Assembly: GCA_964406935.1 (NCBI GenBank) | Contig: CAYOTM010000001.1 | Span: 11,092-75,091, forward strand | DNA length: 64,000 nt | Reading direction: 5' to 3' | From: an uncultured Gammaproteobacteria bacterium | Lineage (GTDB): Bacteria; Patescibacteriota; Patescibacteriia; Patescibacteriales; UBA12465 | In this document: positions 1 to 64,000 of the stretch, piece by piece | Layout of the letters: each line of letters starts with the position of its first letter | Position numbering within the stretch: position 1 is the first letter of the stretch | Notes under the pieces: generated by a model | The model's database searches: none | Told to the model about the DNA's origin: nothing | The model's input: only the letters and a program-made list of their open reading frames with translations | Program-made: the position numbers and the translations under genes

Positions 1-309
1 AGCGGTGGCAACTGGTTGTTCGAGAAAAAAATAAGGTTTTTTATTAGCACTAGTTTGAAAAACTTTAAATAAACTATAGTTAACCGAATTGGCAACTTCT
101 TCAATTTTAGCATCTTGACTAACCACTACCTTGCGAGCATCTCGAATAATTAAATTAGAGCGATCATCAAGCAAATCAAACTCCCGAGTTAAAGTGAAGC
201 CGGCTAAATCTTGATTAAAATAAACATAAGCAATAATTTGCCCTGCTAAACCAGCGGCTAAACCAAAGAAAATAGCTAATAAAATTGTTAAAAAAAGTGG
301 ATTCTTCAT
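1..309 (-). CDS. N-terminal part of a membrane-anchored protein of unknown function; gene continues past the window start
   Basis: Reverse-strand ATG at 307-309 gives MKNPLFLTILLAIFFGLAAGLAG... (one N-terminal TM helix, then a soluble segment) and stays open to position 1. Absent from the ORF track because it is truncated. Confidence 0.35.
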   Translation of the reverse strand, partial: MKNPLFLTILLAIFFGLAAGLAGQIIAYVYFNQDLAGFTLTREFDLLDDRSNLIIRDARKVVVSQDAKIEEVANSVNYSLFKVFQTSANKKPYFFLEQPVATA

Positions 310-313
310 AAAT

Positions 314-1123
314 TTATAACCAGCGAGCGCTTAATAAAATAATTAAACTAGCGATTGCCGGAAAAGCAATAAACCATTTTAAACGTCGCCCTTTTAATTC
401 CCCGCTTAAACTAAAGCGAGTTAAATTAATCGCGGCATAAAAAATAATCGATAATAATAAGCCAGAAACTGAATAATTAAACGGCAAAAAGAAAAAGATT
501 ACTCCCAATTGCCAGATTGCCCAGGCCACCACCAACCAAAAAAAACGTTGATCAGGTCGTTCAAATAAACCGCTAACATTAGCGGCCGCTAAAGTTAAGG
601 AAAAAACGGCGATTGCTAATAAAAATAAAACTGGAAAAAACCCTAAACTTAAAAACGATTTAACCGCGAATAAGGAGGCACTACTTAAAAATAAAGCTAA
701 AAAATTAACGTATAAAGCTACGCCAATAAAAATATAATCAAAGCTCCGACTACTAAAAAGATCTAAAATATTTTGATTAATTGGTTTTGGCGATAAACGA
801 TGAAAAACTAAACGCCAATATTGATAAATAATAAAAGTAGAAATCAAAATTAAAATCTGAATAGTTAAGCGATTAACTAATAAGGAAGTAAAAACCAGGC
901 TACTAAGAGAAAAAATAGTAGGAACAATCACTAGTAAATAACGAGGCCAGATTGGTTTTTGCCAACCAGGAAGTAGATAAACATTAAATAAATTAATTAA
1001 AATAATAACAAGTAGCGACCAACCAAGCAATTTTGGCCAAAAAAAGATTACTTGAAAAATCAACCAAAAAATTAAGGCCGGCGAATAAACAACTAAATGA
1101 AAACTGCTATTTTTCATAACCAA
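314..1123 (-). CDS. polytopic integral membrane protein, unknown function
   Basis: 269 aa with 7-8 hydrophobic Trp-rich helices. Packed 3 bp after the lipoprotein gene and 5 bp before the next gene, so same operon. Confidence 0.5.
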   Translation of the reverse strand: MVMKNSSFHLVVYSPALIFWLIFQVIFFWPKLLGWSLLVIILINLFNVYLLPGWQKPIWPRYLLVIVPTIFSLSSLVFTSLLVNRLTIQILILISTFIIYQYWRLVFHRLSPKPINQNILDLFSSRSFDYIFIGVALYVNFLALFLSSASLFAVKSFLSLGFFPVLFLLAIAVFSLTLAAANVSGLFERPDQRFFWLVVAWAIWQLGVIFFFLPFNYSVSGLLLSIIFYAAINLTRFSLSGELKGRRLKWFIAFPAIASLIILLSARWL

Positions 1124-1125
1124 AA

Positions 1126-3573
1126 TTAATTTTCTAAATTATTATCCCCACCTTCTGAGTTATTCAAGGAAGAGTCGTTGTCGTCTAAATTAGTTTCTTC
1201 AGTTAAGGGAGAACTGTCAAGATTTTCTGAGTCAACTTGCTCGCCAGTCTCAATCACTGGAACCGGCTCGGGCTCTACTGGTAGAGCAGGGCCAATAATT
1301 GGATTTACTACTGATTCAGGTATTAAAGGTTCAACAATCGGTTCCTCAACTGGTGGAGTTTGACTGTCAATAATATTTTTCCATTCTAAATCAGCCGCAG
1401 AATCTGGTACAAATTTCAAACCACTAACCTCTGATAAATTATCAGCGGGGACCAAACTATTGATTCGTAAAAATTTATTAGACAGGGTATATAAATAATT
1501 ACCAATATATAAACTTCTTTTAACAGTATTATCAAAATAAGATAAACCGCGCCAAGAATCTGATCGACCATAAAGACCACCATCGGAATGATCAACCCGC
1601 CCTCTTTCCTCAAAGCGATCGTTAATAATACTAAAAACAATTGCTCCAGAAAAATCCAGGGACTGATAAAAATCGGAGCGTAGAGCTGTCGGAATGACTA
1701 ATAAATTTTTACTTAAACTAAATAAAAATGCTCGATGATCATCCAGGGCGATTGATTGACTGCCAGCTCCACCAAAAATATAAGCATCTAGTTCTCGCGG
1801 ATTATTAATATCTTGAACATCAAATAAAGACAACTTTAAACCACCCAAACGAACATTGCCATAAGGATCTAAAGTAGTATCGCGACCTAAGCCAATTAAT
1901 TTATTATCATCATAAGGATGCAAATAAGTGGAAAAACCAGGAATTTTTAATTCCCCTAAAACTTGGGGGCTTTTTGGATCACTAAGATCTAAGGCAAATA
2001 ACGGATCAATTTCTTTAAAAGTTACTAAATATCCACGGGGGCCCAAAAAGCGAACGGAATAAATTCTTTCACCCGGAGCAAGATTGCTGACTGACCCAAC
2101 AAGTTGTAGTTGATTATCTAAAATATAAACACCTGAGCTAGATTCTTGAGATTCTTGGAAGCGACTAAAACGACGATCTAGCGTTGTCGCTACTCGCAAA
2201 TGACCATTATACTCATCAAAAGAAAATTGATTTAAAACCCGACCAGGAATTTCACCACTGGCTTGGTGCTGAGACCCTTCTTTAGTGATCGCAATTTTAT
2301 GAATTAAGGTAGTTTGCCAACGATCAGCGACTTCTTGATATTTAGTTTTTAAACGCTCCTCTAGCAATTGTTCTAAACGGTAACGCTCATCACTTGATTG
2401 CTGATTAACAAAAGCTTCCAATACCTGATCAATTTTTAGTTTTTTTTCATGATTAGTTAGTAAAAAGGCGGGAGCTTGTTCAATGGCAACAATTTTTTCC
2501 TGCTCAGCCGGCGCCAAAAGAGGTGACAATACCGCAAATTTACTTTCTAAAATTAAATCATATTCGCTTAAATATTGCGTACCACTAATATAAATCGCTT
2601 CTTTAGAAACATATAAATTTTGAGCACCATTTAACAAATAAATCTGACTATCAACCGGGATTGTCTGATCTTGTAAGTTAATAATATTTAAAGAACTAAA
2701 CATTAATTGATCATAATCAATATCAAAATAAAAAACTTCCGGCGCAAAACAAGGGTTATCGCCAGTACAAGTATTGGGCAATAAACGACCCCCATCAACC
2801 AGGCGAGGAATCAAAGGCTCACCCTCAATATAATTACTATAATTATTTAAAAGCAAATAAACCTGGCCATCAATTAGGCGCGATTGGAAATAAGTACCTT
2901 CAAAGTTTAAATCGCGTAAAGTCTTGGGATTATTTTTATCGCTAATATCAAAAATTTTAAAAAAGGTATAAGGAGTTTGTCTTTTAAAGCTGCGGTAAAT
3001 ATCAGTGGCAATAATTTGCTCGTCACTGCCCATCACCGCTAAGCGGTCACCATCAATAAAAATATCAGACGGTCGTGAACGAAAAGAAATTTTTGACTCA
3101 ATTTTTAATTCTTCGGGAGGAAAGGCTTTAATAATATAAAGATCATTGTAAACTAGAGCATAAATATAGTTACCATCAGTTTTAATTAAATCAGCTTCAT
3201 CAACGCCGGCTACTTGAATATTAGTAGTAGAAAAATCTGAAGAACCTTCTTCTAGTTGTTGTTTCATGGCTGGGGCCGCCTCGCTAAAAACCATATCATC
3301 CATCATGACCATGTCGCCACGAAGATAATTCATCGCTGCCCCTTGATTAATTTTCCAAGAACTTAAAAAAGTTTGTAAGTCATTATAGTCAGTAAATTTC
3401 TGCAAACTACCATTAGGGGCCTCCAAACTAAAAATTTCCACCTCCCCAATTTGCGCTACTGGTGGTTTTGTCTCCGGCGTAATTGTCTTTGGTTTGCGAA
3501 AATTCAGCGAACAACCAGTCAGTAAAAAGGCGAGAATAAAAATCGACAAGATTAAAAATAATTTATTTTTCAT
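1126..3573 (-). CDS. large secreted lipoprotein, probable C-terminal beta-propeller, with Pro/Glu/Asp-rich low-complexity tail
   Basis: Signal peptide plus lipobox (LLTGC). 815 aa; body resembles the beta-propeller secreted-protein family (PF09826-like). C-terminus PVEPEPVPV...DDNDSSLNNSEGGDNNLEN. Confidence 0.5.
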   Translation of the reverse strand: MKNKLFLILSIFILAFLLTGCSLNFRKPKTITPETKPPVAQIGEVEIFSLEAPNGSLQKFTDYNDLQTFLSSWKINQGAAMNYLRGDMVMMDDMVFSEAAPAMKQQLEEGSSDFSTTNIQVAGVDEADLIKTDGNYIYALVYNDLYIIKAFPPEELKIESKISFRSRPSDIFIDGDRLAVMGSDEQIIATDIYRSFKRQTPYTFFKIFDISDKNNPKTLRDLNFEGTYFQSRLIDGQVYLLLNNYSNYIEGEPLIPRLVDGGRLLPNTCTGDNPCFAPEVFYFDIDYDQLMFSSLNIINLQDQTIPVDSQIYLLNGAQNLYVSKEAIYISGTQYLSEYDLILESKFAVLSPLLAPAEQEKIVAIEQAPAFLLTNHEKKLKIDQVLEAFVNQQSSDERYRLEQLLEERLKTKYQEVADRWQTTLIHKIAITKEGSQHQASGEIPGRVLNQFSFDEYNGHLRVATTLDRRFSRFQESQESSSGVYILDNQLQLVGSVSNLAPGERIYSVRFLGPRGYLVTFKEIDPLFALDLSDPKSPQVLGELKIPGFSTYLHPYDDNKLIGLGRDTTLDPYGNVRLGGLKLSLFDVQDINNPRELDAYIFGGAGSQSIALDDHRAFLFSLSKNLLVIPTALRSDFYQSLDFSGAIVFSIINDRFEERGRVDHSDGGLYGRSDSWRGLSYFDNTVKRSLYIGNYLYTLSNKFLRINSLVPADNLSEVSGLKFVPDSAADLEWKNIIDSQTPPVEEPIVEPLIPESVVNPIIGPALPVEPEPVPVIETGEQVDSENLDSSPLTEETNLDDNDSSLNNSEGGDNNLEN

Positions 3574-3635
3574 AAATTTTAAAATAGGGTTTGTTATTAT
3601 CTATTTTACCTTAAATTAACACTTTTAACAACTAA

Positions 3636-3653
3636 AACGCCAGGGGAGGCGTT
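3636..3653 (-). terminator. candidate stem-loop terminator after the wecA-queH fusion gene
   Basis: AACGCC-agggga-GGCGTT hairpin; U-run on the minus-strand transcript. Confidence 0.35.
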
Positions 3654-3684
3654 CTTTAAAAAAAATAAATTTACAGCTGAAATA

Positions 3685-5259
3685 TTAATTGTTTTTTTGA
3701 CTAAAATAACAGCCACAAAATTTTTGTAAATACCAACCCTTAGCTTTAGCAAAATTATAGGAGCGACGAAAACCATCGTTGGCTTGAAAATCAATATCAA
3801 GAAATTTAAGCTGATAATCTTGGGCTAACTGCTTGCCAATATTTTTTAAAGCCTGACTGTCTTTATAAGGACTAACCAACAAGCTACTACCAAAATAACC
3901 AAAACCCTGAGCCTTGGCTAGTTTAGCAGTTTTAGCTAAACGATCGCGATAACATAAACGGCAACGCTCCCCTCGTTCCAGATCTGCTTCATGGCCCTGG
4001 ACTAATTGTTGCCAAGGAGCCGGATCATAGGGTTCAATAATTAAATTAAAATTGTATTCATGGGCCGCCGCCTCAACCGCCTGCAAGCGCTTGTCATATT
4101 CTTCCTGAGAAACTAAATTAGGATTATAAAAATACCAAGTTAATTTAAACTCCTTATTTAATTTTTCTTTACTAAAATAACTAGCGCAGGGAGCGCAACA
4201 AATATGAAATAATAAGCTCGGTCGTTTATCAACATAATAAGAAAAATAAATAACAATCCCTAGCATTAATAAAAACAAGATTAATAAAGCTAAAATTTTC
4301 CCCTGACTTTGGAGGAATAAACCACTAATTCCAAAAAATATTGCTAGACCATAATAAAATAGAGCGGTCTGACGCTGACTAAAACCAGAGTCTAGCAGGC
4401 GATGATGAAGATGTTGACGATCAGCAAATCGCAAGGGATTTTTCCCAGCCTTTAAGCGTCGAATAATTGTCCAAGCAACATCTAAGGCGGGCAGACCAAT
4501 AATTAATAAAGTGATGGCAATCTTAGCGCCCGAAATAATCGCTAACACTCCCAAGCTATAACCAACCAGTAAAGATCCTCCGTCTCCTAAAAAAACTGAG
4601 GCTGGAAAAAAATTAAATAATAAAAATCCTAAACAGGCAGCACTAAAAATTAAAGCGGCTAAAGCAATGTCTGGTTGATAATAAGGAGTTAATAAAGTAA
4701 ATAGAAAAATGATAAACGCCCCAATTGTTCCTAGGCCGGTAACTAAGCCATCAATCCCATCTAGTAACTTAGTGGTATACATCATGCCTAGCAACCAAAT
4801 AATAATAATAGCGGAGCTTAGCCAATTAATATTCTCTAAAGAAATGACTCCACCTCCCGGATTACTCAGGCGAGCAATTTCTACCCCACCTAATAAAACA
4901 GCAATAATTGCTAACAAAGGAAAAATAATTTGCTGCCAAGGAGATAATTTAAAACGATCATCTAAAGTGCCGCCAATCATTAAAATTAAAGCCCCGATTA
5001 AAAATCCCAGCCAATGACGATAATCAAGGTCGCCAGCAATCAACTGAGGGGTCACTAAAATCAACCCAATTAAAAAAGCCAAAAAAATCGCCCAACCACC
5101 CCCCAAAGGAATCGCTTGGCGATGAATTTTTCGCTGTTTATCGGGAAAATCTAACAATTTAAAACGCAAAGCTAATTGTCGCCAAAAAACAGTAAAAATA
5201 GCAGAAACTGCTAATGTTAGGAAAAAATATAAGAGATATAGGTAATTAAACATAGGCAA
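3685..5259 (-). CDS. fusion protein: N-terminal GT4 MraY/WecA-family polyprenyl-phosphate N-acetylhexosamine-1-phosphate transferase (about aa 1-340) plus C-terminal QueH-like (DUF208, epoxyqueuosine reductase family) domain (about aa 345-524)
   Basis: N-part: about 10 TM helices with the motifs LDDRFKL, LDGIDGLVTG and VFLGDGGSL of MraY/WecA transferases. C-part: LLFHICCAPCASYF and KFCGCYFS, the two cysteine motifs of DUF208/QueH. Continuous reading frame across the junction with no internal start. Confidence 0.75.
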   Translation of the reverse strand: MPMFNYLYLLYFFLTLAVSAIFTVFWRQLALRFKLLDFPDKQRKIHRQAIPLGGGWAIFLAFLIGLILVTPQLIAGDLDYRHWLGFLIGALILMIGGTLDDRFKLSPWQQIIFPLLAIIAVLLGGVEIARLSNPGGGVISLENINWLSSAIIIIWLLGMMYTTKLLDGIDGLVTGLGTIGAFIIFLFTLLTPYYQPDIALAALIFSAACLGFLLFNFFPASVFLGDGGSLLVGYSLGVLAIISGAKIAITLLIIGLPALDVAWTIIRRLKAGKNPLRFADRQHLHHRLLDSGFSQRQTALFYYGLAIFFGISGLFLQSQGKILALLILFLLMLGIVIYFSYYVDKRPSLLFHICCAPCASYFSKEKLNKEFKLTWYFYNPNLVSQEEYDKRLQAVEAAAHEYNFNLIIEPYDPAPWQQLVQGHEADLERGERCRLCYRDRLAKTAKLAKAQGFGYFGSSLLVSPYKDSQALKNIGKQLAQDYQLKFLDIDFQANDGFRRSYNFAKAKGWYLQKFCGCYFSQKNN

Positions 5260-5351
5260 ACTAGGATAAATTAGTTGACAATTAGGGATATTTAGCCTAA
5301 AATAAGAGGACGTTCAAAAATAATGTTCATTTTAAAAAAGGAGGTCTATGT

Positions 5352-5726
5352 ATGAAGAAAAGAAACAGGCGGTTGCAACCGCTAATTGAGGCGTTTGAGA
5401 ATAATCAAAGCGCAGATTTTATTGAAAAACTCAACCCCCAAGACGTAGGGAATTTATTAAATCTGATCGAGCTCCGGGAAAAAGAGCTCACCAGCCATTA
5501 CCACCTAATGAGGGGAAAAGTTCACCAAGAAATCAGCACTCAACATGTTCTTAAATCGGCTTTGGCAACGATTGCCGACATTGAGCTCGCTCAATTTGAG
5601 CAGTTAGCGGCCATCAGGCAACTGCTTGTTGTAAAAAAACAAGCAAACCAAGAAAGAAAACAAGAAAGAATCCTCATGTATGAGGAAAATCAGCAAACAC
5701 CGCTGAGAATGGCTGCCGGCGCCTAA
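5352..5726 (+). CDS. hypothetical protein, predicted coiled coil
   Basis: 124 aa, charged and Gln/Glu-rich. A terminator follows. Confidence 0.4.
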   Translation: MKKRNRRLQPLIEAFENNQSADFIEKLNPQDVGNLLNLIELREKELTSHYHLMRGKVHQEISTQHVLKSALATIADIELAQFEQLAAIRQLLVVKKQANQERKQERILMYEENQQTPLRMAAGA

Positions 5727-5753
5727 GCTAAGGCCCGTGCCCCAAAACAACCA

Positions 5754-5782
5754 GAAGGCTTCAAGCAATTGAAGCCTTTTTT
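5754..5782 (+). terminator. rho-independent terminator
   Basis: AAGGCTTCAA-gcaa-TTGAAGCCTT followed by TTTTTC. Confidence 0.6.
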
Positions 5783-5787
5783 TCATT

Positions 5788-8469
5788 TTATAGATCCCTC
5801 CCTTTTTCTACTTCAATTTCTCCGCGATAATTAACAATCACCGTATCACGACGCTTGAGCTCACCAGCTAATAATTTATTAGCAATAATATTTTCTACTT
5901 TGTCTTGCAATAAGCGACGCAACGGGCGAGCGCCAAATTTGGGATCATAACCTTGACGGGCTAACTCTAAAACACCGTCACGATCAGCTCGCATAAATAA
6001 ACCCTTGCTAGTAATGTTTTGCTTAATATTTTTCAACATCAAGGTAGCAATTCTAAAAATATGATCTTCAGATAAAGGAGTAAAGACAATAATCCCATCA
6101 AAACGATTAATTAATTCCGGGCGCATATGTTGATTTAAGCGATTATCAACTAATTCTTGTCTGATTTCTTCAACTTTCGTATTTTTCTTAATTTCCTCTT
6201 GAATGTAGTTGGCTCCGATATTAGAAGTGGCGATAATAATTGATTCGGTAAAACTAATCGTTCTTCCCTGACCATCAGTTAAGCGTCCGTCATCAAGCAT
6301 TTGTAAAAATAAATTTAAAATATCGGGATGCGCTTTTTCAATTTCATCAAATAAAATTAGGGCAAAAGGTTTTTTACGCACCGCTTCGGTTAAATGACCC
6401 AAAGTACCGTCAACATCACCAATCATTTTGCGAACACTCTCCGGGCGCTGATATTCACTCATATCAATCCGGACCATATATTGTTCGCCGCCAAAGTAAA
6501 CCTCAGACACGGTTTTGGCTAATTCGGTTTTACCAACGCCAGTTGGCCCTAAAAAGAGAAAGCTAGCAATTGGCCGTTTATTGTCTTTAATGGCTGCTCG
6601 CGAGCGCCTTAAACTAGCTGCCACTGCCTTGACAGCTTCTTCTTGACCAATCATGCGACGATGAATTTCCTCTTCTAAATTTAATAATTTAACACTTTCA
6701 TCTTCGGTAATTTTTTGAATCGGGACACCAATTAAGTCAGAAATTGCCGCCGACACTTCCTCGCCCTGACATAGGGCTCGCTGAGGATCGTGACGAGCTG
6801 CTTTAGCGGAAATGATGGCGGCTGATCGTAAAAGATCAATTGCCTTGGCGGGTAAAAATTTATCGTGTAAATATTTGACTGACAATTTAACCGCCTGATC
6901 AAGGGCGCTATAAGAAAAAAAGATACCGTGGTTGGCTTCAATGCTAGCCACTTTACTTTCTAAAATTTGAATTACCTGATTATGACTGGGCTCCGCAACG
7001 CCCACGGTAGTCATCGCTTCACCCAAGGCCTGCCCCTCAACATAACGAGAATAATTTTCCGAATTAACCGTCGCTAAACAATAAACATGCCGACGCGTTA
7101 AGGCCTCGGCTAAAACTTCCGATAAATCTAAGCTTTGTTCTTGGCCGGCCGTAATCCCAATAATATTTTCAATGTTATTAATATACAAAACGATATTGCC
7201 AGCCCGACTAGCTTCACTAATTGAACTAAGCATTCTTTCCTGAGAAACATTGGGATTAGCGCCACTGACTAAGCGAGAAATATCCAGTTCAACCAAGCGA
7301 CGATCTTTTAAAAATTTTGGCACTTCTTCGCTAACCATTAATTGGGCGATACCTTCGACAATCGTTCGTTTGCCAACACCAGTATGTCCAACTAGTAAAA
7401 TTCCTGTTTGACCACTAGCCAAAGATTCAAAAACAGAATCAATTTCTTGTTGACGACCGACACAAAATTCTAAACGACCATTTTTAGCTGCTAAGGTTAA
7501 GTCATGTGAAAAGTGATCTAGGGTGGGTGTAGCAATCGCCGTATAGGCACGATTCATGCCGCTTGATGGTTTAAAAGCCGCTAGCTTCCGCCAAGAACGT
7601 AAACGATCTAACATTTTTTCATTGGTAAAGGCCCAAGCGACCACATTTTTTAACTTATCTTCATCAAGCTCTAAATCATACAAAATATCGGCTAATAATT
7701 TATCTTGAGACCAGCAAAAGGCCAAGAGATTAACTGGATTAACCGCTGGCTGACGCCGCCTAACTGTTTCTTGAAAAGCAAAAATTAATAATTCCTGTAA
7801 TTTATCAGACCACTTTAGTTTACCAGTAAATTCTTGAGGATCATTAATATTTAAATGTTTATCTAATTTAGTTACTAAGTCAGGAGCAGAAATGCCTAAG
7901 CGAACAAATAAAGCTTGGACTTCTTTATTTTTTAACAAAGCTCTAAATAAATGCAAAACACCCACTTCATTTTGTTTTAAACGATTAGTAAGCAGCCAAG
8001 CATCTTCTAAAACAATATCGGCCGCCTGACTATAGGCTTGACTAACATTATAGTCAATTAATTTACTGTTTAAGGGAACATCATCTTGATTAAATGGTTT
8101 GTGATGAATTTTATTAATCGCGGCCTGCTCTTCGCTTTGACGATAAATAAAAAAGAGGGCAAAGGACCAAGAAAGGAGAAACCATAAAACTAGTGGGTGG
8201 GGCTGTCGCCAAAACATTAAAAGTTCCCGGGGATCAAGTTGAATACTTTGGGTTTGTAAAAACAACCAAATAAGTAAAGCTAGCCAACCAGAAATTGCTA
8301 ACCCTAAAGAAATTTTTTTAATTAATTTATCAAGTTGGCGACGGCTACGAATTAAGACAATAAAAGCTAAGCTCAAATCTAACTTCCAATACAAAAAATG
8401 TTGACGCCAATTTAGACCCCAGTGATTACTCTCAGCTTGATGATAAAATTTAATCTCCACCTCATCCAT
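5788..8469 (-). CDS. membrane-anchored Hsp100/Clp-family AAA+ protein (ClpB/ClpC paralog) with a degenerate first nucleotide-binding domain
   Basis: 893 aa: 2-3 N-terminal TM helices, Clp_N-like repeats, then NBD1 with GHTGVGKR (Walker A Thr to Arg) and VLYINNIEN (Walker B DE to NN), then an intact NBD2 ([32 protein letters not shown]). No M-domain coiled coil and no IGF/LGF ClpP-docking loop. Confidence 0.8.
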   Translation of the reverse strand: MDEVEIKFYHQAESNHWGLNWRQHFLYWKLDLSLAFIVLIRSRRQLDKLIKKISLGLAISGWLALLIWLFLQTQSIQLDPRELLMFWRQPHPLVLWFLLSWSFALFFIYRQSEEQAAINKIHHKPFNQDDVPLNSKLIDYNVSQAYSQAADIVLEDAWLLTNRLKQNEVGVLHLFRALLKNKEVQALFVRLGISAPDLVTKLDKHLNINDPQEFTGKLKWSDKLQELLIFAFQETVRRRQPAVNPVNLLAFCWSQDKLLADILYDLELDEDKLKNVVAWAFTNEKMLDRLRSWRKLAAFKPSSGMNRAYTAIATPTLDHFSHDLTLAAKNGRLEFCVGRQQEIDSVFESLASGQTGILLVGHTGVGKRTIVEGIAQLMVSEEVPKFLKDRRLVELDISRLVSGANPNVSQERMLSSISEASRAGNIVLYINNIENIIGITAGQEQSLDLSEVLAEALTRRHVYCLATVNSENYSRYVEGQALGEAMTTVGVAEPSHNQVIQILESKVASIEANHGIFFSYSALDQAVKLSVKYLHDKFLPAKAIDLLRSAAIISAKAARHDPQRALCQGEEVSAAISDLIGVPIQKITEDESVKLLNLEEEIHRRMIGQEEAVKAVAASLRRSRAAIKDNKRPIASFLFLGPTGVGKTELAKTVSEVYFGGEQYMVRIDMSEYQRPESVRKMIGDVDGTLGHLTEAVRKKPFALILFDEIEKAHPDILNLFLQMLDDGRLTDGQGRTISFTESIIIATSNIGANYIQEEIKKNTKVEEIRQELVDNRLNQHMRPELINRFDGIIVFTPLSEDHIFRIATLMLKNIKQNITSKGLFMRADRDGVLELARQGYDPKFGARPLRRLLQDKVENIIANKLLAGELKRRDTVIVNYRGEIEVEKGRDL

Positions 8470-8473
8470 AAGT

Positions 8474-8914
8474 TTAGGCTAATAATTGTTCATAAATTGC
8501 CCAAGCTAAAGCTAGGGGCCAGGCAATCCATAAAATAACCAAAATTAAACAAGCGATTAACCAGGCGAGTAAAATAAAGGTACGGGCAACAATTTGTACT
8601 AAGCGAACCAAGAAACTAATAAGTCGACCAGTGATATCAAATTGACCATACATCGGGACAAAAATATTTTTGATCCACACCCAGACCCCTAAAGAATAAA
8701 ACTGATCTTGCCAAAAATAAAAAATTCGTTTGGAAAAACGAAGTAAGCCGGTGCTATACCACCAGACTGGAAAATATAAAAATTGACCAACGACACCCGC
8801 TAATAAAGAAAAACGGGTGGTAAAATAATTATCAGACTTCATACTTAAATAGTATACCACAAAAAGACTAGAGGATAAATATAAAAAAATTATTATTGCC
8901 CAATAATTAAACAA
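8474..8914 (-). CDS. small Trp-rich membrane protein co-transcribed with the Clp paralog
   Basis: 146 aa with 4 predicted TM helices. Its stop lies 5 bp before the Clp-paralog start. Confidence 0.5.
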   Translation of the reverse strand: MFNYWAIIIFLYLSSSLFVVYYLSMKSDNYFTTRFSLLAGVVGQFLYFPVWWYSTGLLRFSKRIFYFWQDQFYSLGVWVWIKNIFVPMYGQFDITGRLISFLVRLVQIVARTFILLAWLIACLILVILWIAWPLALAWAIYEQLLA

Positions 8915-8957
8915 CTGCTAGCAATTGACAAGCTATTTATTGTATATTATCATGGAC

Positions 8958-8984
8958 TTAGCACTCTCAAATTGAGACTGCTAA
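8958..8984. promoter_or_regulatory. CIRCE-like HrcA operator between the divergent clp-paralog operon and clpB
   Basis: TTAGCACTC-tcaaattga-GACTGCTAA against consensus TTAGCACTC-N9-GAGTGCTAA (1 mismatch). Confidence 0.6.
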
Positions 8985-9009
8985 TTACAAATTTAATTAA
9001 AATTCTAAT

Positions 9010-11637
9010 ATGTTCAATAAATTTACCGATAAATCACAGGAGGCGATTATTAATGCCCAAGTAATTGCTAGCAATTTTGGCCAAGCTAGCATTGAAGCCA
9101 TCCACTTATTATTATCTCTCTTGCAACAAAATGAAGGCCTAGTAAAGCCTGTTTTGGAAAAATTAAAAATTGACCCCGAGGTAGTGGAAACTTATGCTCT
9201 AGATGAAATTAAAAAATTACCCAGCAGTGAAATTACTCGACCCAGTGGTCCGATTCAGGCTGTCTCTGGAAACAATGAAACCGCCCTGGTTTTAGAAAGA
9301 TCAAAAAAAGAATCCGACGGCATGGGCGATGAATTTATTTCCACCGAACACATTTTCTTAGCTTTAATTGGCATCAAGTCAGCTGCCCAACAAATTCTTC
9401 TAAATTTTAAAGTGGAGTATCAAGAGGTAAAAACTATTCTTCAAGAATTACGCGGTGACGCTAAAATTACTGACCCCTTCCCTGAAACTAAATTCAAAGT
9501 TTTAGAAAAATATACCACTAACTTAACTGGACTAGCTCGTCAAGAAAAACTTGACCCAGTAGTTGGTCGCGACACCGAAATTAGACGCTTAATGCAAGTT
9601 TTACTTCGACGGACTAAAAATAATCCAGTCTTAATTGGTGAGGCGGGCACAGGAAAAACAGCGATTGTTGAAGGCTTAGCTCAAAGAATTGTTGATGGTG
9701 ACGTCCCAGAAAATTTAAAAAATAAAGAAATCATTACTCTTGATTTAGGATCTTTAGTGGCCGGCGCGAAATTTCGGGGCGAATTTGAAGATCGTTTAAA
9801 GGCAGTCCTTAAAGAAGTTCAAAGCCAGCAAGGAAAAATTATTTTATTTATTGATGAGCTCCATACTTTAATCGGCACCGGGGCTTCAGAAGGATCAATG
9901 GATGCTTCTAATATGTTAAAACCGGCCTTGGCCCGAGGTGAGCTTCGAACTATTGGCGCCACCACCACCAAGGAATATCAAAAATATATCGAAAAAGATG
10001 CTGCTCTGGAGCGCCGCTTTCAACCAGTTTTTGTAGCTGAGCCAAATATTGAAGATACCACTAATATGCTTCGCGGCTTAAAAGAAAAATATGAAGTTCA
10101 TCATGGAGTACACATTACTGACGATGCGTTAGTAGCGGCCGCTAAATTATCGGATCGCTACATTGCTGATCGCTTTTTACCCGATAAGGCCGTTGATTTA
10201 ATTGATGAAGCAACTTCTTCTCTGCGAATGGAAATTGATTCCATGCCCGATGAACTAGACCAGCTAAAAAGAAAGATCAAACAACTAGAGATCAACAAAG
10301 CAGCTTTATTATCAACTAACAAAAAAACTGTTAAGTTAAAAACAATTAATCAAGAATTAGCTAAAATTAAGGAGCGGGCCAAACAACTCGAACTTCACTG
10401 GACTAATGAAAAAAATATTATTTCCGATATTCGTCTCAAAAAGAAAGAGATTGAAGAATTACGTATTAAAGCAGAAATTGCCCAACGACAAGGCAGTGAT
10501 TTAACTGAAGTGGCCAAAATTAAATATGCCCTGATTCCAGAACTGGAAACCAGTATTAATAAACTTCAAGCTGATTTATTAAAAATTCAAAAGAAGGGTC
10601 AACGAATCTTAAAAGAAGAGGTTGATGAAGAAGATATTGCCAAAGTAGTTTCTCGCTGGACCGGAATTCCGGTTAACAAAATGTTAGCCGATGAAATTAA
10701 AAAATTATCCACCGCTGAAACTGAACTCCAGGCAGAAGTGATTGGCCAAGATGAAGCAATTGCCTCAATTGCTAAGGCCTTAAGACGCTCTCGCGCCGGC
10801 ATTAATGAAGAACAACGACCAATTGGCTCCTTCTTATTTATTGGTCCGACTGGTGTAGGAAAAACCGAACTAGCTAAAACCCTCACTCGCTTTATTTTTA
10901 ATGATGAAAGCGCAATGATTCGTTTAGATATGAGCGAATATATGGAAAAACATTCCGTCGCTAAATTAATTGGCTCCCCGCCCGGCTATATTGGCCATGA
11001 TGAAGGTGGCCAATTAACCGAAAAAGTCAGACGTCATCCTTACAGTGTGCTCTTGTTTGACGAAATTGAAAAAGCGCACCCCGATATGTTTAATATGCTC
11101 CTACAAATTCTCGATGATGGTCGTTTAACTGACTCCAAAGGACGAGTGGTGAACTTTAAAAATACCATTATTATTATGACCTCGAACTTAGGCAATGAAA
11201 TTATTAAACAATACTCCATTGGTTTTAGTGGCGATGAGGAAGTGTCTCTTGGCCGTGACAAGGAAATGCGAGAAAAGATTGACAAACTTTTACGTCAGCA
11301 TTTTAAATTAGAATTTATTAACCGAATCGATGAAATCGTTTTGTTTAAAAGTCTTAGCCCGGAATCTTTAGAAAAAATTGTTGATCTGGAACTAGCTAAA
11401 GTCGAGAAGCGCCTCCATAATAAAAATATTAGTCTCAAGGTTCACCAAAAAGTGAAAAAAATGTTAGCTGAAAAAGGCTATGATATTAGTTATGGCGTCA
11501 GACCCTTAAAACGAATTATTAAAACAGCTATTTTAGATGAACTAGCCAGTAAAATTATTGAAGGCAAAATTAAAGAAGGCCAAAAAGTGAAAATCGATGT
11601 TGGCCAAGAAGATAAAGTTGTCATGACGGCTGTTTAA
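9010..11637 (+). CDS. clpB: ATP-dependent chaperone ClpB
   Basis: 875 aa with a Clp_N domain, NBD1 ([27 protein letters not shown]), a long M-domain coiled coil, and NBD2 ([18 protein letters not shown]). Confidence 0.9.
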
Positions 11638-11690
11638 ATAAATGAGATTTACTTACCGATCGAAAAATCCCAATAAATAATTAGCCATTA

Positions 11691-11717
11691 GCCCCACTAG
11701 CATAGTGGGGCTTTATT
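11691..11717 (+). terminator. rho-independent terminator after clpB
   Basis: GCCCCACTA-gca-TAGTGGGGC followed by TTTATT. Confidence 0.6.
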
Positions 11718-11748
11718 AACGTTTAAAAAAATATTAATTAGTCTAGGT

Positions 11749-11777
11749 TTGTGAATTAAACCAAAATATACTATAAT
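11749..11777 (+). promoter_or_regulatory. sigma70-type promoter candidate
   Basis: TTGTGA, 17-bp spacer, TATAAT, ending 25 bp upstream of the ATG at 11802. Confidence 0.35.
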
Positions 11778-11801
11778 AGAGCTACTAAATACTTTAAAAT
11801 T

Positions 11802-13292
11802 ATGTTGAAAAAATTATTAATTGTTTTCCCAATTTTACTAATTATTATTAGTTTAAATGGAACTCGGGCGAAAGCTCAGATTGACCCTAATTTTGATCCT
11901 AATTTCATTATTAGTGACGAGGAAATGCTCAATTGGAGTAGTCTAACTTTATCAGAAATTCAAGCCTTCCTAGAAAGTAAAAATAGTTATCTGGCTACTT
12001 ATCAAACAATCAATGCTTATGGCACCCTAAAAACCGCCGCCGAAATTATTTATGAGGCAGCTGTGGCTAATTATGACTGCAAAGATGTAGAGATAGATGA
12101 AACCACCACGGAAGCGGAAAGACAACTTAAATGTCAACGAATTACTACTATTAATCCTAAAGTTCTACTGGTTCTTCTTCAAAAAGAATCTAGTTTAATT
12201 GAAAATCCTAACCCGATAGAAAGACTGCTTGATCAAGCTACTGGCTATGGTTGCCCAGATAGCGGTGGCTGCAATCCTCGCTTCGCTGGCTTTGGCAAAC
12301 AAGTCAACAGTGCCGCCCTGCAATTTTTAGCCTACCTACAAACTCCCTTAAGATATCCTTATAAAGCCGGGGTTGCCTATATTTTCAACAATCCTTATGG
12401 CACCATCTCTCAAGATACCTTAATGGTTGTCCCCACCAATCAAGCAACCGCCGCTCTCTACAACTACACTCCTCATGTTTTTAATGGCAACTATAACTTT
12501 TGGCGGGTTTATAATCGCTATTTCCCAGAAAGTGTTAATCATCGATTAGCTCGCTATCCTGACGGCTCACTCCTAAGAGCTGCCGGGGAACCCGGTGTCT
12601 GGTTAATTCAACGAGGTCAAAAACGACCCTTCTTAAGTTGGAGTTCCTTAACTTCCCGCTATAACCCCAATCGTATTTTAGTGGTTGATAAAATTGAATT
12701 AGAGGCCTATCCTAAAGGCGCTCCAATTAAATATCCAAACTATTCATTACTGAGATCGCCAATGGGTAATCTTTACTTAATTGTTGGTGATCAAAAAAGA
12801 TTATTTGTTAATCAAGAGGTATTTCGTAGTTTTGGTTTTCACCCCGACGAAATTATTGATGCTTCTCTCCAAGATTTAAACTATTACCAAGATGGTGAGG
12901 CAATTACCGCTGACTCAAGTTATTTAACGGGCGCTCTCCTTCAAGATCCTCAGAGCGGTGGCGTTTTCTATGTTCATGATAAATATAAAGCCCCCCTCAT
13001 TGACCGGGTATTTTTAACTACTAAATTCAAAAATGAAATAGTTAAAAAGGCAACAATTGAAGAATTGGCCAAATATGAAAAAATTAGTCCCGTCTTATTT
13101 GATGACGGCGAGCTCTTAAAATCCAGTACAGTTAGCACTGTTTATTTAATATCTAATGGCCAAAAACGAGCCTTTACTACCGGTCAAGTCTTTGAAAGTT
13201 TGGGTTATCAGTGGGCCAACATTATTGAAGTGTCGCCCCAACTCTTATCTCTTTATCCTTTTGGTGATTTAATTACTGATCAACATAATTAA
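11802..13292 (+). CDS. secreted protein with four ~50-aa tandem repeats (putative cell-envelope-binding modules)
   Basis: Signal peptide MLKKLLIVFPILLIIISLNGTRAKA. C-terminal half carries repeats of the pattern YLI.nGqKR.F.s..vF.S.G......i..vs...L..Yp.G..I. Confidence 0.55.
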   Translation: MLKKLLIVFPILLIIISLNGTRAKAQIDPNFDPNFIISDEEMLNWSSLTLSEIQAFLESKNSYLATYQTINAYGTLKTAAEIIYEAAVANYDCKDVEIDETTTEAERQLKCQRITTINPKVLLVLLQKESSLIENPNPIERLLDQATGYGCPDSGGCNPRFAGFGKQVNSAALQFLAYLQTPLRYPYKAGVAYIFNNPYGTISQDTLMVVPTNQATAALYNYTPHVFNGNYNFWRVYNRYFPESVNHRLARYPDGSLLRAAGEPGVWLIQRGQKRPFLSWSSLTSRYNPNRILVVDKIELEAYPKGAPIKYPNYSLLRSPMGNLYLIVGDQKRLFVNQEVFRSFGFHPDEIIDASLQDLNYYQDGEAITADSSYLTGALLQDPQSGGVFYVHDKYKAPLIDRVFLTTKFKNEIVKKATIEELAKYEKISPVLFDDGELLKSSTVSTVYLISNGQKRAFTTGQVFESLGYQWANIIEVSPQLLSLYPFGDLITDQHN

Positions 13293-13311
13293 ACAATTCA
13301 ACAAAGAAAAA

Positions 13312-13336
13312 GGCCGAAAATAAATCGGCCTTTTTT
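13312..13336 (+). terminator. rho-independent terminator
   Basis: GGCCGA-aaataaa-TCGGCC followed by TTTTTT. Confidence 0.7.
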
Positions 13337-13433
13337 AACTAATTCAAATATAAAAACATTTTTAATCAAATAAGTCAATATTTAGTCTTCCCTGGTTTTA
13401 TATTATACTAATATCATCTAATTAACTATATTT

Positions 13434-14243
13434 ATGCCTCAAACATTAGCTGCCATTTTACCTCATTCACCTTTACTAATTCCGGAGATCGGCAAAGACA
13501 ATCAAAAAATTTTAAATAATACTTTAACTGCTTATAATGAAGTAGCGGATAAGCTCCAACAATTAAACACTGAAGTAATTATTATCATTTCTTCTCATGG
13601 GTCTTCTTTACCTGATAGTTTTTCTTTGGGTTTAGCTCCCCAGTTTAATATTTCTTTTAAAGATTTTGGCTGTTTTTTAACCCGCCCCAGCATTAAACCG
13701 GCCCTCAAACTAGCTGATGCTTTTAAAGAGAGTCTTGATCGAGAAATTCCCTGCCAATTTGTTTCCCAAATTAATTTAGATTATGGAAGCGCGATTCCTC
13801 TCACCCTACTTAAAGCCCAAGAAAATCAACAAACAGTTCTACCAATTTTTCCAGCGAATAATTTAAACTGGCTAGAGCATTATAATTTTGGCGAAAAACT
13901 TGGTGAGTTTATCGCTAGTCGTCCAGAAAAAATTGCCTTGATTGCCTCAGGCGACATGTCCCACCGCCTAACAGTTAATAGCCCTGGTGGTTATTCAATC
14001 CACGGCAATCGTTTTGATAATAAAATTAAGGAATATCTTAATTACCCGACTAAAGTCAAAGAAAAATTATTAAACCTCGACCCCCAAAAAGTGGCCGAAG
14101 CTCAAGAATGTTTGCTAAAACCCCTCTTGATCACCCTAGGGGCAATTGGTCAAAAATATCAACCAGAACTACTAGCTTATCAAAAGGATTTTGGAGTTGG
14201 TTATTTAAGTTTTTTGTTTGACTCTAAGCCAATAAATTATTAA
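13434..14243 (+). CDS. class III extradiol dioxygenase (LigB)/MEMO1-like family protein
   Basis: AILPHSPLLIPEIG, IIISSHG and ASGDMSHRL match the metal-site motifs of the LigB/DODA/MEMO1 superfamily. Confidence 0.5.
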   Translation: MPQTLAAILPHSPLLIPEIGKDNQKILNNTLTAYNEVADKLQQLNTEVIIIISSHGSSLPDSFSLGLAPQFNISFKDFGCFLTRPSIKPALKLADAFKESLDREIPCQFVSQINLDYGSAIPLTLLKAQENQQTVLPIFPANNLNWLEHYNFGEKLGEFIASRPEKIALIASGDMSHRLTVNSPGGYSIHGNRFDNKIKEYLNYPTKVKEKLLNLDPQKVAEAQECLLKPLLITLGAIGQKYQPELLAYQKDFGVGYLSFLFDSKPINY

Positions 14244-14254
14244 GATTAATTAAT

Positions 14255-14509
14255 ATGGATAGCCTCTCTAGTCTAATTCAAAATCGTCAAACAATTAAAC
14301 CGCCGGCTTATCCCTGGCAAGATTTAGCTTTAGAAATAATTAAAGAATTAGGCATCCCTAATAATAAGCGATCAGCTGTCTTTAAGGTCTGCAAAGAAAA
14401 TTCCGAAGCCGTGATTAGACGAGCCTTAAATGATACCAAAGAATTATGTAAAACTGGTTTAGCTTGGCGTTATTTTTTTAAAATTATTGATCAAGAAAAG
14501 AAAAAATAA
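14255..14509 (+). CDS. hypothetical small protein
   Basis: 84-aa ORF packed tightly between the LigB-like gene and def; no recognisable motif. Confidence 0.35.
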   Translation: MDSLSSLIQNRQTIKPPAYPWQDLALEIIKELGIPNNKRSAVFKVCKENSEAVIRRALNDTKELCKTGLAWRYFFKIIDQEKKK

Positions 14510-14512
14510 TCT

Positions 14513-14977
14513 ATGAAAGGAAAAATTTTAGATATCAAACTTAATCCCGATCCGGTTCTTCGAAAAATTTCCTCAGCCATTAAAGGACTGGAGATTAAGG
14601 ATAAGAAATTTAAACAATTTTTAGCAGATATGGAAGCAACTATGCTCGCCAAGGATGGGGCAGGCTTAGCGGCGCCTCAGGTTGGGATTAACAAAAGAGT
14701 GGTTGTTTTAAGCGAAAATGGCCAAACTATTTTTATGATTAATCCGGAAATCACCCGTAAGTCATACGGAAAAATTACTGATGATGAGGGTTGCTTGTCA
14801 GTCGTTAATGATCAGGGGGAAATTTATTATCAACCAGTGGCTCGCCACAAATGGGTAAATTGTCGTTTTCTTGATCAAAAAGGTAAATTAAAAAAAATTA
14901 AAGCAAGTAATAATTTAGCCCGAGCGATTCAACATGAAATTGATCACCTAAATGGTATTTTATTTATTGATTATTAA
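14513..14977 (+). CDS. def: peptide deformylase
   Basis: GAGLAAPQVG, EGCLSV and QHEIDHLNG, the three PDF motifs. Confidence 0.9.
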   Translation: MKGKILDIKLNPDPVLRKISSAIKGLEIKDKKFKQFLADMEATMLAKDGAGLAAPQVGINKRVVVLSENGQTIFMINPEITRKSYGKITDDEGCLSVVNDQGEIYYQPVARHKWVNCRFLDQKGKLKKIKASNNLARAIQHEIDHLNGILFIDY

Positions 14978-15034
14978 TAAATAAAATAATAAACCCTTCT
15001 TTGCTCCCCCCTCACTACCTCTGATATTTTCTTT

Positions 15035-15069
15035 AAAAAAACACCGACTCTGATAATCGGTGTTTTTTA
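15035..15069. terminator. bidirectional rho-independent terminator (def / dedA convergent)
   Basis: AAAAAAACACCGA-ctctgataa-TCGGTGTTTTTT. Confidence 0.7.
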
Positions 15070-15078
15070 TTGACTATT

Positions 15079-15708
15079 TTATTTAATATTTTTAGATTTT
15101 TTTCGTCGATGTTTCAAAATAGTAAAACTAAGTACAAAGAAGAAAGTAAAAATTAATAACCAAAAAATTTCCTGATAATAGCGGCGCAATTGTTCATCAT
15201 GAGCCCCAAAAAAATAACCTAAAGCGGCCAAAACACTGCTCCAAATAAAAGCGCCTAAAAAAGTATAACCAACAAAAGGCAAAATTTTCATTTTAGCAAA
15301 ACCAGCTGGCAAAGAATTCAGCTGACGAACAATCGGTACTAAACGACCAAAAAAAGTAGAGGCGGCTTCATATTTAACAAAAAAACTCTCAGCTCGTTGA
15401 ATTTTTTCCTCAGTAATTAATAAAAATTTAGCCACTTTGGTTCTAACTAAGCGATAAACAATCGGGCGCCCTAAATAACGAGCTAGAAAGTAATTAATTA
15501 AAGCCCCCACTAAACTTCCGAGGGAGGAAGCAAGAATAATCAACCAAATATTTAGCTTTCCTTGAGCAGCTAAATAAGCAGCCGGGGGGACAACAATTTC
15601 TGAAGGAAAAGGAATAAAAGAACTTTCAATTACCATTAAGAAAAAGACCCCCCAATAATTAACGGTGGCAAAAAAATTTAAGAAGGCATCAAATAATTCC
15701 AGTATCAT
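15079..15708 (-). CDS. DedA/SNARE-associated family membrane protein
   Basis: VFFLMVIESSFIPFPSEIVVPPAAYLAA plus 4-5 TM helices; typical DedA. Confidence 0.8.
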   Translation of the reverse strand: MILELFDAFLNFFATVNYWGVFFLMVIESSFIPFPSEIVVPPAAYLAAQGKLNIWLIILASSLGSLVGALINYFLARYLGRPIVYRLVRTKVAKFLLITEEKIQRAESFFVKYEAASTFFGRLVPIVRQLNSLPAGFAKMKILPFVGYTFLGAFIWSSVLAALGYFFGAHDEQLRRYYQEIFWLLIFTFFFVLSFTILKHRRKKSKNIK

Positions 15709-15793
15709 AAATTTATTATAGCAAAAAAAAGATTAATTCAAAATAAACATCGGCCCTTTTGCTTTATTATCTAAAAACGGTTAAAATATTTTT

Positions 15794-16729
15794 ATGACAA
15801 ATATTTGGAAAACAATTTTCATGGGCACTCCCAAATTTGCTGAACCCAGCCTACAGGCCTTATTGGCGGCAAAAAATTTTCCAATTATTGGGGTGTTTAC
15901 TCAACCCGATAAGCCGGTAGGTCGCAAACAAATCATTACTCCCTCGGCAATTAAAGTTTTGGCACAAGCTCATAAAATACCGGTTTATCAGCCGGAAAAA
16001 ATTAAAACAGAGGTGGATATAATTAAAAGCCTCCAACCAGACCTAATTGTGGTAGTTGCTTATGGACAAATTATTCCTCAGGCAATTTTAGATATTCCCT
16101 CTTTAGGAATTATTAATGTTCACGCCTCCCTACTGCCTAAATATCGAGGAGCCGCTTGTTTAGCCGCACCAATTTTAAACGGTGACCTTGAAACTGGAAT
16201 AACCATTATGAAAATGGAAGCCACTTTAGATACAGGCCCCATCCTTAAACAAGCAAAAATTAAATTAACCGGGCAGGAATATTTAACTGAGTTGCATGAC
16301 AAGTTGGCAACTTTGGGAGCAGAAATCTTAATCCCAACATTAATTGATTATGCTCAAGGTAAAATTAAGCCCCAAGCCCAAGATGATAATCAGACTACTT
16401 ATGTTAAGCAAACTAACAAAGCGGAGGGAAAAATTGATTGGCAACAGTCAGCTAACCATATTGAACGACAAATCAGGGCTTATAACCCCTGGCCAGGAGC
16501 TTATTGCCAATTACCCAGCGGTCAAACTTTAAAGATTATTAAAGCTCAGGCACTTACTGGCCCAGACTCCACTGCTCCTGGAAAAATAAAAATTGACAAA
16601 GGAAGTCTTTTGGTTGGCACTGGACAGGGTAATTTACTTATATTAGAATTACAAGCGGCTGGTCAAAAAGTAATGTCGGCTTCAGAGTTTTTACGGGGCC
16701 ACAAGCTAGCTGATCAACAATTATTGTAA
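15794..16729 (+). CDS. fmt: methionyl-tRNA formyltransferase
   Basis: IIFMGTPKFAEPSL and INVHASLLPKYRGAA; adjacent to def. Confidence 0.9.
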   Translation: MTNIWKTIFMGTPKFAEPSLQALLAAKNFPIIGVFTQPDKPVGRKQIITPSAIKVLAQAHKIPVYQPEKIKTEVDIIKSLQPDLIVVVAYGQIIPQAILDIPSLGIINVHASLLPKYRGAACLAAPILNGDLETGITIMKMEATLDTGPILKQAKIKLTGQEYLTELHDKLATLGAEILIPTLIDYAQGKIKPQAQDDNQTTYVKQTNKAEGKIDWQQSANHIERQIRAYNPWPGAYCQLPSGQTLKIIKAQALTGPDSTAPGKIKIDKGSLLVGTGQGNLLILELQAAGQKVMSASEFLRGHKLADQQLL

Positions 16730-16740
16730 ATATTATCAAT

Positions 16741-16815
16741 GGCCCCTTCGTCTATTGGTTAGGACGTCTGGTTCTCAGCCAGGAAAGACGGGTTCGATTC
16801 CCGTAGGGGCTACCA
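16741..16815 (+). tRNA. tRNA-Glu (anticodon CUC) with encoded CCA
   Basis: Manual cloverleaf: acceptor GGCCCCT/AGGGGCT, D-arm GTCT..GGAC, anticodon stem TCTGG/CCAGG with loop TTCTCAG, T-arm ACGGG-TTCGATT-CCCGT, then CCA. Confidence 0.75.
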
Positions 16816-16835
16816 AATAAAAATATATAAGGAAG
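16797..16835 (+). repeat. 39-bp direct repeat copy 1 (tRNA-Glu 3' end plus 20 bp of flank)
   Basis: ATTCCCGTAGGGGCTACCAAATAAAAATATATAAGGAAG; exact second copy at 17016-17054. Confidence 0.85.
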
Positions 16836-17015
16836 TTATAATATTTTTATTAGGTCGACGTTAGTCGATGGGAATCGAACAGGTTGCAAGCGAGTCTTGA
16901 GCGAGAGCGGAAGACCGAGCGAAAAGGAGAGCGCCGGACGAAGCTCCGGGGGAGCTTCGGACGCCAACCCTGGACAAGTGAGCGAGCCGCATTATGGCGG
17001 CGAGTGAGCGCGATA
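16836..17015 (+). other. 180-bp insert between the direct repeats: 17 bp AT-rich plus about 163 bp GC-rich (~60% GC) with internal hairpins; candidate integration remnant or structured ncRNA
   Basis: Sharp GC jump relative to the ~33% background. Hairpins TCGAC-gtta-GTCGA and GAAGCTCC-ggg-GGAGCTTC. GAGCGAG-type internal repeats. Bracketed by copies of the tRNA 3' end. Confidence 0.3.
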
Positions 17016-17054
17016 ATTCCCGTAGGGGCTACCAAATAAAAATATATAAGGAAG
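17016..17054 (+). repeat. 39-bp direct repeat copy 2
   Basis: Exact copy of 16797-16835; followed by a C8T8 homopolymer tract at 17069-17084. Confidence 0.85.
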
Positions 17055-17121
17055 AAGCAAGCACGATACCCCCCCCTTTTTTTTAATAACTACTTAATAA
17101 AAATAAAAAATAATTAACTAT

Positions 17122-17199
17122 ATGAATAAAAAGAAAAAAGTGGCGAACAGAAAACATGCTAAGCGATCGGGCAAAAAAATTGCTAGCCTTAGACATTAA
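17122..17199 (+). CDS. candidate 25-aa highly basic small ORF (MNKKKKVANRKHAKRSGKKIASLRH)
   Basis: Locally GC-enriched patch inside an AT-rich spacer, stopping exactly at a strong terminator. No clear Shine-Dalgarno. Could equally be non-coding. Confidence 0.15.
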   Translation: MNKKKKVANRKHAKRSGKKIASLRH

Positions 17200-17227
17200 A
17201 AACACCGAGATTATTCGGTGTTTTTTA
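17198..17227. terminator. bidirectional rho-independent terminator
   Basis: AACACCGA-gattat-TCGGTGTTTTTT; serves the minus-strand methylthiotransferase gene and the plus-strand spacer. Confidence 0.7.
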
Positions 17228-17243
17228 ATTAAAAATTAAATTA

Positions 17244-18521
17244 CTAAGATGATAACTGTTTTTGAGAAATAGTTAATAGTTGTCCGACTTTAATTTTTGA
17301 TTTTTCTTCAGCGGTAATTTTAAAAGATAAAGGAAAATAAAATTCACTCCGAGAACGAATCACACTTCCCTGAATATCTTCCACAATTACCGTAAATTGA
17401 GAAAACTTCTTAAATATTTGAGCCTGATATTTAGCTTCTAGATCTAAAGACAAACTTCTTAATTCAAGAGACCTGTCTTTTTTTATTTTAGCAGAAACTT
17501 GATTGACCAAACTAAAAGCCGGAGTTTTAGGATGGGCTGAGAAAGGAAAAACATGAACTTTGCTAAAAGCAATTTTCTTAGCCAATTGATAGGTTTTTTT
17601 AAAATCAGCCGCAGTTTCTCCGGGAAAGCCAACAATAATATCAGTACTTAGGGCAATCTCGGGCATTAATTGACGAATTTTTTTCACCCGATCTTGAAAA
17701 TATTTTACTGAATAAGGACGCTTCATCGCCTGTAAAATTTGGTCACTGCCTGATTGCAAGGAAATATGAAGATGGCGACACAAACGACCACGAGAACTGG
17801 CTATTAACTTTAACAACTGATCATCGACCTCATTAATTTCAATCGAACTTAAACGAAAACGAGCCCCAGGAACTTCCTTTAGTAATTGTTTAAGTAAACC
17901 AACTAAATTAACTTTTTTCTTGACTGATTTGAAGTCTTGTCCATAACGACCTAGGTGAATCCCACACAAAACAATTTCTTGCCAACCATTCTTAGAAGCC
18001 TCTTTAGCTTCTTTAATTATCTCTTGAGACAAGCGACTACTCAGCCTTCCCCGGGCATAAGGAATAATACAATAAGTACAAAATTGATTACAGCCATCAG
18101 CAATTTTTAAAAAATAACGAGCCTTATCATTCGATACTAAATCATATGACGAATTTAAACCCTTAACTGACCAAAGAGGACTTGATTTTTTCTTAGTTAA
18201 ATTTAATAAATGACGACTCAGGGAAATTAAATTGCCAGTTTCCCAAACCAGATCGACTGGCAATTTTTTAGCCTCCGGATAAGTAGCTGGCCAGCAACCA
18301 AAAATCGCTATCTTAGCTTGAGGATGTTTTTTTTGTAAAAATTTCCAGACCTGCCTATCCTTACGAATGGCTGTCTGAGTCACCGCGCAAGTATTAATAA
18401 TTAACCATTCAGGATTTACTTGATTTTCTTGCCAACCCCGTTTTAACAGTAATTTCTTTAAATAAGAAGAGTCGTATTGATTTACTTTGCAGCCTAAAGT
18501 TTTAATTAAAAATTGAGACAT
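17244..18521 (-). CDS. radical-SAM methylthiotransferase of the MiaB/RimO/MtaB family (second paralog; MtaB- or RimO-like)
   Basis: N-terminal MTTase domain (KTLGCKVNQYDS), radical-SAM CNQFCTYCIIPYARG, C-terminal TRAM-like region. Confidence 0.8.
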   Translation of the reverse strand: MSQFLIKTLGCKVNQYDSSYLKKLLLKRGWQENQVNPEWLIINTCAVTQTAIRKDRQVWKFLQKKHPQAKIAIFGCWPATYPEAKKLPVDLVWETGNLISLSRHLLNLTKKKSSPLWSVKGLNSSYDLVSNDKARYFLKIADGCNQFCTYCIIPYARGRLSSRLSQEIIKEAKEASKNGWQEIVLCGIHLGRYGQDFKSVKKKVNLVGLLKQLLKEVPGARFRLSSIEINEVDDQLLKLIASSRGRLCRHLHISLQSGSDQILQAMKRPYSVKYFQDRVKKIRQLMPEIALSTDIIVGFPGETAADFKKTYQLAKKIAFSKVHVFPFSAHPKTPAFSLVNQVSAKIKKDRSLELRSLSLDLEAKYQAQIFKKFSQFTVIVEDIQGSVIRSRSEFYFPLSFKITAEEKSKIKVGQLLTISQKQLSS

Positions 18522-18634
18522 AGAAATAAAATTTCTTCAATATTATAGAAACTAACTATCCTCTTGTCAAAAAAAAACTTTTTTGGTAAGATAAAACTAA
18601 TTAATAAGCTGATTCAGCTTTTTTATTTGTTAAA

Positions 18635-18707
18635 GCGTCCATAGCTCAGCTGGTAGAGCAACTGCCTTTTAAGCAGAAGGTCGCAGGTTCGAATCCTGCT
18701 GGACGTA
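18635..18707 (+). tRNA. tRNA-Lys (anticodon UUU), no encoded CCA
   Basis: Acceptor GCGTCCA/TGGACGT, D-arm AGCTCAGCTGGTAGAGC, anticodon loop CTTTTAA, T-arm GCAGG-TTCGAAT-CCTGC. Confidence 0.8.
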
Positions 18708-18708
18708 C

Positions 18709-18735
18709 AAAAAAACACCTTAATCGGTGTTTTTA
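18709..18735. terminator. bidirectional terminator between tRNA-Lys and the convergent PHP gene
   Basis: AAAAAAACACC-ttaatc-GGTGTTTTT. Confidence 0.6.
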
Positions 18736-18751
18736 ATTATCTTCTTTAAAA

Positions 18752-19615
18752 TTAATTAATAATTTGGTTAATTCTTCGTAAGTAGCGACTGTCAATTTTA
18801 AACCATTGCCAGGAAAATCGAGGACCAAAATGGAAAAAACGTGGTAAATGAAAATCAGAGCCACCACTAGCAATAAAATCAAATTTTTGGGCCAAATTAG
18901 CTAACTGCAAAATATTGCTATAATTATGATGAGGTGATAAAACTTCAATTCCATCTAAACCAGCTTCCTTCAAGTCAACTAAAATATTATTTTTTAATTT
19001 ACGATTAACCGTTGGATGGGCTAAAATTAGTTGACCACCAATTTTTTTACGCAAATCAACAATTCGTTTAAAACTAACATAAGATTCCGGTAAACGAGAG
19101 CCATGCTTAGGATAAAAATAATGACGAATAATTTCTTCTTCTAAAGGATTATTATTTTGTAAATCCTGTTTAATTAAACGACGATTATGAGAATTGAGCC
19201 ATAGCTCACCAATTAAATGATTAATTGGTAAATAACCAGGATGCTTCTGACAAAATTTCTCTAAATCGAACTTAAATCCTTGCTTAGCTAAACGATCAAT
19301 TCCGCGACTAATATTTTTAATACGTTTCTTCCAAGTGCCAGCTAAAATATTATGTAAATCGGGAGAATCAAGGAGAAAATTATACCATAATAAACTAAAG
19401 CGATGTTGTTTATGTTTAACATAAAGCTCCAACCCAGGAATTGCCTTAATGCGATATTGACGACAAGCTCTAAAAAATTCTGCTTGACCAAATAATGAAT
19501 TATGGTCAGTTAAAGAAGCAACTTTTACTTGATGACTAGCGAGCATTTTAACTAATTTTTGGGGAGAATAGTAACCATCAGAATAAGTTGAATGCAACTG
19601 TAAATCAATCAGCAT
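18752..19615 (-). CDS. PHP-domain metal-dependent phosphoesterase
   Basis: MLIDLQLHSTYSDGYYSP (the H-x-H...SDG PHP signature); 287 aa. Confidence 0.75.
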   Translation of the reverse strand: MLIDLQLHSTYSDGYYSPQKLVKMLASHQVKVASLTDHNSLFGQAEFFRACRQYRIKAIPGLELYVKHKQHRFSLLWYNFLLDSPDLHNILAGTWKKRIKNISRGIDRLAKQGFKFDLEKFCQKHPGYLPINHLIGELWLNSHNRRLIKQDLQNNNPLEEEIIRHYFYPKHGSRLPESYVSFKRIVDLRKKIGGQLILAHPTVNRKLKNNILVDLKEAGLDGIEVLSPHHNYSNILQLANLAQKFDFIASGGSDFHLPRFFHFGPRFSWQWFKIDSRYLRRINQIIN

Positions 19616-19756
19616 ATAAATTATTATTAAAAAAATGATAATTTAATAATAACTTATTTGCTAGAAATTAACAAATTTTTTATCTTTCATAAAGAAGTAT
19701 CGATAAAGTCCTTGATATTTTTTTAAAAATTTTATATATTTAATCAAGTGTCAGTG

Positions 19757-19830
19757 GCCACCTTAGCTCAGCTGGCTAGAGCAGCTGTTTTGTAAACAGC
19801 AGGTCGTCGGTTCGAACCCGACAGGTGGCT
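19757..19830 (+). tRNA. tRNA-Thr (anticodon UGU)
   Basis: Acceptor GCCACCT/AGGTGGC, anticodon stem GCTGT/ACAGC with loop TTTGTAA, T-arm GTCGG-TTCGAAC-CCGAC. Confidence 0.75.
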
Positions 19831-19840
19831 CACTTCAAAC

Positions 19841-19873
19841 AAAAAATGACTAAAATTATTTTAGTCATTTTTT
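19841..19873 (+). terminator. rho-independent terminator after tRNA-Thr
   Basis: Near-perfect 14-bp inverted repeat AAAATGACTAAAAT-t-ATTTTAGTCATTTT. Confidence 0.7.
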
Positions 19874-19925
19874 ATAGTTAATTTTTTTGTGGGTAACCTC
19901 TTAATAATTAGTTAATAAAGTTAGC

Positions 19926-19954
19926 TTGAACTTATCCCCTAAATAAGTTAAGAT
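19926..19954 (+). promoter_or_regulatory. promoter candidate for dnaB
   Basis: TTGAAC, 17-bp spacer, TAAGAT, ending 10 bp before the ATG. The same GTTAAGATGGA -10 context recurs upstream of murA. Confidence 0.3.
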
Positions 19955-19964
19955 GGAATAAAAT

Positions 19965-21368
19965 ATGAACCCAAAAACTGAGAAACAACAACTAGAAAGA
20001 GTCCCCCCTAATAGTCTTGAAGCGGAAGAGTCTTTACTGGGCTGCTTATTATTAGATAAGGATGCCGTTATTAAAATTATTGACTCCCTACTGCCAGCTG
20101 ATTTTTATAAACACGCCCATCAAATCACTTTTGAAGCAATTGTTGATTTATACAATAGCCATGAGCCAATTGATATTATCACTTTAGCTAATCGTTTAGA
20201 AGAAAAGAAAATTCTGACAGAAATTGGTGGCCGAAGTTATTTAGCCAAACTGTCTAATTCAGTAGCTACTGCGGCTAACGTCGCTCACTATGCCGGCATT
20301 GTTCAGCGAAAAGCTACTCTGCGCCGACTCCAGCAAGCAGCTGCCGAAATCATGGATATTAGTTTTGCTGAAGAACGAGAAATTGATGAGATTTTAGATG
20401 AAACCGAAAAAAAGATTTTTAGTGTTTCCCGTAAATATTTAAAAAATGCCTTCTTACCAATTGATAACTTATTAACTCAAGCCTTTGATCGAATTGAAGA
20501 CCTTCATCGCGCTGGGGGAAAACTACGAGGACTACCCACTGGCTTTACTGACTTAGATAATTTACTAGCTGGTCTCCAAAAATCTGATTTAGTTATTTTA
20601 GCTGCCCGTCCGAGTGTTGGAAAAACTTCTCTGGCCATGGATATTGCCAGGCAGGCAGCCATTAAAAGTAAACAAGGGGTGGCCATTTTTTCTTTAGAAA
20701 TGAGTAAGGAACAATTAGTTGATCGGATGTTATGTGCCCAAGCCGGAGTTAGTTTATGGAAAATGCGTACTGGTAATTTATCAGACAAAAAGGATGATGA
20801 CGATTTTTCTCGAATTGGTCGAGCAATGGGTGAATTAGCGGAAGCCCCAATTTTTATTGATGATTCTGGCACCTTATCAATCATGGAAATTCGAGCTAAA
20901 ACTAGACGCCTACAGGTTGAAAAAGGATTGGGACTAGTAGTTATTGATTATTTACAATTAATGGAGGGCCGCGGTAGATATGGTGAAAATCGCGTTCAAG
21001 AAATTGGCGAAATTAGTCGGGGCCTAAAATCAATTGCCCGAGAATTAAATATTCCAGTACTCGCCTTAGCTCAGCTCTCACGGGCAGTTGAACAAACTAG
21101 CCCCTCTATTCCTAAGCTATCTCACTTACGTGACTCAGGCTCAATTGAACAAGACGCCGATGTCGTCATGTTTATTTATCGTAAGGCGGCTGATCGTAAC
21201 TATAAACCTGAAGAATTGCCGCTTGATGAACGCCATAAAGCCGAGGTCTATATTGCTAAACATCGCAATGGCCCCACTGGTCATGTTAATTTATTCTTTG
21301 ATGAATCAACCGTTAGCTTTCGTAGTTTAAGCAAACAAAACGTTGAGGAAAAATTACCAGAATTCTAA
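19965..21368 (+). CDS. dnaB: replicative DNA helicase DnaB
   Basis: N-terminal LEAEESLLGCLLLD, Walker A AARPSVGKTSLAMDIA, RecA-like C-terminal domain; 467 aa. Confidence 0.9.
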   Translation: MNPKTEKQQLERVPPNSLEAEESLLGCLLLDKDAVIKIIDSLLPADFYKHAHQITFEAIVDLYNSHEPIDIITLANRLEEKKILTEIGGRSYLAKLSNSVATAANVAHYAGIVQRKATLRRLQQAAAEIMDISFAEEREIDEILDETEKKIFSVSRKYLKNAFLPIDNLLTQAFDRIEDLHRAGGKLRGLPTGFTDLDNLLAGLQKSDLVILAARPSVGKTSLAMDIARQAAIKSKQGVAIFSLEMSKEQLVDRMLCAQAGVSLWKMRTGNLSDKKDDDDFSRIGRAMGELAEAPIFIDDSGTLSIMEIRAKTRRLQVEKGLGLVVIDYLQLMEGRGRYGENRVQEIGEISRGLKSIARELNIPVLALAQLSRAVEQTSPSIPKLSHLRDSGSIEQDADVVMFIYRKAADRNYKPEELPLDERHKAEVYIAKHRNGPTGHVNLFFDESTVSFRSLSKQNVEEKLPEF

Positions 21369-21409
21369 GTAAATACCTTAGTAAAAAATTAATAACTTAA
21401 ATTAATCTT

Positions 21410-21685
21410 ATGTTTAACAAGTTGAAACAATTTAGAGATTTGCGTAGTCAAGCAAAAACCATGCAAAATGCTCTTGCTCAAGAAACTATTAATGAGGAAA
21501 AAAACGGCGTTAAAATCGTTTTAAACGGTAATTTAGAAATATTAGAAGTAAATCTTAACCCGGAGCTTAATAAAGAAGACCAAGAAAGAACCCTAAAGTC
21601 ATGCTTAAATGAGGCCATTAAAAAAACTCAGAGAATTATGGCTAAAAAAATGCAAGAAATGGGTGGCCTAACGGGCTTAAGTTAA
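21410..21685 (+). CDS. ybaB: YbaB/EbfC-family nucleoid-associated protein
   Basis: 91 aa, typical length and sequence pattern, immediately upstream of recR in the conserved ybaB-recR pair. Confidence 0.75.
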   Translation: MFNKLKQFRDLRSQAKTMQNALAQETINEEKNGVKIVLNGNLEILEVNLNPELNKEDQERTLKSCLNEAIKKTQRIMAKKMQEMGGLTGLS

Positions 21686-21697
21686 TATCATAATTTA

Positions 21698-22291
21698 ATG
21701 AAATATCCACTAGCTATTCAAGAATTAATTGATGCCCTTTCCAAATTTCCCAGCGTTGGGCCAAAAACAGCCGAGCGCTATGTTTTTCATTTACTTAAAC
21801 AGTCACCAGAAGAACTAACTAATTTAGCTAGCAATATAAGTCAGTTATCAGAAAAAATTACTCACTGCCAAGATTGTCGCGTGTTAACTGACAGCAACCC
21901 TTGCTCGATCTGTCAAGATGATAAAAGAAATAAAAAATTAATTTGTTTAGTAGAAAATACTCAAGATCTGTGGGCCCTAGAAAACACTGGAAATTTTAAT
22001 GGTAATTATTTTGTTTTAGGGGGTTTAATTAACGCAATTGAAGATCAAGGACCAGATAAATTACCAATTCAAGAATTAGCTAATCTACTCAAAAAGAACC
22101 AGGCCGAAGAGTTGATTGTTGCTTTAAACTTTACAATGGAAGGCGAAAGTACAGTTTTATACCTAAAAAAGGCCCTTAGTGGCCTGAAGATCAGTCGATT
22201 AGCTCGCGGCCTACCCTCAGGATCAGACCTGGAATATGCTGATGAGTTAACTCTAAGCAATGCTTTAAAATTTCGCCAAAATATTAAATAA
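21698..22291 (+). CDS. recR: recombination protein RecR
   Basis: HhH (FPSVGPKTAERY), C4 zinc finger (CQDCRVLTDSNPCSIC), Toprim domain. Confidence 0.9.
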   Translation: MKYPLAIQELIDALSKFPSVGPKTAERYVFHLLKQSPEELTNLASNISQLSEKITHCQDCRVLTDSNPCSICQDDKRNKKLICLVENTQDLWALENTGNFNGNYFVLGGLINAIEDQGPDKLPIQELANLLKKNQAEELIVALNFTMEGESTVLYLKKALSGLKISRLARGLPSGSDLEYADELTLSNALKFRQNIK

Positions 22292-22306
22292 ACTGCTCAG
22301 CTATAC

Positions 22307-22337
22307 AAAAAAACACCCAATGAGGTGTTTTTTTAAT
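22307..22337. terminator. bidirectional terminator (recR / rplU convergent)
   Basis: AAAAAAACACC-caatga-GGTGTTTTTTT. Confidence 0.7.
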
Positions 22338-22360
22338 AGATTGCTAAGGGTAAAAAATGA

Positions 22361-22675
22361 TTAAGCAAATTGAGCGATCTTGACTGCGGTTTTTAGTTGA
22401 CGGTGACCCAGGGTTCTTTTATAACGAGTTTTATTTTTATATTTAACAACCGTCACCTTTTTATCTTGACTAGTGGAAATTACTTCACCGCTTATTTTAT
22501 TACCTAAGCTAGGTTTCCCTAATTCCAAGGAAGAACCATCGGTATCAGCGATTAATAGAGTGTCAAATTTAACCTTCGCCCCTGGTTCAGCGGCTAATTT
22601 CTCTACTTTAACTAAATCACCAGCTTTTACTTTGTATTGTTTGCCACCAGTGGCAATCACTGCGATTTTCGCCAT
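22361..22675 (-). CDS. rplU: 50S ribosomal protein L21
   Basis: MAKIAVIATGGKQYKVKAGDLVKVEKL; 104 aa. Confidence 0.9.
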   Translation of the reverse strand: MAKIAVIATGGKQYKVKAGDLVKVEKLAAEPGAKVKFDTLLIADTDGSSLELGKPSLGNKISGEVISTSQDKKVTVVKYKNKTRYKRTLGHRQLKTAVKIAQFA

Positions 22676-22748
22676 ATTGTTCAGTTTTATTTAAATTTTA
22701 TATAAAAAATCAGGCTAAAGCTGATTGTTTTTATATCATATCAAATAT

Positions 22749-22777
22749 TTGAAAAATGTCAATAAATAGGTTAAGAT
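22749..22777 (+). promoter_or_regulatory. promoter candidate for murA
   Basis: TTGAAA, 17-bp spacer, TAAGAT. The -10 hexamer overlaps the ORF-track ATG at 22776, which argues for the downstream start. Confidence 0.3.
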
Positions 22778-22808
22778 GGAGGAAGAACTAATAACTAATT
22801 TAAATCAT

Positions 22809-24071
22809 ATGGCTAAATTTATCATTACTGGGGGGCAATCTTTAGGAGGAGAGATTTCCGTTGGGGGGGCAAAAAATAACGCCCAAATTATCGTTGCGGC
22901 CGCTCTTTTATCAGCTGAAAAAATGTTACTTGAAAATGTTCCTAAAATTGATGGTATTGAAAAGTCAATTGAATTAATGGAGGACTTGGGGGCAAAAATA
23001 AGCTACCAAAATCATCAACTAGAAATTGACCCAGCAGAAATTAAAAAAACTGAACTGGAGGCAAAAATTGCTGATAAATTTCGAACTTCGGTAATGTTTG
23101 TTGGCCCGATGCTCGCTCGTTTTGGTGAGGTCAAATTTCCTCACCCTGGAGGCTGTGTTATTGGTGCCGCTGGTCGACCGATTGATTTGTTTTTAGAAGG
23201 TTTTAAAAAAATGGGAGCCAATATTAAAGAAGAAGAAAAAAGTTACCACATTACTGCTAAAAAACTCCAAGCTTGTGATTATTTTTTTTCTACCGTTAGT
23301 GTAACCGGCACCCAAAGTTTATTAATGACCGCTTGTTTAGCCCAGGGCACTAGTATTTTACGAAATTGCGCCATGGAACCAGAAGTAACTGCTTTAGCTG
23401 ATTATTTAAATCAACAAGGAGCTAAAATTAGTGGAGCGGGCACCCCAACAATTACTATTCAAGGAGTTGATCGCTTGCATGGTGGTCAATTTAAAATTAT
23501 CCCTGATCGAATTGAAACCGGTTCTTTTGCTTTAATGGCAGCGGCGGCTAAGGCTGAATTAAAAATTACTGATTGTAATCCTGAACATATTTTAAGTCTC
23601 TTAACAATTTTTGAAAAAATCGGTGTTCCCTTCGTTAAGGGACCAGACTGGCTCTTAATTAAACCGGCGACAAAAATTAAAGCCTATAATTTAAAAACTC
23701 ATGAATATCCGGGATTTTCCACAGATCTACAATCTCCCTATGTTGTTTTAATGACTCAAGCTGAAGGTAAGTGTTTAATTCAAGAAGCAATTTATGATCG
23801 TCGTCTAATTTGGACTGACATGCTGTCTCAAATGGGAGCTGATATCACAATGTGTGATCCTCATCGAATTGTGGTTTATGGTCCCAGACAACTCTATGGA
23901 AAAAGATTAATTAGTCCCGACATTAGAGCCGGAATCGCCCTAGTAATTGCCGCCTTAATCGCTCAAGGGCAGACTGAAATTGATAATATTTATCAAATTG
24001 ATCGTGGCTATGAATCTTTAGAAAAACGCTTGCAAGCGATTGGTGCCAAGATTGAAAGAAGTGAGGTTTAA
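22809..24071 (+). CDS. murA: UDP-N-acetylglucosamine 1-carboxyvinyltransferase MurA; probable true start 22809 (MAKFIITGG), while the ORF-track start 22776 adds 11 aa
   Basis: KFIITGGQSLGGEISVGGAKNNA matches the MurA N-terminus (E. coli MDKFRVQG...). The ATG at 22776 sits inside the predicted -10 box. About 420 aa. Confidence 0.85.
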   Translation: MAKFIITGGQSLGGEISVGGAKNNAQIIVAAALLSAEKMLLENVPKIDGIEKSIELMEDLGAKISYQNHQLEIDPAEIKKTELEAKIADKFRTSVMFVGPMLARFGEVKFPHPGGCVIGAAGRPIDLFLEGFKKMGANIKEEEKSYHITAKKLQACDYFFSTVSVTGTQSLLMTACLAQGTSILRNCAMEPEVTALADYLNQQGAKISGAGTPTITIQGVDRLHGGQFKIIPDRIETGSFALMAAAAKAELKITDCNPEHILSLLTIFEKIGVPFVKGPDWLLIKPATKIKAYNLKTHEYPGFSTDLQSPYVVLMTQAEGKCLIQEAIYDRRLIWTDMLSQMGADITMCDPHRIVVYGPRQLYGKRLISPDIRAGIALVIAALIAQGQTEIDNIYQIDRGYESLEKRLQAIGAKIERSEV

Positions 24072-24079
24072 ATAAAATT

Positions 24080-25417
24080 ATGTCTAAAAAACTGCGTGAC
24101 TGGCTATCGATAATTTTTATTATCTTATTTATTGTTTTAACGACTTTTACTTTTCTTTACGCGACTGGACATCGCTTTGCTTGGCGTTGGCCACCACGCT
24201 TTGACCAAATTCTTCAAAAAACTGGAATGTTAATTATTGAAACTACTCCCAGCGAAGCAATAATTTTTTTAGATGATCAAGAAAAAAATACCTTTTTTTG
24301 GCGAGAGTTAAAATCAGCCCCCTTAACGAGTCCAGCTAAAATTAAAAATCTCTTACCAGGCGAATATAAAATACGCTTAGAAAAAGAGGAATATTGGCCA
24401 CTAGAGAGAACGATTAAAATTTATCCTGGACAAACTACTTATTTAACAAATATTTTCATGTTTCGTCGTTCCCTGCCTTTAAATATTTTTTCTGGTGATC
24501 CGCAATCATTAAACCTTAGTCCTAATCGAAGAATTATTTTATTGCCAAATTCAGCTACGGCCATTTCTTTACGTAATAATGATTTAATTTCTTTACCAAT
24601 AACTAATAATTTAGAAACTATTCAGTGGTCCAAGGATGGTAAAAAAATTATGACCCAAGGAAAAGTTTATAATCTAGAAACTGGTCAGCTAATTACTGAT
24701 TTAATGACTAATTTAGGAACTCAAGCTAATAATTTATACTGGGATGAAAATACTAATAAAGTATTTTATCAATATGATAATGGCTTAGCCTATTTAACTA
24801 TCAACCAACAAAGTAGTGTTAATTTACTAACTGGCGGTAATTACTTAGATTTTTTAGTAAAGAGTAATTATTTACATGTTTTAGAAAAAACTGATAACAC
24901 TCTTTATTTAAACACCTATTCTTTGGGGGCAGCTTTAAGGCAACGATCAATTAGTTTACCAACTGGACAGTATTCTTTTTATTATCGCGACAATACTTGG
25001 CTTAATTTATATGACAATCAAAATAAAAGATTAATCCTGGTAGAGCCTGGCCTGTTAATGACTGAACAAAAAATCATTAATCAAGTAACTGATTGGATTT
25101 GGCCAAATAATAACTTTTTACTTTGGCATAATGGTCGCGAAATTTATTCTTGGAGTCCTGGCCAACCTGAAAAATTATTAATCAGAATTAGTGAAGAAAT
25201 TACTGGTCTGGCCTGGCATCCAGCCAAAAATTATTTAATTTATTCCACCAATAATTATCTACGGATTGTTTATTTTCAAGATAATCAGCTAGAAAACATT
25301 GATCTTTTGCGGGCCGAAAATATTAGCTCCTTAATTCTTGATGAAAAAAATAATCTACTATATTTTGCGGCTACTATTGGACAACAGGGCGGTATCTTTA
25401 AATTAATTATTCAATAA
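24080..25417 (+). CDS. membrane-anchored protein with PEGA-like domain and C-terminal beta-propeller (TolB/WD40-like) repeats
   Basis: N-terminal TM helix; IIETTPSEAIIFLDDQEK...LLPGEYKIRLEKEEY (PEGA-like); repeated blades (WSKDGKKIM, YWDENTNKVFY). Confidence 0.45.
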   Translation: MSKKLRDWLSIIFIILFIVLTTFTFLYATGHRFAWRWPPRFDQILQKTGMLIIETTPSEAIIFLDDQEKNTFFWRELKSAPLTSPAKIKNLLPGEYKIRLEKEEYWPLERTIKIYPGQTTYLTNIFMFRRSLPLNIFSGDPQSLNLSPNRRIILLPNSATAISLRNNDLISLPITNNLETIQWSKDGKKIMTQGKVYNLETGQLITDLMTNLGTQANNLYWDENTNKVFYQYDNGLAYLTINQQSSVNLLTGGNYLDFLVKSNYLHVLEKTDNTLYLNTYSLGAALRQRSISLPTGQYSFYYRDNTWLNLYDNQNKRLILVEPGLLMTEQKIINQVTDWIWPNNNFLLWHNGREIYSWSPGQPEKLLIRISEEITGLAWHPAKNYLIYSTNNYLRIVYFQDNQLENIDLLRAENISSLILDEKNNLLYFAATIGQQGGIFKLIIQ

Positions 25418-25435
25418 AAATAATTATACCGAATT

Positions 25436-25478
25436 AAAAAATCACCACCTAATTAATTTAGGGGGTGATTTTATTTTA
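25436..25478. terminator. terminator
   Basis: TCACCACCT-(10 nt)-AGGGGGTGA followed by TTTTATTTT. Confidence 0.5.
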
Positions 25479-25539
25479 TGATATTTTCCAACTAATAATT
25501 TTACTGAAGTCTTCTGCTATAATTAATAATAATTAATTA

Positions 25540-26412
25540 TTAAAGTTTAATCTCCTGAATAAATTTTTTCAAATCAGCGCCAATTTCCTGATCTTTTAAG
25601 CCCAACTTAATCGTCGCTTTAATAAAGTTTAATTTATTACCAGTATCCAACCATTCTCCTTGTAATTTACGACCGTAAAGATCTTGTTTCTTTTCCAGCA
25701 TAATCGCGTAAGCATCGGCTAAGCGAATTTCACCGGATTGGCCATTTTCCATAGTAGATAATACCTGAAAAACATCTGGGGTGATAATATTAATCCCCAC
25801 CTGCACTAAGTTAGAAGGGGCGTCTTCTTGTTTAGGTTTCTCAATAAATTTATTAATTTTATATTCATCGTTACCTAAATTATCGCCATCAATTACGCCG
25901 AACTGGCTAACTTCATTAGGTTTAACCTCTGATAAACCAATAACTGTTTTTTGATATTTAGCATAAGTTTCCATTACCTGTGATACGGGAGAAACAGGCG
26001 AATCATACAAAGTATCGCCAAACATAATTAAAACAGCCTCATCGTCATCCACTAAATGGGAGGCACATTTCACAGCATGACCATCGCCCAAAGGAATCGG
26101 CTGGCGAACATAGGAAAACTTAGCTAAATTTTCAATCGCTTGCACTTTTTTTACTAACTCTAGTTTATTTTTTTCCACTAAAGTTTTGGCGAGCTCAAAA
26201 GAATAATCAAAGTGATCTTCAATCGCACGCTTGCCACGACCAGTAACAAAAATAATTTCTTCAATACCAGCAGAGACTGCTTCTTCAACTAAATACTGAA
26301 TAACCGGCTTATCAACCACTGTTAACATTTCCTTGGGCTGAGCTTTAGTAGCGGGCAAAAATCGAGTCCCAAAACCAGCTACTGGGAAAATTGCTTTTTT
26401 AATTTTTTGCAT
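25540..26412 (-). CDS. galU: UTP--glucose-1-phosphate uridylyltransferase
   Basis: KAIFPVAGFGTRFLPATKAQPKEML; 290 aa. Confidence 0.85.
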   Translation of the reverse strand: MQKIKKAIFPVAGFGTRFLPATKAQPKEMLTVVDKPVIQYLVEEAVSAGIEEIIFVTGRGKRAIEDHFDYSFELAKTLVEKNKLELVKKVQAIENLAKFSYVRQPIPLGDGHAVKCASHLVDDDEAVLIMFGDTLYDSPVSPVSQVMETYAKYQKTVIGLSEVKPNEVSQFGVIDGDNLGNDEYKINKFIEKPKQEDAPSNLVQVGINIITPDVFQVLSTMENGQSGEIRLADAYAIMLEKKQDLYGRKLQGEWLDTGNKLNFIKATIKLGLKDQEIGADLKKFIQEIKL

Positions 26413-26421
26413 ATTTTTTAT

Positions 26422-27213
26422 TTAATTAAATTTCCATTTACGAAAATAACGCCACCAAGATTGAAGATGAATTCTAGCTAGTCGGCTAGTTAGTAAAGCA
26501 AGATACCAGGGCTGGCGAGCGCTGGCTCGCACATGATCATGAATAGCAATGGCTGGGGGATAATAAACTACTTGTTTGCCAACAAATTTAATCCGGCGAC
26601 ATAAATCAACATCTTCAAAATACATAAAAAATCGTTCATCAAATAATTTATCAGGGCCAATAAAAAACTCATCACGCCTCACTAAAAAACAAGCACCCAG
26701 CAACCAATCAACGGCTTTAATTGCCTGGTGCCCATCTGATTTCATTAAATATTTATTTAAAAATTCTGGAAATAAATTACCTAAGGCGGTCCGCCTTAGA
26801 AATGGTAAATAAATCTTAGGAAAACGAGCACAAGAATATTGTAAACTAGAATCAGGGTTTAATAATTTAGGCCCTAATAAACCAATTTCCGGGTGCTCTT
26901 TTAAATAACGAAGCAGAAGTTTAATGGCCGCTGATTGAAAAATAATATCAGGATTACTGATCAAGATGAAGCGACCAACAGAATTTTTAATCCCTAAATT
27001 ATTACCGCCCCCCATTCCTAAATTAGTTTCACTAGACACTAATTTAGTGTTGGGAAAAACCCTGACTAAGTCACTCAATTGATCGCCCGAGTGATTATCA
27101 ACTACTACTGTTTCCCAATTAATACCCGCTAAATCAGAGTTAGCAATTGAATGTAAACAATTACTTAGTTTGTCTTTACTATTATAGTTGACAATAATAA
27201 TTGATAAATCCAT
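26422..27213 (-). CDS. family 2 glycosyltransferase
   Basis: MDLSIIIVNYNSKDKL start; D..D and QxxRW-like architecture. Confidence 0.75.
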   Translation of the reverse strand: MDLSIIIVNYNSKDKLSNCLHSIANSDLAGINWETVVVDNHSGDQLSDLVRVFPNTKLVSSETNLGMGGGNNLGIKNSVGRFILISNPDIIFQSAAIKLLLRYLKEHPEIGLLGPKLLNPDSSLQYSCARFPKIYLPFLRRTALGNLFPEFLNKYLMKSDGHQAIKAVDWLLGACFLVRRDEFFIGPDKLFDERFFMYFEDVDLCRRIKFVGKQVVYYPPAIAIHDHVRASARQPWYLALLTSRLARIHLQSWWRYFRKWKFN

Positions 27214-27214
27214 A

Positions 27215-28276
27215 TTAAAAGCCTAAAATTCTTAAAATAAACCGACTAATTAAAAAATAAATATTAAATATTGGATTAACCACTCTTTTTAAAAGCGGAT
27301 TATCAATTTCTTGATGACTAATTTTGCCAGAAAAATAACGGATAATTTGGCTATCGGGTCGCTGACGTAATTTTTGACTAGTTCGCCTAGCTTGGATTAA
27401 ATAACGCCAAGTACTTGGTCTAAGAAAATAACCATAAACCCTAAGTTTTTCGGTTAACCAACCTGAGCGCCAAGCAAAAAATAGTAAGCCAAGTTCCATT
27501 AAGAAAAAGGTGGGAGCAAAAATAATCAGAGAAGCTATTGAATAATTTTTAAAAGCGGCCAATATCCGATTACGGTCTAAATAATAATTTTTTTTAATCG
27601 AACGACTAAATTCATAATAATGAAAAGCGACCGCTTGATAAGCTACTTGACATTCTAGACCAGCCAACCAAAAACGCCAACCTAAGTCCTGATCTTCATT
27701 ATACATCCAAAACTCTTCATCAAATAAACCTACTTGTCGCAAGGCCTCTACCCTCAATAAAACCGCCGCCCCTGAAGGATAAGCAATGAGGTCTGATAAT
27801 TTATTATAAAACTTATATTTTTCTTGATAAGCAGAGCAGTAACCAAAGCCAAGAAAATGAGTAACATTACCTAAGCTATTAATTTTTTCTGGTGATTGTC
27901 CTAACATCAACCTAGCTTGAATAGCCGCCGCTTGAGGCTGACTGCTGGCTAAATTAACCAATTCAGTTAAAGCATTGGGCGCTAAAGTGGCATCTAAATT
28001 TAAAAGAAAAACATAGTCAAACTGTTTATTCAAAAAATAATGAATGGCATCATTATTTCCTTTAGCAAAGCCGTCATTATTTTGATTACGAATAAGGTGG
28101 GCGGTTGGAGCTGCTTTTTTTAAATATTGATAAGTCTTATCAGAGCTTTGATTGTCAACAATTACTAACTCAAAGTGACCAGAATAATCCTGAGCAAAAA
28201 TTGAGCTTAGGCAAGCCACCAAATATTTTTCGGCGTAATCTTGATAATTGACTAAAATAATCCCTACTGATTTCAT
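27215..28276 (-). CDS. family 2 glycosyltransferase with C-terminal TM segment
   Basis: SVGIILVNYQDYAEKYL; C-terminal hydrophobic helices. Confidence 0.7.
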   Translation of the reverse strand: MKSVGIILVNYQDYAEKYLVACLSSIFAQDYSGHFELVIVDNQSSDKTYQYLKKAAPTAHLIRNQNNDGFAKGNNDAIHYFLNKQFDYVFLLNLDATLAPNALTELVNLASSQPQAAAIQARLMLGQSPEKINSLGNVTHFLGFGYCSAYQEKYKFYNKLSDLIAYPSGAAVLLRVEALRQVGLFDEEFWMYNEDQDLGWRFWLAGLECQVAYQAVAFHYYEFSRSIKKNYYLDRNRILAAFKNYSIASLIIFAPTFFLMELGLLFFAWRSGWLTEKLRVYGYFLRPSTWRYLIQARRTSQKLRQRPDSQIIRYFSGKISHQEIDNPLLKRVVNPIFNIYFLISRFILRILGF

Positions 28277-29133
28277 AAACGCTTAAATTTATTAATCACT
28301 AAAATAAGAGCCAAAACAATTTGCCAACTAATTTTTAAAATTAAAAACTGATAAGAAGGCTGCCACTTTTTAAAATAAGTGAGCATGGAATCACGAAAAT
28401 ATTTTTGTTTTTGGCTAATTTTTACTTGTTTAAAGCTTTGCCCCACCAAGTCTTTTACTTGCGCACTCGGTGTATACCAAACTTCCCCCTTATTTTCGTA
28501 TACTTGACGACAGAAGTCAACTTCCTCAAACCAAATAAAATAATTTTCATCTAGCAGGGGACGGGAATGACCACTAATTTTTTCCCAAGCTTGACAATTA
28601 ATTAAAAAATAAGAGCCTCGGACCGAATCAACCTGAGCCGCTTGAGTATAATCAAAATCCAAAAGCAAATATTGATGTAAAATTCGAGGTAAAAAATGAG
28701 GCAGTTTAAAAATGGTCGCCAATTGATCACCTAAGCGAGGAAACTGTCTAACCTGAGGAATATTTTTTCCCTGCTCATCAATTAATTGAATACCGGTAAC
28801 AACGGCTTGAGGATTATTTTTCGCCCACTTAAGAGATTTATTTAAAGTATCAGGTAACAGTTCCATGTCGGGGTTTAATAATAAAATAAAATCACCGCTA
28901 GCCCGACTGGTCGCTTGATTGCAGGCACGAGCAAAGCCCAGATTAGTTTGATTGCTAATTAACTTTACCTGAGGAAATTGCTGTTTAATCATTTCTTGGC
29001 TACCATCTTGGGAATTATTATCAACTACCAAAATCTCCCAGGAAAAATCTCCCTGGGAATTAATAATTGAACGTAAGTTATTGGCTAATTTTTCTCTCAC
29101 CTGCCAAGAAACAATGACAATCGATAAATCCAT
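28273..29133 (-). CDS. family 2 glycosyltransferase
   Basis: MDLSIVIVSWQVREKL; 4-bp overlap with the downstream GT2 gene. Confidence 0.75.
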   Translation of the reverse strand: MDLSIVIVSWQVREKLANNLRSIINSQGDFSWEILVVDNNSQDGSQEMIKQQFPQVKLISNQTNLGFARACNQATSRASGDFILLLNPDMELLPDTLNKSLKWAKNNPQAVVTGIQLIDEQGKNIPQVRQFPRLGDQLATIFKLPHFLPRILHQYLLLDFDYTQAAQVDSVRGSYFLINCQAWEKISGHSRPLLDENYFIWFEEVDFCRQVYENKGEVWYTPSAQVKDLVGQSFKQVKISQKQKYFRDSMLTYFKKWQPSYQFLILKISWQIVLALILVINKFKRL

Positions 29134-29134
29134 T

Positions 29135-29410
29135 TTATTTTTTTAAATAAATCTTTAGTAATTTAACGGCTGAACGTCGACCCTTAATAATTTTAATGTC
29201 TACCAACAAGGGCTTAAGCTTTTTTTGCAAAAATTTGATTAAGGCTTGGTTAGCCTGACCATCAGTTGGCTTAGCGGTTAAATAAATTTGTAATAAATAA
29301 TTCCCTTGTCCCGGTGACAATAAATTTTTAGGAGACTGGGGGGTCACTTTTACCAGTAAACTATAGCTCGACTGTTGGTTTAAAATTTCTTTAATAAAAT
29401 CAAGCTCCAT
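29135..29410 (-). CDS. DUF167/YggU (UPF0235) family protein
   Basis: LLVKVTPQSPKN...KPTDGQANQALIKFLQKKL...IIKGRRSAVKLLKI matches the YggU pattern. Confidence 0.6.
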   Translation of the reverse strand: MELDFIKEILNQQSSYSLLVKVTPQSPKNLLSPGQGNYLLQIYLTAKPTDGQANQALIKFLQKKLKPLLVDIKIIKGRRSAVKLLKIYLKK

Positions 29411-29412
29411 AG

Positions 29413-30675
29413 TTATTCAGTAAAAATAATAGCGTTGGGCAAATTACGCCCTGGGCCAAGCATATATTCACCATTATAAATCATCGCCGATGAATAGCCA
29501 CCATCAATATTTAAAGCATATTCGAAACCTAAATGTTGAAGAATTCGTACTAAATCATCTAAGCTAGCAGTATTTACCGAAATTAAAGATAATTTACCCT
29601 GACCAGGATTCTGAGGATCATCTCGATAGGCAATTGCATTACGTCGCAACCGACTATTACGTTGACTAACATCAACCTCCCAATCAATTAAAGTATTAAA
29701 GGAATTTTCCAGTAAGCGCGGCTTATTTCCTATAGCCGCTTGCAGTTTTACCCCATACTGAGTTTCAAAGTTGGCCTGACTTTTAAAGTCACGGGAGTCT
29801 TTAAAATAATAAAAGCGATTATTTTCATCAAAGGCAATCAACGGGCCAGTTGTCCAATATTTTAACTGATCATCATTAATCATTAACTGCCGCTGACTAT
29901 CATAAACGGGGAAAAAATAATAGTTATTACCGCCGCAAGAACTGCCGGTACAAAAATAACTACCAGTAAAACCGGTGAAGGCATTATGGGAAAAAACATA
30001 ATCAGCTAAAGATTTGGCCGGGCAAGTTCCCAAACAAGGAATATCTCCGGCGGCTAAAGTTTTAATTTTTAAATTAGGATTACTTAAATCAATCTCAATA
30101 ATATCTAAAGAAAAAGTGCTTCCCTCGAGGGTTAATTTTTGATGCTGATAAGAACTATACTGGTTGATTGATTCACTTCCCCCTGGTTTATGAATTTGCG
30201 CTAAATTATGACGACTAATTCCCAAGCCAAGTTGGCGCATAATATTAAAGGCATCGGTTGGACGACCCAAATAATATTTTTTAAGGTTAAGCGGATTAAT
30301 ATACCAAGCCTCACCATTTTTTTCAACTTGTAAAATAATTCGACCAGACAATCTCCTAGCTAAATCTAAATTACCACTAACTGGCATTTCGGCTTGAGCG
30401 ATTTGCTGAAAATCACTTTCCGTAATCCCTAAGCCAAGTTGGCGCATAATATTAAAGGCATCGGTTGGACGACCCAAATAATAACGGCGTAAATCAACGG
30501 GATTAACATACCAGGCCTCACCGCTCTCCTCAACGCTCAACAAAATTCGCCCCGACAATGACTTGGCTAGTGCCTGCGCATCCTGGGGATAAACCAAAAA
30601 TAAACTAACTATAAAGAAAAAAAATAATAAATAATAAGGTTTTTTCATAAAAAATGGGCTAATTTGACTAATCAA
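29413..30675 (-). CDS. secreted protein: two N-terminal ~57-aa repeats plus C-terminal phosphodiester glycosidase (NAGPA/DUF2233-like) domain
   Basis: Signal peptide. Repeats GRILLSVEESGEAWYVNPVDLRRYYLGRPTDAFNIMRQLGLGI and GRIILQVEKNGEAWYINPLNLKKYYLGRPTDAFNIMRQLGLGI. C-terminus ALNIDGGYSSAM resembles the phosphodiester-glycosidase family. Confidence 0.55.
   Translation of the reverse strand: MISQISPFFMKKPYYLLFFFFIVSLFLVYPQDAQALAKSLSGRILLSVEESGEAWYVNPVDLRRYYLGRPTDAFNIMRQLGLGITESDFQQIAQAEMPVSGNLDLARRLSGRIILQVEKNGEAWYINPLNLKKYYLGRPTDAFNIMRQLGLGISRHNLAQIHKPGGSESINQYSSYQHQKLTLEGSTFSLDIIEIDLSNPNLKIKTLAAGDIPCLGTCPAKSLADYVFSHNAFTGFTGSYFCTGSSCGGNNYYFFPVYDSQRQLMINDDQLKYWTTGPLIAFDENNRFYYFKDSRDFKSQANFETQYGVKLQAAIGNKPRLLENSFNTLIDWEVDVSQRNSRLRRNAIAYRDDPQNPGQGKLSLISVNTASLDDLVRILQHLGFEYALNIDGGYSSAMIYNGEYMLGPGRNLPNAIIFTE
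30218..30540 (-). repeat. intragenic tandem duplication (two ~110-bp units about 208 bp apart, ~58 bp identical core)
   Basis: AAGCCAAGTTGGCGCATAATATTAAAGGCATCGGTTGGACGACCCAAATAATA occurs at about 30226 and 30434. Confidence 0.85.
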
Positions 30676-30839
30676 CCGATCTTAGTAATTATCTCTATTT
30701 TAACCTCTTTAGCTAAAAAAATCAAAAAAAATATTTATTGATCATTGTCAATATTTGCTAAACAGTCAGTATATACTAAAATAGAATAGATGGTTTAAAA
30801 AATAAAAATAAATTAATAATTTTTTAAATAAGCAAATTT

Positions 30840-31352
30840 ATGACTGAGGACAAAACGATTAAGGATAAAAATTACCAACGCCCCAGCTGGGATGAATATT
30901 TTATTAAAATTGCTGACATGGTTGGCTCCAGGGGAACTTGCGATCGTGGACGAGCTGGCTGTGTAATTACTAAACACAAAAGAATTATCTCTACCGGCTA
31001 TGTTGGTTCGCCAGTTGGCCTCCCTCATTGTGATCAAGTCGGTCATGAAATGCATACTGTTTTACAAGAAAATGGTGAGCAATCTCGTCATTGTATTCGG
31101 ACTACTCATGCCGAGCAAAATGCTATTTGCCAAGCAGCTCGCTTTGGGATGTCTCTTGAGGGCGGGACTCTTTATTGTAAAATGACTCCCTGTTATGTCT
31201 GTGCTAAAATGATTATTAACGCTGGCATTAAACGAGTAGTCTGCGCCCAAGACTATCACGGTGGTAGTCGCAGTAAAGAAATATTTAAAGAAGCCGGTGT
31301 AGAATTTACTCAACTGTCAGCCGAGATGACTACTTATCAAGATATGAAATAA
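30840..31352 (+). CDS. dCMP deaminase (ComEB/CMP-dCMP deaminase zinc-binding family)
   Basis: HAEQNAI...[21 protein letters not shown] (H-x-E / PC-x-x-C zinc site). Confidence 0.85.
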
Positions 31353-31383
31353 AAAAAATTTCTTAATTTTATTTTTTAAATTT

Positions 31384-32199
31384 ATGAAACAATATTTAGA
31401 TTTATTAGCCGATGTTTTACATAATGGGCAAGGCAAAGATGATCGAACTGGTACAGGCACAATTAGTGTTTTTGGCCGCCAAATTCGCTGTGATTTACAA
31501 GCTGGCTTTCCGCTTTTGACCACTAAAAAGGTTCACCTTAAATCAATTATTTACGAATTATTATGGTTTTTAAAAGGTGATACCAACATTAAATACCTAA
31601 ATGACCATGGCGTTAATATTTGGAATGAATGGGCCGATGAAAATGGTGATCTGGGACCAATTTACGGGAAACAATGGACTGCCTGGGAAGGTCCAAACGG
31701 TCTAAAAATCAACCAAATTGCCGACGCAGTTAATACCCTAAAAACCAATCCTAGCTCCCGTCGAATTATTGTTAGTGGCTGGAATGTGGCTGATTTAAAA
31801 CAATTAATTGCTGGTCAAAAAACCGCTCCCCCACCTTGTCATACAATTTTTCAATTTTATGTTGATACTAACGATCGCTTATCTTGCCAATTATATCAAC
31901 GGAGTGCTGATATTTTCTTGGGAGTCCCTTTTAATATTGCCTCTTACGCCCTCCTCACGATGATGATTGCCCAAGTAACTGGCAAAAAATTAGGGGAATT
32001 TGTTCACACTTTTGGTGATTTACATATTTATAACAATCACCTGGAGCAAGTTAAAGAACAATTGAGTCGACAACCAAAAGATTTGCCCCAAATGAAAATT
32101 AATCCAGCAGTGAAAGATATTTTTGCTTTTCAGTACGAAGATTTCACTTTAGAAAACTATAATCCCGAGCCGGCGATTAAGGCGCCGATCGCTATTTAA
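31384..32199 (+). CDS. thyA: thymidylate synthase (ThyA, folate-dependent)
   Basis: [31 protein letters not shown] and [11 protein letters not shown] (active-site Cys). Confidence 0.95.
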
Positions 32200-32203
32200 T
32201 AAT

Positions 32204-32707
32204 ATGATTCCGGTTACTTTAATGATGGCGATAACCAGTGATGGTTTTATTGCCAAACACCAAGCTCATTTAGCCAATTGGACCAGCAAGGAAGACAAAC
32301 AATTATTTGTCGAAATATCCAAACAACACGGCGTAATTCTAATGGGAGAAAATACTTTTAACACTTTTAAACGGCCGCTTCCGGATAGATTAAATGTGGT
32401 TTTTAGCCGCCAAGCCAATCCGCCAGTGATTGAAAATGTTAAGTGGGTCCAGGGCGACCCAGAAAAAGTATTAAATGAGTTAGAGAAGATGGGCTATCAG
32501 TCAGCTCTTTTAGGGGGCGGTGCTCAACTTAATTCCCTGTTTTTAGAAAAAAAATTAATTAAAGAAATGATCATTACCGTTGAACCTAAATTATTTGGTC
32601 AGGGCTTATCATTATTTGCAGCTGATACAGATTTTAATTTAAAACTAATTAACCTCAAAAAAATTAATGATGATGCTTTTATGATGCACTATCAAATAAT
32701 TTACTAA
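32204..32707 (+). CDS. dihydrofolate reductase-family protein (RibD_C-like fold)
   Basis: MAITSDGFIA...VILMGENTFNTF...LLGGGAQLNSLFL; located directly after thyA. Confidence 0.55.
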   Translation: MIPVTLMMAITSDGFIAKHQAHLANWTSKEDKQLFVEISKQHGVILMGENTFNTFKRPLPDRLNVVFSRQANPPVIENVKWVQGDPEKVLNELEKMGYQSALLGGGAQLNSLFLEKKLIKEMIITVEPKLFGQGLSLFAADTDFNLKLINLKKINDDAFMMHYQIIY

Positions 32708-33270
32708 TGTCTATGAAAAAAATAATCTTTGGCTTAATTAGTGAAATGGCCGGCGGTAAAGATACTGCTAAAAAATATTTGGAAAAAAATTACCAAGCTG
32801 AGAGTTGTCGCTTTTCCTCAATTATGCGAGATATTTTGGATCGTCTTTACTTAGAACAAAGTCGTGTTAATATCCAACGTTTATCAACTAGTTTGCGTCA
32901 AACTTATGGTGAAGATATTTTAGCTAGAACCATTGCGTCTGAGGTCAATAACTTGCGAGCAAATTTGGTGGTGGTTGATGGCGTTAGACGACCAGCCGAC
33001 ATTAAATACTTAAGTGAGTTAAATAATTTTTATTTAGTAGCAATTAAAACCAGCCCCGAATTAAGATACCAAAGACTCGTTAAGCGAGCAGAAAATCCTG
33101 GTGACGCTGATAAAACTTGGGAAGGATTCTTAGCTGACCACAAAACTGAGGCTGATAAAGAAATTGCTAGCCTAATGACTAAGGCAAATTACTTTTTGGA
33201 TAATAATGGTAATTTAGCCGCTCTGTATTTACAAATTGACAAACTGATAAAAGAAGTGCAAAATAATTAA
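32707..33270 (+). CDS. deoxynucleoside monophosphate kinase (phage T4 gp1-like dNMP kinase family)
   Basis: P-loop GLISEMAGGKDT (GKDT, as T4 gp1 SGKDTT) and downstream VVVDGVRRP (D-x-R motif). Confidence 0.5.
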   Translation: MSMKKIIFGLISEMAGGKDTAKKYLEKNYQAESCRFSSIMRDILDRLYLEQSRVNIQRLSTSLRQTYGEDILARTIASEVNNLRANLVVVDGVRRPADIKYLSELNNFYLVAIKTSPELRYQRLVKRAENPGDADKTWEGFLADHKTEADKEIASLMTKANYFLDNNGNLAALYLQIDKLIKEVQNN

Positions 33271-33287
33271 CAAGAAAGTTAAATCAG

Positions 33288-33322
33288 GAGGAGCACAGTG
33301 ATCTAAATCACTGGCTCCTTTT
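33288..33322 (+). terminator. strong stem-loop plus T-run between the dNMP kinase and tmk-dut
   Basis: GGAGCACAGTGAT-ctaa-ATCACTGGCTCC (12 bp with 1 bulge) followed by TTTTAAT. Confidence 0.5.
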
Positions 33323-33335
33323 AATATCTAGGCTT

Positions 33336-34679
33336 ATGACTAATAATTTGGGGAAATTAATTGTGATTGACGGCACTGATGGCGCTGGTAAAACTACCCA
33401 GCTAAAATTATTGCGAGAAACTTTAGAGTACCAAGGCTACCAAATAGAGGAGGCTGATTTTCCCCAATATAATACCAAATCAGCTGGCTTGGTTGAAGAA
33501 TATTTGTCTGGTAAATATGGCGACTCAAAAAGTGTAACCGCCTATCAGGCTGCGATTTTTTATGCAGCTGATCGCTATGACGCTAGCTTTCAAATTAGAC
33601 AATGGCTAAAGGAAGGTAAAATTGTTTTATCTAATCGTTATGTTTCTTCGAGTCTAGGCCATCAAGGAGGAAAAATTGATAATCCCCTAGAGCGTCGTTT
33701 ATTTTTTAATTGGCTATATGATTTAGAATACAAAATTTTTAATCTCCCGCGACCCGATTTATCTTTAATTCTTTATTTAGAGCCAGAAATTGCTCAACAA
33801 TTAGCCAAAGAAAGACAGCGAGAAGACTGGAAAGGAAAAACTAAAGATATTCACGAAGACGATCTCAATCATTTGAAAAAGGCCGCTCAAATTTTCTTAG
33901 AAGTAGCCGACACTTTTCCCGACTTTCGCCTAATTCGTTGTAGTCACCACGGACAAATTTTAAGTCGCAGTGATATCCACTATTTAGTTGGCTTACAAGT
34001 AGCCAAAATTTTAAATGGTCAAAAAACAGTAGCTAAAAATAATTGGCAAGCAGTCGGTAATATCTTAATCAATAACAATGGCATGGTAAATTACGACAGT
34101 AAAATAATTGCTGTTAAAAAAAACATTGAAAATATTAATGCTCCCACAATTAATTCAACCCTTGACTTGGAAGAAGTGATCAAACAATCAAATGAGGAAC
34201 AAATTATTGAAAAACCGACCGACCAAACTATTAACCCCTCGTCAGAAAATAATTCTTTATCTTTAAAATTTGAAAAAATAGTCCCCCAAGCTAAAACGCC
34301 TGAGCGGGCTCATCCTGGTGATGCCGGTCTGGATTTATTTGCAAGTGATAATTATTCCATCCCTCCTTATGGACAGGCCTTAATTCAAACTGGCCTTAAA
34401 TTAGCAATTCCTTCGGGCTACGTTGGTCTAATTTGGGATAAAAGCGGACTCGCTAGCCAAGGTTATACTACAATGGGCGGTGTAATTGATGAAAATTATC
34501 GAGGAGAAATTAAAGTAATCTTTAAAAATTTAAGTGAAGATATTGTTAATATTCAAGCTGGCCAAAAAATTGCGCAACTCCTCATTCAAAAAGTTGAAAT
34601 CCCTGATATTATTGAAGAAAAAGTCGAAATTAATAGCCCACGAGGGGATCAAGGATTCGGCAGCAGTGGCCAATTTTAA
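33336..34679 (+). CDS. tmk-dut: bifunctional fusion protein: thymidylate kinase (about aa 1-215) plus dUTP diphosphatase (about aa 300-447)
   Basis: Tmk: LIVIDGTDGAGKTTQ, DRY, LSNRYVSSSLGHQ. An ~80-aa Asn/Ser-rich linker. Dut: AHPGDAGLDL, GLIWDKSGLASQG, IDENYRGEIKVIF, PRGDQGFGSSG. Confidence 0.85.
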   Translation: MTNNLGKLIVIDGTDGAGKTTQLKLLRETLEYQGYQIEEADFPQYNTKSAGLVEEYLSGKYGDSKSVTAYQAAIFYAADRYDASFQIRQWLKEGKIVLSNRYVSSSLGHQGGKIDNPLERRLFFNWLYDLEYKIFNLPRPDLSLILYLEPEIAQQLAKERQREDWKGKTKDIHEDDLNHLKKAAQIFLEVADTFPDFRLIRCSHHGQILSRSDIHYLVGLQVAKILNGQKTVAKNNWQAVGNILINNNGMVNYDSKIIAVKKNIENINAPTINSTLDLEEVIKQSNEEQIIEKPTDQTINPSSENNSLSLKFEKIVPQAKTPERAHPGDAGLDLFASDNYSIPPYGQALIQTGLKLAIPSGYVGLIWDKSGLASQGYTTMGGVIDENYRGEIKVIFKNLSEDIVNIQAGQKIAQLLIQKVEIPDIIEEKVEINSPRGDQGFGSSGQF

Positions 34680-34705
34680 AAGAGCTCTGAGCTAGCTCTT
34701 TTTTA
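34677..34705 (+). terminator. rho-independent terminator
   Basis: AGAGCT-ctgagct-AGCTCT followed by TTTTTT. Confidence 0.6.
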
Positions 34706-34758
34706 ATAATTAAGAACCGGCCTTCCAAGAAAGAGGTTTTTCCGTTAAAATAGAAGAT

Positions 34759-36267
34759 ATGAAGTATGATATTATTATCGGCCTAGAAATTCACGCCGAA
34801 CTCAATACTAAAAGCAAAATGTTTTGTGCCTGCTTAAATGACAGTGAACAAACAATTCCCAATTCTAATGTTTGTCCAATTTGCTTAGGTCACCCGGGAA
34901 CTTTGCCAGTGCCCAATAAACAAGCCATCGACTGGACTATTTTAGTAGGCATTGCTTTAAACTGCACGGTTAATCGTGATTCAAAATTTGATCGCAAAAA
35001 TTATTTTTACCCCGATCTCCCCAAAGGTTATCAAATATCTCAATATGATGAACCTTTAGCCTATAATGGTTATTTAGAAATTGATGAAGAAAAAATTCCG
35101 ATTACGCGCATTCATTTAGAGGAAGATACTGGTAAATCTTTTCACGCTAAAGATGGTGGGCAAACATTAATTGATTTTAATCGAGCCGGCACCCCTCTTT
35201 TAGAAATGGTTAGCCAACCAGTAATTAAAGATGCAAAGCAAGCTAAAAAATTCTGTCAAAGTTTTCAAAAAATCTTACGTTATTTAGAAGTAAGTCAAGC
35301 TGATATGGAAAAAGGAGAAATGCGCTGTGAAGCTAATATTAGTTTACAATTTCCAGGAAAATGGCAATTAGAAAATGGCATTATTGAGCCTTTAGGAAAA
35401 TCTGAGCTCAATCCTAAGGTTGAAGTTAAAAATATTAATTCTTTTCGAGCCCTAGAAAAAGCGATAAATTATGAAATTAAACGGCAGACCCAAAAATTAG
35501 ATAAGCAAGAAGAAATAATTGCGGAAACTAGGGGTTGGAATGAACAACTTGGAGAAACAGTAGCTCAACGTCGCAAAGAAAGCGCGGCTGACTATCGCTA
35601 TTTCCCTGAACCAGATATTCCTCCTTTAAAAATTAGCCAGGAACAAATTGAACAAATAAAAAATATGCTAGTTGAATTACCAGACACTAAAAAAAAGCGT
35701 TTTATGCGCCAATATGGCCTGCGAGAAGACAGCGCTGAGATTTTAGTTAGCGATAAATATTTAGCTGACTTTACAGAAAAAACCATATCAGAATTAGGAG
35801 CTTGGGTGACGGCTGAAGGCGATAATTTTGAACGTCAAGATCAAAAATTAGCCCAAGTAACCGCTAACTGGCTGAGTGGCGAACTACTCAAACATTTAAA
35901 TAATGAGGGTAAAAAAGCGAAGGACATTATTATTACTCCGGAAAATTTTGCCGAACTAGTATGTCTCGTTTGGCAGGGAAAAATTAATTCTAATACTGGA
36001 CAAAGAATTTTAGAAATTATGTATAAGGAAGGTGGGGACCCAACTGATATCATGGAGCAGTTAGGCTTAGAACAAATTGATAATAATGAGGAATTAAATA
36101 AAATAATTGAACAAGTTATTCGTGAAAACAACAAACAAGTAACCGCCTATAAACAAGGCAAGACACCGATTATTCAATTTTTAATCGGCAAAGCAATGGC
36201 CGCTACTCGAGGAAAAGCTAACCCAACAATTGTTAAAAAATTATTAGAAGAGCGCTTACAGAAATAA
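34759..36267 (+). CDS. gatB: Asp-tRNA(Asn)/Glu-tRNA(Gln) amidotransferase subunit B
   Basis: MKYDIIIGLEIHAELNTKSKMFC; 502 aa. Confidence 0.9.
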   Translation: MKYDIIIGLEIHAELNTKSKMFCACLNDSEQTIPNSNVCPICLGHPGTLPVPNKQAIDWTILVGIALNCTVNRDSKFDRKNYFYPDLPKGYQISQYDEPLAYNGYLEIDEEKIPITRIHLEEDTGKSFHAKDGGQTLIDFNRAGTPLLEMVSQPVIKDAKQAKKFCQSFQKILRYLEVSQADMEKGEMRCEANISLQFPGKWQLENGIIEPLGKSELNPKVEVKNINSFRALEKAINYEIKRQTQKLDKQEEIIAETRGWNEQLGETVAQRRKESAADYRYFPEPDIPPLKISQEQIEQIKNMLVELPDTKKKRFMRQYGLREDSAEILVSDKYLADFTEKTISELGAWVTAEGDNFERQDQKLAQVTANWLSGELLKHLNNEGKKAKDIIITPENFAELVCLVWQGKINSNTGQRILEIMYKEGGDPTDIMEQLGLEQIDNNEELNKIIEQVIRENNKQVTAYKQGKTPIIQFLIGKAMAATRGKANPTIVKKLLEERLQK

Positions 36268-36304
36268 AAATTATTAACGCTAGTAATTTAAATATTTTTT
36301 GATT

Positions 36305-36337
36305 TAAAAAAAACCGATGTCTAAACATCGGTTTTTT
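36305..36337 (+). terminator. terminator after gatB (overlaps the miaA stop codon)
   Basis: ACCGATGT-ctaa-ACATCGGT followed by TTTTTG. Confidence 0.6.
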
Positions 36338-37313
36338 GAAAATCTTTAATCAGCTGACGAGCCTCAGAATAATTATTTACCCAATAAATTTTTTGACCTT
36401 GTTTTTGCCAACGCTTAAACCAAGTTTTCTGACGTTTGGCAAAACGATAAATAGCAGTCGTTAATTTTTCCACCATTTCCGGATAAGTCATTGACCCTTG
36501 CAAATAATAACTAACAAATCGATATTCCAGGCCAAAAGAAATTAACCGCTTAAAAGAAATTCCCTGCTGCTGAAGGCGTTTTACCTCCTCTATGAGTCCT
36601 TCTTTAGACAAACGTGTTTCCAGGCGCTGGCTAATTCTTTTTCTTAAAACTTCATCGGGCGCCTCTAGACCTAAAACTAAAAAATCATACGGCAAAGTTG
36701 TTGACTGTTTTTTAAATAAACCACCAGATTCAATAATTTCTAAATAACGAACTAGACGACGATGATTGTGGCGATCACTATTATTTAATTTTTTAGCAAA
36801 ACTCGGTTTAAGTTCAAGCAGTTTTTCTAAAAGCTCCTGACTACTTAAACTTTCAAGCTCACGACGACGCTGAAGATTGGGTTTAGCCGAGCTTAACTTA
36901 TAATTATTAACCACGGCCTGCAAATAAAGACCGGTGCCTCCGACCAGTAGAGGCAATTTATCGTTTTCGATAATCTTATCTAAGGACTTAAAAGCTAATT
37001 TTTGATAACGAGCTAAATTAAATTTTGTTTTTGGCGAAACAATATCAATCAAATGATAGGGCACTTTATTTTTACCTTGTCCGTATTCAGCTAAGTCCTT
37101 ACCACTGCCAATATCCATCCCGCGATAGACCTGGCGACTATCAGCCGAGATAATTTCACCAGCAAACTGCCGAGCTAGTTTTACGGCCAATGCGGTTTTT
37201 CCACTAGAGGTTGAACCTAAAATAACCACTACTAATTTTGGTCGAAAACCAGCTGATTTAACTACTTTTTCCCCTTGATTTAACCGACTGATTTTTCCTC
37301 TTGACTTTTTCAT
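36321..37313 (-). CDS. miaA: tRNA dimethylallyltransferase
   Basis: VVILGSTSSGKTALAVKLARQF, ADSRQVYRGMDIGSGK. Confidence 0.9.
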   Translation of the reverse strand: MKKSRGKISRLNQGEKVVKSAGFRPKLVVVILGSTSSGKTALAVKLARQFAGEIISADSRQVYRGMDIGSGKDLAEYGQGKNKVPYHLIDIVSPKTKFNLARYQKLAFKSLDKIIENDKLPLLVGGTGLYLQAVVNNYKLSSAKPNLQRRRELESLSSQELLEKLLELKPSFAKKLNNSDRHNHRRLVRYLEIIESGGLFKKQSTTLPYDFLVLGLEAPDEVLRKRISQRLETRLSKEGLIEEVKRLQQQGISFKRLISFGLEYRFVSYYLQGSMTYPEMVEKLTTAIYRFAKRQKTWFKRWQKQGQKIYWVNNYSEARQLIKDFQKTDV

Positions 37314-37373
37314 AGACTATGTTATAATAATTATATGGACTACAAAAGTCCACCAAAAATATCCCAAACCTTA

Positions 37374-38696
37374 TCATAATGATGAGGTTTTTTTCTTTTC
37401 TAATAACTCCCCGCTGAGAATGAACTCTTTAACCTGAGTAATTTTTACTTCTACAAATTGGCCAATTAAGTTGGCTGATTTTTTAACTACTAGCGAATTA
37501 ATGATCACTGTTTTAAAACTAGAACTTTTTCCATAATATTGACCCTGTTTATTCTTAGCTTCAACTAGAATCTTAATCGTCTTCCCTAAATATCGCTGAT
37601 TATTTTTAAGGGCACTATTTCTCAAAATCGCCTCTAAAACCTGTTCGCGTCGTTTTTTTTCTAAACGATTAACATTATCCTTTAATTTCCAAGCGGCTGT
37701 TCCCGGACGAGGGCTGAATTGAGAAATATAAGCCATATCAAACTCTAATTCCTGAAAAATTTTTACTGTTTTTAAAAATTGAGACTTTGTTTCTCCGGGA
37801 AAACCAACAATCACATCAGTGGTGATAGCGATGCCTGGTTTAGCGCGACGAATTTTTTTAATTAAAGTTATAAAATCCTGGGCTGTATACTGACGATTCA
37901 TATTCGCTAAAACTTGATTATCTCCCGCCTGAAGCGCTAAGTGTAAATGATGACAAACCTTATCAGAATAGGCCATCACTTTAATTAAAGCCGGGCTCAA
38001 GTCTTTAGGATGACTAGAGCTAAAACGCAGCCAAAAATCTCCCGGAATCGCAATTAAATCTTGTAATAACTGAGGAAAATTTACTTGATCACTTTTATAG
38101 CTATTAACATTTTGAGCAATTAAATTAATTTCCCGATAACCCTGTTTAATTAATTTTTTAACCTCTTCAATAATCTCTTTAGCTGGACGATAAACTTCTG
38201 GACCACGAGCATAAGGCACCACACAATAAGCGCAAAAATTATTACAACCATTGCCAATCGGCACAAAAGCGCTAAAACTATTATTATGCTTGGGTTTAAT
38301 TTTTAAATATTTTTCTCCCTTAAGACGACTCTTAAGTTGTTGGTCAATATTAATAGCGGCTAGCTTAGTAGTTAATAAATTAAACAGATTAGGTAATTGG
38401 CTAATTGGTAAAAATAAAGTTACACGACCAGCTAAGCGACGCTGTACATCTAATCGATTAGCTAAGCAACCAGTAATAATTAAACGACCATTTTTATTTT
38501 TCTTTCTAATTTGATTAACCAAACCATACACCCGATCCTCAGCTGACTGCCGAATACCACAAGTGGTTAAAATCACCAAATCCGCTCGCTGATATTCCTG
38601 ACTAACAGTATATCCCCGAGCTTCTAAAAAAGCGGCTACCCGCTCACTATCAGCCTTATTCATTTGACAACCGATAGTAATAATATGATAAGTCAT
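37374..38696 (-). CDS. miaB: tRNA-2-methylthio-N6-dimethylallyladenosine synthase
   Basis: MTTase N-domain (TIGCQMNKADSE), radical SAM CNNFCAYCVVPYARG, TRAM domain; sits upstream of miaA. Confidence 0.85.
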   Translation of the reverse strand: MTYHIITIGCQMNKADSERVAAFLEARGYTVSQEYQRADLVILTTCGIRQSAEDRVYGLVNQIRKKNKNGRLIITGCLANRLDVQRRLAGRVTLFLPISQLPNLFNLLTTKLAAINIDQQLKSRLKGEKYLKIKPKHNNSFSAFVPIGNGCNNFCAYCVVPYARGPEVYRPAKEIIEEVKKLIKQGYREINLIAQNVNSYKSDQVNFPQLLQDLIAIPGDFWLRFSSSHPKDLSPALIKVMAYSDKVCHHLHLALQAGDNQVLANMNRQYTAQDFITLIKKIRRAKPGIAITTDVIVGFPGETKSQFLKTVKIFQELEFDMAYISQFSPRPGTAAWKLKDNVNRLEKKRREQVLEAILRNSALKNNQRYLGKTIKILVEAKNKQGQYYGKSSSFKTVIINSLVVKKSANLIGQFVEVKITQVKEFILSGELLEKKKTSSL

Positions 38697-38702
38697 AAAA
38701 TA

Positions 38703-40487
38703 TTAATTAAGGTCTTCGTTTGGCTCAACGGTGACAGGAATCAAGCGATAAAGACCGAAGCGTCCCTGACGTAATATTAACTCAATATTAAAGCCGGCCG
38801 TTGGTAAACGTCGTTCATTTAAATAATTAAGATCAGTCTCAGGAAAAGCAAAATTATAATAATAAACCGGATAATTATGCATAATCTTCCCTAGAGATTG
38901 ATTGGTCGTTTCATGATTTAAAAGGGCCACCACTACTCGTCTTTCCGGAAATAATTGTTTATCATGATATTGAGTAACAATAATTGACCCGTCTTCGGTG
39001 GCTGCTAAAACTCGCTGAATATTATCTTTGTCCTGAAAATGATTATAATAAAGATGAGCTAAACCTTCCTCTGAACCAAAAAAGACAAACAATAAAGAAT
39101 TAAAAACTAAGGCCATGACCACTAATAATTGGAGGCCATTGCTTAAAAAAATTCTCGCTCGATCATAACGACCCAGTAAACTGGGGCGACCGAAACTACC
39201 CGATAACAAGCGAGATAAACTGAAAATTGCTAAAGAAGCCAGCGGAATCGCTAATAAATAAATGGGCAACCAATAACGAGTATAGGAATTGCCAATTGTA
39301 TAACGACTAGGGTCAGGATTATCAAAAAATTGCCAACTACCATAATAAATAACTAAAATACAGGCCAAGGTGAACCAGCTGAGCAAATAAACCAAGCGCC
39401 AACGGCTTACCTTGCGCCACCAACCAATTAAAAAGGTAATTATGCCTAGAGCAGTGGCTAAGGATAAATAAGGAAACATTACTAAAAAATAATAATAAAA
39501 CATTTTTAGCGACTGGATTGGTTGATAGCCAAAATAAAAAATATTATCCCGTAAAACTGTCCAAAATTGATCTAATTTTTCAAATTTGCCAAATAAGGCG
39601 GAGCTGACAAAAGTGCTCCCTGCTTGAGAAATTTGCTGTAAAGAAGTGTTCATTTCTGAGTAACCACCAAACAGAGGAAAATCATAAAGTAATTGATTAA
39701 AATAAGCAACTGGTAAAAAAGCGAACCCGGCACCAGCTAAAATTAAAAAAATTCTTAAACCCAGGCGACGAGCATAAAATAACCAAGCGAGAAAAAGAGT
39801 TGGTCCTAGCCAAATAATTTCTGAGGTGCGCGTAGCCACCGCTCCACCCAAAGCTAAACCAGCTAAAAATGGCCATAAAAATCCCAACCAAGTATTCGCC
39901 CTCAACCTAAGTTTAAAGAATTTTTCTTTTAGGGAATATTTAGATTGTAAACTTAATTGCAAAAAATAAGCGACGATAATTAAAAAAACAAGGAATAAAA
40001 CATTATGAAATAAACTGCGAACACTATAATAAATATAAACCGGAAAAGAAGCTAAGAGGGCGGCACTAATAACACCAATTCGTTGATTAAATAAATTTCT
40101 TACAAATAAATAAAAAAAGATAATACCGAGAGCGGCTAAGAATGGGGTAAAATAAGGAATGGCTGCTGTTCCCAGCCAACTAGCTAACTCTCCATAAAAA
40201 ACAATAATTCCTAAAAAACTAACTGGTTTCAGCCAACCATGATCACTGCGCATACTCCGGGGACGAACTACTTCTTCGGCAATCAAATTAGCCGGCTCAA
40301 AAACTGCTAGCGTTTGATTACTAGTATAATTTTTAATAAAAAAATAATTAGCCGTCTCATCAGGTGACGACCACTTAACATAATCTTCTTGATGGACCAA
40401 ATAATTAAAGCCAGCCGTAACAATAAAAAATAGACAAGCAATTAGAATAACCGTAATAATTGGCCAATTTTTCTTAAAAAATTGCAT
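38703..40487 (-). CDS. polytopic membrane protein, possible GT-C-fold (ArnT/PMT-like) glycosyltransferase
   Basis: 594 aa with about 12 TM helices and an extracytoplasmic C-terminal domain. No definitive motif. Confidence 0.4.
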   Translation of the reverse strand: MQFFKKNWPIITVILIACLFFIVTAGFNYLVHQEDYVKWSSPDETANYFFIKNYTSNQTLAVFEPANLIAEEVVRPRSMRSDHGWLKPVSFLGIIVFYGELASWLGTAAIPYFTPFLAALGIIFFYLFVRNLFNQRIGVISAALLASFPVYIYYSVRSLFHNVLFLVFLIIVAYFLQLSLQSKYSLKEKFFKLRLRANTWLGFLWPFLAGLALGGAVATRTSEIIWLGPTLFLAWLFYARRLGLRIFLILAGAGFAFLPVAYFNQLLYDFPLFGGYSEMNTSLQQISQAGSTFVSSALFGKFEKLDQFWTVLRDNIFYFGYQPIQSLKMFYYYFLVMFPYLSLATALGIITFLIGWWRKVSRWRLVYLLSWFTLACILVIYYGSWQFFDNPDPSRYTIGNSYTRYWLPIYLLAIPLASLAIFSLSRLLSGSFGRPSLLGRYDRARIFLSNGLQLLVVMALVFNSLLFVFFGSEEGLAHLYYNHFQDKDNIQRVLAATEDGSIIVTQYHDKQLFPERRVVVALLNHETTNQSLGKIMHNYPVYYYNFAFPETDLNYLNERRLPTAGFNIELILRQGRFGLYRLIPVTVEPNEDLN

Positions 40488-40572
40488 ATTTTAGATAAAA
40501 AAACAACAAATACCTGTCTTTATCTTAGCTAAAATTACCCATTTCGGCAAGAATTAGATATAATAAAATAGT

Positions 40573-42507
40573 ATGCTTAGATTAACAAAAAAAATTCAAT
40601 CTGACCAGCTGTGGCTATTTTTATGCTGGTTTATTATTAGCGCTAGTTTAATTTATTTTTTTGATCGCCTAAATACGATTAATTTAATTTTAGCTCTGAT
40701 TATTAGTGGGGCTGGTTTAAAATTATTAAATCATTATCAACAAAAACCAACCATTCAGGAACAGGAAATACTTCCCCAGCAAGAAGTCTTGTCCGCTAAC
40801 TATCCCCATATAATTAAGAATATTTTTTTATTAATTTCTCTTAGTGCTTTAGTCGTCGCGATAATAATTTTAAATCAAGCAGCCAGTCAAGAAGCCTTAA
40901 TTTCTCCTTGGGAAGTAATCCCCAACACCTTTTTTTATTATTTTATTATCAGCGCCTGGTCGCTCCTAATTTGGTTATCTCAAAAAGAGACATCAACTAA
41001 ACTGGCAAGGGTTATGATTAGTCTTTTTTATTTTTTATGCTTAGGAGTTGCCCTAGTTATTTATCAAATCGGCTACGGCTTTGACCCATTTATTCATCAA
41101 GCCGCCAGCCAACACATTGCTGACTGGGGTTTTATTACTCCTAAAAATCCCTACTATATTGGTCAGTACAGCTTAATCTTATTAATAAATAAATTATTTG
41201 GCGGATCAATCGCTATCTTAAATAAATTTTTAGTGCCGGGGCTAGCTGCTATTATTTTACCTTGGATTACTCGCAAATGGTTGTTAAGTAATGCTAATGA
41301 CATAATATCTTCAAAGGCCATTCCCCTAACTATAATTTTAAGTTTAATCATTGGTTTTAGCCCCTTTATTGTCACCACTCCCCAAAATTTAGCCTATTTA
41401 TTTTTATTGGTAACGATTATTTTTGGTCTAAATGAGAGAACTTTAAAACTTAGTTTACTATCGGGTCTAGCAACTTTATTTATTCATCCCCTAGCTGGTA
41501 TTCCGGCTATTTTATTTATTATTTTAATACTAGGCAAAAAATATCTAAAAACTAAAAGGTTGTTGAGTGTTTGGTGGCCCTATTTAGTAGCTATTTTAAG
41601 TATTCCAATAATTCCCTTGGTTTTAAGTTGGGGGAGCGGCGCCCGCTGGCAATTTAATTTTAATGCTTGGCAAATAGTCGGTTTAAATTTTCAAAATCAA
41701 GAAAACTGGTTATTAAATATTTTATATTTCTGGGAAAAAAATTATTGGTATTTATTAATTATTCTGATTATTTTAGCTATTAGATTAATTTATCGAAAAA
41801 CAATTTGGCGCCAAGTAAAGGATTCTCTATTAATGGCGGCAGCAATGCTAGGAACAATGTTAATTAGTAAATTATTAGTTTTTAAAGATTTAATTTTCTA
41901 TGAACAAGGTGATTATACTAGCCGCCTACTAATCATTGCCCTAATTTTCACTTGGCCAGCCCTTAGTTTATTATTTTTAGAGGTGGCCAAAAAAATTCGC
42001 CAACAAGAAATGATTATTAAACTATTAATTTTACTAGCCACTAGTTTATTGCTGGCAACTAGTCTATATTTATCCTATCCTCGCCTGGATAATTATCACA
42101 ATTCTCGTGGCTATTCCTTAAGCGCTAGTGATTTAATAGCTGTTCAAACAATTGCTGACTTAACCAATAATGATTATATTGTGCTCGCCAATCAACAAGT
42201 ATCAGTCGCCGCCTTAAGCAAATTTGGTTTTAATAATTATTTTTCTAACCCCCAGGGAGAAATCTATTTTTATTCTATTCCCACTGGCGGTCCTTTATAT
42301 CAATATTATTTACGAATGGTTTATGAGGAAGCTAGTCGCAAAACCATGCTCCAAGCAATGGATTTAGTAGGGGTAGATGAAGCTTTCTTGGTAATTAATA
42401 AATATTGGTGGGCCAGTGATAAAATAATTAATGAGGCGAAAATTAGTAGTCACCGCTGGTGGAGTATTAATCAGGGAGATATTATAATATTTCAATATTT
42501 AAGATAA
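40573..42507 (+). CDS. large polytopic membrane protein, unknown function
   Basis: 644 aa with 14 or more TM helices and a C-terminal soluble domain; divergent from the 38703 gene. Confidence 0.4.
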   Translation: MLRLTKKIQSDQLWLFLCWFIISASLIYFFDRLNTINLILALIISGAGLKLLNHYQQKPTIQEQEILPQQEVLSANYPHIIKNIFLLISLSALVVAIIILNQAASQEALISPWEVIPNTFFYYFIISAWSLLIWLSQKETSTKLARVMISLFYFLCLGVALVIYQIGYGFDPFIHQAASQHIADWGFITPKNPYYIGQYSLILLINKLFGGSIAILNKFLVPGLAAIILPWITRKWLLSNANDIISSKAIPLTIILSLIIGFSPFIVTTPQNLAYLFLLVTIIFGLNERTLKLSLLSGLATLFIHPLAGIPAILFIILILGKKYLKTKRLLSVWWPYLVAILSIPIIPLVLSWGSGARWQFNFNAWQIVGLNFQNQENWLLNILYFWEKNYWYLLIILIILAIRLIYRKTIWRQVKDSLLMAAAMLGTMLISKLLVFKDLIFYEQGDYTSRLLIIALIFTWPALSLLFLEVAKKIRQQEMIIKLLILLATSLLLATSLYLSYPRLDNYHNSRGYSLSASDLIAVQTIADLTNNDYIVLANQQVSVAALSKFGFNNYFSNPQGEIYFYSIPTGGPLYQYYLRMVYEEASRKTMLQAMDLVGVDEAFLVINKYWWASDKIINEAKISSHRWWSINQGDIIIFQYLR

Positions 42508-42569
42508 CTATCTCTAAGCGACTATGTTCTAATAAGTACTGTTGCTGCAACAACCATCTCGATAAATAA

Positions 42570-42605
42570 CAAAAATTCGGAAACAATTTTTTCCGAATTT
42601 TTTTA
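42570..42605. terminator. bidirectional terminator
   Basis: AAAATTCGGAAA-caatt-TTTCCGAATTTTTTT. Confidence 0.65.
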
Positions 42606-42632
42606 AATATTTAAATTATTGTAGTAAGCAGT

Positions 42633-44984
42633 CTATTGTTTTTCGTTAAGATAAAATATGGGACTCAAAACAATAATTGGTTTGTTTTTAGTAGGATACA
42701 GTAAGATTAAAAATTTTAATTCACTTAGATCTTGAGTTAAGCTACCCCGATAATAACCAGAACTAACTAAGCGTTTACTTTCTAGTTTGTCAATTCGATA
42801 TAATTTAACAAAGTTACTTAAAATTAAACGGTCTTCTTCGGTTAGTTCCTCTTGATTAGCAGTTTTAGTAGCCAAAGAAGATAAAAATGCTAAATTATTA
42901 GCGGCTGAATATAGTCGGGAATTAATAAAACCTGATTTACTCTCTACTCCCAAAGCAGTTAACATGTTAGACAACATTCGAATATTGGCTAGCAAATCAT
43001 TAATTAAATTAATCGCTGGCTCTATATAAATATGCTCCGGGACATCAGCCGTATTTAAAGATAGGCTGCCATTAATCACATTAGATTCGCGGTAAGAAAA
43101 TTGATCCATTGGTAATTGAGAATCAATCAACGCCGCCCGAGCAGAATCTAAAGACTGAGCCTGCCAAGCGGATTTTTGTCCAAAACTAGTCACCGCTGGA
43201 TTAAAATTAATTAAGTGTCGATTTAAAGAACCAAGTAGAGCCCAGTAAGCATTGTGTCTCTGCTCTAAGGCTCGATTAGCTTCGCCTCGTAAAGAATTAA
43301 TCTGATCTGAATAGTTTTGATAAGCAGTATTTTCTTGCCAGTAATCACTAGCCGACCCTATGCCAAAAAAGGAAAATGGGTCGCCAGAAAAACTAAGACA
43401 ACGCTGCAAGGATTTATCTAAACGACAGGCAGTCACGTTATTATCGCTTGGTAAATCATTTAAATAAAGACTAACCTTAGGATAAGTTAATTGCTGATTA
43501 ATATAATCTAAGGGGCCAAAAGATTCAGCTAGTAAACGAAAACCAATTTTAGGTTGTTGATCAGTTATTTCAGGATCAAGTCCACCTTGCAAGGGGTCAA
43601 AACGATGCCCCAGTAAAGAGGTCCTTAATTTTTCTAAATTATTTTCTGCCTGAGGATTGCCGTCTCCTAGGGCGGTCGCAATCGTCGCTCCCTCAAATAA
43701 CTGAGAAAAATCTCGTTGATAATGAAGATAAGTTAAATTATCGCGCAGTCCTTGAAAAAAATAAATTAATTTATAAATTCTTGCCCATTCTGCCTTCAAC
43801 CAAATATTATTAGAAATTTCTTGAGTAATAATCATTGAAGCAGTTAAATTGATTCGCCAATCATATTTATCAAGCAAACAATCAGGACAGGATTCCTGGC
43901 GATAATTTAAGGGGAACAAAGAATTAAACCAACGAGCTGCTAAATAAAAATTATTTTGTCGAACATTTTGACGATAATCCAAAGGAACAGCAAATTCCCG
44001 ATAATCACGATCGTAAAACAAAACTGGCGATTTATCTACTCGAGAGGCTGCTCTAATTAACTCTACCTCACGACTAACATCATCTAATAAATAGCTGGGT
44101 AAATTAAATTGAAAAGTCTGCAAATCACTTAAATTAAACTTATTTTCATCGGGATTTTTAACACTTTCAATTTGATTACTTTGCGGTTTTAAGAGTTCTA
44201 AGGCAACTGCAAAATAAGCTAAAGCTAAACGCTCTGATTCTAAAATAGGGTCATTAATATTGCCAATTTCAGCTAAATGAGTTTCGTATTGGTGTCGCAA
44301 AGAATTATATAAAGTTAAGCTGATTCTCCATAAACTATCATAAAAAAAACTAGCTTCAATATCTTGATAAGCTTGCTTTAAATTTAAATTATAATAATAG
44401 ATGATAAAGTCACTAGAAATAAACAGAGGGATATCACGACTTTCTAATTTTTGAAGAGCGCTATAAAAATCTTTAACCTCTGACTCCCAAGGATTATCCA
44501 GGGTAGCGAATCCTTGATTATCTAAATCATTAATAATTGGGTCTAAATTAATTTTTCTCGCTAAATCATAATAATTAATTGTATCGGTTTTAATATTAGT
44601 TGGTAAAGAATACTGACCAATAAATAAATCATTAACCTCCTCATAGGGATGATAAAAATCTTGAAAAACTAAATACTCAACCTCTTCATCGGTGGCCAAG
44701 TCTGGTCGATAAGTAATAATGTCCTCAGCTGTGACTAATCCGGTAAATTCTGGTTTTTCTGGCTCCTCATTCACCTCTTCTTGAGTAGTCTCAATTATAA
44801 GGGGGTCAGAGGGGGGTTGTTTAAATAAATTAGGTCTGATAATTAATATCCCAATAATTAACAAAATAAAAACAGTAACTCCAATCATAATAAATGGTAA
44901 ATAATTACGACTTGAGGATTTTTCGGATAATTGACCATCGGTGGCCTTGTCTGTTTGATTTTTATTGAAAAAATTATCAAACAT
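42633..44984 (-). CDS. membrane-anchored large extracytoplasmic protein, unknown function
   Basis: 783 aa: N-terminal basic segment, one TM helix (IMIGVTVFILLIIGILII), then an ~720-aa soluble domain. Confidence 0.4.
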   Translation of the reverse strand: MFDNFFNKNQTDKATDGQLSEKSSSRNYLPFIMIGVTVFILLIIGILIIRPNLFKQPPSDPLIIETTQEEVNEEPEKPEFTGLVTAEDIITYRPDLATDEEVEYLVFQDFYHPYEEVNDLFIGQYSLPTNIKTDTINYYDLARKINLDPIINDLDNQGFATLDNPWESEVKDFYSALQKLESRDIPLFISSDFIIYYYNLNLKQAYQDIEASFFYDSLWRISLTLYNSLRHQYETHLAEIGNINDPILESERLALAYFAVALELLKPQSNQIESVKNPDENKFNLSDLQTFQFNLPSYLLDDVSREVELIRAASRVDKSPVLFYDRDYREFAVPLDYRQNVRQNNFYLAARWFNSLFPLNYRQESCPDCLLDKYDWRINLTASMIITQEISNNIWLKAEWARIYKLIYFFQGLRDNLTYLHYQRDFSQLFEGATIATALGDGNPQAENNLEKLRTSLLGHRFDPLQGGLDPEITDQQPKIGFRLLAESFGPLDYINQQLTYPKVSLYLNDLPSDNNVTACRLDKSLQRCLSFSGDPFSFFGIGSASDYWQENTAYQNYSDQINSLRGEANRALEQRHNAYWALLGSLNRHLINFNPAVTSFGQKSAWQAQSLDSARAALIDSQLPMDQFSYRESNVINGSLSLNTADVPEHIYIEPAINLINDLLANIRMLSNMLTALGVESKSGFINSRLYSAANNLAFLSSLATKTANQEELTEEDRLILSNFVKLYRIDKLESKRLVSSGYYRGSLTQDLSELKFLILLYPTKNKPIIVLSPIFYLNEKQ

Positions 44985-44995
44985 AAATTTAAAAA

Positions 44996-45973
44996 TTATT
45001 TTAAATATTTAGCTTTATTTTGCAAATGCTCATTATAAGTAACTGCATAAACGATATCTTTGGTACCCGTCGGAGTTAAAAAATAATTATAATTATTTTT
45101 AGTAGGATAAATAGCCGCCTCAATTGCTAAAATCCCGGGGCTAGCAATTGGCCCAGGCGGCAATCCAAGGTTAATATAAGTGTTATAAGGAGACTCAACT
45201 CGAGTATCCTCAAAAGAATATTGGGGCTTATTTACCCCTAAAATATAGGCTAAGGTGGCACAGGACTCAAGAGCTTGACGATTATTAATACGGCGCCAAA
45301 AAATATCAGCAATTACTTTGGCTTCCTGATTGTTGCCAGTAGTATAGTTAATCGGTGCTTCTTTTTCTAGTAAAGAAGCCATTGTTAAAACTTGATAAAT
45401 AGTTTCACCTTGTTCTTCAATTTCTTGTCGCATCTCAATAGTTAATTTACGATCAAAATTTTCTAACATTTTCATAATTACTTCTTGAGGGCTAGCATCA
45501 GCAAAAATCCGATAAGTATCCGGATATAAATAACCCTCTAAATCAACCGTTGTTGGTTTATCGGCTAAAAATTCAAAACGTTCAAGTAAATTAATCGTTT
45601 CTGAATCGTTATTATCAGCAACTTCTTCATTTGTTGTTTCAGATATTGAGGTGTTATTAGCTTTAGGAACAAGAAAGGATTCTGGCTTAGTAGCAGCTAA
45701 AAATTCTTCTTCTGGCCATAAACCTTCAGCCGCAAAATAACGAGCCATATCTTTTAAATTCCAGCCCTCAATTATACGAATAGTAATTTCCTCTCTAACA
45801 AGCGGAGCTGGGGGCGGATTGTCTTTGCCAAGTAGACGTTTAACGCAAACCTTAAAAGATGAATAGTTGCTATCAGCCCGTGATTGACAGGTGAACCTAT
45901 CTTTAAAAGCCCAGCCAAGTAATACCACAACGACTAGGGCAATAATAATTTTTTTAGAAGATAATATGTTCAT
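44996..45973 (-). CDS. mltG: endolytic murein transglycosylase MltG (YceG family)
   Basis: N-terminal TM anchor; ...ESPYNTYINLGLPPGPIASPG... characteristic of YceG/MltG. Confidence 0.8.
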   Translation of the reverse strand: MNILSSKKIIIALVVVVLLGWAFKDRFTCQSRADSNYSSFKVCVKRLLGKDNPPPAPLVREEITIRIIEGWNLKDMARYFAAEGLWPEEEFLAATKPESFLVPKANNTSISETTNEEVADNNDSETINLLERFEFLADKPTTVDLEGYLYPDTYRIFADASPQEVIMKMLENFDRKLTIEMRQEIEEQGETIYQVLTMASLLEKEAPINYTTGNNQEAKVIADIFWRRINNRQALESCATLAYILGVNKPQYSFEDTRVESPYNTYINLGLPPGPIASPGILAIEAAIYPTKNNYNYFLTPTGTKDIVYAVTYNEHLQNKAKYLK

Positions 45974-45977
45974 GAAT

Positions 45978-46448
45978 TTATTTTTTATTTTTTTTAGCCC
46001 TCATCTCAGCTGCCTTAGCAATCATTGCGGAGCTAGCCCGAATTTTTTTACCTAAACCGTCAACCATTTTAATCCCGTGTTTTTGACAAACAATATATTC
46101 AGGGACATCATTAAGACTTTTGCGGTCACCGCCATTAGCAAAAATGTCTGGCTTAACTTTTGCTAAAGATTTACCAACACTGGGATCACGATCAATTGAA
46201 ATAAAAACTTCATCAACATCTCGCAAGGCAGCTACGATTTTTGCTCGATCCTGAAGAGTCATAAAAGGAACGCTCCCTTTTAGTTTCACTTGATAATCAT
46301 TATTAATAATCGCAATTAAATAATCTCCTAATTTTTTTGCCTTACTAATCATTTCTAAGTGGCCAACATGTAAGGGGTTAAAATAACCAGAGACAACCAC
46401 TCTGGTAAGCTTCTTTTTTGATTTGACTAATTTCTTACTTTTTACCAT
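45978..46448 (-). CDS. cytidylyltransferase-like nucleotidyltransferase (TagD/RfaE-domain-II-like)
   Basis: GYFNPLHVGH (the H-x-G-H motif) and ISIDRDPSV; 156 aa. Confidence 0.6.
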   Translation of the reverse strand: MVKSKKLVKSKKKLTRVVVSGYFNPLHVGHLEMISKAKKLGDYLIAIINNDYQVKLKGSVPFMTLQDRAKIVAALRDVDEVFISIDRDPSVGKSLAKVKPDIFANGGDRKSLNDVPEYIVCQKHGIKMVDGLGKKIRASSAMIAKAAEMRAKKNKK

Positions 46449-46507
46449 AAAAAAAATAGTTATTTATAATACTTAATTATAGCAAAAATTATTAATAATT
46501 TGAAATA

Positions 46508-46541
46508 AAAAACGCCCCATAAAAAGGCGCCTTTTATTTTT
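46508..46541 (-). terminator. weak terminator candidate after groEL
   Basis: Short GC stem (CGCC/GGCG) within AAAAGGCGCCTTTT, followed by a U-run on the minus transcript. Confidence 0.35.
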
Positions 46542-46554
46542 TATAATTATTAAA

Positions 46555-48294
<1,740 letters not shown>

Positions 48295-48311
48295 TTATTA
48301 ATCTTATAAAT

Positions 48312-48614
48312 TTAATCTTCAATGATAGCGACAACATCGCTTTCACTTAAAACTAAGTATTCCTGATCATCGACTTTAATTTCATCAGGCGAATATTTTT
48401 TAAATACTATTTTGTCACCAACTTTTAGGGACATTTTTGACAATTGACCATTATCTAATAATTTACCAGGACCAACCGCAATTACTTCACCTTTTTCTGG
48501 TCTTTCCTTATCAACTGTATCTGGTAAAACAATCCCAGATTTAGTCATTTCTTCTTTACCCAATGTTTTGACAATGACATTGTTATGGAGAGGTTTTAAC
48601 TTCATAAAAAACAA
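48312..48614 (-). CDS. groS: co-chaperonin GroES
   Basis: LKPLHNNVIVK...GEVIAVGPGK; 100 aa. Confidence 0.9.
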   Translation of the reverse strand: MFFMKLKPLHNNVIVKTLGKEEMTKSGIVLPDTVDKERPEKGEVIAVGPGKLLDNGQLSKMSLKVGDKIVFKKYSPDEIKVDDQEYLVLSESDVVAIIED

Positions 48615-48698
48615 AAATCTCTTTAAAAAAGTGGTTTAAAAAACCCTATTTTTAAAGGATTTATTTAAAAATTATAATTTTAAATTGACAATTATAAA

Positions 48699-48725
48699 TT
48701 AGCAGTCAAGATAGTTGAGTGCTAA
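48699..48725. promoter_or_regulatory. CIRCE operator upstream of groES-groEL
   Basis: TTAGCAGTC-aagatagtt-GAGTGCTAA (1 mismatch), placed directly downstream of the -10. Confidence 0.7.
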
Positions 48726-48735
48726 TTATGTTATT

Positions 48736-48764
48736 ATTTTAAAGCTTAAAAGCTAGGCTGTCAA
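48736..48764 (-). promoter_or_regulatory. sigma70/sigmaA-type groESL promoter
   Basis: Minus strand: TTGACA (48764..48759), 17-bp spacer, TAAAAT (48741..48736), immediately followed by CIRCE. Confidence 0.45.
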
Positions 48765-48853
48765 GGGATAAAAACAAGCAAACAATAACTAAAATTTTAA
48801 TAAATTTTTGTCAAGGTAGAATAATTTATGAATTTATAGTAAAATAAAAAAAT

Positions 48854-49642
48854 ATGACTATTTGGCAAAGTATTATTTTAGGGATAGTAGAGGGAATTAC
48901 TGAGTTTCTCCCAGTTTCTTCTACTGCTCACCTCTTAATTAGTGCTGATTTATTAAAAATCCCTAGCTCTGATTTTTTAAAAAGTTTTACCATTTCTATT
49001 CAATTAGGGGCAATTTTGTCAGTGGCGATTTTATATTTAAAAACTATTTGGCGACATAAAAAATTAATCTTAAAAATCGCTGCTGCTTTTTTACCAACGG
49101 CTATAATTGGTCTAGCTGCCTATGGGATTATTCGTGGCATATTAATGGAAAATTTAGTAATTATTGCGAGCGCTCTAATAATTGGAGGGGTGTTCTTAAT
49201 TATTTTAGAAAATCGTTTTAAGAAAAAGTTTAGCGATAGCGATGATCAATTAAGTAAGCTAACTAATATTTCCTATAAACAAGCTGTATTGATTGGTGTC
49301 TGCCAATCTTTAGCCATTATTCCCGGAGTATCACGCTCAGCTGCCACCATTATGGGCGGTTTATCTCTCGGCTTAAATCGTCGTACTATTGTGGAGTTTT
49401 CTTTTATGTTGGCTCTACCAGTAATGTTAGCAGCGACCATTCTAGATTTTTATAAAACCCCAATAACATTAACTAATCAAGAATGGCTAGTTTGGGGAAT
49501 TGGTTTTATTATTTCTTTTATTGTTGCCGTTCTGAGTATTAAATTCCTTCTACACTTTATTAAAAATAATGATTTTAAAATTTTTGGCTGGTATCGTATA
49601 GTGATTGGAACAATTATTTTAGCAATTTATTATTTAGCCTAA
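48854..49642 (+). CDS. uppP: undecaprenyl-diphosphatase
   Basis: GIVEGITEFLPVSSTAHLLI, SRSAATI; 262 aa with 8 TM helices. Confidence 0.9.
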   Translation: MTIWQSIILGIVEGITEFLPVSSTAHLLISADLLKIPSSDFLKSFTISIQLGAILSVAILYLKTIWRHKKLILKIAAAFLPTAIIGLAAYGIIRGILMENLVIIASALIIGGVFLIILENRFKKKFSDSDDQLSKLTNISYKQAVLIGVCQSLAIIPGVSRSAATIMGGLSLGLNRRTIVEFSFMLALPVMLAATILDFYKTPITLTNQEWLVWGIGFIISFIVAVLSIKFLLHFIKNNDFKIFGWYRIVIGTIILAIYYLA

Positions 49643-49772
49643 CAATTATTTACGCTTCCAGCGACCCCAAAAGAGTCTTAACTTAATTGTTAGCTTTTGA
49701 AAAATTAATTTAATAGTCATCGACCGACTGCTCAAAATTAAACAACCGAGAAATCCATACTTGTGAAAAATC

Positions 49773-49799
49773 AAAAAGCCCTTTTTTAGGGCTTTTTTT
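49773..49799. terminator. bidirectional terminator (uppP / atpC convergent)
   Basis: AAAAAGCCC-tttttta-GGGCTTTTTTT. Confidence 0.7.
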
Positions 49800-49834
49800 A
49801 AGTGTTTATAAATTATTAATCCACTGGCTTAAAA

Positions 49835-50296
49835 CTAAGACTTACCACCACCAGGATTATTCAAGCGACGCCAACGGGTAACCGCTCGCAGACGAGCTAA
49901 TTCTCGTTCTAATTTAACAGCGATTTCCGTAAATTCAATCTGGTCTTGAGATTGCACTTGTTTTTTATATTCCTCAGCTCGCTGTTGCGCTTCAGCTACC
50001 GCCTGATCATCTAATTCAGACGCTCGCTCAGCTGAGTCAGCTAAAATAACTACTTTACTTTTTAAAACTTCCACAAAACCTCCAGAAACTGACATGATTT
50101 CCGTGGAATCATCATCTAATTTAGCCTCAATCACACCTGGTTTTAAAATGGAAACTAAGGGGGCGTGTTCAGGTAAAATAGTAATTTCGCCCTCAACTGT
50201 CGGGATAGTTACTTGCTTAGCTTGCCGTTTTAAAACTACTCTTTCAGGGGTGGCAATTTCAAATTTTATATTTTTAGCTGACATAATAACAAACAA
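49835..50296 (-). CDS. atpC: F0F1 ATP synthase epsilon subunit
   Basis: KFEIATPERVVL...ITILPEHAPLVSILKPGVI; 153 aa with a basic C-terminal extension. Confidence 0.85.
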   Translation of the reverse strand: MFVIMSAKNIKFEIATPERVVLKRQAKQVTIPTVEGEITILPEHAPLVSILKPGVIEAKLDDDSTEIMSVSGGFVEVLKSKVVILADSAERASELDDQAVAEAQQRAEEYKKQVQSQDQIEFTEIAVKLERELARLRAVTRWRRLNNPGGGKS

Positions 50297-50301
50297 AATA
50301 A

Positions 50302-51693
<1,392 letters not shown>

Positions 51694-51730
51694 TTATATT
51701 CGCTAAACGCGTTAAATTATCTTTAAATAT

Positions 51731-52684
51731 TTATTGAGCTAAAGCATTAGCACCAGCACTAATTTCAGCAATTTCCGAAGTAATGCTAGCTTGACGAGCT
51801 TTGTTGTAAAGCAAATTAAGTTCTTCTGATAAATCAGAAGCAGCCTTACTGGCTTTATTCATTGATGACATGCGAGCACTATGCTCAGAAGCATTGGACT
51901 CTAACATCGCCTGTAATAATTGAACCTCTAATAAGCGGGGGATAATTTGATCAAGCACGTCTTCGGGACTAGGTTCATAAGTAAAAATATAAGGAGCTTC
52001 ACTGCCGGCTAAATATTTTTTTTCTTTAGCCGCTACAAAATCTTTAGTGATCCCGATTCGCTCGTCTTGGCCAACAACTCCCAAGTATTCGTCTTCCACA
52101 TCAATTTCCACTGGTAAAATTTGTTTAACTCGAGGCATCTGACGAACGACATTAACAAAGTCAGTATAAGCAACAAAAACTTTATCATACTGATTATTTA
52201 AAAAACCATCAATCACCATTTTAGCTAAGGGACGAACAGCAGCAACCTCAAACATCGAGTCAGACTTTTCAAATTCAGCTACTACTGGATATTTATAGCG
52301 AGAATAAATAGCTAAGCCTTTCTTTCCAATAACAATAAATTCGGTTTCTAAATTACCATGTTTTTTAATTGATTCCCGAGCTTTATTTAAAATTGCGGAA
52401 TTAAAGCTGCCACACAAACCACGATTAGAACTAATTAAAATAATTACTATTTTTTTAATATCCGCGCGCTTAGCTAACAGGGGATGAAGATGTTTACTGG
52501 CATTAGATGAGGAAGCAATATTTAAAACCGTCATCCAACTTAAATTAGCATAAGTTCGAGTTTTTAAAACTGCTTCGGTTGCTTTACGCATTTTAGCCGC
52601 CGCCACCATCTCCATTGCCTTGGTAATCTTCTTAGTATTATTAATGGAACGTAAACGACGAGAAATTTCTTTAGTTTTAGCCAT
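51731..52684 (-). CDS. atpG: F0F1 ATP synthase gamma subunit
   Basis: MAKTKEISRRLRSINNTKKITKAMEMVAAAKMR... and C-terminal ITSEIAEISAGANAL. Confidence 0.9.
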   Translation of the reverse strand: MAKTKEISRRLRSINNTKKITKAMEMVAAAKMRKATEAVLKTRTYANLSWMTVLNIASSSNASKHLHPLLAKRADIKKIVIILISSNRGLCGSFNSAILNKARESIKKHGNLETEFIVIGKKGLAIYSRYKYPVVAEFEKSDSMFEVAAVRPLAKMVIDGFLNNQYDKVFVAYTDFVNVVRQMPRVKQILPVEIDVEDEYLGVVGQDERIGITKDFVAAKEKKYLAGSEAPYIFTYEPSPEDVLDQIIPRLLEVQLLQAMLESNASEHSARMSSMNKASKAASDLSEELNLLYNKARQASITSEIAEISAGANALAQ

Positions 52685-52695
52685 AATAAAAACAA

Positions 52696-54219
52696 TTAAA
52701 GAAGGTAATCAAGCGTGGCTTTATATTCTTCAATTAAATGCTTAATTTTACCCTCCACTTCTTCAGTTAACTCTTGGGTTTTATCGATTAACAGTAAACT
52801 TTCATTATTTAAATCAGCGAAAGAAAAGAGACCCGTTTCAAATTCCTTCATTTTTTCTACGGGCACATTGTCAGTATAACCATTAATGAGAGCGTAATAG
52901 ATTAATACCTGTTTAGCGACGGAAACGGTCTCATATTGATCTTGCTTAAAGATTTCGTATAAACGTTTGCCTCTTTCTAATTTATTTTTTGTATCTTCAT
53001 CTAAATCAGAGCCGAATTGAGCAAAAGCGGCTAATTCTCGATATTGGGCGGCCTCTAAACGCATTTTACCAGCCACTTTTTTCATTGCCTTAATTTGAGC
53101 GGCTGAGCCGACCCGCGACACTGACAAGCCAGCATTCACTGCTGGTCGGTTACCTTGATAAAACAAGTCTGGCTCTAAATAAATTTGACCATCAGTAATG
53201 GAAATTACATTAGTAGGAATATAGGCAGAAACATCACCGGCTTGAGTTTCAATAATTGGCAAGGCAGTAATTGATCCGCCACCGTAATCTTTGTTTAATT
53301 TGCAAGATCTTTCTAACAAACGAGAGTGTAAATAAAAAACATCACCCGGATAAGCTTCACGCCCCGGAGGACGACGCAGTAATAGAGAAATTTCTCGATA
53401 AGAGGAGGCATGCTTGGATAAATCATCATAAACAATTAAAACGTCCTCACCCTTATCTAAAAAGTATTCCGCAATCGCACAGCCAGCATAGGGAGCAATA
53501 TATAATAAAGAAGCTGGACTAGAAGCCCCTGCTAAAACAATAGTGGTGTACTCTAAAGCGCCACTTTCTTTTAGCTTCGCGACTATACCAGCAATTTTTG
53601 ATTCTTTTTGACCAATAGCGACATAAACGCATTTCATTTTTTTGCCTTTTTGATTAATAATCGTATCAATTGCAATCGCGGTTTTACCAATTTGACGATC
53701 ACCAATGATCAGTTCTCGTTGACCACGACCAATCGGAATCATCGCGTCAATCGCTTTAATCCCAGTTTGTACTGGCTGACTAACTGATTCACGAGTAATT
53801 ACGCCGGGAGCAATTTTTTCAATGGGATAAAATTTGGCTGGGTTAATATCACCCTGACCATCTAGAGCTTGGCCCAAAGGATTAACTACTCGGCCAACTA
53901 ATTCTTCGCCAACCGGAACTTCTAAAATACGGTTTAAACAAAGCACTTCGTCACCCTCACTAATCCCACTTGACTCTCCTAAAATAATGGCGCCGACACT
54001 ATCTTCTTCTAAATTTAAAACCACGCCATAAATTGAGCCCTGGGCAGTTTTAAATTCTAACATCTCCGACATCATCGCCTGAGAAATACCAGCAATTCGG
54101 GCAATGCCATCGCCGACTTCAACTACTTTGCCAAAATTTTGTTCTTTGACTTCTGGTTTAAAGTTTTCTAATTGACCTTTAAGTTGTTCGATAATAAAGT
54201 CTTTCGTGTTGTTCGCCAT
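52696..54219 (-). CDS. atpA: F0F1 ATP synthase alpha subunit
   Basis: [18 protein letters not shown] Walker A; 507 aa. Confidence 0.95.
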
Positions 54220-54240
54220 ATAAATATTTTTAGATTATAT

Positions 54241-54645
54241 TTATTTAATTTTTAAATATTGACGCCAAGCGCTTAAACGAGATTTGAGGCTGGCATCTAA
54301 AATTTTGTCACCAAATCGTAAAATAAAACCACCATATAACCTAGGGTCAACTTCTTCTTTCCAGTCTAGAACTGCTCCTGGTGATTTTGTTTGTAAATAA
54401 TTTTTAATTTGTTGTTTTAAGTCAGCGGATAACTGATGAGCTGACAATACCGTGGTTTCAATTGATAGACCTTCTTTTTGATATAAAGATTCTAAATAAA
54501 AAATCACTTTCCTAACTGATCCTAAACGATTATGGCTGTCTAATAGTTTAATAAAATTAGCAATAATTAACTTAGCTTCTTGAGGTGATTTTCCTCGAAG
54601 ACTTAAAAATAAAGCAATCGCGTATTTTTTAGGACTAATTTTCAT
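54241..54645 (-). CDS. atpH: F0F1 ATP synthase delta (OSCP) subunit, unusually short
   Basis: The C-terminal OSCP-like region is conserved (EVDPRLYGGFILRFGDKILDASLKSRL), but the protein is only 134 aa against the usual ~175-180; the N-terminal domain is reduced. Confidence 0.65.
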   Translation of the reverse strand: MKISPKKYAIALFLSLRGKSPQEAKLIIANFIKLLDSHNRLGSVRKVIFYLESLYQKEGLSIETTVLSAHQLSADLKQQIKNYLQTKSPGAVLDWKEEVDPRLYGGFILRFGDKILDASLKSRLSAWRQYLKIK

Positions 54646-54647
54646 AA

Positions 54648-55145
54648 TTATTTACCTAGATCATCAGTAATTTTTTTAATAATTTTAGCATCTTCTTGAG
54701 AATCAATTTTTTGAGCTAAAAATTTCTCCACGCCAAAAGTCAAAAGACTGGAAATTTCTCGTTTAATCTCTTGCAAAACTTCTTCCTTTTCTAAACGAAT
54801 TTTACCCCGTTCTTCATTAATAATTACGCCAATATCTTCTTTAGATTTTTTAATAATTTCTTGATATTTAAGCTCAGCTCGATCCTTGGCCTCCTCCACG
54901 ATTGTTAAGGCCTCTTTTTTAGCGGCAACAATAATTTCTTTTTGTTGATCTTCAGCCTCTTTTAGCTTAAGCTCCGCTGCCTCAGCCGATAATACTCCTT
55001 GCTCAATCTTCTTACGACGATCTTCCAGTAATTTCAAAATCGGCTTATAGGCAAAACGCCATAAGACAAAAACTAAAATTGCAAAATTTATAAATTGGGC
55101 AAATAAAATTTTTACATCTAAGCCCAAGGCATCAAATAATCCCAT
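54648..55145 (-). CDS. atpF: F0F1 ATP synthase b subunit
   Basis: Single N-terminal TM helix plus a long charged helix; correct position in the operon. Confidence 0.75.
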   Translation of the reverse strand: MGLFDALGLDVKILFAQFINFAILVFVLWRFAYKPILKLLEDRRKKIEQGVLSAEAAELKLKEAEDQQKEIIVAAKKEALTIVEEAKDRAELKYQEIIKKSKEDIGVIINEERGKIRLEKEEVLQEIKREISSLLTFGVEKFLAQKIDSQEDAKIIKKITDDLGK

Positions 55146-55214
55146 AGAAAAAAATTAAAAAACAAAGATATCTAACCCTTTAAAAAGAGTTAGACTGTCT
55201 TTATGTTTTAAGCT

Positions 55215-55454
<240 letters not shown>

Positions 55455-55486
55455 TTAAATATTAAAATTTTTATAATACAAATTTA

Positions 55487-56236
55487 TTAAGCTTTAACTG
55501 TTTCCTCTTCGCCTATATCTGAAGCCATCGAAATAAACACTAAGGTTAGCACTGAAAAAACAAAGGCTTGCACCACAGCTGTTAATAAGCCTAAAAACAT
55601 AAAAGGCAGAGGAACAAAAAACGGAACTAAAAATAACATCACTGCTCCTAAAACTTCGCCGGCAAAAATATTACCAAATAAACGAAAAGATAAAGAAATA
55701 ATTTTTGCTAACTCGCCAATTAAATCCATAATTCCTAAGAAAAATTTCAAAGGACTACGAAAATTAAGAAAACGACCTAAATAGGAAAAGGGGCCGCTGA
55801 CGGCAATCGCTACAATTTGGGAAGTAATGACGGCAATTAAAGTCATTATAAATACTAAACCATAATCAGCCGCAACGGCACGAAATACCGGAATAAATTC
55901 ACCTCCTTGATTTAAGGTAATAGCAGCTTGTCCGGGAATAAAAACTAGTAAATTAGCAATTAACACAAAGAAAAACATTGTTCCAACTAAAGGAAAGGCT
56001 CGCTCCGCCTTCTTGCCAGGACCAATAATTGATTCGGTAAAATCATAAGCGCCCCCAATTAACATTTCAATAACATTCTGCACTTTTCCGGGAATCATTT
56101 TTAAATTAGCCTTTAAAACAATTGCCCCAATAATTAGCAAGAGCCATAACCAAAAAAACCAAAAGAAGGAATTGGTAATTGGCCACGAACCAATATAGAA
56201 AAGCACCTGTGGCGCTAAAGAAATATTTAAGCCCAT
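55487..56236 (-). CDS. atpB: F0F1 ATP synthase a subunit
   Basis: SLSFRLFGNIFAGEVL (the conserved stator Arg); 5-6 TM helices. Confidence 0.85.
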   Translation of the reverse strand: MGLNISLAPQVLFYIGSWPITNSFFWFFWLWLLLIIGAIVLKANLKMIPGKVQNVIEMLIGGAYDFTESIIGPGKKAERAFPLVGTMFFFVLIANLLVFIPGQAAITLNQGGEFIPVFRAVAADYGLVFIMTLIAVITSQIVAIAVSGPFSYLGRFLNFRSPLKFFLGIMDLIGELAKIISLSFRLFGNIFAGEVLGAVMLFLVPFFVPLPFMFLGLLTAVVQAFVFSVLTLVFISMASDIGEEETVKA

Positions 56237-56333
56237 ATTACTACAAAAAAGGTTTAATCACCCGAAAAATTTATTTTTTTAATTATTTATTTGATTCACT
56301 TAAATTACCGGTTGAGATGTTGACAACTGACTA

Positions 56334-56645
56334 TTAAGCTTTAGGCTCAGCCAAATTATCGTTTAAAACACTATCTCTCTGCTCTTTGGCTTTGGCTTTT
56401 TCAGCTAAAGCTTCATCGCGAAATTTATCCATTAAACGGTTTATTTTTTTTATTTTTTTAAATAATAAAATATTAGTTACAACAAAAGCCACTAAAATAC
56501 TGAGCAATAAAATTAAGGGGTAAGTCTTAAAAACTTTGTCTAATAACAAACCAATTCCTCCGATAATTAATAATGGCCCTAAAATTGAGCCTAGACTATA
56601 CATGGCGCTGGCAATGGCGATTTCTCGTAATGATTTTTTGTCCAT
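56334..56645 (-). CDS. AtpZ/AtpI-like small membrane protein, first gene of the atp operon
   Basis: 103 aa with two TM helices, directly upstream of atpB. Confidence 0.45.
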   Translation of the reverse strand: MDKKSLREIAIASAMYSLGSILGPLLIIGGIGLLLDKVFKTYPLILLLSILVAFVVTNILLFKKIKKINRLMDKFRDEALAEKAKAKEQRDSVLNDNLAEPKA

Positions 56646-56688
56646 TTGATAATCAATTAAAGAATATAAGCTCCCTTTACCTAGTATT

Positions 56689-56717
56689 TATATAAAGCAA
56701 TTATAATAAAAAGTCAA
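56689..56717 (-). promoter_or_regulatory. promoter candidate for the atp operon
   Basis: Minus strand: TTGACT, 17-bp spacer, TATATA. Confidence 0.3.
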
Positions 56718-56741
56718 GATTATAAATAAATTATTGAAGTC

Positions 56742-57593
56742 TTAAATAGCAAACAAACGACGGGCATTAGCGGTGGTAACATCAGCTACTTTACTTAAAG
56801 GTATCCCCCTAATTTCAGCAATTCGATTAGCCACATATTGAACCAACATTGGCTCATTGCGTTGACCACGATAAGGCTCAGGTGTCATGTAGGGGGCGTC
56901 CGTTTCGATCATAATTTTTTCTAAAGGTACCTTTCTTAATAAATCATCCCAGTTTTTACTAAAAGTAATCAAACCGGTAAATGAAACCATTAGACCCAAG
57001 GAAAAATATTTCCAAGCCAAATCTTCATCTCCGGAAAAACAATGCATCACCCCCCAGGGCTGATTATCAGAAATAAGATCGGCATAATTCTTACGAAAAT
57101 CTTGAAGCATGGAAAACATATCATCATGGGCTTGGCGACAATGAATAATTACTGGTAAATTTAATTTTCTGGCTAATATTAGTTGTTTTAAAAAGACTTC
57201 TTGTTGTTTGCGCTTAAGAACGGCTGGGTCTTTTTCAGGATTTAAATGATAATAATCTAAACCAGTTTCACCAATCGCTACCACTTTTTGAAACTTGGCT
57301 AAATTTTCATAAGTTTCATAATTAAATTCTTCAGCTCGACCAGAAAAGGCGTAATCACCACTTTCATTTTTATCAATCACTCGCGAATCATCTAAATGGA
57401 TAGGATGTAGTCCGGCAGCCGCATAAACACCTCTTTCGTATTTATTAGCAAAACTTAAAGCTCGATTAGAAGTTTTATATTCTGAACCAACTAAAATCAT
57501 CCAAGTATCATTTTCTAAAGAGCGCCGAATCACAGCGTCAGCATCATCTTTAAAAGCAGAGAAATTAACATGAGTATGAGTATCAATAAACAT
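56742..57593 (-). CDS. tatD: TatD-family metal-dependent hydrolase/DNase
   Basis: MFIDTHTHVNF plus conserved His/Glu/Asp ligands (GETGLDY, HCFSG, ETDAPY). Confidence 0.85.
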   Translation of the reverse strand: MFIDTHTHVNFSAFKDDADAVIRRSLENDTWMILVGSEYKTSNRALSFANKYERGVYAAAGLHPIHLDDSRVIDKNESGDYAFSGRAEEFNYETYENLAKFQKVVAIGETGLDYYHLNPEKDPAVLKRKQQEVFLKQLILARKLNLPVIIHCRQAHDDMFSMLQDFRKNYADLISDNQPWGVMHCFSGDEDLAWKYFSLGLMVSFTGLITFSKNWDDLLRKVPLEKIMIETDAPYMTPEPYRGQRNEPMLVQYVANRIAEIRGIPLSKVADVTTANARRLFAI

Positions 57594-57603
57594 AAGTTAA
57601 AAA

Positions 57604-58686
57604 TTATAAACCAGCCTCTTCTAAAGCTTGGCGTTGTTTACGAGACAAACCACTGGGAACTTTAATTTTAATAAGCACAAAATGATCACCTTGACCCCGA
57701 CCATTAATTTTACTAATTCCTTTATCTTTTAAGCGAAAAATTGCCCCTGAAGGAGTGCCGGCCGGAATTTTTAATTTAACCGGGCCATGAATGGTTAACA
57801 CCTCTATTTTATCACCATCAGCCGCTTGGGAAAAATTAATTTGTTGTTCACTTTTAATATCATAGCCCTGACGATTAAAATTTTTATCCGGAGCCACTTT
57901 GATCCGTAAATATAGATCGCCAGCTTCACCTTGATCTAAAATTTCTCCCTTACCAGTTAAACGAAGACTACTGCCGTCATCAATTCCCGCTGGAATCTTT
58001 GCTTTAAAATTTACTTTTTCTTTGCTAGTGCCCGAACCGTGACAATCGCGACAAACAGTTTTAGGGATCTTCCCTTTACCCTGACAGTTAGGACAAGTAG
58101 ATTCCATTTGAACATTTCCTAAAATAGTTTGTTGCAAACGACTTACTCGTCCGCGACCATTACAAGTAGGACAGGTGTTTAATTCGCTTCCTGGTTCTGC
58201 TCCCTTTCCTTGACAGCGCTGACACAAGCCTTGACGAGTATAAGAAATTTCTTTTTCGGTACCAAAAACTGCTTCCGAAAAACTTAAGTTTACCGACATC
58301 TCTAAATCACGTCCGCGCTTAGCTGATCGTCGACCGCTAGAACGATTACCACCGAAACCAAACCAATCGCCAAAACCACCAAAAATATCATTTAAATCTT
58401 CAAAGTCAACTTGAAAACCGCCATTATTTTGAAAGCCAGAAAAACCACCCCAATTATGAGCGCCTCCCTGAGCACCATTAAAAGCAGCTTCACCAAATTG
58501 ATCGTATCGGCGACGCTTATCAGCATTATTTAAAACTTGATAAGCTTCATTGATTTCTTTAAACTTATCAGCGTCCCCGCCTTTATCAGGATGGTGTTGA
58601 TGAGCTTTTTTGTGAAAAGCCTTTTTAATTTCCTCTGAACTAGCCTGACGACCAATTCCTAAAATATCATAGTAATCTTTAGCCAT
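57604..58686 (-). CDS. dnaJ: chaperone DnaJ
   Basis: J domain (DYYDILGI...HPDK), Gly/Phe-rich region, four CxxCxGxG zinc-finger repeats. Confidence 0.9.
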   Translation of the reverse strand: MAKDYYDILGIGRQASSEEIKKAFHKKAHQHHPDKGGDADKFKEINEAYQVLNNADKRRRYDQFGEAAFNGAQGGAHNWGGFSGFQNNGGFQVDFEDLNDIFGGFGDWFGFGGNRSSGRRSAKRGRDLEMSVNLSFSEAVFGTEKEISYTRQGLCQRCQGKGAEPGSELNTCPTCNGRGRVSRLQQTILGNVQMESTCPNCQGKGKIPKTVCRDCHGSGTSKEKVNFKAKIPAGIDDGSSLRLTGKGEILDQGEAGDLYLRIKVAPDKNFNRQGYDIKSEQQINFSQAADGDKIEVLTIHGPVKLKIPAGTPSGAIFRLKDKGISKINGRGQGDHFVLIKIKVPSGLSRKQRQALEEAGL

Positions 58687-58712
58687 ATTTTATTATCTTT
58701 TAAATAGTCAAC

Positions 58713-58747
58713 CTCTCCGATAAACAGAGAGGCAGACCGATAAAAAG
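58713..58747 (-). promoter_or_regulatory. intercistronic stem-loop between dnaK and dnaJ
   Basis: CCTCTC-cgataaaca-GAGAGG; possible mRNA processing or attenuation site. Confidence 0.3.
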
Positions 58748-58761
58748 ACAATATTTTTTAT

Positions 58762-60690
58762 TTATTTGCTTTCCGGCTTGTCATCATCGACTTCGCCTTC
58801 AACTACTTCGCTGTCATCTTCATTTTTGGGAGATTCTTGCTTGGGAGTTTCTCCGGGATTATCTCCACTAGCTTGAGCACCAGCTTGATTGGCTGCCTGA
58901 TACATTGCCGCTCCAATTTTTTGAGCTAAATTATTCATTTCTTCTAATTTCTTTTTGAGATCCTCTAAATTATCAGCTTCTTGAGCGGTTTTTAATTCCG
59001 TTACTTTAGTTTCCAGTTCCGCTTTATCAGTATCCGAGATTTTATCAGCTGATTCTTTTAACATTTTTTCCGTAGTAGAAATAACGGCATCAGCTTGATT
59101 TTTAATTTCTACTTTTTCTTTTTTCTGACGATCTTCTTCGGCATGAACCTCAGCATCTTTCTTCATTTTTTCAACTTCCTCGGGTGATAAACCAGAAGAG
59201 GCGGTAATCGTAATTTTTTGCTGCTTATTAGTCGCCTTATCAGTCGCACTAACATTTAAAATTCCATTAGCATCAATATCAAATTTTACCTCTACCTGAG
59301 GGACACCCCGAGGGGCTGCCGGAATACCATCTAAAATAAAGCGTCCTAGGGTTTTATTGTCAGCGGCCATTGGTCTTTCTCCTTGAACAACATGAATTTC
59401 GACACTAGTTTGACCATCAGCGGCGGTCGAAAAAACTTGTGATTTTGAAGTTGGAATCGTGCTGTTTCTATCAATTAAAGTAGTGGCTACTCCACCTAAA
59501 GTTTCAATTCCTAAATTTAAAGGAGTAACATCTAATAAAAGAACATCTTTAACGTCACCCTGTAAAACACCAGCTTGAACCGCTGCTCCTAGAGCCACTA
59601 CTTCATCAGGATTAACACTTAAGTTTGGTTCTTTGCCAAAAAACTCCTTAACTTTTTGCTGAACAATCGGCATTCTGGTCATCCCGCCGACCAAAATCAC
59701 TTCTTCAATATCGGTAACCTTATAACCAGCGTCGGCCAAAGCTTTTTTGCACGGCTCAATTGTTTTCTCAACTAAATCGCTAACCAATGACTCTAATTTA
59801 GACCGACTAAGTTTCATTACTAAATGTTTAGGCCCATTGGCATCGGTGCTAATAAAAGGTTGGTTAATTTCTGTTTCCATGGCCGTGGAAAGTTCAATTT
59901 TTGCTTTTTCCGCCGCTTCTTTGATGCGTTGCAAAGCGAGAACATCTTTAGATAAATCAATTCCTTGATCTTTTTTAAATTCTTCGATAATCCAAGCAAT
60001 TATTCTTTGATCAAAGTCCTCGCCACCTAAGTGAGTATCCCCAGTGGTTGCTTTAACTTCAACCGTATCAGCTGAAATATCTAAAACCGAGACATCAAAA
60101 GTTCCTCCTCCTAAATCATAAACTACTACTTGTTGACCCTTCTTTTTGTCAAAGCCATAAGCTAAGGCGGCGGCCGTTGGTTCATTAATAATCCGCTTAA
60201 TTTCTAAACCAGCGATTTGACCAGCATCTTTAGTGGCTTGACGTTGAGAGTCATCAAAATAAGCCGGCACAGTAATGATGGCTTCAGTTATTTTTTCCCC
60301 TAATTTAGACTCAGCATCAGCCTTCATCTTAGCCAAAATCATGGCTGATACTTCTTGGGGAGAATATTCTTTGTCTCCCATTTTTACCTTAACACCTTCA
60401 CCTGATTTTACAATTTTATAAGGCGCAGTTTGTAAATCACGTTGCACTTCTTCATCTTCAAAGCGACGCCCGATTAAACGCTTAACCGCATAAACCGTGT
60501 TTTCAGGGTTAATCACCGCTTGGCGCTTAGCTGATTGACCAGCTAAACGTTCGTTATTTTTGGAAATAGCAACGATTGAAGGGGTGGTACGATTGCCTTC
60601 AATATTTTCAATTATTTTAGGACTACCTCCCTCCATAATCGCCATCGCACTATTGGTAGTTCCTAAATCAATTCCTAAAATTTTTCCCAT
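58762..60690 (-). CDS. dnaK: chaperone DnaK (Hsp70)
   Basis: [27 protein letters not shown]; 642 aa. Confidence 0.95.
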
Positions 60691-60804
60691 ACTTGTAAAT
60701 ACTTTGGGGCGTTACCAGAAATTGGTTAACGGAACAAAGTTAATTATTATAATTTATTTTTATGGGTCGAGGCCCCAAAAAGAGGCATCGATACGAAAAA
60801 CAAA

Positions 60805-61245
60805 TTATTTATTTTTAGTCTGAATTTTAATAGTTTTAGGCTTAACTTCAGCTGCCTTAGGAATAAAAATCTTTAAAATTCCATCCTCATTAACAGCGCT
60901 CGCTTTTTCGCCCTCAACTTTAGTTGGTAAGGGAACAGAGCGATAAAAAGAACCTCGACGAATTTCTTTACGATAATAATTTTTATCTTCTATCTCACTC
61001 TTTTTTTCACTTTCTCCTTTAATACAAAGGACATCGTTCTCAATAGAAATATGCACTTTCTCCGGATCAATACCGGCTAATTGGGTTTCGACAATGATGT
61101 TGTCTTTGTCTTCATACATATCCAAGGCGGGAGTAAAACCAAATTGATTGCCACGCACTGCGGGCAACATTTCATTAAAGGCCTTATCCATGTCATCAAA
61201 GCCAAAGCCATCATTTAAGAAGGGACTCCATTTAATTAATGACAT
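60805..61245 (-). CDS. Hsp20/alpha-crystallin small heat-shock protein
   Basis: Alpha-crystallin domain (...VETQLAGIDPEKVHISIENDVLCIKGE...GILKIFIPK); 146 aa. Confidence 0.85.
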   Translation of the reverse strand: MSLIKWSPFLNDGFGFDDMDKAFNEMLPAVRGNQFGFTPALDMYEDKDNIIVETQLAGIDPEKVHISIENDVLCIKGESEKKSEIEDKNYYRKEIRRGSFYRSVPLPTKVEGEKASAVNEDGILKIFIPKAAEVKPKTIKIQTKNK

Positions 61246-61255
61246 ATTATTATTA

Positions 61256-61305
61256 TTTTCTGCTTAAAACTTATTTTATTCAATAAGTAGATAAGCAGAA
61301 AATTT
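61256..61305 (-). promoter_or_regulatory. extended hairpin in the hsp20 5' leader (thermosensor/attenuator candidate)
   Basis: TTTCTGCTTA...TAAGCAGAAA (10 bp) nested with CTTATT/AATAAG. The 3' arm ends about 10 nt before the AUG, and no U-run follows. Confidence 0.35.
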
Positions 61306-61317
61306 CTAAATTATTTA

Positions 61318-62172
61318 TTATTTTTCATTATTATTTTCTAGTTCGGAAGCAACAATTACTTTAGCTGGTTTGAGCAAGCGACCATTCAATTTATAGCCAG
61401 GGGAAATTTCTTTAACCACTGCCCCTCCTTGTCCTTCAATTGCCTCCATAGTGTGATGATCAAATTGAGCACCAACGGTAGAAATTTCTTCAACTCCGTG
61501 ACTATTTAAAACTTCTTTAAATTGCCGTAAAACATGGTTAACTCCTGCCACCCAAGCATTATCCTGTTCAGCTGGCGGCAAGGAAGAAATTGATAATTTT
61601 AAATGATCATAAACGGGTAATAATTCATGCAAAAAATCATTTAAAGCAAACTTAGCAAATTCTTCTTTTTCTCGATTAGTTTTTTTCAATAAATTCTGAT
61701 AATCAGCTAAAGACCGCTGATATTTATCTTGATAATCTTCAGCTTGAACAGCTTGACAACTAAGCCAGTGCTTAATTAAATTGCTAGTCAAATCAGAAAT
61801 TTTTAAAGTAGTTAATTCTTGTTCATCTTTTAACCACCGATACCGCGTTTCATCCAACTTATCAGTCAATTTTTTATCATCAACGGCCACCGCAAAATTT
61901 AAAGAAATTAATGATTTATCTGACGAATAATCAGTAAGATTAAGATTATCTAAATTAGTGATAAATTCAATTTTTTCTGGCTTAAAACCAAAGTGCTCAG
62001 CAAAAATTCTATCAACTGCTTGTTCAATTGTTTCCCCTAACACAACCCGATCAGAGATTAATGACCAATCTTTATCTGCTTGATGATTTTTAGTTAATAA
62101 TACTTCTGGCTTATTATTATAAGGCAAAATATTAATAATTAACTGGGAATTTAAGTGTTTTTTTTCAATCAT
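61318..62172 (-). CDS. grpE: GrpE nucleotide-exchange factor with an N-terminal ~130-aa extension carrying a degenerate MutT-like Nudix box
   Basis: C-terminus FDHHTMEAIEG and GYKLNGRLLKPAKVIV are GrpE hallmarks. N-terminus LGETIEQAVDRIFAEHFGF against E. coli MutT GETPEQAVVRELQEEVGI. Confidence 0.8.
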   Translation of the reverse strand: MIEKKHLNSQLIINILPYNNKPEVLLTKNHQADKDWSLISDRVVLGETIEQAVDRIFAEHFGFKPEKIEFITNLDNLNLTDYSSDKSLISLNFAVAVDDKKLTDKLDETRYRWLKDEQELTTLKISDLTSNLIKHWLSCQAVQAEDYQDKYQRSLADYQNLLKKTNREKEEFAKFALNDFLHELLPVYDHLKLSISSLPPAEQDNAWVAGVNHVLRQFKEVLNSHGVEEISTVGAQFDHHTMEAIEGQGGAVVKEISPGYKLNGRLLKPAKVIVASELENNNEK

Positions 62173-62188
62173 AGGTGTTTAATAACAA

Positions 62189-62875
62189 TTATTTTAATTT
62201 TTCTTGAATCAAAGATAAAAGAGCTGCATTATGGCCATAATTCATTCGCATTGGACCTAAAATTCCACATAAACCAGAGTGATTCTTTTGACGATATTTT
62301 ATCATTGTTGTTCCTAAAAAAGGCCCAAAGGGATTATTAGTGCCGACTTTAAAATACAAGCCATCAGCTAATTCATCAAACAACTTGTCAATAATTTCTT
62401 CCATTCGATCAATTACTAAAGAAACATCATAAACAGCTTCTGATTGTTTAAACTCTGGTTGCATAAAAATATTAGACAAACCAGTATAATACAAATCATT
62501 TTTATGGAAGGCCCAAAAAATAGCATTACCGGCTAAATCTGCTAAAACTTTAGCTGTATTGCGTAAATCCCGATTTAAAGTATCTAAAGACTCAGCTACA
62601 CGACTAGCTTCGATAGTTTTTAGCTCGGGCAAATGATCACCTAAAGCTTCAATTTCCAATAAATAAGCCGCCTCGGTTGGCACTCTTCCGGCTGAGGTGT
62701 GCGGTTGATAAATGTAGCCTGATTCCTCAAGGGCCATTAAATCATTGCGAATAGTCGCTGGTGAGACCCCTAAGCGATAATTAGCGGCCAATCCTCCAGA
62801 GGACACTGGTTGACCAGTTTTGACATACTCTTTAATTAGAGTCCGCAAAATTAATTGTTGACGATTTTGACTCAT
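62189..62875 (-). CDS. hrcA: heat-inducible transcription repressor HrcA
   Basis: QRQQLILRTLIKEYVKTGQPVSSGGLA...ATIRNDLMALEESGYIYQPHTSAGRVPT. Confidence 0.85.
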   Translation of the reverse strand: MSQNRQQLILRTLIKEYVKTGQPVSSGGLAANYRLGVSPATIRNDLMALEESGYIYQPHTSAGRVPTEAAYLLEIEALGDHLPELKTIEASRVAESLDTLNRDLRNTAKVLADLAGNAIFWAFHKNDLYYTGLSNIFMQPEFKQSEAVYDVSLVIDRMEEIIDKLFDELADGLYFKVGTNNPFGPFLGTTMIKYRQKNHSGLCGILGPMRMNYGHNAALLSLIQEKLK

Positions 62876-62905
62876 ATATTTTTGATATTGTTATTATAAA
62901 AAAAA

Positions 62906-62932
62906 TTAGCACTCAAGTCAAGAGAGTGCTAA
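62906..62932. promoter_or_regulatory. CIRCE operator (perfect consensus) upstream of hrcA-grpE-hsp20-dnaK-dnaJ
   Basis: TTAGCACTC-aagtcaaga-GAGTGCTAA. Confidence 0.8.
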
Positions 62933-62952
62933 TTATTGAAAATTCACAGGTT

Positions 62953-63429
62953 TTACTCACTAAGATAATCAAAGTTATTATTATTTTTTAAATCTACCAT
63001 TTCGCTAACTAAAAAATTACGCTCAGCTCGATAAATAATTGAATAAAAACGAGGCGGTAATTGATTAATAAAACAGTCTGATACTAGATGAACAAATAAA
63101 GCCAGGGAAGCGGTAATCATAACGGCTTTGAAAATTTTGGATTGTTCTGATAAAAAAGCAACTACCAGCCCTAAAACAACCCACTCCCAAGCATGAAAAT
63201 AGAGAAAAAATTGACCACTATCAATAAATTGGCGACTAGCTAAAAATCCAGAAATATCAAAAGATTTAAAATGAAATAAATATTGTAAGGCATGATCAAG
63301 GTCAACAAAAAAACCAGCTAAAATCGCCACCAACATCATCAGGGCAGGCATTTTAAAATAACGACCAGCTAAATAACCAACTAAGATAGCTAGTAAGGCA
63401 TGAATTGCTAAATGAAGACTTAAAGGCAT
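62953..63429 (-). CDS. membrane-bound metal-dependent hydrolase-like protein (YdjM/DUF457-like)
   Basis: 158 aa with 4 TM helices; VDLDH motif. Confidence 0.45.
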   Translation of the reverse strand: MPLSLHLAIHALLAILVGYLAGRYFKMPALMMLVAILAGFFVDLDHALQYLFHFKSFDISGFLASRQFIDSGQFFLYFHAWEWVVLGLVVAFLSEQSKIFKAVMITASLALFVHLVSDCFINQLPPRFYSIIYRAERNFLVSEMVDLKNNNNFDYLSE

Positions 63430-63435
63430 ATAAAA

Positions 63436-64000
63436 TTATTCTTGATGACGCTGAGAAAAATACCACTCTAAAATTTCTCGAGCAATCGGCACAGAGACTT
63501 CGCTTCCCTCTCTTCCCTCTTCGACTAAAATCACAAAGGCAATTTCCGGATCTTCATAGGGAGCAAAACCAGCGAACCAAGCATGAGGCGCTTTTTGACT
63601 AGACCACTGAGCGGTCCCAGTTTTACCAGCTACGGCAACTGGTAAATAGTTTAGAGATTGGGCGCTGCCAGCGGTAACTGTTTGCCGCATTCCTTCACGC
63701 ACAATACGTAAATTATTATTATCAATAAAATTTTGACGAATAATTTGGGGTTCAATGGTCTTAATTAATTGACCATCTTCACTAACAATTTTGGTTACTA
63801 AATGAGGTTGATATAAAGTACCACTAGCAATTGCGGCAATAAAATTAACAATCTGTAAGGGGGTGGTTAAAACATCGCCTTGGCCAATAGAAAAATGATA
63901 AGTATCACCAATATACCAAGGTTCTTTTTTTAATTCCTGTTTCCACTCTCGCGTAGGCACTAGACCACTGGCCTCACTATTTAAATCAACTCCTGATTTT
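63436..64000 (-). CDS. penicillin-binding protein (transpeptidase), C-terminal part; gene continues past the window end
   Basis: ...AVAGKTGTAQW (KTG motif) and the conserved transpeptidase C-terminal region; reading frame open to position 64000. Confidence 0.7.
   Translation of the reverse strand, partial: KSGVDLNSEASGLVPTREWKQELKKEPWYIGDTYHFSIGQGDVLTTPLQIVNFIAAIASGTLYQPHLVTKIVSEDGQLIKTIEPQIIRQNFIDNNNLRIVREGMRQTVTAGSAQSLNYLPVAVAGKTGTAQWSSQKAPHAWFAGFAPYEDPEIAFVILVEEGREGSEVSVPIAREILEWYFSQRHQE

What the first reader, a model, noticed from the sequence alone, without database searches (positions are those of the whole stretch)
3685..5259. Fusion of a WecA/MraY-type lipid-carrier glycosyl-1-phosphate transferase with a QueH-like (DUF208) Fe-S domain
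Residues 1-340 form a 10-TM MraY/WecA-family polyprenyl-phosphate HexNAc-1-P transferase (LDDRFKL, DGIDGL, LGDGGS motifs). Residues ~345-524 carry both cysteine signatures of DUF208/QueH (HICCAPC and FCGCYFS). The frame is continuous across the junction with no internal start. QueH is a cytoplasmic tRNA epoxyqueuosine reductase, and fusion to an envelope-precursor transferase is not an arrangement I know of. Either the DUF208 fold serves a non-tRNA role here, or it is tethered to the membrane alongside lipid-linked precursor synthesis. No other queuosine genes are visible in the window.
Basis: partly seen in the sequence, partly recalled or inferred. Interest (0 to 1): 0.65.

Follow-up and report, generated by a model that had tools for sequence, protein, structure and literature searches.

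The report
Membrane-anchored QueH fused to WecA-like transferase
One gene in this ultra-small (Patescibacteria) bacterium really does join a membrane enzyme that starts cell-envelope sugar chains to a cytoplasmic iron-sulfur enzyme that finishes a tRNA modification, but related genomes indicate it is two neighbouring genes that merged, so it is a curiosity and probably not a new pathway.

Summary
Window 3685-5259 (minus strand) is one 524-aa ORF. It has an 11-TM WecA/MraY-superfamily phosphoglycosyl transferase (PF00953), then a 3-residue linker, then a complete QueH domain (PF02677). The QueH domain keeps all seven Cys and nearly every family-invariant residue.

It is not a frameshift artefact. 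The best 120 homologue clusters all carry both domains, and 20 species-level Patescibacteria genomes have the intact fused ORF.

Related genomes explain its origin:
- Seven have the two halves as separate, abutting genes.
- Two close relatives lack QueH at the locus.
- One orthologous locus reads GT4 - DJ-1 - VanZ - QueH.
- The sister clade has DUF192 downstream of GT4 instead, and that pair is fused in one genome.

QueH is also fused elsewhere to VanZ, MiaA, CCA-adding enzyme, RNase HII, UDG and Amidase_3. The window itself has two more neighbour fusions (Tmk-dUTPase, NUDIX-GrpE).

Best reading: a neighbour-gene fusion giving a bifunctional protein whose QueH half is still an epoxyqueuosine reductase, tethered to the cytoplasmic membrane face.

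Unresolved: I could not show tgt or queA in any fusion-bearing genome, so a non-tRNA role is not excluded.

The architecture is visible in databases and inconsistently annotated. I found no paper describing it. Interest is modest.

The parts
3685..5259 (-). Whole fused gene, 524 codons plus stop (TTG start at 5259; alternative ATG at 5253)
   Evidence: both Pfam domains in one ORF; AF2 model mean pLDDT 90.5, pTM 0.80
4231..5259 (-). N-terminal WecA/MraY-superfamily polyprenyl-phosphate HexNAc-1-P transferase half (residues 1-343), 11 TM helices
   Evidence: PF00953 96 bits; TIGR02380 WecA 119 bits over residues 13-340 but below its cutoff; MraY/DPAGT1 fold TM about 0.7; K+R 18 on 'in' loops vs 2 on 'out' loops
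4957..4962 (-). Asp100-Asp101 of the LDDRFKL motif (cytoplasmic loop 3; Mg2+/catalytic motif of the superfamily)
   Evidence: Invariant in 67/67 and at least 98% of 121 fusion homologues. The functional role is from established knowledge of MraY/WecA.
4744..4761 (-). D167-GIDGL motif (MYTTKLLDGxDGL block)
   Evidence: Invariant across the fusion family
4228..4311 (-). TM11 (residues 317-344), the helix that brings the chain back to the cytoplasm. It is native to this GT4 subfamily.
   Evidence: AF2 helix 317-344. GT4-only orthologues L025, L027, L053 and L058 end just after the same helix.
4219..4227 (-). Junction/linker (residues 345-347, KRP); no internal start codon
   Evidence: Split relatives have a stop plus 'MKKLLLH' at this point.
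3694..4218 (-). C-terminal QueH (DUF208) Fe-S domain, residues 348-522, predicted cytoplasmic
   Evidence: PF02677 192 bits, full length; 7LC5 E=1e-25; Foldseek TM 0.90, rmsd 1.7 A
4186..4200 (-). C354-C355-A-P-C358 cluster-binding motif. C358 aligns with T. maritima D13.
   Evidence: 121/121 conserved
3952..3966 (-). R432-C433-x-x-C436 motif
   Evidence: 121/121 conserved
3709..3717 (-). C515-G-C517 motif. The preceding Y510-L511-Q512 has L where 92% of the family has R.
5788..8469 (-). Membrane-anchored ClpB-like AAA+ protein, the conserved upstream neighbour of this GT4 in all related lineages
8474..8914 (-). 146-aa protein with no Pfam match, the conserved first gene of the block. In other lineages tgt lies immediately upstream of its orthologue.
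1126..3573 (-). Secreted Beta-propeller (PF09826) lipoprotein, the conserved downstream neighbour. The YkuD gene that usually lies between it and QueH is missing here.

Best explanation
This is a neighbour-gene fusion that yields a bifunctional inner-membrane protein with two chemically independent activities.

1. Transferase half. The N-terminal 11-TM domain is a WecA/TagO-like polyprenyl-phosphate N-acetylhexosamine-1-phosphate transferase. It starts a lipid-linked envelope glycan on the cytoplasmic face of the membrane. This is inferred from family membership and intact catalytic motifs.

2. QueH half. TM11 returns the chain to the cytoplasm. Three residues later a complete QueH domain begins. 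It binds a [4Fe-4S] cluster plus an adjacent iron through its seven conserved Cys, and it most likely still reduces epoxyqueuosine to queuosine at position 34 of tRNA(Asp, Asn, His, Tyr). This is inferred from conservation of the whole family signature and fold.

3. Origin. queH is a long-standing resident of a conserved Patescibacterial gene block (146-aa protein, ClpB-like, GT4, ..., queH, (YkuD), Beta-propeller, DUF5656, PDZ). In compact genomes with abutting or overlapping genes, loss of the GT4 stop codon merged it with the gene upstream. The event has been reversed or repeated. This is shown by comparison of loci.

4. Consequence. The fusion tethers QueH to the membrane and fixes 1:1 co-expression, but needs no mechanistic coupling between the two reactions.
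For: Both halves are intact and under purifying selection:
- Profile matches and PDB sequence matches.
- AF2 model with pLDDT 90.5 and fold matches to QueH 7LC5/7LC7/9DEU (TM 0.88-0.91) and to MraY/DPAGT1.
- All 7 Cys plus H352, N379, N381, E387, R391, E428, R432, R440, S463, P464, K466, Y510 and Q512 are conserved at 96-100% in 121 fusion proteins, matching the positions invariant in 131 other QueH representatives.

Topology puts QueH in the cytoplasm, where Fe-S assembly and tRNA are:
- 11 TM helices, with K+R 18 inside vs 2 outside.
- In the 731-779 aa variants QueH is followed by one more TM helix and then the extracytoplasmic L,D-transpeptidase YkuD.

Origin from adjacent genes:
- Seven genomes have GT4 ending at a stop and QueH starting at its own ATG, from a 4-nt overlap to about 60 nt downstream.
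- The orthologous locus L058 (GT4 57% identical) has GT4 - DJ-1 - VanZ - QueH as separate genes.
- L025 and L027 keep GT4 but lack QueH at the locus.
- The sister clade has DUF192 in the downstream slot, separate in L053 and fused in L037.
- YkuD is a separate downstream gene in 24 loci and fused in others.

QueH fuses with many unrelated partners: among 150 representatives VanZ 15, UDG 4, RNase HII 2, CCA-adding enzyme 2, GT4 2, MiaA 1, Amidase_3 1 and more. The tRNA enzymes MiaA and CCA-adding enzyme among the partners fit a tRNA role.

The window has two other neighbour fusions, Tmk-dUTPase and NUDIX-GrpE.

The queuosine pathway exists in the phylum:
- Tgt is abundant in Falkow-, Uhr-, Buchanan- and Parcubacteria.
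- QueA-Tgt-transporter cluster in Southlakia.
- Tight queA-tgt-queH clusters in contigs L083, L097, L092 and L096, whose QueH is 33-40% identical to the fused domain.

Literature: a survey found no case where tgt was lost while later queuosine genes were kept (PMC10723273). DPANN archaea have co-localised QueA-QueH-Tgt (PMC8204110).
Against: - No tgt or queA was found in the 64-kb window, or within 10 kb of the fusion in the fused-clade loci examined. Contig-length matching between the best-120 Tgt and best-120 fusion lists gave no shared contig. So the substrate-producing steps are not shown to exist in any fusion-bearing genome.
- The cultivated Patescibacterium Southlakia has QueA and Tgt but no annotated QueH or QueG in the text held. 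QueH and the rest of the pathway are therefore not strictly coupled in the phylum.
- The 3-residue linker and the N-terminal position of the cluster-binding Cys put the active site close to the membrane, an odd place for a tRNA enzyme.
- QueH in this phylum is repeatedly joined to envelope-related membrane proteins (GT4, VanZ, TM-YkuD, TM-Amidase_3).
- One 92%-conserved family residue, the R of YRQ, is L in the window protein and non-R in 20% of the clade.
- Fused-versus-split polarity is poorly resolved, with bootstrap 0.4-0.55.
Confidence: 0.65

Rival explanations
1. Adaptive membrane localisation of a genuine queuosine step. The domain is still an epoxyqueuosine reductase, but tethering is selected for. 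Possible reasons are placing it next to a membrane-associated electron donor, next to uptake of salvaged queuosine precursors, or next to membrane-bound translation. On this view the fusion is more than a neutral accident.
For: - Two unrelated membrane anchors are used for QueH in the same superphylum: GT4 and VanZ. VanZ-QueH is the commonest architecture among the nearest representatives, at 15 of 150.
- The linker is very short and confidently modelled in the window protein, and VanZ-QueH sequences also run from the last hydrophobic segment into the QueH motif within a few residues.
- The fused state is retained across proteins only 50-67% identical.
- These organisms salvage precursors: Southlakia has a queuosine-precursor transporter next to tgt and queA.
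Against: - Seven genomes in the same clade run QueH as a soluble stand-alone protein.
- VanZ-QueH and GT4-QueH may trace back to one ancestral locus in which QueH simply lay downstream of membrane-protein genes, so the number of independent events is small.
- Many other partners are soluble.
- No electron donor or transporter gene is linked to the locus.
Confidence: 0.17
2. Functional coupling to envelope synthesis, meaning a non-tRNA role. The QueH-like Fe-S domain would either act on a membrane-proximal substrate (a nucleotide-sugar or a lipid-linked intermediate made or used by the GT4 half), or serve as a redox or iron sensor that gates initiation of the envelope glycan.
For: - Persistent linkage to envelope genes in every lineage examined: GT4, VanZ, YkuD, Amidase_3, Beta-propeller lipoprotein, Peptidase_M23.
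- No queuosine gene in the window or near any fused locus.
- The active-site end of QueH sits 3 residues from the membrane, on the same face as the GT4 active site.
- Relaxation at R511.
- There is a precedent for a queuosine enzyme with a second, cell-division role: QueE (PMC11142719, listed; abstract only read).
Against: - Every other family-invariant residue is kept, and the fold superposes on T. maritima QueH at rmsd 1.5-1.9 A, including the structures solved with GMP and with queuosine bound. Nothing indicates a remodelled pocket.
- GT4 exists without QueH in close relatives (L025, L027) and in the whole sister clade.
- QueH exists unfused beside GT4, or separated from it by two genes.
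- QueH partners elsewhere are unrelated to the envelope: UDG, RNase HII, MiaA, CCA-adding enzyme, HAD.
- No chemistry is known for this family other than reduction of oQ.
Confidence: 0.12
3. Sequencing or assembly artefact: a frameshift or lost stop codon in this one assembly joins two separate genes.
For: Separate adjacent genes do exist in some relatives. One relative, L051, has an obvious frameshift inside QueH.
Against: - The same continuous ORF is found in 120 of 120 best homologue clusters from four independent data sources, and in 20 species-level genomes.
- There is no stop or start codon at the junction in the window.
- The junction is modelled confidently as helix-turn-strand.
Confidence: 0.01

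Closest known systems
Thermotoga maritima QueH (PDB 7LC5, 7LC7, 9DEU), the DUF208/PF02677 epoxyqueuosine reductase
   Same: Full-length domain match (E=1e-25, about 30-36% identity) and the same fold (TM 0.90, rmsd 1.7 A). It shares the CC...C/D, RCxxC and CGC metal-binding signature and the NPN, SPxK and YRQ motifs.
   Different: - T. maritima QueH is a soluble 192-aa protein. Here the domain is the C-terminus of an 11-TM protein with a 3-residue linker.
- T. maritima has Asp (D13) where this protein, like about 90% of the family, has Cys358.
- L511 replaces the family Arg.
E. coli WecA, B. subtilis TagO and MraY (polyprenyl-phosphate N-acetylhexosamine-1-phosphate transferase superfamily, PF00953)
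   Same: The DDxxK, (N/K)xxDGxDGL, PAxxF(L/M)GDxGS and HHH-type cytoplasmic-loop motifs are present. The MraY/DPAGT1 fold is matched. It has 11 TM helices with a cytoplasmic C-terminus, which from my own knowledge of the literature is the topology reported for WecA.
   Different: - It scores below the NCBIfam equivalog cut-offs for both WecA (119 vs 326 bits) and MraY (56 vs 192 bits), so the sugar-nucleotide substrate is not assignable.
- It carries a C-terminal soluble enzyme domain, which neither WecA nor MraY has.
VanZ-QueH fusions of Patescibacteria (for example P0247, NCBI MCG2701148.1, named 'epoxyqueuosine reductase QueH' from Candidatus Falkowbacteria)
   Same: QueH sits at the C-terminus of a multi-TM protein with a linker of only a few residues. 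The QueH domain is 44% identical to the window's. In L058 the VanZ and QueH genes lie in the same syntenic block as GT4.
   Different: The membrane partner is a small VanZ-like protein with no known catalytic activity, not a glycosyl-phosphate transferase.
Canonical queA-tgt-queH gene clusters (found here in metagenome contigs L083, L097, L092 and L096; reported for DPANN archaea in PMC8204110)
   Same: The same QueH family, 33-40% identical, with all signature residues.
   Different: In those clusters QueH is a stand-alone gene physically linked to the two preceding pathway steps. In the fusion clade no queuosine gene is linked to it.
Other C-terminal fusions of the same GT4 orthologue: GT4-DUF192 (L037) and GT4-QueH-TM-TSP3-YkuD (P0071, P0087, L050)
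   Same: The same GT4 subfamily and the same upstream ClpB-like neighbour. In each case the fusion is to whatever gene lies immediately downstream.
   Different: The appended modules differ, and some of them are extracytoplasmic.

Membership tests
QueH / DUF208 (Pfam PF02677) | Profile match above the curated gathering score over the whole domain | tested here: met
   191.8 bits vs cutoff 23.5; profile positions 1-174 of 175
QueH / DUF208 (Pfam PF02677) | Conserved cysteine signature (CCxxC/D near the N-terminus, RCxxC in the middle, CxC at the C-terminus) that binds the [4Fe-4S] cluster and the adjacent iron | tested here: met
   C354, C355, C358, C433, C436, C515 and C517 are present and 100% conserved in 121 fusion homologues. 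Their role as metal ligands comes from the T. maritima structure as I recall it; that paper could not be read here.
QueH / DUF208 (Pfam PF02677) | QueH fold | tested here: met
   AF2 model compared with 7LC5: TM 0.90, rmsd 1.7 A over 181 columns
QueH / DUF208 (Pfam PF02677) | Other family-invariant residues (H, NxN, E, R, ExGxR, R, SPxK, YRQ) | tested here: met
   All are kept at 96-100% in the fusion clade except the R of YRQ, which is 80% R and is L in the window
QueH / DUF208 (Pfam PF02677) | Occurs in a genome that also encodes Tgt and QueA, which make its substrate, usually without QueG | tested here: inconclusive
   None are in the window or within 10 kb of the fusion in related loci. 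Tgt is common in the phylum, but same-genome co-occurrence could not be shown.
QueH / DUF208 (Pfam PF02677) | Catalyses epoxyqueuosine to queuosine in tRNA | not testable with these tools
   Needs complementation of an E. coli queG mutant, or an in vitro assay
Polyprenyl-phosphate HexNAc-1-P transferases (Pfam PF00953, MraY/WecA superfamily) | Profile match above the gathering score | tested here: met
   96.3 bits vs cutoff 27
Polyprenyl-phosphate HexNAc-1-P transferases (Pfam PF00953, MraY/WecA superfamily) | Cytoplasmic-loop catalytic motifs (DD, DGxDG, FLGDxGS, His-rich loop) on the cytoplasmic side of a polytopic membrane fold | tested here: met
   The motifs are present and invariant. All fall on predicted 'in' loops. 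MraY/DPAGT1 fold match.
WecA proper (NCBIfam TIGR02380) | Score at or above the curated cut-off | tested here: not met
   118.8 bits vs 326.05. WecA-like in length and topology, but not a member by this criterion.
MraY proper (NCBIfam TIGR00445) | Score at or above the equivalog cut-off | tested here: not met
   55.8 bits vs 192.05; PDB MraY sequences match only at E about 1e-5

The most novel reading that the evidence does not exclude
In this Patescibacterial clade the QueH-type Fe-S domain has been recruited to the envelope. Held 3 residues from the membrane on the same face as the transferase active site, it would either reduce a non-tRNA substrate connected with lipid-linked glycan synthesis, or act as an iron/redox sensor that gates initiation of that glycan. 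These genomes would then have lost tgt and queA. That would be the first non-tRNA function for the DUF208 fold, and a direct link between Fe-S status and cell-wall precursor synthesis in ultra-small bacteria.
Probability: 0.1. Interest if true: 0.7.

Novelty: new variant of a known kind. Interest (0 to 1): 0.3.

Why it matters
If the best explanation holds, there are three practical consequences:

1. Annotation. Hundreds of database entries are named either 'QueH' or 'UDP-GlcNAc:undecaprenyl-phosphate GlcNAc-1-P transferase' when they are both. Pathway reconstructions for Patescibacteria will therefore miss one activity or the other.

2. Genome evolution. This is a clean, well-sampled example of neighbour-gene fusion and fission in compact genomes. 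One locus shows the fused, split, separated and deleted states. It warns against reading functional coupling into every domain fusion in such genomes.

3. Enzymology. It shows that QueH tolerates, and perhaps benefits from, rigid membrane tethering. That is a natural starting point for asking what reduces its cluster in vivo.

If the minority reading were true, it would give the DUF208 fold a second function and tie iron-sulfur status to envelope synthesis.

Tried and rejected
1. Frameshift artefact. Rejected by recurrence of the fused ORF.

2. A YkuD domain inserted between the two halves, as the order of the Pfam list suggested. Rejected: the sequences show YkuD after QueH, behind an extra TM helix.

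3. Proving same-genome co-occurrence with Tgt by matching 'longest contig' lengths between the best-120 Tgt list and the best-120 fusion list. No shared contig was found. This is uninformative, because each list samples only a small part of the hits.

4. Walking along the contig that carries the unfused orthologous locus, using L058's CTP synthase as an anchor.

5. Looking beside Tgt on three long Patescibacterial contigs for QueA or QueH. None found, but this revealed the tgt - x - ClpB-like - GT4 block.

6. Metagenome scan with a Tgt profile. It found queA-tgt-queH clusters, but none on a fusion-bearing contig.

7. Literature. The primary QueH papers (Zallot 2017, Li 2021) are not held. The DPANN paper's family-by-phylum table is not held. 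No paper linking QueH to GT4 or VanZ was found. A 'VanZ' hit turned out to be an author name.

8. A preQ1 riboswitch as a proxy for queuosine metabolism in the window. None found.

9. The idea that TM11 might be a remnant of VanZ. Rejected: GT4-only orthologues already possess it.

10. Firm polarity of fusion versus fission. Bootstrap support was too weak to decide.
Full report
OBSERVATION.

Window 3685-5259 is a single ORF of 524 codons on the minus strand. It starts with TTG and has an ATG two codons later. Pfam finds PF00953 (Glycos_transf_4, residues 83-243, 96 bits) and PF02677 (QueH, residues 349-522, 192 bits, 174 of 175 profile positions). NCBIfam places the first 340 residues nearest WecA (TIGR02380, 119 bits), but well below the equivalog cut-off, and MraY scores lower still.

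There is no stop and no in-frame start codon at the junction.

The C-terminal 181 residues align end to end with Thermotoga maritima QueH (7LC5, E=1e-25). The N-terminal half aligns weakly with MraY structures.

An AlphaFold2 model built on 67 homologues is confident throughout (mean pLDDT 90.5, pTM 0.80). Its two halves superpose on QueH (TM 0.88-0.91, rmsd 1.5-2.3 A) and on MraY/DPAGT1 (TM about 0.7).

TOPOLOGY.

Hydropathy and the model both give 11 TM helices. The loops assigned to the cytoplasm carry 18 Lys+Arg against 2 on the outside, and all catalytic motifs lie on cytoplasmic loops. Helix 317-344 (TM11) is followed by three residues and then strand 1 of QueH, so the Fe-S domain is cytoplasmic and held tight against the membrane.

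There is independent support for this. Longer relatives (731-779 aa) continue after QueH with one more hydrophobic helix, TSP3 repeats and a YkuD L,D-transpeptidase, which is an extracytoplasmic enzyme. TM11 is native to this transferase subfamily, because GT4-only orthologues end just after it.

IS IT REAL AND RECURRENT?

Yes. The best 120 homologue clusters (55-67% identical, 513-567 aa, from NCBI, JGI, ENA and Logan) all carry both Pfam domains. The names given are Candidatus Falkowbacteria or Patescibacteria. NCBI calls them 'epoxyqueuosine reductase QueH', while JGI calls them 'UDP-GlcNAc:undecaprenyl-phosphate GlcNAc-1-phosphate transferase'.

A scan of one genome per species found 47 related loci. 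Twenty of them have the intact fused ORF. A frameshift artefact is excluded.

WHAT THE RELATED LOCI SHOW.

(a) Seven genomes (L007, L023, L024, L029, L033, L043, L045) have the two halves as separate genes in the same order. GT4 ends at a stop codon and QueH starts at its own ATG (MKKLLLHxCCAPCG), from a 4-nt overlap to about 60 nt downstream. L051 is a fused gene with a frameshift inside QueH.

(b) L025 and L027, whose GT4 is 58-61% identical to the window's, have ClpB-like, GT4 and Beta-propeller with no QueH at the locus.

(c) L058/L060 carry the orthologous block: GT4 57%, ClpB-like 50% and Beta-propeller 45% identical to the window's. The order there is ClpB-like, NifU, GT4, DJ-1, VanZ, QueH, T2SSE, Beta-propeller, DUF5656, PDZ, and VanZ and QueH overlap by 26 nt.

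(d) A sister clade (GT4 about 47% identical; Kerfeld-, Magasanik-, Buchananbacteria and others) has no QueH nearby. It has DUF192 directly downstream of GT4 instead. That gene is separate in L053 and ten other loci, and fused to GT4 in L037.

(e) YkuD is a separate gene immediately after QueH in 24 loci, is fused in others, and is absent from the window.

So this transferase gene repeatedly merges with whatever lies downstream of it, and QueH is simply the downstream gene in the window's clade.

A bootstrapped NJ tree of the GT4 halves separates the GT4-only clade from the QueH-associated clade (0.91) and places the unfused L058 with the QueH-associated clade (0.79). The internal order is weakly supported (0.4-0.55). 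I therefore claim only that fused and unfused states have interchanged more than once, not which came first.

IS THE QueH HALF STILL A QueH?

Across 121 fusion proteins, all seven Cys are invariant, and H352, N379, N381, E387, R391, E428, R432, R440, S463, P464, K466, Y510 and Q512 are conserved at 96-100%. These are the same positions that are invariant in 131 other QueH representatives. The GT4 motifs are equally conserved.

The only relaxation is the Arg of the YRQ motif. It is R in 92% of the family but in only 80% of the fusion clade, and it is L in the window protein.

The residue aligned with T. maritima D13 is Cys here, as in about 90% of the family.

The fused domain is 33-40% identical to stand-alone QueHs that sit in tight queA-tgt-queH clusters (L083, L097, L092, L096). 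That is within the range those proteins show with each other and with the VanZ-linked forms.

QueH IS A PROMISCUOUS FUSION PARTNER.

An exhaustive search with the QueH domain found 3,839 representatives at 50% clustering. Pfam matches among the best 150 were VanZ (15), UDG (4), RNase HII (2), CCA-adding enzyme (2), GT4 (2), HAD (2), methyltransferases (2), MiaA, alanine racemase, Amidase_3, YkuD, a radical-SAM enzyme and others.

VanZ-QueH proteins, which are also membrane-anchored, come from Falkowbacteria/Parcubacteria. The tRNA enzymes among the partners fit a tRNA function. The heterogeneity of the rest fits incidental neighbour fusion.

The window itself encodes two more apparent neighbour fusions: Tmk-dUTPase (33336-34679) and NUDIX-GrpE (61318-62172).

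QUEUOSINE CONTEXT.

The window has no tgt, queA, early queuosine genes, precursor transporter or preQ1 riboswitch. It does encode MiaA, MiaB and a second MiaB/RimO-like enzyme, so anticodon-loop modification is maintained.

Tgt is widespread in Patescibacteria. The cultivated Southlakia has QueA, Tgt and a precursor transporter clustered together, but no annotated QueH in the text held.

In many lineages the gene order is tgt, [146-aa protein], ClpB-like, GT4 (L037, L044, L046, L053, L065, L132 and others). The window has orthologues of the last three in the same order, but a divergently transcribed ClpB sits where tgt would be. The same block therefore carries a queuosine gene at its 5' end in some lineages and at its 3' end in the fusion clade. 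I read this as a possible remnant of an ancestral neighbourhood, not as evidence of function.

I could not show tgt or queA in any fusion-bearing genome. Contig-length matching, contig walking and a metagenome scan all failed to settle it. A published survey found no case of tgt loss with retention of later queuosine genes (PMC10723273), which makes their presence likely a priori.

MECHANISM.

Shown:
- One polypeptide with two intact, conserved catalytic domains.
- Eleven TM helices and a cytoplasmic QueH on a 3-residue tether.
- Origin from, and reversion to, adjacent genes.

Inferred:
- The N-terminal half transfers a HexNAc-1-phosphate to undecaprenyl phosphate to start an envelope glycan. 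UppP/BacA, MurA and a GT2 cluster in the window fit lipid-carrier-dependent synthesis.
- The C-terminal half reduces epoxyqueuosine-34 in tRNA.
- The two reactions are independent.

Rivals:
- Tethering is itself adaptive (0.17).
- The domain has an envelope-linked, non-tRNA role (0.12).
- Artefact (0.01).

COMPARISON AND NOVELTY.

Both halves belong to well-known families by profile, motif and fold. The transferase fails the equivalog cut-offs of WecA and MraY, so it is best called WecA-like.

The fused architecture is abundant in public data and automatically, though inconsistently, annotated. I found no paper that describes it. I rate it a new variant of a known kind, namely a membrane-tethered QueH.

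A specialist would find it a neat curiosity and an annotation trap, not a surprise. Interest 0.3. The reading that would make it important, a non-tRNA envelope-linked function, remains possible at about 10%. A profile search of one closed genome would decide it.

Noticed in passing
P0071, P0087, P0103, P0111 (731-779 aa); L050 9980-12319; L001 11581-12270: Triple fusions of GT4, QueH, a TM helix, TSP3 repeats and a YkuD L,D-transpeptidase exist. In 24 related loci the TSP3-YkuD protein is a separate gene immediately after QueH. The window lacks it: only 111 bp separate QueH from the Beta-propeller gene.
   Followed up: partly
P0242, P0247, P0249, P0254; L055 2594-3520; L058 9733-10564: VanZ-QueH, a 4-TM VanZ-like protein fused to QueH, is the commonest QueH architecture among the nearest representatives (15 of 150). 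It occurs in Falkowbacteria/Parcubacteria. In L058 VanZ and QueH are separate overlapping genes in the same block as GT4.
   Followed up: partly
L037 4313-5428; alignment A2 (12 Patescibacterial Tgt proteins): These Tgt proteins keep the catalytic DSGG(F/Y)Q and MFDCV motifs. They have no Cys where E. coli Tgt has its CxCxxC zinc motif (consensus ...SPINxxNLKKYSKAYLHHL...), and Asn where the E. coli His ligand would be. They appear to be zinc-site-less bacterial TGTs.
   Followed up: no
window 33336-34679 (+) and 61318-62172 (-): Two further apparent neighbour-gene fusions in the same window: thymidylate kinase-dUTPase (447 aa) and NUDIX-GrpE (284 aa).
   Followed up: no
window 5788-8469 (-) and 8474-8914 (-); L037 7267-10005; L053 11609-14663; L058 3761-6961: A ClpB-like double-AAA+ protein with hydrophobic N-terminal segments (and a Cys-rich N-terminal stretch in L037), preceded by a small protein with no Pfam match, lies immediately upstream of this GT4 in every lineage examined. 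This conserved block has no known function.
   Followed up: no
L037, L044, L046, L053, L064, L065, L071, L132: tgt lies 1-5 kb upstream of the orthologous GT4 in many lineages that have no queH nearby, while the fusion clade has queH downstream and no tgt upstream. The same block thus carries a queuosine gene at one end or the other.
   Followed up: partly
L037 10007-11590 vs L053 14664-16330: In the sister clade GT4 is followed by a DUF192 gene. In L037 the two are fused, with a TM helix between them.
   Followed up: partly
L083 2026-4861; L097 8950-11780; L092 3-2551; L096 2413-4883: Tight queA-tgt-queH clusters in uncultured metagenome contigs whose Tgt is about 50% identical to Patescibacterial Tgt. 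The host taxonomy was not determined.
   Followed up: no
window 5260-5787: The gap between the ClpB-like gene and the fusion gene is unusually long at 528 bp; the two genes abut in L003. It holds a 124-aa opposite-strand ORF (5352-5726) with no Pfam match, a bidirectional terminator-like hairpin (5753-5780), and a promoter-like site on the gene's strand (5356 to 5329).
   Followed up: no
window 17244-18521, 36321-37313, 37374-38696: MiaA, MiaB (with a TRAM domain) and a second UPF0004/radical-SAM enzyme of the MiaB/RimO type are encoded in the window, so Fe-S-dependent tRNA anticodon-loop modification is retained in this reduced genome.
   Followed up: no

What the first reader, a model, noticed from the sequence alone, without database searches (positions are those of the whole stretch)
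5788..8914. Membrane-anchored Hsp100/Clp paralog with an inactive first ATPase ring, co-transcribed with a small membrane protein and sharing a CIRCE operator with clpB
The 893-aa protein has the ClpB/ClpC architecture (Clp_N-like repeats, two AAA+ modules) but is tethered to the membrane by 2-3 N-terminal helices. Its NBD1 has lost both catalytic signatures: Walker A is GVGKR instead of GxGKT, and Walker B is YINNIEN instead of FIDELH. NBD2 is intact. It lacks the ClpB M-domain and the ClpP-docking IGF loop, so it is neither a canonical disaggregase nor a protease partner. A 146-aa 4-TM Trp-rich protein is encoded 5 bp upstream in the same orientation. The pair lies divergent from canonical clpB with a CIRCE element in the shared intergenic region. 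This suggests a heat-shock-controlled membrane-protein extraction or unfolding device that is not a described Clp subfamily.
Basis: partly seen in the sequence, partly recalled or inferred. Interest (0 to 1): 0.72.

Follow-up and report, generated by a model that had tools for sequence, protein, structure and literature searches.

The report
Membrane-anchored Clp ATPase with hairpin partner
A gene pair kept throughout the tiny-celled Patescibacteria encodes a Clp/Hsp100-type ATPase that is anchored in the membrane, has one dead and one live ATPase ring, lacks the usual substrate-gripping tyrosines and always comes with a small membrane hairpin protein; I found no description of it, and it probably remodels membrane or cell-envelope proteins rather than acting as a classical disaggregase or protease partner.

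Summary
The 893-aa ORF (5788-8469, minus strand) is real. It is a class-I Hsp100 with two N-terminal TM helices, a Clp_N-like domain, no M-domain and no IGF loop. NBD1 has lost the Walker B Glu, the Arg fingers and the pore-loop Tyr in nearly all members. The window's clade has also lost the Walker A Thr and Walker B Asp.

The partner is 122 aa (ATG at 8842), not 146 aa. It is a two-helix membrane hairpin with an invariant cytoplasmic tip. It sits directly upstream in about 66 related loci and in all 7 deep representatives checked, with a median gap of 5.5 nt. A WecA-like glycosyltransferase usually follows.

The family has 242 clusters at 50% identity, where named Patescibacteria, with generic labels only. 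I found no literature on it.

The CIRCE element is real but belongs to clpB. It stays about 26 bp from the clpB start and is missing wherever clpB is displaced or absent. Heat-shock control of the pair is therefore unsupported.

Verdict: an uncharacterised, ancient variant of Hsp100. A single-motor, membrane-proximal remodeller working with an obligate adaptor is the most likely mechanism.

The parts
5788..8469 (-). Membrane-anchored Hsp100/Clp paralog, 893 aa (whole gene including stop codon)
   Evidence: ORF; Pfam and NCBIfam hits; homologs at E=0; AF2 model with pLDDT 83.6; Foldseek top hits are ClpC/ClpB.
8314..8469 (-). Residues 1-52: cytoplasmic N-terminal segment with a small beta-hairpin (17-27) and a basic stretch before TM1. 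It is a likely remnant of a zinc ribbon.
   Evidence: Secondary structure. 62 of 90 deep family sequences carry at least two CxxC motifs here. K+R enrichment.
8257..8313 (-). TM helix 1 (residues 53-71)
   Evidence: Kyte-Doolittle score 2.23; part of helix 34-71 in the model.
8143..8199 (-). TM helix 2 (residues 91-109), following a short outside loop (72-90)
   Evidence: Kyte-Doolittle score 1.64; helix 92-118 in the model; TM2 is the best-conserved membrane segment, 0.60 pairwise identity.
7576..8046 (-). Clp_N-like helical domain (residues 142-298)
   Evidence: Marginal Pfam Clp_N hit; PF02861 is precomputed for most homologs; helical repeats with pLDDT of about 90.
7522..7575 (-). Linker 299-316 carrying the family signature G-MNRAYTAIATPTLDHF. 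It is the most conserved segment and is predicted disordered.
   Evidence: Invariant columns; pLDDT below 50; pairwise identity 0.79 in the clade and 0.51 in the deep set.
6775..7521 (-). NBD1 (residues 317-565), catalytically dead: Walker A GVGKR, Walker B INN, Arg fingers replaced by EA, pore loop NPNVSQE
5791..6774 (-). NBD2 (residues 566-893): catalytic motifs intact ([31 protein letters not shown]), but the pore loop reads GDVDGTLGH without the canonical Tyr, and there is no IGF loop
8474..8842 (-). Partner gene, 122 aa: membrane helical hairpin with an invariant cytoplasmic tip (NIFVPMYGQxD). The longest ORF extends to the TTG at 8914, but that extension is not conserved.
   Evidence: Alignment; exact 122-aa protein P0121 and 76 homologs; AF2 pLDDT 93.2; basic hairpin extension; synteny.
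8903..8931 (-). Candidate sigma-70-like promoter for the partner-paralog unit (TTGTCA-17-AATTAT). Its -35 hexamer overlaps that of the clpB promoter.
   Evidence: Consensus scan only, 9 of 12 positions. This is inference, not shown.
8925..8953 (+). clpB promoter-like site (TTGACA-17-TATCAT)
   Evidence: 11 of 12 positions match.
8958..8984 (.). CIRCE operator (one mismatch), positioned for clpB, 25 bp upstream of its ATG
   Evidence: positional conservation; hrcA is present in the window.
9010..11637 (+). Divergent ClpB (875 aa) with a full M-domain and an unusual conserved IGF loop. It is a frequent but not obligate neighbour of the module.
   Evidence: divergent clpB in 41 of 64 loci; IGF loop in 47 of 47.
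5753..5780 (.). Bidirectional terminator-like hairpin just after the paralog stop codon
3685..5259 (-). WecA-like GT4 transferase fused to QueH. Its GT4 part is the usual third gene of the module in other genomes, but here it is separated by an inserted 124-aa gene.
   Evidence: Pfam; NCBIfam WecA 118.8 bits; synteny in 66 of 75 loci with a median gap of 26 bp.

Best explanation
The finding is a conserved operon of Patescibacteria with three recurring genes: a small hairpin partner, a membrane-anchored Hsp100, and usually a WecA-like polyprenyl-phosphate sugar transferase.

Shown:
- The ATPase is a ClpC/ClpB-derived double-AAA+ protein. Its N-terminus (ancestrally a zinc ribbon) and its whole Clp_N-NBD1-NBD2 body are cytoplasmic, held at the membrane by a two-helix hairpin.
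- NBD1 cannot hydrolyse ATP by the standard mechanism. The Walker B Glu, the Arg fingers and the pore-loop Tyr are lost in nearly all members.
- NBD1 is still well conserved and mostly keeps the P-loop Lys.
- NBD2 keeps all catalytic motifs.
- There is no ClpP-docking loop and no M-domain.
- The partner is a 122-aa membrane hairpin whose basic arms project an invariant loop into the cytoplasm.
- The two genes are 3-6 nt apart or overlapping in almost every genome.

Inferred:
- The protein forms a hexamer whose N-domain/NBD1 face looks at the membrane, as in FtsH.
- NBD1 is a structural, possibly nucleotide-binding, assembly ring, and NBD2 is the only motor.
- The partner acts as an obligate membrane adaptor or regulator. 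It would contact the Clp_N domain, the N-terminal hairpin or the ultra-conserved linker.
- The machine remodels or releases membrane or envelope-biogenesis proteins without proteolysis. The co-operonic WecA-like enzyme is the most obvious candidate client.
- Its grip on substrate is weak or non-canonical, because the pore-loop aromatics are gone.
- It is not a conserved member of the HrcA/CIRCE regulon. The CIRCE in the shared spacer is the clpB operator.
For: - Architecture and topology. K+R counts are 3.8 before TM1, 1.9 in the loop and 5.5 after TM2. A zinc ribbon precedes TM1 in 62 of 90 deep sequences.
- Dead NBD1; Glu absent in 177 of 177 clade members; the DE pair is kept in only 1 of 90 deep sequences.
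- NBD1 is still conserved, at 0.66 pairwise identity in the clade and 0.38 in the deep set. The Walker A position is Lys in 76 and Arg in 11 of 90.
- Live NBD2: Walker A in 90 of 90 and Walker B DE in 88 of 90; the other catalytic motifs are near-invariant.
- No IGF loop: 3 of 177. No M-domain.
- Pore loops.
- Partner. Co-occurrence in about 66 loci and in 7 of 7 deep loci. Median gap 5.5 nt. The hairpin extension has 8.3 K+R against 2.3 D+E.
- GT4 linkage.
- CIRCE belongs to clpB.
- Family size: 242 clusters at 50% identity.
Against: - No oligomer or complex model could be run, so the hexamer, its orientation and the partner contact are all inferences.
- No expression or biochemical data exist.
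- Missing pore-loop aromatics could mean the protein does no mechanical work on polypeptides at all.
- The GT4 linkage is absent in some deep loci (L074, L076, L077, L085, L088) and is interrupted in this window. It may reflect inherited synteny rather than function.
- TM helices were called by hydropathy and the AF2 model only, not by a dedicated predictor.
- In short spacers such as this one (167 bp), HrcA bound at CIRCE could still influence the divergent promoter.
Confidence: 0.45

Rival explanations
1. The pair forms a heat-shock (HrcA/CIRCE)-controlled extractase that pulls misfolded membrane proteins out of the bilayer by processive threading through the ring, as FtsH or Msp1 do but without a protease.
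For: - The protein has a membrane anchor, and the N-domain side lies nearest the membrane.
- NBD2 is an active motor.
- It is adjacent to clpB, with a CIRCE in a short shared spacer, in 41 of 64 loci.
- A few deep relatives still have a canonical GAPPG[YF] pore loop, 8 of 90. Threading may therefore be ancestral.
Against: - The canonical pore-loop aromatic is absent from both rings in the window's clade and from most deep members. By established knowledge, the equivalent Tyr-to-Ala changes abolish ClpB/Hsp104 threading.
- CIRCE tracks clpB, not the pair.
- In the deepest loci the upstream neighbour is tgt, not clpB.
Confidence: 0.2
2. This is a Torsin-like switch. The ring does not translocate anything. 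ATP binding and hydrolysis in NBD2 toggle an assembly state, and the partner hairpin acts as activating or docking cofactor. The switch would regulate the activity or localisation of the WecA-like transferase or another envelope enzyme.
For: - Torsins are Clp/HSP100-related, membrane-associated, lack aromatic pore loops and depend on transmembrane cofactors (PMC5425593).
- The same combination is seen here.
- The operon is linked to GT4.
- The NBD2 pore loop varies in length and is Gly-rich in deep members.
Against: - NBD2 keeps its own Arg finger and all catalytic residues, unlike Torsin, so no active-site complementation is needed.
- The GTLGY loop is strongly conserved within the clade, in 113 of 177 members. 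That suggests it still contacts something.
- The GT4 linkage is not universal.
Confidence: 0.2
3. This is a translocon-coupled motor. Six ATPase TM hairpins and six partner hairpins (24 helices) would form a membrane conduit coaxial with the AAA+ pore, moving a polypeptide or other polymer across the membrane. The analogies are HSP101-EXP2 in PTEX, or Bcs1.
For: - The stoichiometric two-gene module has overlapping or near-overlapping genes.
- Both proteins contribute TM hairpins.
- TM2 is the best-conserved membrane segment.
- Patescibacteria are episymbionts that must exchange macromolecules. This last point is general knowledge, not tested here.
Against: - No complex model was possible.
- The outside loop is short and poorly conserved (0.33 pairwise identity in the clade, 0.10 in the deep set).
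- The pore loops lack gripping residues.
- No secretion-system genes are consistently adjacent.
Confidence: 0.08
4. This is a decaying, non-functional Clp pseudogene or a strain-specific artefact.
For: Several catalytic signatures are lost in NBD1.
Against: - The gene is an intact 893-aa ORF.
- The family has 242 clusters at 50% identity.
- NBD2 motifs are near-invariant.
- The partner is conserved.
- A near-identical protein is found in an independent data set (P0001).
Confidence: 0.01

Closest known systems
ClpC (Bacillota/Actinomycetota) and ClpA: class-I Hsp100 unfoldases that partner with ClpP
   Same: - It has a Clp_N domain followed by two AAA+ modules.
- The best sequence and fold matches are ClpC, for example 6em8 at 428 bits and 9a66/9rai.
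- The 'TPTLD' linker resembles ClpC (from memory).
- The ClpA model aligns in one stretch, so it shares ClpA's lack of an M-domain.
   Different: - It has a membrane anchor.
- NBD1 is dead.
- It has no IGF/IGL ClpP-docking loop and no ClpC-type short M-domain.
- It has no pore-loop Tyr.
- Scores are far below the family cutoffs (ClpA 463.6 against 993).
- It has a dedicated hairpin partner instead of MecA, McsB or ClpS.
ClpB/Hsp104 disaggregases
   Same: - NBD2 is 42% identical to the neighbouring ClpB.
- It has the D2-small domain.
- It is genomically adjacent to clpB in many genomes.
   Different: - It has no M-domain, so by established ClpB biology there is no DnaK coupling.
- TIGR03346 scores 549 against a cutoff of 1232, and in two pieces.
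- NBD1 is dead, the pore tyrosines are missing, and the protein is membrane-bound.
FtsH (and Msp1/ATAD1): membrane-anchored AAA+ machines
   Same: - An N-terminal TM anchor places an AAA+ ring under the membrane.
[quoted passage not shown]
   Different: - It belongs to a different AAA+ clade, Hsp100 with two rings.
- It has no protease domain.
- FtsH and Msp1 keep aromatic pore loops (from memory; for Msp1 see PMC7018516, listed but not read).
Torsin ATPases with the LAP1/LULL1 cofactors
   Same: - Both are Clp/HSP100-related AAA+ proteins.
- Both are membrane-associated and lack aromatic pore loops.
- Both work with transmembrane cofactors (PMC5425593).
   Different: - Torsins are eukaryotic, single-ring and lumenal, and lack an Arg finger, which the cofactor supplies.
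- Here NBD2 keeps its own Arg finger, and the partner is a small hairpin rather than an AAA-like fold.
Tandem AAA+ proteins with one non-catalytic ring (NSF D2, PEX1/6 D1)
   Same: One ring is conserved but cannot hydrolyse ATP and plausibly serves assembly. The P-loop Lys is kept in most members.
   Different: These are unrelated clades and are soluble. The comparison rests on general knowledge and was not tested here.

Membership tests
Class-I Hsp100/Clp (two-ring AAA+) | Two AAA+ modules with the Clp-type lid (AAA_lid_9) and the AAA_2 plus ClpB_D2-small domains | tested here: met
   Pfam E-values of 2.7e-53, 8.1e-20 and 3e-12; Foldseek E of 1e-57 to ClpC.
Class-I Hsp100/Clp (two-ring AAA+) | N-terminal Clp_N (Clp R) repeat domain | tested here: met
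   The window protein is marginal, at 20.1 bits against a 20.7 cutoff. PF02861 is precomputed for most homologs, and the model shows a helical domain at 142-298.
Class-I Hsp100/Clp (two-ring AAA+) | Hydrolysis-competent Walker A/B and Arg fingers in both rings | tested here: not met
   NBD1 reads GKR, INN and EA. The Walker B Glu is absent in 177 of 177 clade members, and the DE pair is absent in 89 of 90 deep sequences. NBD2 is intact.
Class-I Hsp100/Clp (two-ring AAA+) | Aromatic (Tyr) pore loops in NBD1 and NBD2 | tested here: not met
   NBD1 has an aromatic in 1 of 177. NBD2 reads G[TAS]LGY, with no aromatic at the canonical position. Only 8 of 90 deep members keep GAPPG[YF].
ClpB | Coiled-coil M-domain inserted in the NBD1 small domain; TIGR03346 above its cutoff | tested here: not met
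   549 bits against 1232, in two stretches. There is no long coiled coil in the model.
ClpA/ClpC/ClpE (ClpP partners) | IGF/IGL-type ClpP-docking loop between sensor 1 and the Arg finger of NBD2 | tested here: not met
   The segment reads IGANYIQEEIKKNTKVEEIRQELVDNRLNQHM and has no [ILVM]G[FLM] motif. Only 3 of 177 family members have one. ClpA scores 463.6 against 993.
ClpV/TssH | TIGR03345 above its cutoff; T6SS gene context | tested here: not met
   409.7 bits against 884.95. No T6SS genes were noticed next to the pair in the loci examined.
HrcA/CIRCE regulon (for the partner-paralog unit) | A CIRCE operator positioned at the unit's own promoter and conserved with it | tested here: not met
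   CIRCE lies downstream of the clpB -10 element. Its distance to the clpB start is a median 26.5 bp, against 63-2062 bp to the partner start. It is absent upstream of the pair where clpB is displaced or absent. A steric effect in short spacers is not excluded.
HrcA/CIRCE regulon (for clpB) | CIRCE inverted repeat next to the promoter; hrcA present in the genome | tested here: met
   One-mismatch CIRCE at 8958-8984; hrcA at 62189-62875; 44 of 45 clpB neighbours have a CIRCE.
FtsH-type membrane AAA+ proteases | M41 zinc-protease domain (HEXXH) C-terminal to a single AAA module | tested here: not met
   No peptidase domain was found in Pfam, and the protein has two Clp-type modules instead.
Secreted or signal-peptide protein (alternative to a TM anchor) | One N-terminal hydrophobic segment within about the first 30 residues, followed by a cleavage site | tested here: not met
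   The first hydrophobic helix starts at residue 53, after a conserved cytoplasmic segment that is a zinc ribbon in 62 of 90 deep sequences. There are two helices obeying the positive-inside rule. No dedicated signal-peptide predictor was available.

The most novel reading that the evidence does not exclude
The partner and the ATPase would assemble 6:6 into a ring of 24 TM helices coaxial with a single-motor Hsp100. This would be a bacterial membrane machine without precedent. It would either gate or drive movement of a polymer across the membrane (a protein or a lipid-linked envelope precursor). Alternatively, it would act as an ATP-controlled switch on the first enzyme of envelope glycopolymer synthesis. 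Either way it would be a prokaryotic counterpart of Torsin/LAP1 or of PTEX HSP101/EXP2, specific to the ultra-small episymbiotic Patescibacteria.
Probability: 0.12. Interest if true: 0.85.

Novelty: new variant of a known kind. Interest (0 to 1): 0.62.

Why it matters
Hsp100/Clp proteins are among the best-studied AAA+ machines, and I found none described as integral to the membrane in four curated model libraries and six full-text literature searches. This family combines features never seen together:
- a TM hairpin anchor, ancestrally with a zinc ribbon;
- a conserved but dead first ring;
- a live second ring without the gripping tyrosine;
- no M-domain and no ClpP loop;
- an obligate small hairpin partner.

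It is ancient and widespread within Patescibacteria, with 242 clusters at 50% identity. That phylum has minimal genomes, so retained genes tend to matter, and its envelope biology and symbiotic lifestyle are poorly understood.

If characterised, the family would show how a threading motor can be repurposed at a membrane. It could also reveal a regulatory or quality-control step of envelope synthesis, given the conserved operon with a WecA-like transferase. The work also corrects a tempting misreading: a CIRCE in a shared divergent spacer does not make both genes heat-shock genes.

Tried and rejected
- **Partner related to the ATPase's own N-terminal membrane region?** A profile-profile comparison found nothing (probability 0.1%). 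Rejected.
- **Anti-phage defence role.** PADLOC gave only generic AAA+ similarity, and the partner had no hit. Rejected.
- **Pfam and NCBIfam on the partner.** No hits.
- **Literature.** Six searches combined Patescibacteria/CPR, ClpC/ClpB/Hsp100, transmembrane/membrane-anchored, zinc ribbon and degenerate pore loops. None returned a description of this family.
- **GT4 neighbour as MraY.** I considered this because mraZ-rsmH-ftsL lie nearby in one Uhrbacteria locus. Rejected, because WecA scores 119-121 bits against 53-56 for MraY.
- **The 146-aa/4-TM reading of the partner.** Rejected on conservation.
- **ClpP or FtsH genes in the window.** Motif scans found none. This says nothing about the rest of the genome.

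Full report
**1. What is there**

The window carries, on the minus strand, an 893-aa ORF (5788..8469). Directly upstream on the same strand is a small ORF whose longest form runs 8474..8914 from a TTG start. An 875-aa ClpB gene (9010..11637) diverges from them on the plus strand.

Pfam places AAA_2 (632-791), ClpB_D2-small (799-879) and AAA_lid_9 (496-563) in the 893-aa protein. It also gives a marginal Clp_N hit (163-206, 20.1 bits against a cutoff of 20.7).

NCBIfam models for ClpB, ClpA, ClpK/G and ClpV all hit, but far below their cutoffs. ClpB matches in two pieces, whereas ClpA matches in one stretch (149-879). That is the signature of a missing M-domain.

Hydropathy analysis finds two TM-grade segments, 53-71 and 91-109, preceded by a basic stretch.

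An AlphaFold2 model built on 98 homologs (mean pLDDT 83.6) shows, in order:
- a small beta-hairpin (17-27);
- a long helix that includes TM1;
- a short outside loop;
- TM2 (helix 92-118);
- a helical Clp_N-like domain (142-298);
- a disordered linker (299-313);
- NBD1 running straight into NBD2, with no coiled coil.

Foldseek against the PDB returns ClpC and ClpB as the best matches (E down to 3e-57). A sequence search of the PDB agrees, and no member of this family has a solved structure.

**2. Motif anatomy**

I aligned the protein to the neighbouring ClpB.

| Motif | ClpB | 893-aa protein |
|---|---|---|
| NBD1 Walker A | GTGKT | GVGKR |
| NBD1 Walker B | FIDELH | YINNIEN |
| NBD1 Arg fingers | ERRF | GEAM |
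| NBD1 pore loop | KFRGEFE | NPNVSQE |
| NBD2 pore loop | [10 protein letters not shown] | GTLGH (5-residue deletion) |

NBD2 keeps Walker A (GPTGVGKT), Walker B (LFDEIEKAH), sensor 1 (TSN), the Arg finger (NRFD) and sensor 2 (GARPLRR).

There is no [ILVM]G[FLM] motif between sensor 1 and the Arg finger, so no ClpP-docking loop.

**3. A large, old family rather than a strain oddity**

The divergent N-terminal half retrieves 593 proteins. Nearly all are about 890 aa, match over their full length, and come from Patescibacteria (Falkowbacteria and others). They carry only generic names such as 'ATP-dependent Clp protease ATP-binding subunit', 'ClpC' or 'AAA family ATPase'.

An exhaustive HMMER search with residues 1-330 finds 242 clusters at 50% identity, 152 of them at E no greater than 1e-10. 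Named members include Uhrbacteria.

In 177 unique clade members:
- the NBD1 Walker B Glu is never present (Asn in almost all);
- the NBD1 pore-loop segment has an aromatic in 1 of 177;
- the NBD2 pore loop reads G[TAS]LGY, with 113 of 177 reading GTLGY;
- an IGF-like motif occurs in 3 of 177.

Walker A Ser/Thr is kept in about 125 of 177. The window's subclade replaces it by Lys or Arg, mostly together with loss of the Walker B Asp.

In 90 deep sequences (89 representatives plus the window protein):
- the NBD1 Asp-Glu pair survives in 1 of 90;
- the Walker A Lys is kept in 76 of 90, with Arg in a further 11;
- the Arg-finger pair survives in 8 of 90;
- NBD2 Walker A is present in 90 of 90 and Walker B DE in 88 of 90;
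- only 8 of 90 keep a canonical GAPPG[YF] pore loop, and the rest are Gly-rich or shortened;
- every member has 1-2 or more TM-grade segments in the first 200 residues;
- 62 of 90 have at least two CxxC motifs before TM1.

In the clade loci that carry the extension (L055, L065) these read as CxxCxGxG. A cytoplasmic zinc ribbon is therefore probably ancestral and was lost in the window's clade.

NBD1 is dead but not decaying. Its pairwise identity is 0.66 in the clade, against 0.78 for NBD2 and 0.47 for the N-domain. The most conserved segment of all is the linker 299-316 (GMNRAYTAIATPTLDHF, 0.79), although it is predicted disordered.

Positive-inside counts support an N-in/C-in topology: 3.8 K+R before TM1, 1.9 in the loop and 5.5 after TM2. 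This fits an ATPase body that must be cytoplasmic, and it rules out the signal-peptide alternative.

**4. The partner**

An alignment of 71 upstream ORFs shows that conservation begins at Met25 of the window ORF (ATG at 8842), which gives 122 aa. The exact 122-aa protein is called in public data (P0121). It has 76 homologs of 105-134 aa (most 120-125), all 'hypothetical' and none with a Pfam domain.

The AF2 model (pLDDT 93.2) is a hairpin of two very long helices, 6-50 and 70-121. The hydrophobic segments lie at the open end. The invariant loop NIFVPMYGQxD sits at the tip. The hairpin arms between membrane and tip are strongly basic (8.3 K+R against 2.3 D+E), so the tip is cytoplasmic. So the '146-aa, 4-TM' description needs correcting.

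Co-occurrence is essentially absolute:
- About 66 loci from one-genome-per-species contigs have a partner homolog directly upstream on the same strand. The few loci without a hit lack upstream DNA, with one unexplained case, L060.
- All 7 deep representative loci have it, including one where the gene caller had missed it.
- The median gap is 5.5 nt, with modes at 3-4 nt and frequent overlaps. This points to co-transcription and probably translational coupling.

**5. Wider context**

A GT4 transferase follows the ATPase on the same strand in 66 of 75 loci, with a median gap of 26 bp. This includes distant Uhrbacteria-type loci with gaps of 4-5 bp. It scores best as WecA-like (119-121 bits, below cutoff) and not as MraY (53-56 bits).

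In the window it is fused to QueH (3685-5259). It is also separated from the ATPase by a convergent 124-aa gene that has a strong promoter and a bidirectional terminator. Here, therefore, the transcription unit is probably just partner plus ATPase.

In several of the deepest loci the gene upstream of the partner is tgt, not clpB.

**6. CIRCE**

The window has three CIRCE sites against 0.02 expected:
- a perfect site before hrcA-grpE-hsp20-dnaK-dnaJ;
- one before groES-groEL;
- one at 8958-8984.

The third site lies immediately downstream of the plus-strand promoter TTGACA-17-TATCAT (8925-8953) and 25 bp before the clpB ATG.

Across 44 loci with divergent clpB, the distance from CIRCE to the clpB start has a median of 26.5 bp (sd 21). 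The distance from CIRCE to the partner start ranges from 63 to 2062 bp.

Where clpB is displaced by 1-2 kb, CIRCE goes with it. In the 17 loci where one search found no long clpB ORF within 10 kb and no nearby CIRCE, no CIRCE precedes the pair. CIRCE is therefore the clpB operator.

Divergent clpB is frequent (41 of 64 loci) but not part of the invariant module. A steric effect of HrcA on the divergent promoter in short spacers cannot be excluded, but it is not conserved.

**7. Mechanism**

Shown: the architecture, the topology, a dead NBD1 with a live NBD2, the absence of the M-domain, the IGF loop and the pore tyrosines, the obligate partner, and the frequent GT4 linkage.

Inferred:
- The protein forms a hexamer whose N-domain/NBD1 face points to the membrane.
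- NBD1 is a structural ring that may still bind nucleotide.
- NBD2 is the sole motor.
- The partner's cytoplasmic tip docks on the N-domain, the N-terminal hairpin or the conserved linker, acting as adaptor or regulator.
- The clients are membrane or envelope-biogenesis proteins, handled without proteolysis and with a non-canonical grip.

I give this 0.45 overall. The rivals are:
- a classical heat-shock-controlled threading extractase (0.2). It is weakened by the pore loops and by the CIRCE analysis;
- a Torsin-like non-threading switch with a TM cofactor (0.2; compare PMC5425593). Against it, NBD2 retains its own Arg finger;
- a translocon-coupled motor (0.08);
- a pseudogene (0.01, refuted).

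**8. Comparison with known families, and novelty**

The protein is a class-I Hsp100 by fold and domain content. It fails the defining features of ClpB (M-domain), ClpA/C/E (ClpP loop) and ClpV (score, context), and the general requirement for two active rings with aromatic pore loops.

No curated model (Pfam, NCBIfam, PADLOC) describes it, and none of six literature searches turned up a description.

It is best classed as a new variant of a known kind: an uncharacterised, membrane-integral, single-motor Hsp100 subfamily with a dedicated partner.

**9. Limits**
- TM calls rest on hydropathy and AF2 only.
- Gene calls in the related loci are crude longest-ORF calls.
- No multimer prediction, expression data or biochemistry was available.
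- Many MAG record titles (for example 'uncultured Gammaproteobacteria') appear to be placeholders and were not verified.

Noticed in passing
window 9010-11637 (+); ClpB neighbours in L001-L073: The 'canonical' ClpB has a full-length M-domain (TIGR03346 in one stretch, 1180 bits, just under the 1232 cutoff). It also carries a conserved S-IGF loop at the position of the ClpA/ClpC ClpP-docking loop, as do all 47 ClpB neighbours examined. This may be a natural ClpB/ClpC hybrid, resembling the engineered 'BAP' variant. No ClpP motif was found in the window.
   Followed up: partly
window 3685-5259 (-); L074, L078, L080, L081, L083, L086: A WecA-like GT4 transferase is fused to the queuosine enzyme QueH. 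In deep relatives tgt (queuine tRNA-ribosyltransferase) lies directly upstream of the partner gene, or one gene away in L086. Queuosine genes therefore flank the module on both sides across lineages. The reason is unknown.
   Followed up: partly
window 7522-7575 (-), residues 299-316 of the ATPase: The linker GMNRAYTAIATPTLDHF is the most conserved stretch of the whole protein (0.79 pairwise identity in the clade, 0.51 in the deep set), yet it is predicted disordered (pLDDT below 50). It could be a docking or pseudo-substrate motif.
   Followed up: partly
window 61318-62172 (-) and 62189-62875 (-): GrpE carries an N-terminal NUDIX domain. HrcA is short, at 228 aa with only the C-terminal domain and a DeoR-like HTH hit. 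Both lie downstream of a perfect CIRCE at 62906-62932, in an hrcA-grpE-hsp20-dnaK-dnaJ operon.
   Followed up: no
window 48699-48725, between groES-groEL (-) and bacA/uppP (48854-49642, +): A second CIRCE also sits in a divergent spacer between a heat-shock operon and a cell-envelope gene (undecaprenyl-diphosphatase). This mirrors the clpB/partner arrangement.
   Followed up: no
window 5352-5726 (+): A 124-aa ORF with no Pfam hit is inserted convergently between the ATPase and GT4-QueH. It has an 11-of-12 sigma-70-like promoter (5275-5303) and a bidirectional terminator hairpin (5753-5780). About 10 related loci have a different ORF of about 106 aa at this spot.
   Followed up: partly
L055, L065, L074, L076 (N-termini of the ATPase homologs); deep representatives P0203-P0270: Many family members start with two CxxC motifs. 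In L055 and L065 they read as CxxCxGxG, which is reminiscent of the DnaJ zinc finger. The window's clade keeps only a beta-hairpin remnant.
   Followed up: partly
window 314-1123 (-) and 1126-3573 (-): A beta-propeller protein (815 aa, PF09826) and a 269-aa multi-TM protein with no Pfam hit follow GT4 in conserved order in about 50 related loci.
   Followed up: no
L001-L080 record titles: Dozens of syntenic MAG contigs are titled 'uncultured Gammaproteobacteria', and one is titled 'Bacillota'. Their gene content and order match Patescibacteria, so the labels are probably placeholders or mislabels.
   Followed up: no

What the first reader, a model, noticed from the sequence alone, without database searches (positions are those of the whole stretch)
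16741..17090. tRNA-Glu 3' end duplicated as a 39-bp direct repeat bracketing a 180-bp GC-rich structured insert
The last 19 nt of tRNA-Glu(CUC) including CCA, plus the next 20 bp, recur exactly 219 bp downstream (16797-16835 and 17016-17054). Between the copies lie 17 bp of AT-rich sequence and about 163 bp at ~60% GC, roughly double the genomic background. That segment holds strong hairpins (GAAGCTCC-ggg-GGAGCTTC; TCGAC-gtta-GTCGA) and GAGCGAG-type internal repeats. Duplicating a tRNA 3' end is the classic scar of integrase-mediated insertion (attL/attR), yet the bracketed segment is far too small to encode anything. It is therefore either the decayed remnant of an integrative element or a small structured RNA or miniature element that targets the tRNA 3' end. 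A C8T8 homopolymer follows copy 2 (17069-17084).
Basis: seen in the sequence. Interest (0 to 1): 0.6.

Follow-up and report, generated by a model that had tools for sequence, protein, structure and literature searches.

The report
Structured RNA cassette at tRNA tails
The GC-rich insert after tRNA-Glu is not a dead integration scar but an intact copy of a previously undescribed, strongly folded ~150-nt non-coding element. The element is widespread in Patescibacteria (CPR), always sits behind a tRNA gene, carries a copy of that tRNA's tail, and comes and goes between related genomes.

Summary
tRNA-Glu(CUC) lies at 16741-16815. An exact 39-bp repeat lies at 16797-16835 and 17016-17054. Between the copies are 163 bp at 61% GC, in a 36% GC window.

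The insert is not a decayed scar. It is an intact copy (168.7 bits) of a conserved ~150-nt structured element, "E". I found about 40 copies in Patescibacteria (CPR) contigs. Rfam 15 has no match.

Each copy lies 40-50 nt after a terminator hairpin. That hairpin usually follows a tRNA gene (Glu, Trp, Gly, Arg, Ala, Cys) or another copy, on the same strand. Nearly every copy ends with a copy of the tRNA from T-loop nucleotide 58 to its 3' end. The first nucleotides of that copy pair with the element's 5' end.

41 of 49 base pairs show compensatory changes. Tandem G.A pairs, a conserved U.G pair and GNRA loops point to a + strand RNA.

Related genomes show filled and empty sites bounded by the repeat, tandem arrays, and copies flanking accessory-gene cassettes. 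No recombinase is consistently linked.

Best reading: a non-autonomous, RNA-structured cassette that enters and leaves tRNA 3' ends by recombination across the tRNA-tail repeat. The RNA's function is unknown.

The parts
16741..16815 (+). tRNA-Glu(CUC), intact, CCA encoded. It is the host gene of the element.
   Evidence: ARAGORN; Rfam tRNA, 55.6 bits. The fmt-tRNA-Glu synteny is kept in 13 CPR relatives.
16797..16835 (+). Repeat copy 1 ('O1'): tRNA nucleotides 58-76 plus 20 nt of 3' flank.
   Evidence: Exact 39-nt repeat. Across the family the repeat starts at tRNA nucleotide 58, or 56 in one copy.
16812..16855 (+). AT-only hairpin directly after the tRNA (arms 16812-16826 and 16841-16855, 14 of 15 paired). 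In other copies this position holds a hairpin followed by a T run.
   Evidence: Inverted repeat I7. Every family copy is preceded by an A-tract/hairpin/T-tract.
16837..16842 (+). TATAAT hexamer, a possible -10 box for independent transcription of the element (inferred only).
   Evidence: Read from the sequence. Not reported by the two-hexamer promoter scan. TA-rich hexamers sit at a similar position in most copies.
16855..16868 (+). Leader hairpin TCGAC-GTTA-GTCGA. It is variable and not always present in other copies.
   Evidence: L010 has CGGC-GTTA-GCCG with one compensatory pair.
16869..17022 (+). Element core 'E'. Helices: P1 16869-16877 with 17011-13 and 17017-22 (3-nt bulge TAA 17014-16); P2 16882-87 with 16964-69; P2b 16890-94 with 16928-32; P3/P3a 16895-16927; P4 16935-63; P5 16978-17009. 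Conserved joiners: AACA 16878-81 and CTGGACAA 16970-77.
   Evidence: Covariance model hit, 168.7 bits, E = 4e-55. Structure and covariation. Coordinates checked. In this copy two pairs of P3a and single pairs in P2 and P2b are not standard (read).
17016..17054 (+). Repeat copy 2 ('O2'). Its first 7 nt (ATTCCCG) form the 3' strand of P1. The rest repeats the acceptor 3' strand, ACCA and 20 nt of flank.
   Evidence: the outer P1 pair columns co-vary with the T stem of the tRNA.
17048..17084 (-). Terminator-like hairpin (17078-17048, using G.U pairs on the minus strand) of the convergent MiaB-like radical-SAM gene at 17244-18521. It contains most of the C8T8 run (17069-17084). It is native flank, not part of the element.
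   Evidence: Terminator scan; Pfam.

Best explanation
The 219-bp unit is one copy of a new family of non-coding, RNA-structured cassettes found at tRNA 3' ends in Patescibacteria. The unit consists of an AT-rich hairpin and leader, the ~150-nt GC-rich core E, and a copy of the tRNA tail.

Shown:
1. E is a conserved multi-helix fold: P1, P2, P2b, P3/P3a, P4 and P5, arranged around two three-way junctions.
2. E lies on the tRNA's strand, after a terminator hairpin that usually follows a tRNA gene or another copy.
3. In nearly all copies the 3' end of E runs into a copy ('O') of the tRNA from T-loop nucleotide 58 to the 3' end. The first 7-9 nt of O form the closing helix P1 with the 5' end of E.
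4. The unit is present or absent between related genomes, with junctions exactly at O. It forms tandem arrays, and copies bracket accessory-gene cassettes.
5. No recombinase, transposase or reverse transcriptase gene travels with it.

Inferred:
1. The unit is gained and lost by Campbell-type recombination of a small circle (E-O-hairpin-leader) with the O segment of a tRNA gene, or with a resident E-O. The enzyme is supplied in trans, or homologous recombination does it. This duplicates O and leaves the tRNA gene intact. The window's 39-bp repeat would be the whole stretch shared by the circle and the site.
2. E is transcribed with or just after the tRNA and folds as an RNA. Its conservation reflects a role in its own maintenance or spread, or a cellular role that I could not identify.
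For: Family and structure
- L010 carries a homologous insert after its own tRNA-Glu.
- A motif scan of JGI metagenomes gave 30 real loci. The covariance model finds 39 copies in the loci held at that point, and two more in an unbiased sample of four further CPR genomes, including the 977-kb NCBI record CP066698.1.
- It finds none in 63 non-CPR fmt loci covering 768 kb.
- RNAalifold on a plain MAFFT alignment gives 23 of 32 pairs with compensatory changes.
- On my 49-pair structure, 86.6% of cells are paired, against 31-40% when partners are slid. 41 pairs have double changes. 0 of 500 shuffles reach the observed values on four of five measures, 10 of 500 on the fifth.

Strand and RNA character
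- Tandem G.A pairs are conserved in 30-34 of 36 copies.
- A U.G pair is conserved in 25 of 36 copies.
- P3a carries a GNRA loop in at least 23 of 36 copies.

tRNA link
- Host tRNAs are Glu, Trp, Gly, Arg, Ala/Pro and Cys.
- The repeat starts at nucleotide 58 (56 once). It ends at the tRNA 3' end (17-20 nt) or includes the terminator (39, 49, and at least 68 and 73 nt in arrays).
- The P1 5' strand changes together with the T stem: GAGAGAAT/ATTCTCTC in L082, GGACTCG/CGAGTCC in L093, GGGAGT/ACTCCC in L098.

Mobility
- L006 (empty) versus L096 (filled): 86% identical flanks and an insert of about 200 bp bounded by O.
- Tandem arrays occur in L091, L092, L099, L103, L106 and L111. Cassettes with LRR, Fic/DOC, CYTH, NYN and type ISP restriction-modification genes lie between copies.
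- E identity is not congruent with fmt identity. L010 and L103 share 0.71 in fmt but 0.61 in E. The window and L103 share 0.63 in fmt but 0.75 in E.
- Occupancy at the fmt-tRNA-Glu locus is patchy: 2 of 13 species representatives and 2 of 4 further genomes.

No linked enzyme
- Among 142 ORFs within 4 kb, no recombinase, reverse transcriptase or transposase family appears among the 25 families that most ORFs match.
- Forty ORFs next to copies or inside the cassettes were scanned one by one. Only one is a recombinase: a large serine recombinase in L096.
Against: - No circular form, excision event or recombinase has been seen.
- No empty-site allele exists for the window's own lineage. The nearest other Fmt is only 62% identical.
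- The element is absent from IMG/VR, INPHARED phages and PLSDB plasmids, so no vehicle is known.
- Recombination across only 17-20 nt is inefficient without a dedicated enzyme.
- The repeat's left edge does not contain a complete T-loop overlap region, as a T-loop-class tyrosine integrase site would.
- Presence/absence could also be explained by loss through O x O deletion of a vertically inherited gene.
- Expression as RNA is untested.
- The metagenome pattern fixed GAATCGAAC, GGACAA and GCGATAATTC. The invariance of those blocks and the predominance of tRNA-Glu are therefore partly imposed by the search. Copies found only by the model vary there.
Confidence: 0.6

Rival explanations
1. Resident small-RNA gene. 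E is a vertically inherited sRNA transcribed with the tRNA (a structured 3' trailer RNA). The tRNA-tail copy is simply part of the RNA (closing helix plus 3' tail) and is kept similar to the neighbouring tRNA by gene conversion. Patchy distribution reflects loss, and arrays reflect unequal crossing-over.
For: E is always on the tRNA strand, behind a terminator-like hairpin, and followed by its own hairpin and T run. P1 is conserved in cis even where the neighbouring tRNA differs (L088, L112). Overall E divergence (0.6-0.75) is similar to that of fmt DNA. No mobility gene is linked.
Against: Copy number ranges from 0 to at least 3 per short contig, and different subfamilies sit side by side (L087, L092). 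Copies occur away from any tRNA, at the ends of accessory-gene cassettes (L087b and c, L105, L092-L098). A clean filled/empty pair has unrelated terminators on the two sides of the unit. E similarity is incongruent with host similarity. The acceptor part of O decays freely in some copies (L100, L109, L087c, L116), so it is not needed in the RNA.
Confidence: 0.2
2. RNA-guided or RNA-mediated mobile element. E-O works like a scaffold with a flank-derived 3' guide (as in TnpB omega-RNA or Cas12 crRNA), together with a 12-nt 5' segment antisense to the T arm. Alternatively it is a SINE-like template copied into a nick in the T loop. In either case an enzyme encoded elsewhere inserts it at tRNA genes.
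For: The layout is a conserved ~150-nt scaffold followed by about 19 nt identical to the target. The 5' GGGGAATCGAAC is the exact reverse complement of tRNA nucleotides 53-65, and it changes with the tRNA. CGAAC is kept although it has no partner inside E. The repeat has a fixed left edge in the T loop and a variable right edge of 17-49 nt, as with imprecise second-strand cleavage. The fold has RNA hallmarks.
Against: No nuclease, recombinase or reverse transcriptase is linked. The variable part of the 5' segment is fully explained by pairing in cis with O (P1). It follows the element's own O rather than the neighbour's T arm in L088 and L112. CGAAC could serve tertiary structure. The majority type has a 3-nt insertion (TAA) relative to the target at the junction.
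Confidence: 0.12
3. Folded single-stranded DNA recombination site. E is the equivalent of an integron attC site (or a CTX-phage-type folded attP). It marks the 3' end of gene cassettes that a host-encoded recombinase inserts at tRNA tails.
For: Copies sit at cassette ends in the same orientation, in arrays anchored at a fixed platform, the tRNA. The closing helix has a conserved extrahelical 3-nt bulge. No recombinase lies in cis, as in attC clusters that lack an integrase. Sheared G.A pairs and GNA/GNRA loops are also stable in DNA (established knowledge).
Against: E is a branched five-helix fold with long invariant single-stranded joiners, not one imperfect hairpin with conserved structure only. 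There is no RYYYAAC/GTTRRRY core pair. Most copies carry no gene at all. Cassette genes point both ways.
Confidence: 0.08
4. Simple decayed scar of an integrase-borne island (attL/attR around a remnant), or an assembly artefact.
For: A direct repeat of a tRNA 3' segment is the classical signature. The same tRNA-Glu is a real integrase target in a relative: L117 has a tyrosine integrase and a 7.5-kb island between 44-bp repeats.
Against: The remnant would not be conserved with compensatory changes across dozens of genomes. The bona fide island repeat starts at the anticodon loop, not at nucleotide 58. The repeat is supported by three further runs.
Confidence: 0.02

Closest known systems
tRNA-gene-targeting integrative elements and their integrase-less derivatives (cis-mobilizable elements, CIMEs, flanked by att sites)
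   Same: The element is bracketed by a direct repeat of the tRNA's 3' segment. The tRNA gene stays intact. Related genomes show filled and empty sites, tandem accretion and accessory cargo between repeats.
   Different: The unit is only about 200 bp, has no coding capacity and no integrase in cis. The bracketed DNA is a conserved folded RNA-like domain rather than AT-rich arm sites. The repeat starts at T-loop nucleotide 58 without a full overlap region. The same family serves at least six tRNA identities.
Integron attC sites, cassette arrays and CALINs
   Same: Structured repeats lie at the 3' end of cassettes, in arrays in one orientation, with accessory genes, and the recombinase may be elsewhere. 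The closing helix has an extrahelical bulge.
   Different: E has a branched multi-helix fold with conserved sequence and no R/L boxes. It is anchored at tRNA genes, and each copy ends in a tRNA-tail copy. Many units are empty. No IntI was seen.
Transposon-borne guide RNAs (TnpB/IscB omega-RNA; IS110 bridge RNA)
   Same: A structured scaffold of about 150-200 nt is joined to a segment that matches the DNA next to the element. Segments are complementary to both strands of the target.
   Different: No tnpB, iscB or IS110 recombinase gene is adjacent. There is no Rfam hit to the known scaffolds. The target-matching segments also pair with each other (P1), which is sufficient to explain their co-variation.
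tRNA-linked structured RNAs: 3' external-transcribed-spacer sRNAs, and the tRNA-adjacent GOLLD and ROOL RNAs
   Same: A structured RNA is encoded next to or behind tRNA genes, is often in mobile contexts, and has an unknown function.
   Different: Size, sequence and fold are unrelated (no Rfam match). None of them ends in a duplicated tRNA tail that forms part of its own closing helix.
SINEs and R2-type site-specific retroelements
   Same: Non-autonomous, linked to tRNA sequence, possibly co-transcribed with the host gene, with a variable-length target duplication.
   Different: This is a bacterial element. Only 19 nt are tRNA-derived. No reverse transcriptase partner is known.

Membership tests
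Integrase-mediated tRNA integration scar (attL/attR) | Direct repeat made of the 3' part of the tRNA gene, with the tRNA left intact | tested here: met
   39-bp exact repeat starting at tRNA nucleotide 58.
Integrase-mediated tRNA integration scar (attL/attR) | Tyrosine (or serine) integrase gene inside the bracketed DNA or next to an att site | tested here: not met
   The bracket is 180 bp. The window neighbours are def, fmt, a MiaB-like gene, PHP, dnaB and recR. No such family is among the 25 most-matched for 142 neighbouring ORFs. One large serine recombinase among 40 ORFs scanned individually.
Integrase-mediated tRNA integration scar (attL/attR) | Empty-site allele in relatives | tested here: met
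   Met for the family: L006 versus L096. Not found for the window's own lineage.
Integrase-mediated tRNA integration scar (attL/attR) | Repeat contains the crossover (overlap) segment flanked by the symmetric stem arms (anticodon-loop or T-loop class) | tested here: not met
   The second copy reads GCGATA|ATTCC. The T loop TTCGATT and the 5' stem arm are not repeated. A true island in L117 repeats 44 bp from the anticodon loop.
Any Rfam 15 RNA family | Covariance-model match | tested here: not met
   No family reaches its gathering score, and nothing better than E = 0.79 on the insert alone.
Structured non-coding RNA (generic) | Conserved secondary structure supported by compensatory changes | tested here: met
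   41 of 49 pairs; 86.6% paired versus 31-40% when slid; 0 of 500 shuffles on four of five measures. The MAFFT-only alignment gives 23 of 32 pairs.
Structured non-coding RNA (generic) | Discrete transcript | not testable with these tools
   No expression data. Only strand-specific G.A, U.G and GNRA features and flanking hairpin/T-run sites.
Integron attC | Single imperfect hairpin with R''/R' (RYYYAAC/GTTRRRY) and L boxes; structure conserved but not sequence | tested here: not met
   Five-helix branched fold with invariant joiners. There is no GTTRRRY at the 3' end.
Integron attC | Integron integrase in the array or genome | tested here: inconclusive
   None seen within 4 kb of the copies in about 27 loci. 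Whole genomes were not available.
TnpB/IscB omega-RNA or IS110 bridge RNA | Encoded within or next to the nuclease or recombinase gene of the same element | tested here: not met
   The neighbours are tRNAs, housekeeping genes or assorted accessory genes.
MITE | Terminal inverted repeats and a fixed-length target-site duplication | tested here: not met
   The duplication is 17, 18, 19, 20, 39 or 49 nt, or at least 68 nt. The ends are not inverted repeats of each other apart from P1.

The most novel reading that the evidence does not exclude
E-O is the RNA component of a new kind of tRNA-targeted mobile element that needs no gene of its own. It would be a ~150-nt scaffold whose 5' 12-mer (antisense to T-arm nucleotides 53-65) and 3' tail (identical to nucleotides 58-76) programme insertion at the T loop of a chosen tRNA gene. 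Insertion would use a trans-encoded enzyme (guide-RNA-like or bridge-RNA-like) or target-primed reverse transcription (a bacterial SINE). Alternatively, E is itself a ribozyme that processes or mobilises the unit.
Probability: 0.15. Interest if true: 0.9.

Novelty: new variant of a known kind. Interest (0 to 1): 0.72.

Why it matters
- It adds a well-supported structured RNA class, with dozens of members and heavy covariation, that is absent from Rfam. It occurs in a huge and poorly understood bacterial radiation where almost no non-coding RNAs are known.
- Its architecture is unusual: the closing helix is built from a duplicated piece of the neighbouring tRNA gene.
- The same repeats organise small accessory and defence-type gene cassettes behind tRNA genes without any integrase in cis. 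This may be a route of gene exchange in CPR bacteria.
- If the RNA directs its own insertion, it would be a compact programmable targeting system.
- Practically, the element breaks short-read assemblies at tRNA genes, and it should be masked or annotated in CPR genomes.

Tried and rejected
- Rfam at permissive thresholds on 5 kb, on the insert alone, and on the whole window: only the three tRNAs.
- Other copies in the window: none, by BLAST and by the covariance model with filters off. The other two tRNAs have no tail repeats.
- Viral contigs with four patterns: nothing real. The single hit, L113, fails the model.
- INPHARED phages and PLSDB plasmids by blastn: no match.
- Protein coding in the insert: rejected. 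The ORFs of 43-61 aa lie in a region whose variation is helix-compensatory, with hairpin length changes that are not multiples of three.
- tRNA, tmRNA or permuted tRNA on either strand: ARAGORN is negative. The T-loop-like GTTCGATTC on the minus strand has no stem.
- Group II intron domain V, RNase P, SRP, 6S, known ribozymes and omega-RNA families: no Rfam signal.
- Linked enzyme: a Pfam census of 142 ORFs plus 40 ORFs scanned individually gave no shared family.
- Empty-site allele of the window's own lineage: not obtainable. Only the same strain and a 99.8% variant exist, and both carry the repeat.
- Identity of the 'X' peptide: the query is too short for the protein search, and Pfam finds nothing.
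- Literature: five searches found no description of such an element (paper checked).

Full report
**1. Observation**

tRNA-Glu(CUC) lies at 16741-16815 with an encoded CCA. One exact 39-nt direct repeat occupies 16797-16835 and 17016-17054. It begins at tRNA nucleotide 58 in the T loop and ends 20 nt past the CCA. Chance expectation for such a pair in this window is about 1e-13.

Between the copies lie 17 nt of pure A+T and 163 nt at 61.3% GC. The window is 35.7% GC, and this is its strongest GC island. The named hairpins and the C8T8 run are present.

Logan contigs from three other runs end inside the repeat on the expected sides, 30, 30 and 29 nt in. One of them is a 99.77% strain variant. 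A k=31 graph does this when the 39-mer has two contexts, so the duplication is real.

**2. Context**

The neighbours are housekeeping genes: a LigB-family gene, def, a VTT-domain gene, fmt, tRNA-Glu, the insert, a convergent MiaB-like radical-SAM gene, tRNA-Lys, a PHP-domain gene, tRNA-Thr, dnaB and recR.

The best Fmt relatives, at most 62% identical, are Patescibacteria/CPR MAGs such as Falkowbacteria and Saccharimonadales. The fmt-tRNA-Glu order is kept in 13 of them.

The C8T8 run belongs to a terminator-like hairpin of the convergent minus-strand gene. It is not part of the element.

**3. The insert has homologues**

L010, a species-level relative with 55% Fmt identity, has a GC-rich segment after its own tRNA-Glu. 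The segment aligns with the window's insert at both ends and finishes with a copy of that genome's own tRNA tail.

A motif taken from the two sequences found 31 metagenome loci. One of them, L083, is a chance hit in 60%-GC coding DNA.

A covariance model built from 26 distinct copies finds 39 real copies in the loci held at that point. Some of these were not selected by the motif. It finds two more in four further CPR genomes fetched through Fmt homologues, including the 977-kb NCBI record CP066698.1. It finds none in 63 non-CPR fmt loci and only one in the window. Rfam 15 has no matching family.

**4. Anatomy**

The core, "E", is about 150 nt long. In the window its parts are:
- P1: 16869-77 paired with 17011-13 and 17017-22, with a 3-nt bulge.
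- Joiner AACA.
- P2: 16882-87 with 16964-69.
- P2b, enclosing P3 and the hairpin P3a.
- P4: 16935-63.
- Joiner CUGGACAA.
- P5: 16978-17009.

A plain MAFFT alignment already gives 23 of 32 RNAalifold pairs with compensatory changes. On 36 copies and my 49-pair structure, 86.6% of cells are standard pairs, against 31-40% when partners are slid by 1-3 columns. 41 pairs show changes on both sides. No shuffle out of 500 reaches the observed values on four of five measures.

Other features:
- A U.G pair at the base of P5 is kept in 25 of 36 copies.
- P3a ends in a GNRA loop in at least 23 of 36 copies.
- These features exist only on the + strand and are typical of RNA.
- Folded single-stranded DNA is not excluded.

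The window copy has two non-standard pairs in P3a and one each in P2 and P2b.

**5. Relation to the tRNA**

Every copy follows an A-tract/hairpin/T-tract. That hairpin in turn follows a tRNA 3' end, another copy's tail, a gene end, or a second kind of repeat ("X"). Nearly every copy is followed by a tRNA-tail copy "O" and usually another such hairpin.

Host tRNAs include Glu(CUC and UUC), Trp, Gly, Arg, Ala/Pro and Cys. O starts at nucleotide 58 (56 in L093). It matches the neighbour exactly for 17-20 nt, up to the tRNA end. In some copies the match includes the terminator: window 39, L082 49, and at least 68 and 73 nt in arrays.

The 5' strand of P1 is the reverse complement of the T-loop and T-stem part of O, and it changes with it (L082, L093, L098). 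Where the neighbour's T arm differs from the element's own O (L088, L112), P1 follows its own O. Pairing in cis is therefore the conserved feature. The acceptor part of O decays or carries insertions in some copies (L100, L109, L087c, L116), so it looks like a by-product rather than part of the functional fold.

**6. Behaviour**

- L006 and L096 share 76-86% identical flanks and differ by an insert of about 200 bp whose ends fall in O. The unit's own hairpin follows the tRNA, and the native flank follows O2.
- Tandem arrays are common (L091, L092, L099, L103, L106, L111).
- In L087, two near-identical copies bracket a 2-kb cassette, and a third subfamily copy follows. Cassettes hold LRR, Fic/DOC, CYTH, NYN, glycosyltransferase and type ISP restriction-modification genes.
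- Element similarity does not follow host similarity.
- Occupancy of the orthologous locus is patchy.

**7. No linked enzyme**

No recombinase, transposase or reverse transcriptase family appears among the 25 families most often matched by 142 ORFs within 4 kb. Of 40 ORFs next to copies or inside cassettes that were scanned one by one, only one is a recombinase, a large serine recombinase in L096.

For comparison, L117 shows what a classical event looks like at the same tRNA-Glu. A tyrosine integrase gene and a 7.5-kb island lie between 44-bp repeats that start at the anticodon loop. L119 keeps a decayed copy of that 44-mer. The window's arrangement differs in where the repeat starts, in size and in content.

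**8. Mechanism**

The shown items are those in sections 4 to 7. The following is inferred.

The unit moves as a small circle (E-O-hairpin-leader) that recombines with O of a tRNA gene or with a resident E-O. This duplicates O and preserves the tRNA. When circle and site come from the same population, the shared stretch is longer, which would explain 39 and 49 bp. When the unit arrives in a new species, only the conserved tRNA tail is shared, which would explain 17-20 bp.

The catalyst is unknown. It could be a trans-acting recombinase or homologous recombination. The purpose of the RNA fold is not established. I rate this overall reading at 0.6.

**9. Rivals**

- A resident sRNA gene with gene conversion and loss (0.2).
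- An RNA-guided or retro-type mobile element (0.12).
- A folded single-stranded DNA site of attC type (0.08).
- A decayed scar or an artefact (0.02).

**10. Comparison and novelty**

The closest known kinds are:
- Integrase-less derivatives of tRNA-targeting islands (CIMEs).
- Integron attC arrays.
- Transposon guide RNAs.
- tRNA-adjacent structured RNAs.

Each shares some traits and fails at least one defining feature (see the membership table). Five full-text searches found no description of such an element.

I file it as a new variant of a known kind: a tRNA-tail integrative element that is miniature, non-coding and built around a conserved RNA fold. I give a 0.15 chance that it is mechanistically new.

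**11. Limits**

- The metagenome motif fixed three sequence blocks and a TTCGATT-type T loop. This inflates their apparent invariance and the share of tRNA-Glu.
- Alignment A5 was fitted to a model structure.
- Taxon labels of several MAGs ("Gammaproteobacteria") conflict with their CPR-like gene content.
- No expression data, circles or whole-genome counts were available.

Noticed in passing
L006 8983-9057, 9906-9980, 10799-10870; L097 1851-1925, 4592-4654, 7718-7786; L092 140-214, 1747-1818; L093 13680-13754; L095 818-892; L098 3356-3424; L105 2330-2401; L112 1365-1439; L011 8930-9001; L005 2313-2381: A second repeat, 'X'. It is about 75 nt, AT-rich, and ends in a tRNA-Glu-like ..TAAGACTAC followed by a terminator hairpin. 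On the opposite strand it reads as a conserved peptide, VVLKSxISQNFxxIIGEIEKWxEIL*, with synonymous-type variation, but it is not part of a full ORF. It separates accessory-gene cassettes downstream of tRNA-Glu and often precedes an E copy. It may be the C-terminal relic of a gene split by integration, or a recombination arm. It is not present in the window.
   Followed up: partly
L117 10931-18576: A classical island at the same tRNA-Glu in a 911-kb CPR contig. A tyrosine integrase gene (11075-12118, minus strand) lies directly after the tRNA. The cargo includes NERD and RelA/SpoT genes. The island is bounded by a 44-bp exact repeat running from the anticodon loop to the tRNA 3' end. L119 (about 15095-15138) keeps a decayed copy of the same 44-mer.
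   Followed up: partly
L088 (and the identical L101), upstream of E at 253-421 (minus strand): The tRNA-Trp-like gene next to this copy has an aberrant T arm (GCAGG-GGCGGCA-CCTGC, with no TTC), and ARAGORN does not call it. The element's own tail keeps the canonical ATTCCCTC T-arm half.
   Followed up: no
L096 2194-3750: A 519-aa large serine recombinase (Resolvase, Recombinase and Zn_ribbon_recom domains) converges on the E-O unit. Its ORF runs through the native flank into the antisense of O and E. It is the only recombinase among the individually scanned neighbours.
   Followed up: no
window 17048-17084: The C8T8 run is the G8A8 side of a minus-strand terminator-like hairpin (12 pairs, using G.U) for the convergent MiaB-like gene. 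Its other arm overlaps the last bases of repeat copy 2.
   Followed up: yes
L100 2640-2700; L109 8344-8360 (minus strand); L119 11014-11182; L116 11255-11271: Tail copies decay in different ways. L100 has a 24-nt insertion inside the tail. L109 has lost it. The L119 copy ends exactly at the E|O boundary (GCGA|) and continues into unrelated DNA. L116 has GGGAATAC in place of GGGACTAC.
   Followed up: partly
L011 7060-7090: After the tRNA-Glu terminator, L011 has ATCATGATCAAGTTAAAGAATCAAATAG. This resembles the leader and start of E in L103 and L104 (GTCATGGTCGAGTTAGGGAATCGAACTG), but no element follows. It may be the stump of a lost copy.
   Followed up: no
L007 end; L001, L114 and L115 ends: Contigs of several assemblies stop inside the element or its repeat. 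The element is a recurrent cause of assembly breaks at tRNA genes in CPR bins.
   Followed up: yes
window 11802-13292; L010 2221-3759; L116 6304-7794; L117 5589-7079: A conserved protein of about 500 aa with no Pfam match belongs to the conserved gene order upstream of the LigB-family gene, def and fmt in these CPR genomes.
   Followed up: no
L008-L011, L013 (record titles): MAGs titled 'uncultured Gammaproteobacteria bacterium' have 32-42% GC, CPR-type synteny and Fmt closest to Patescibacteria. The taxon labels look wrong.
   Followed up: no
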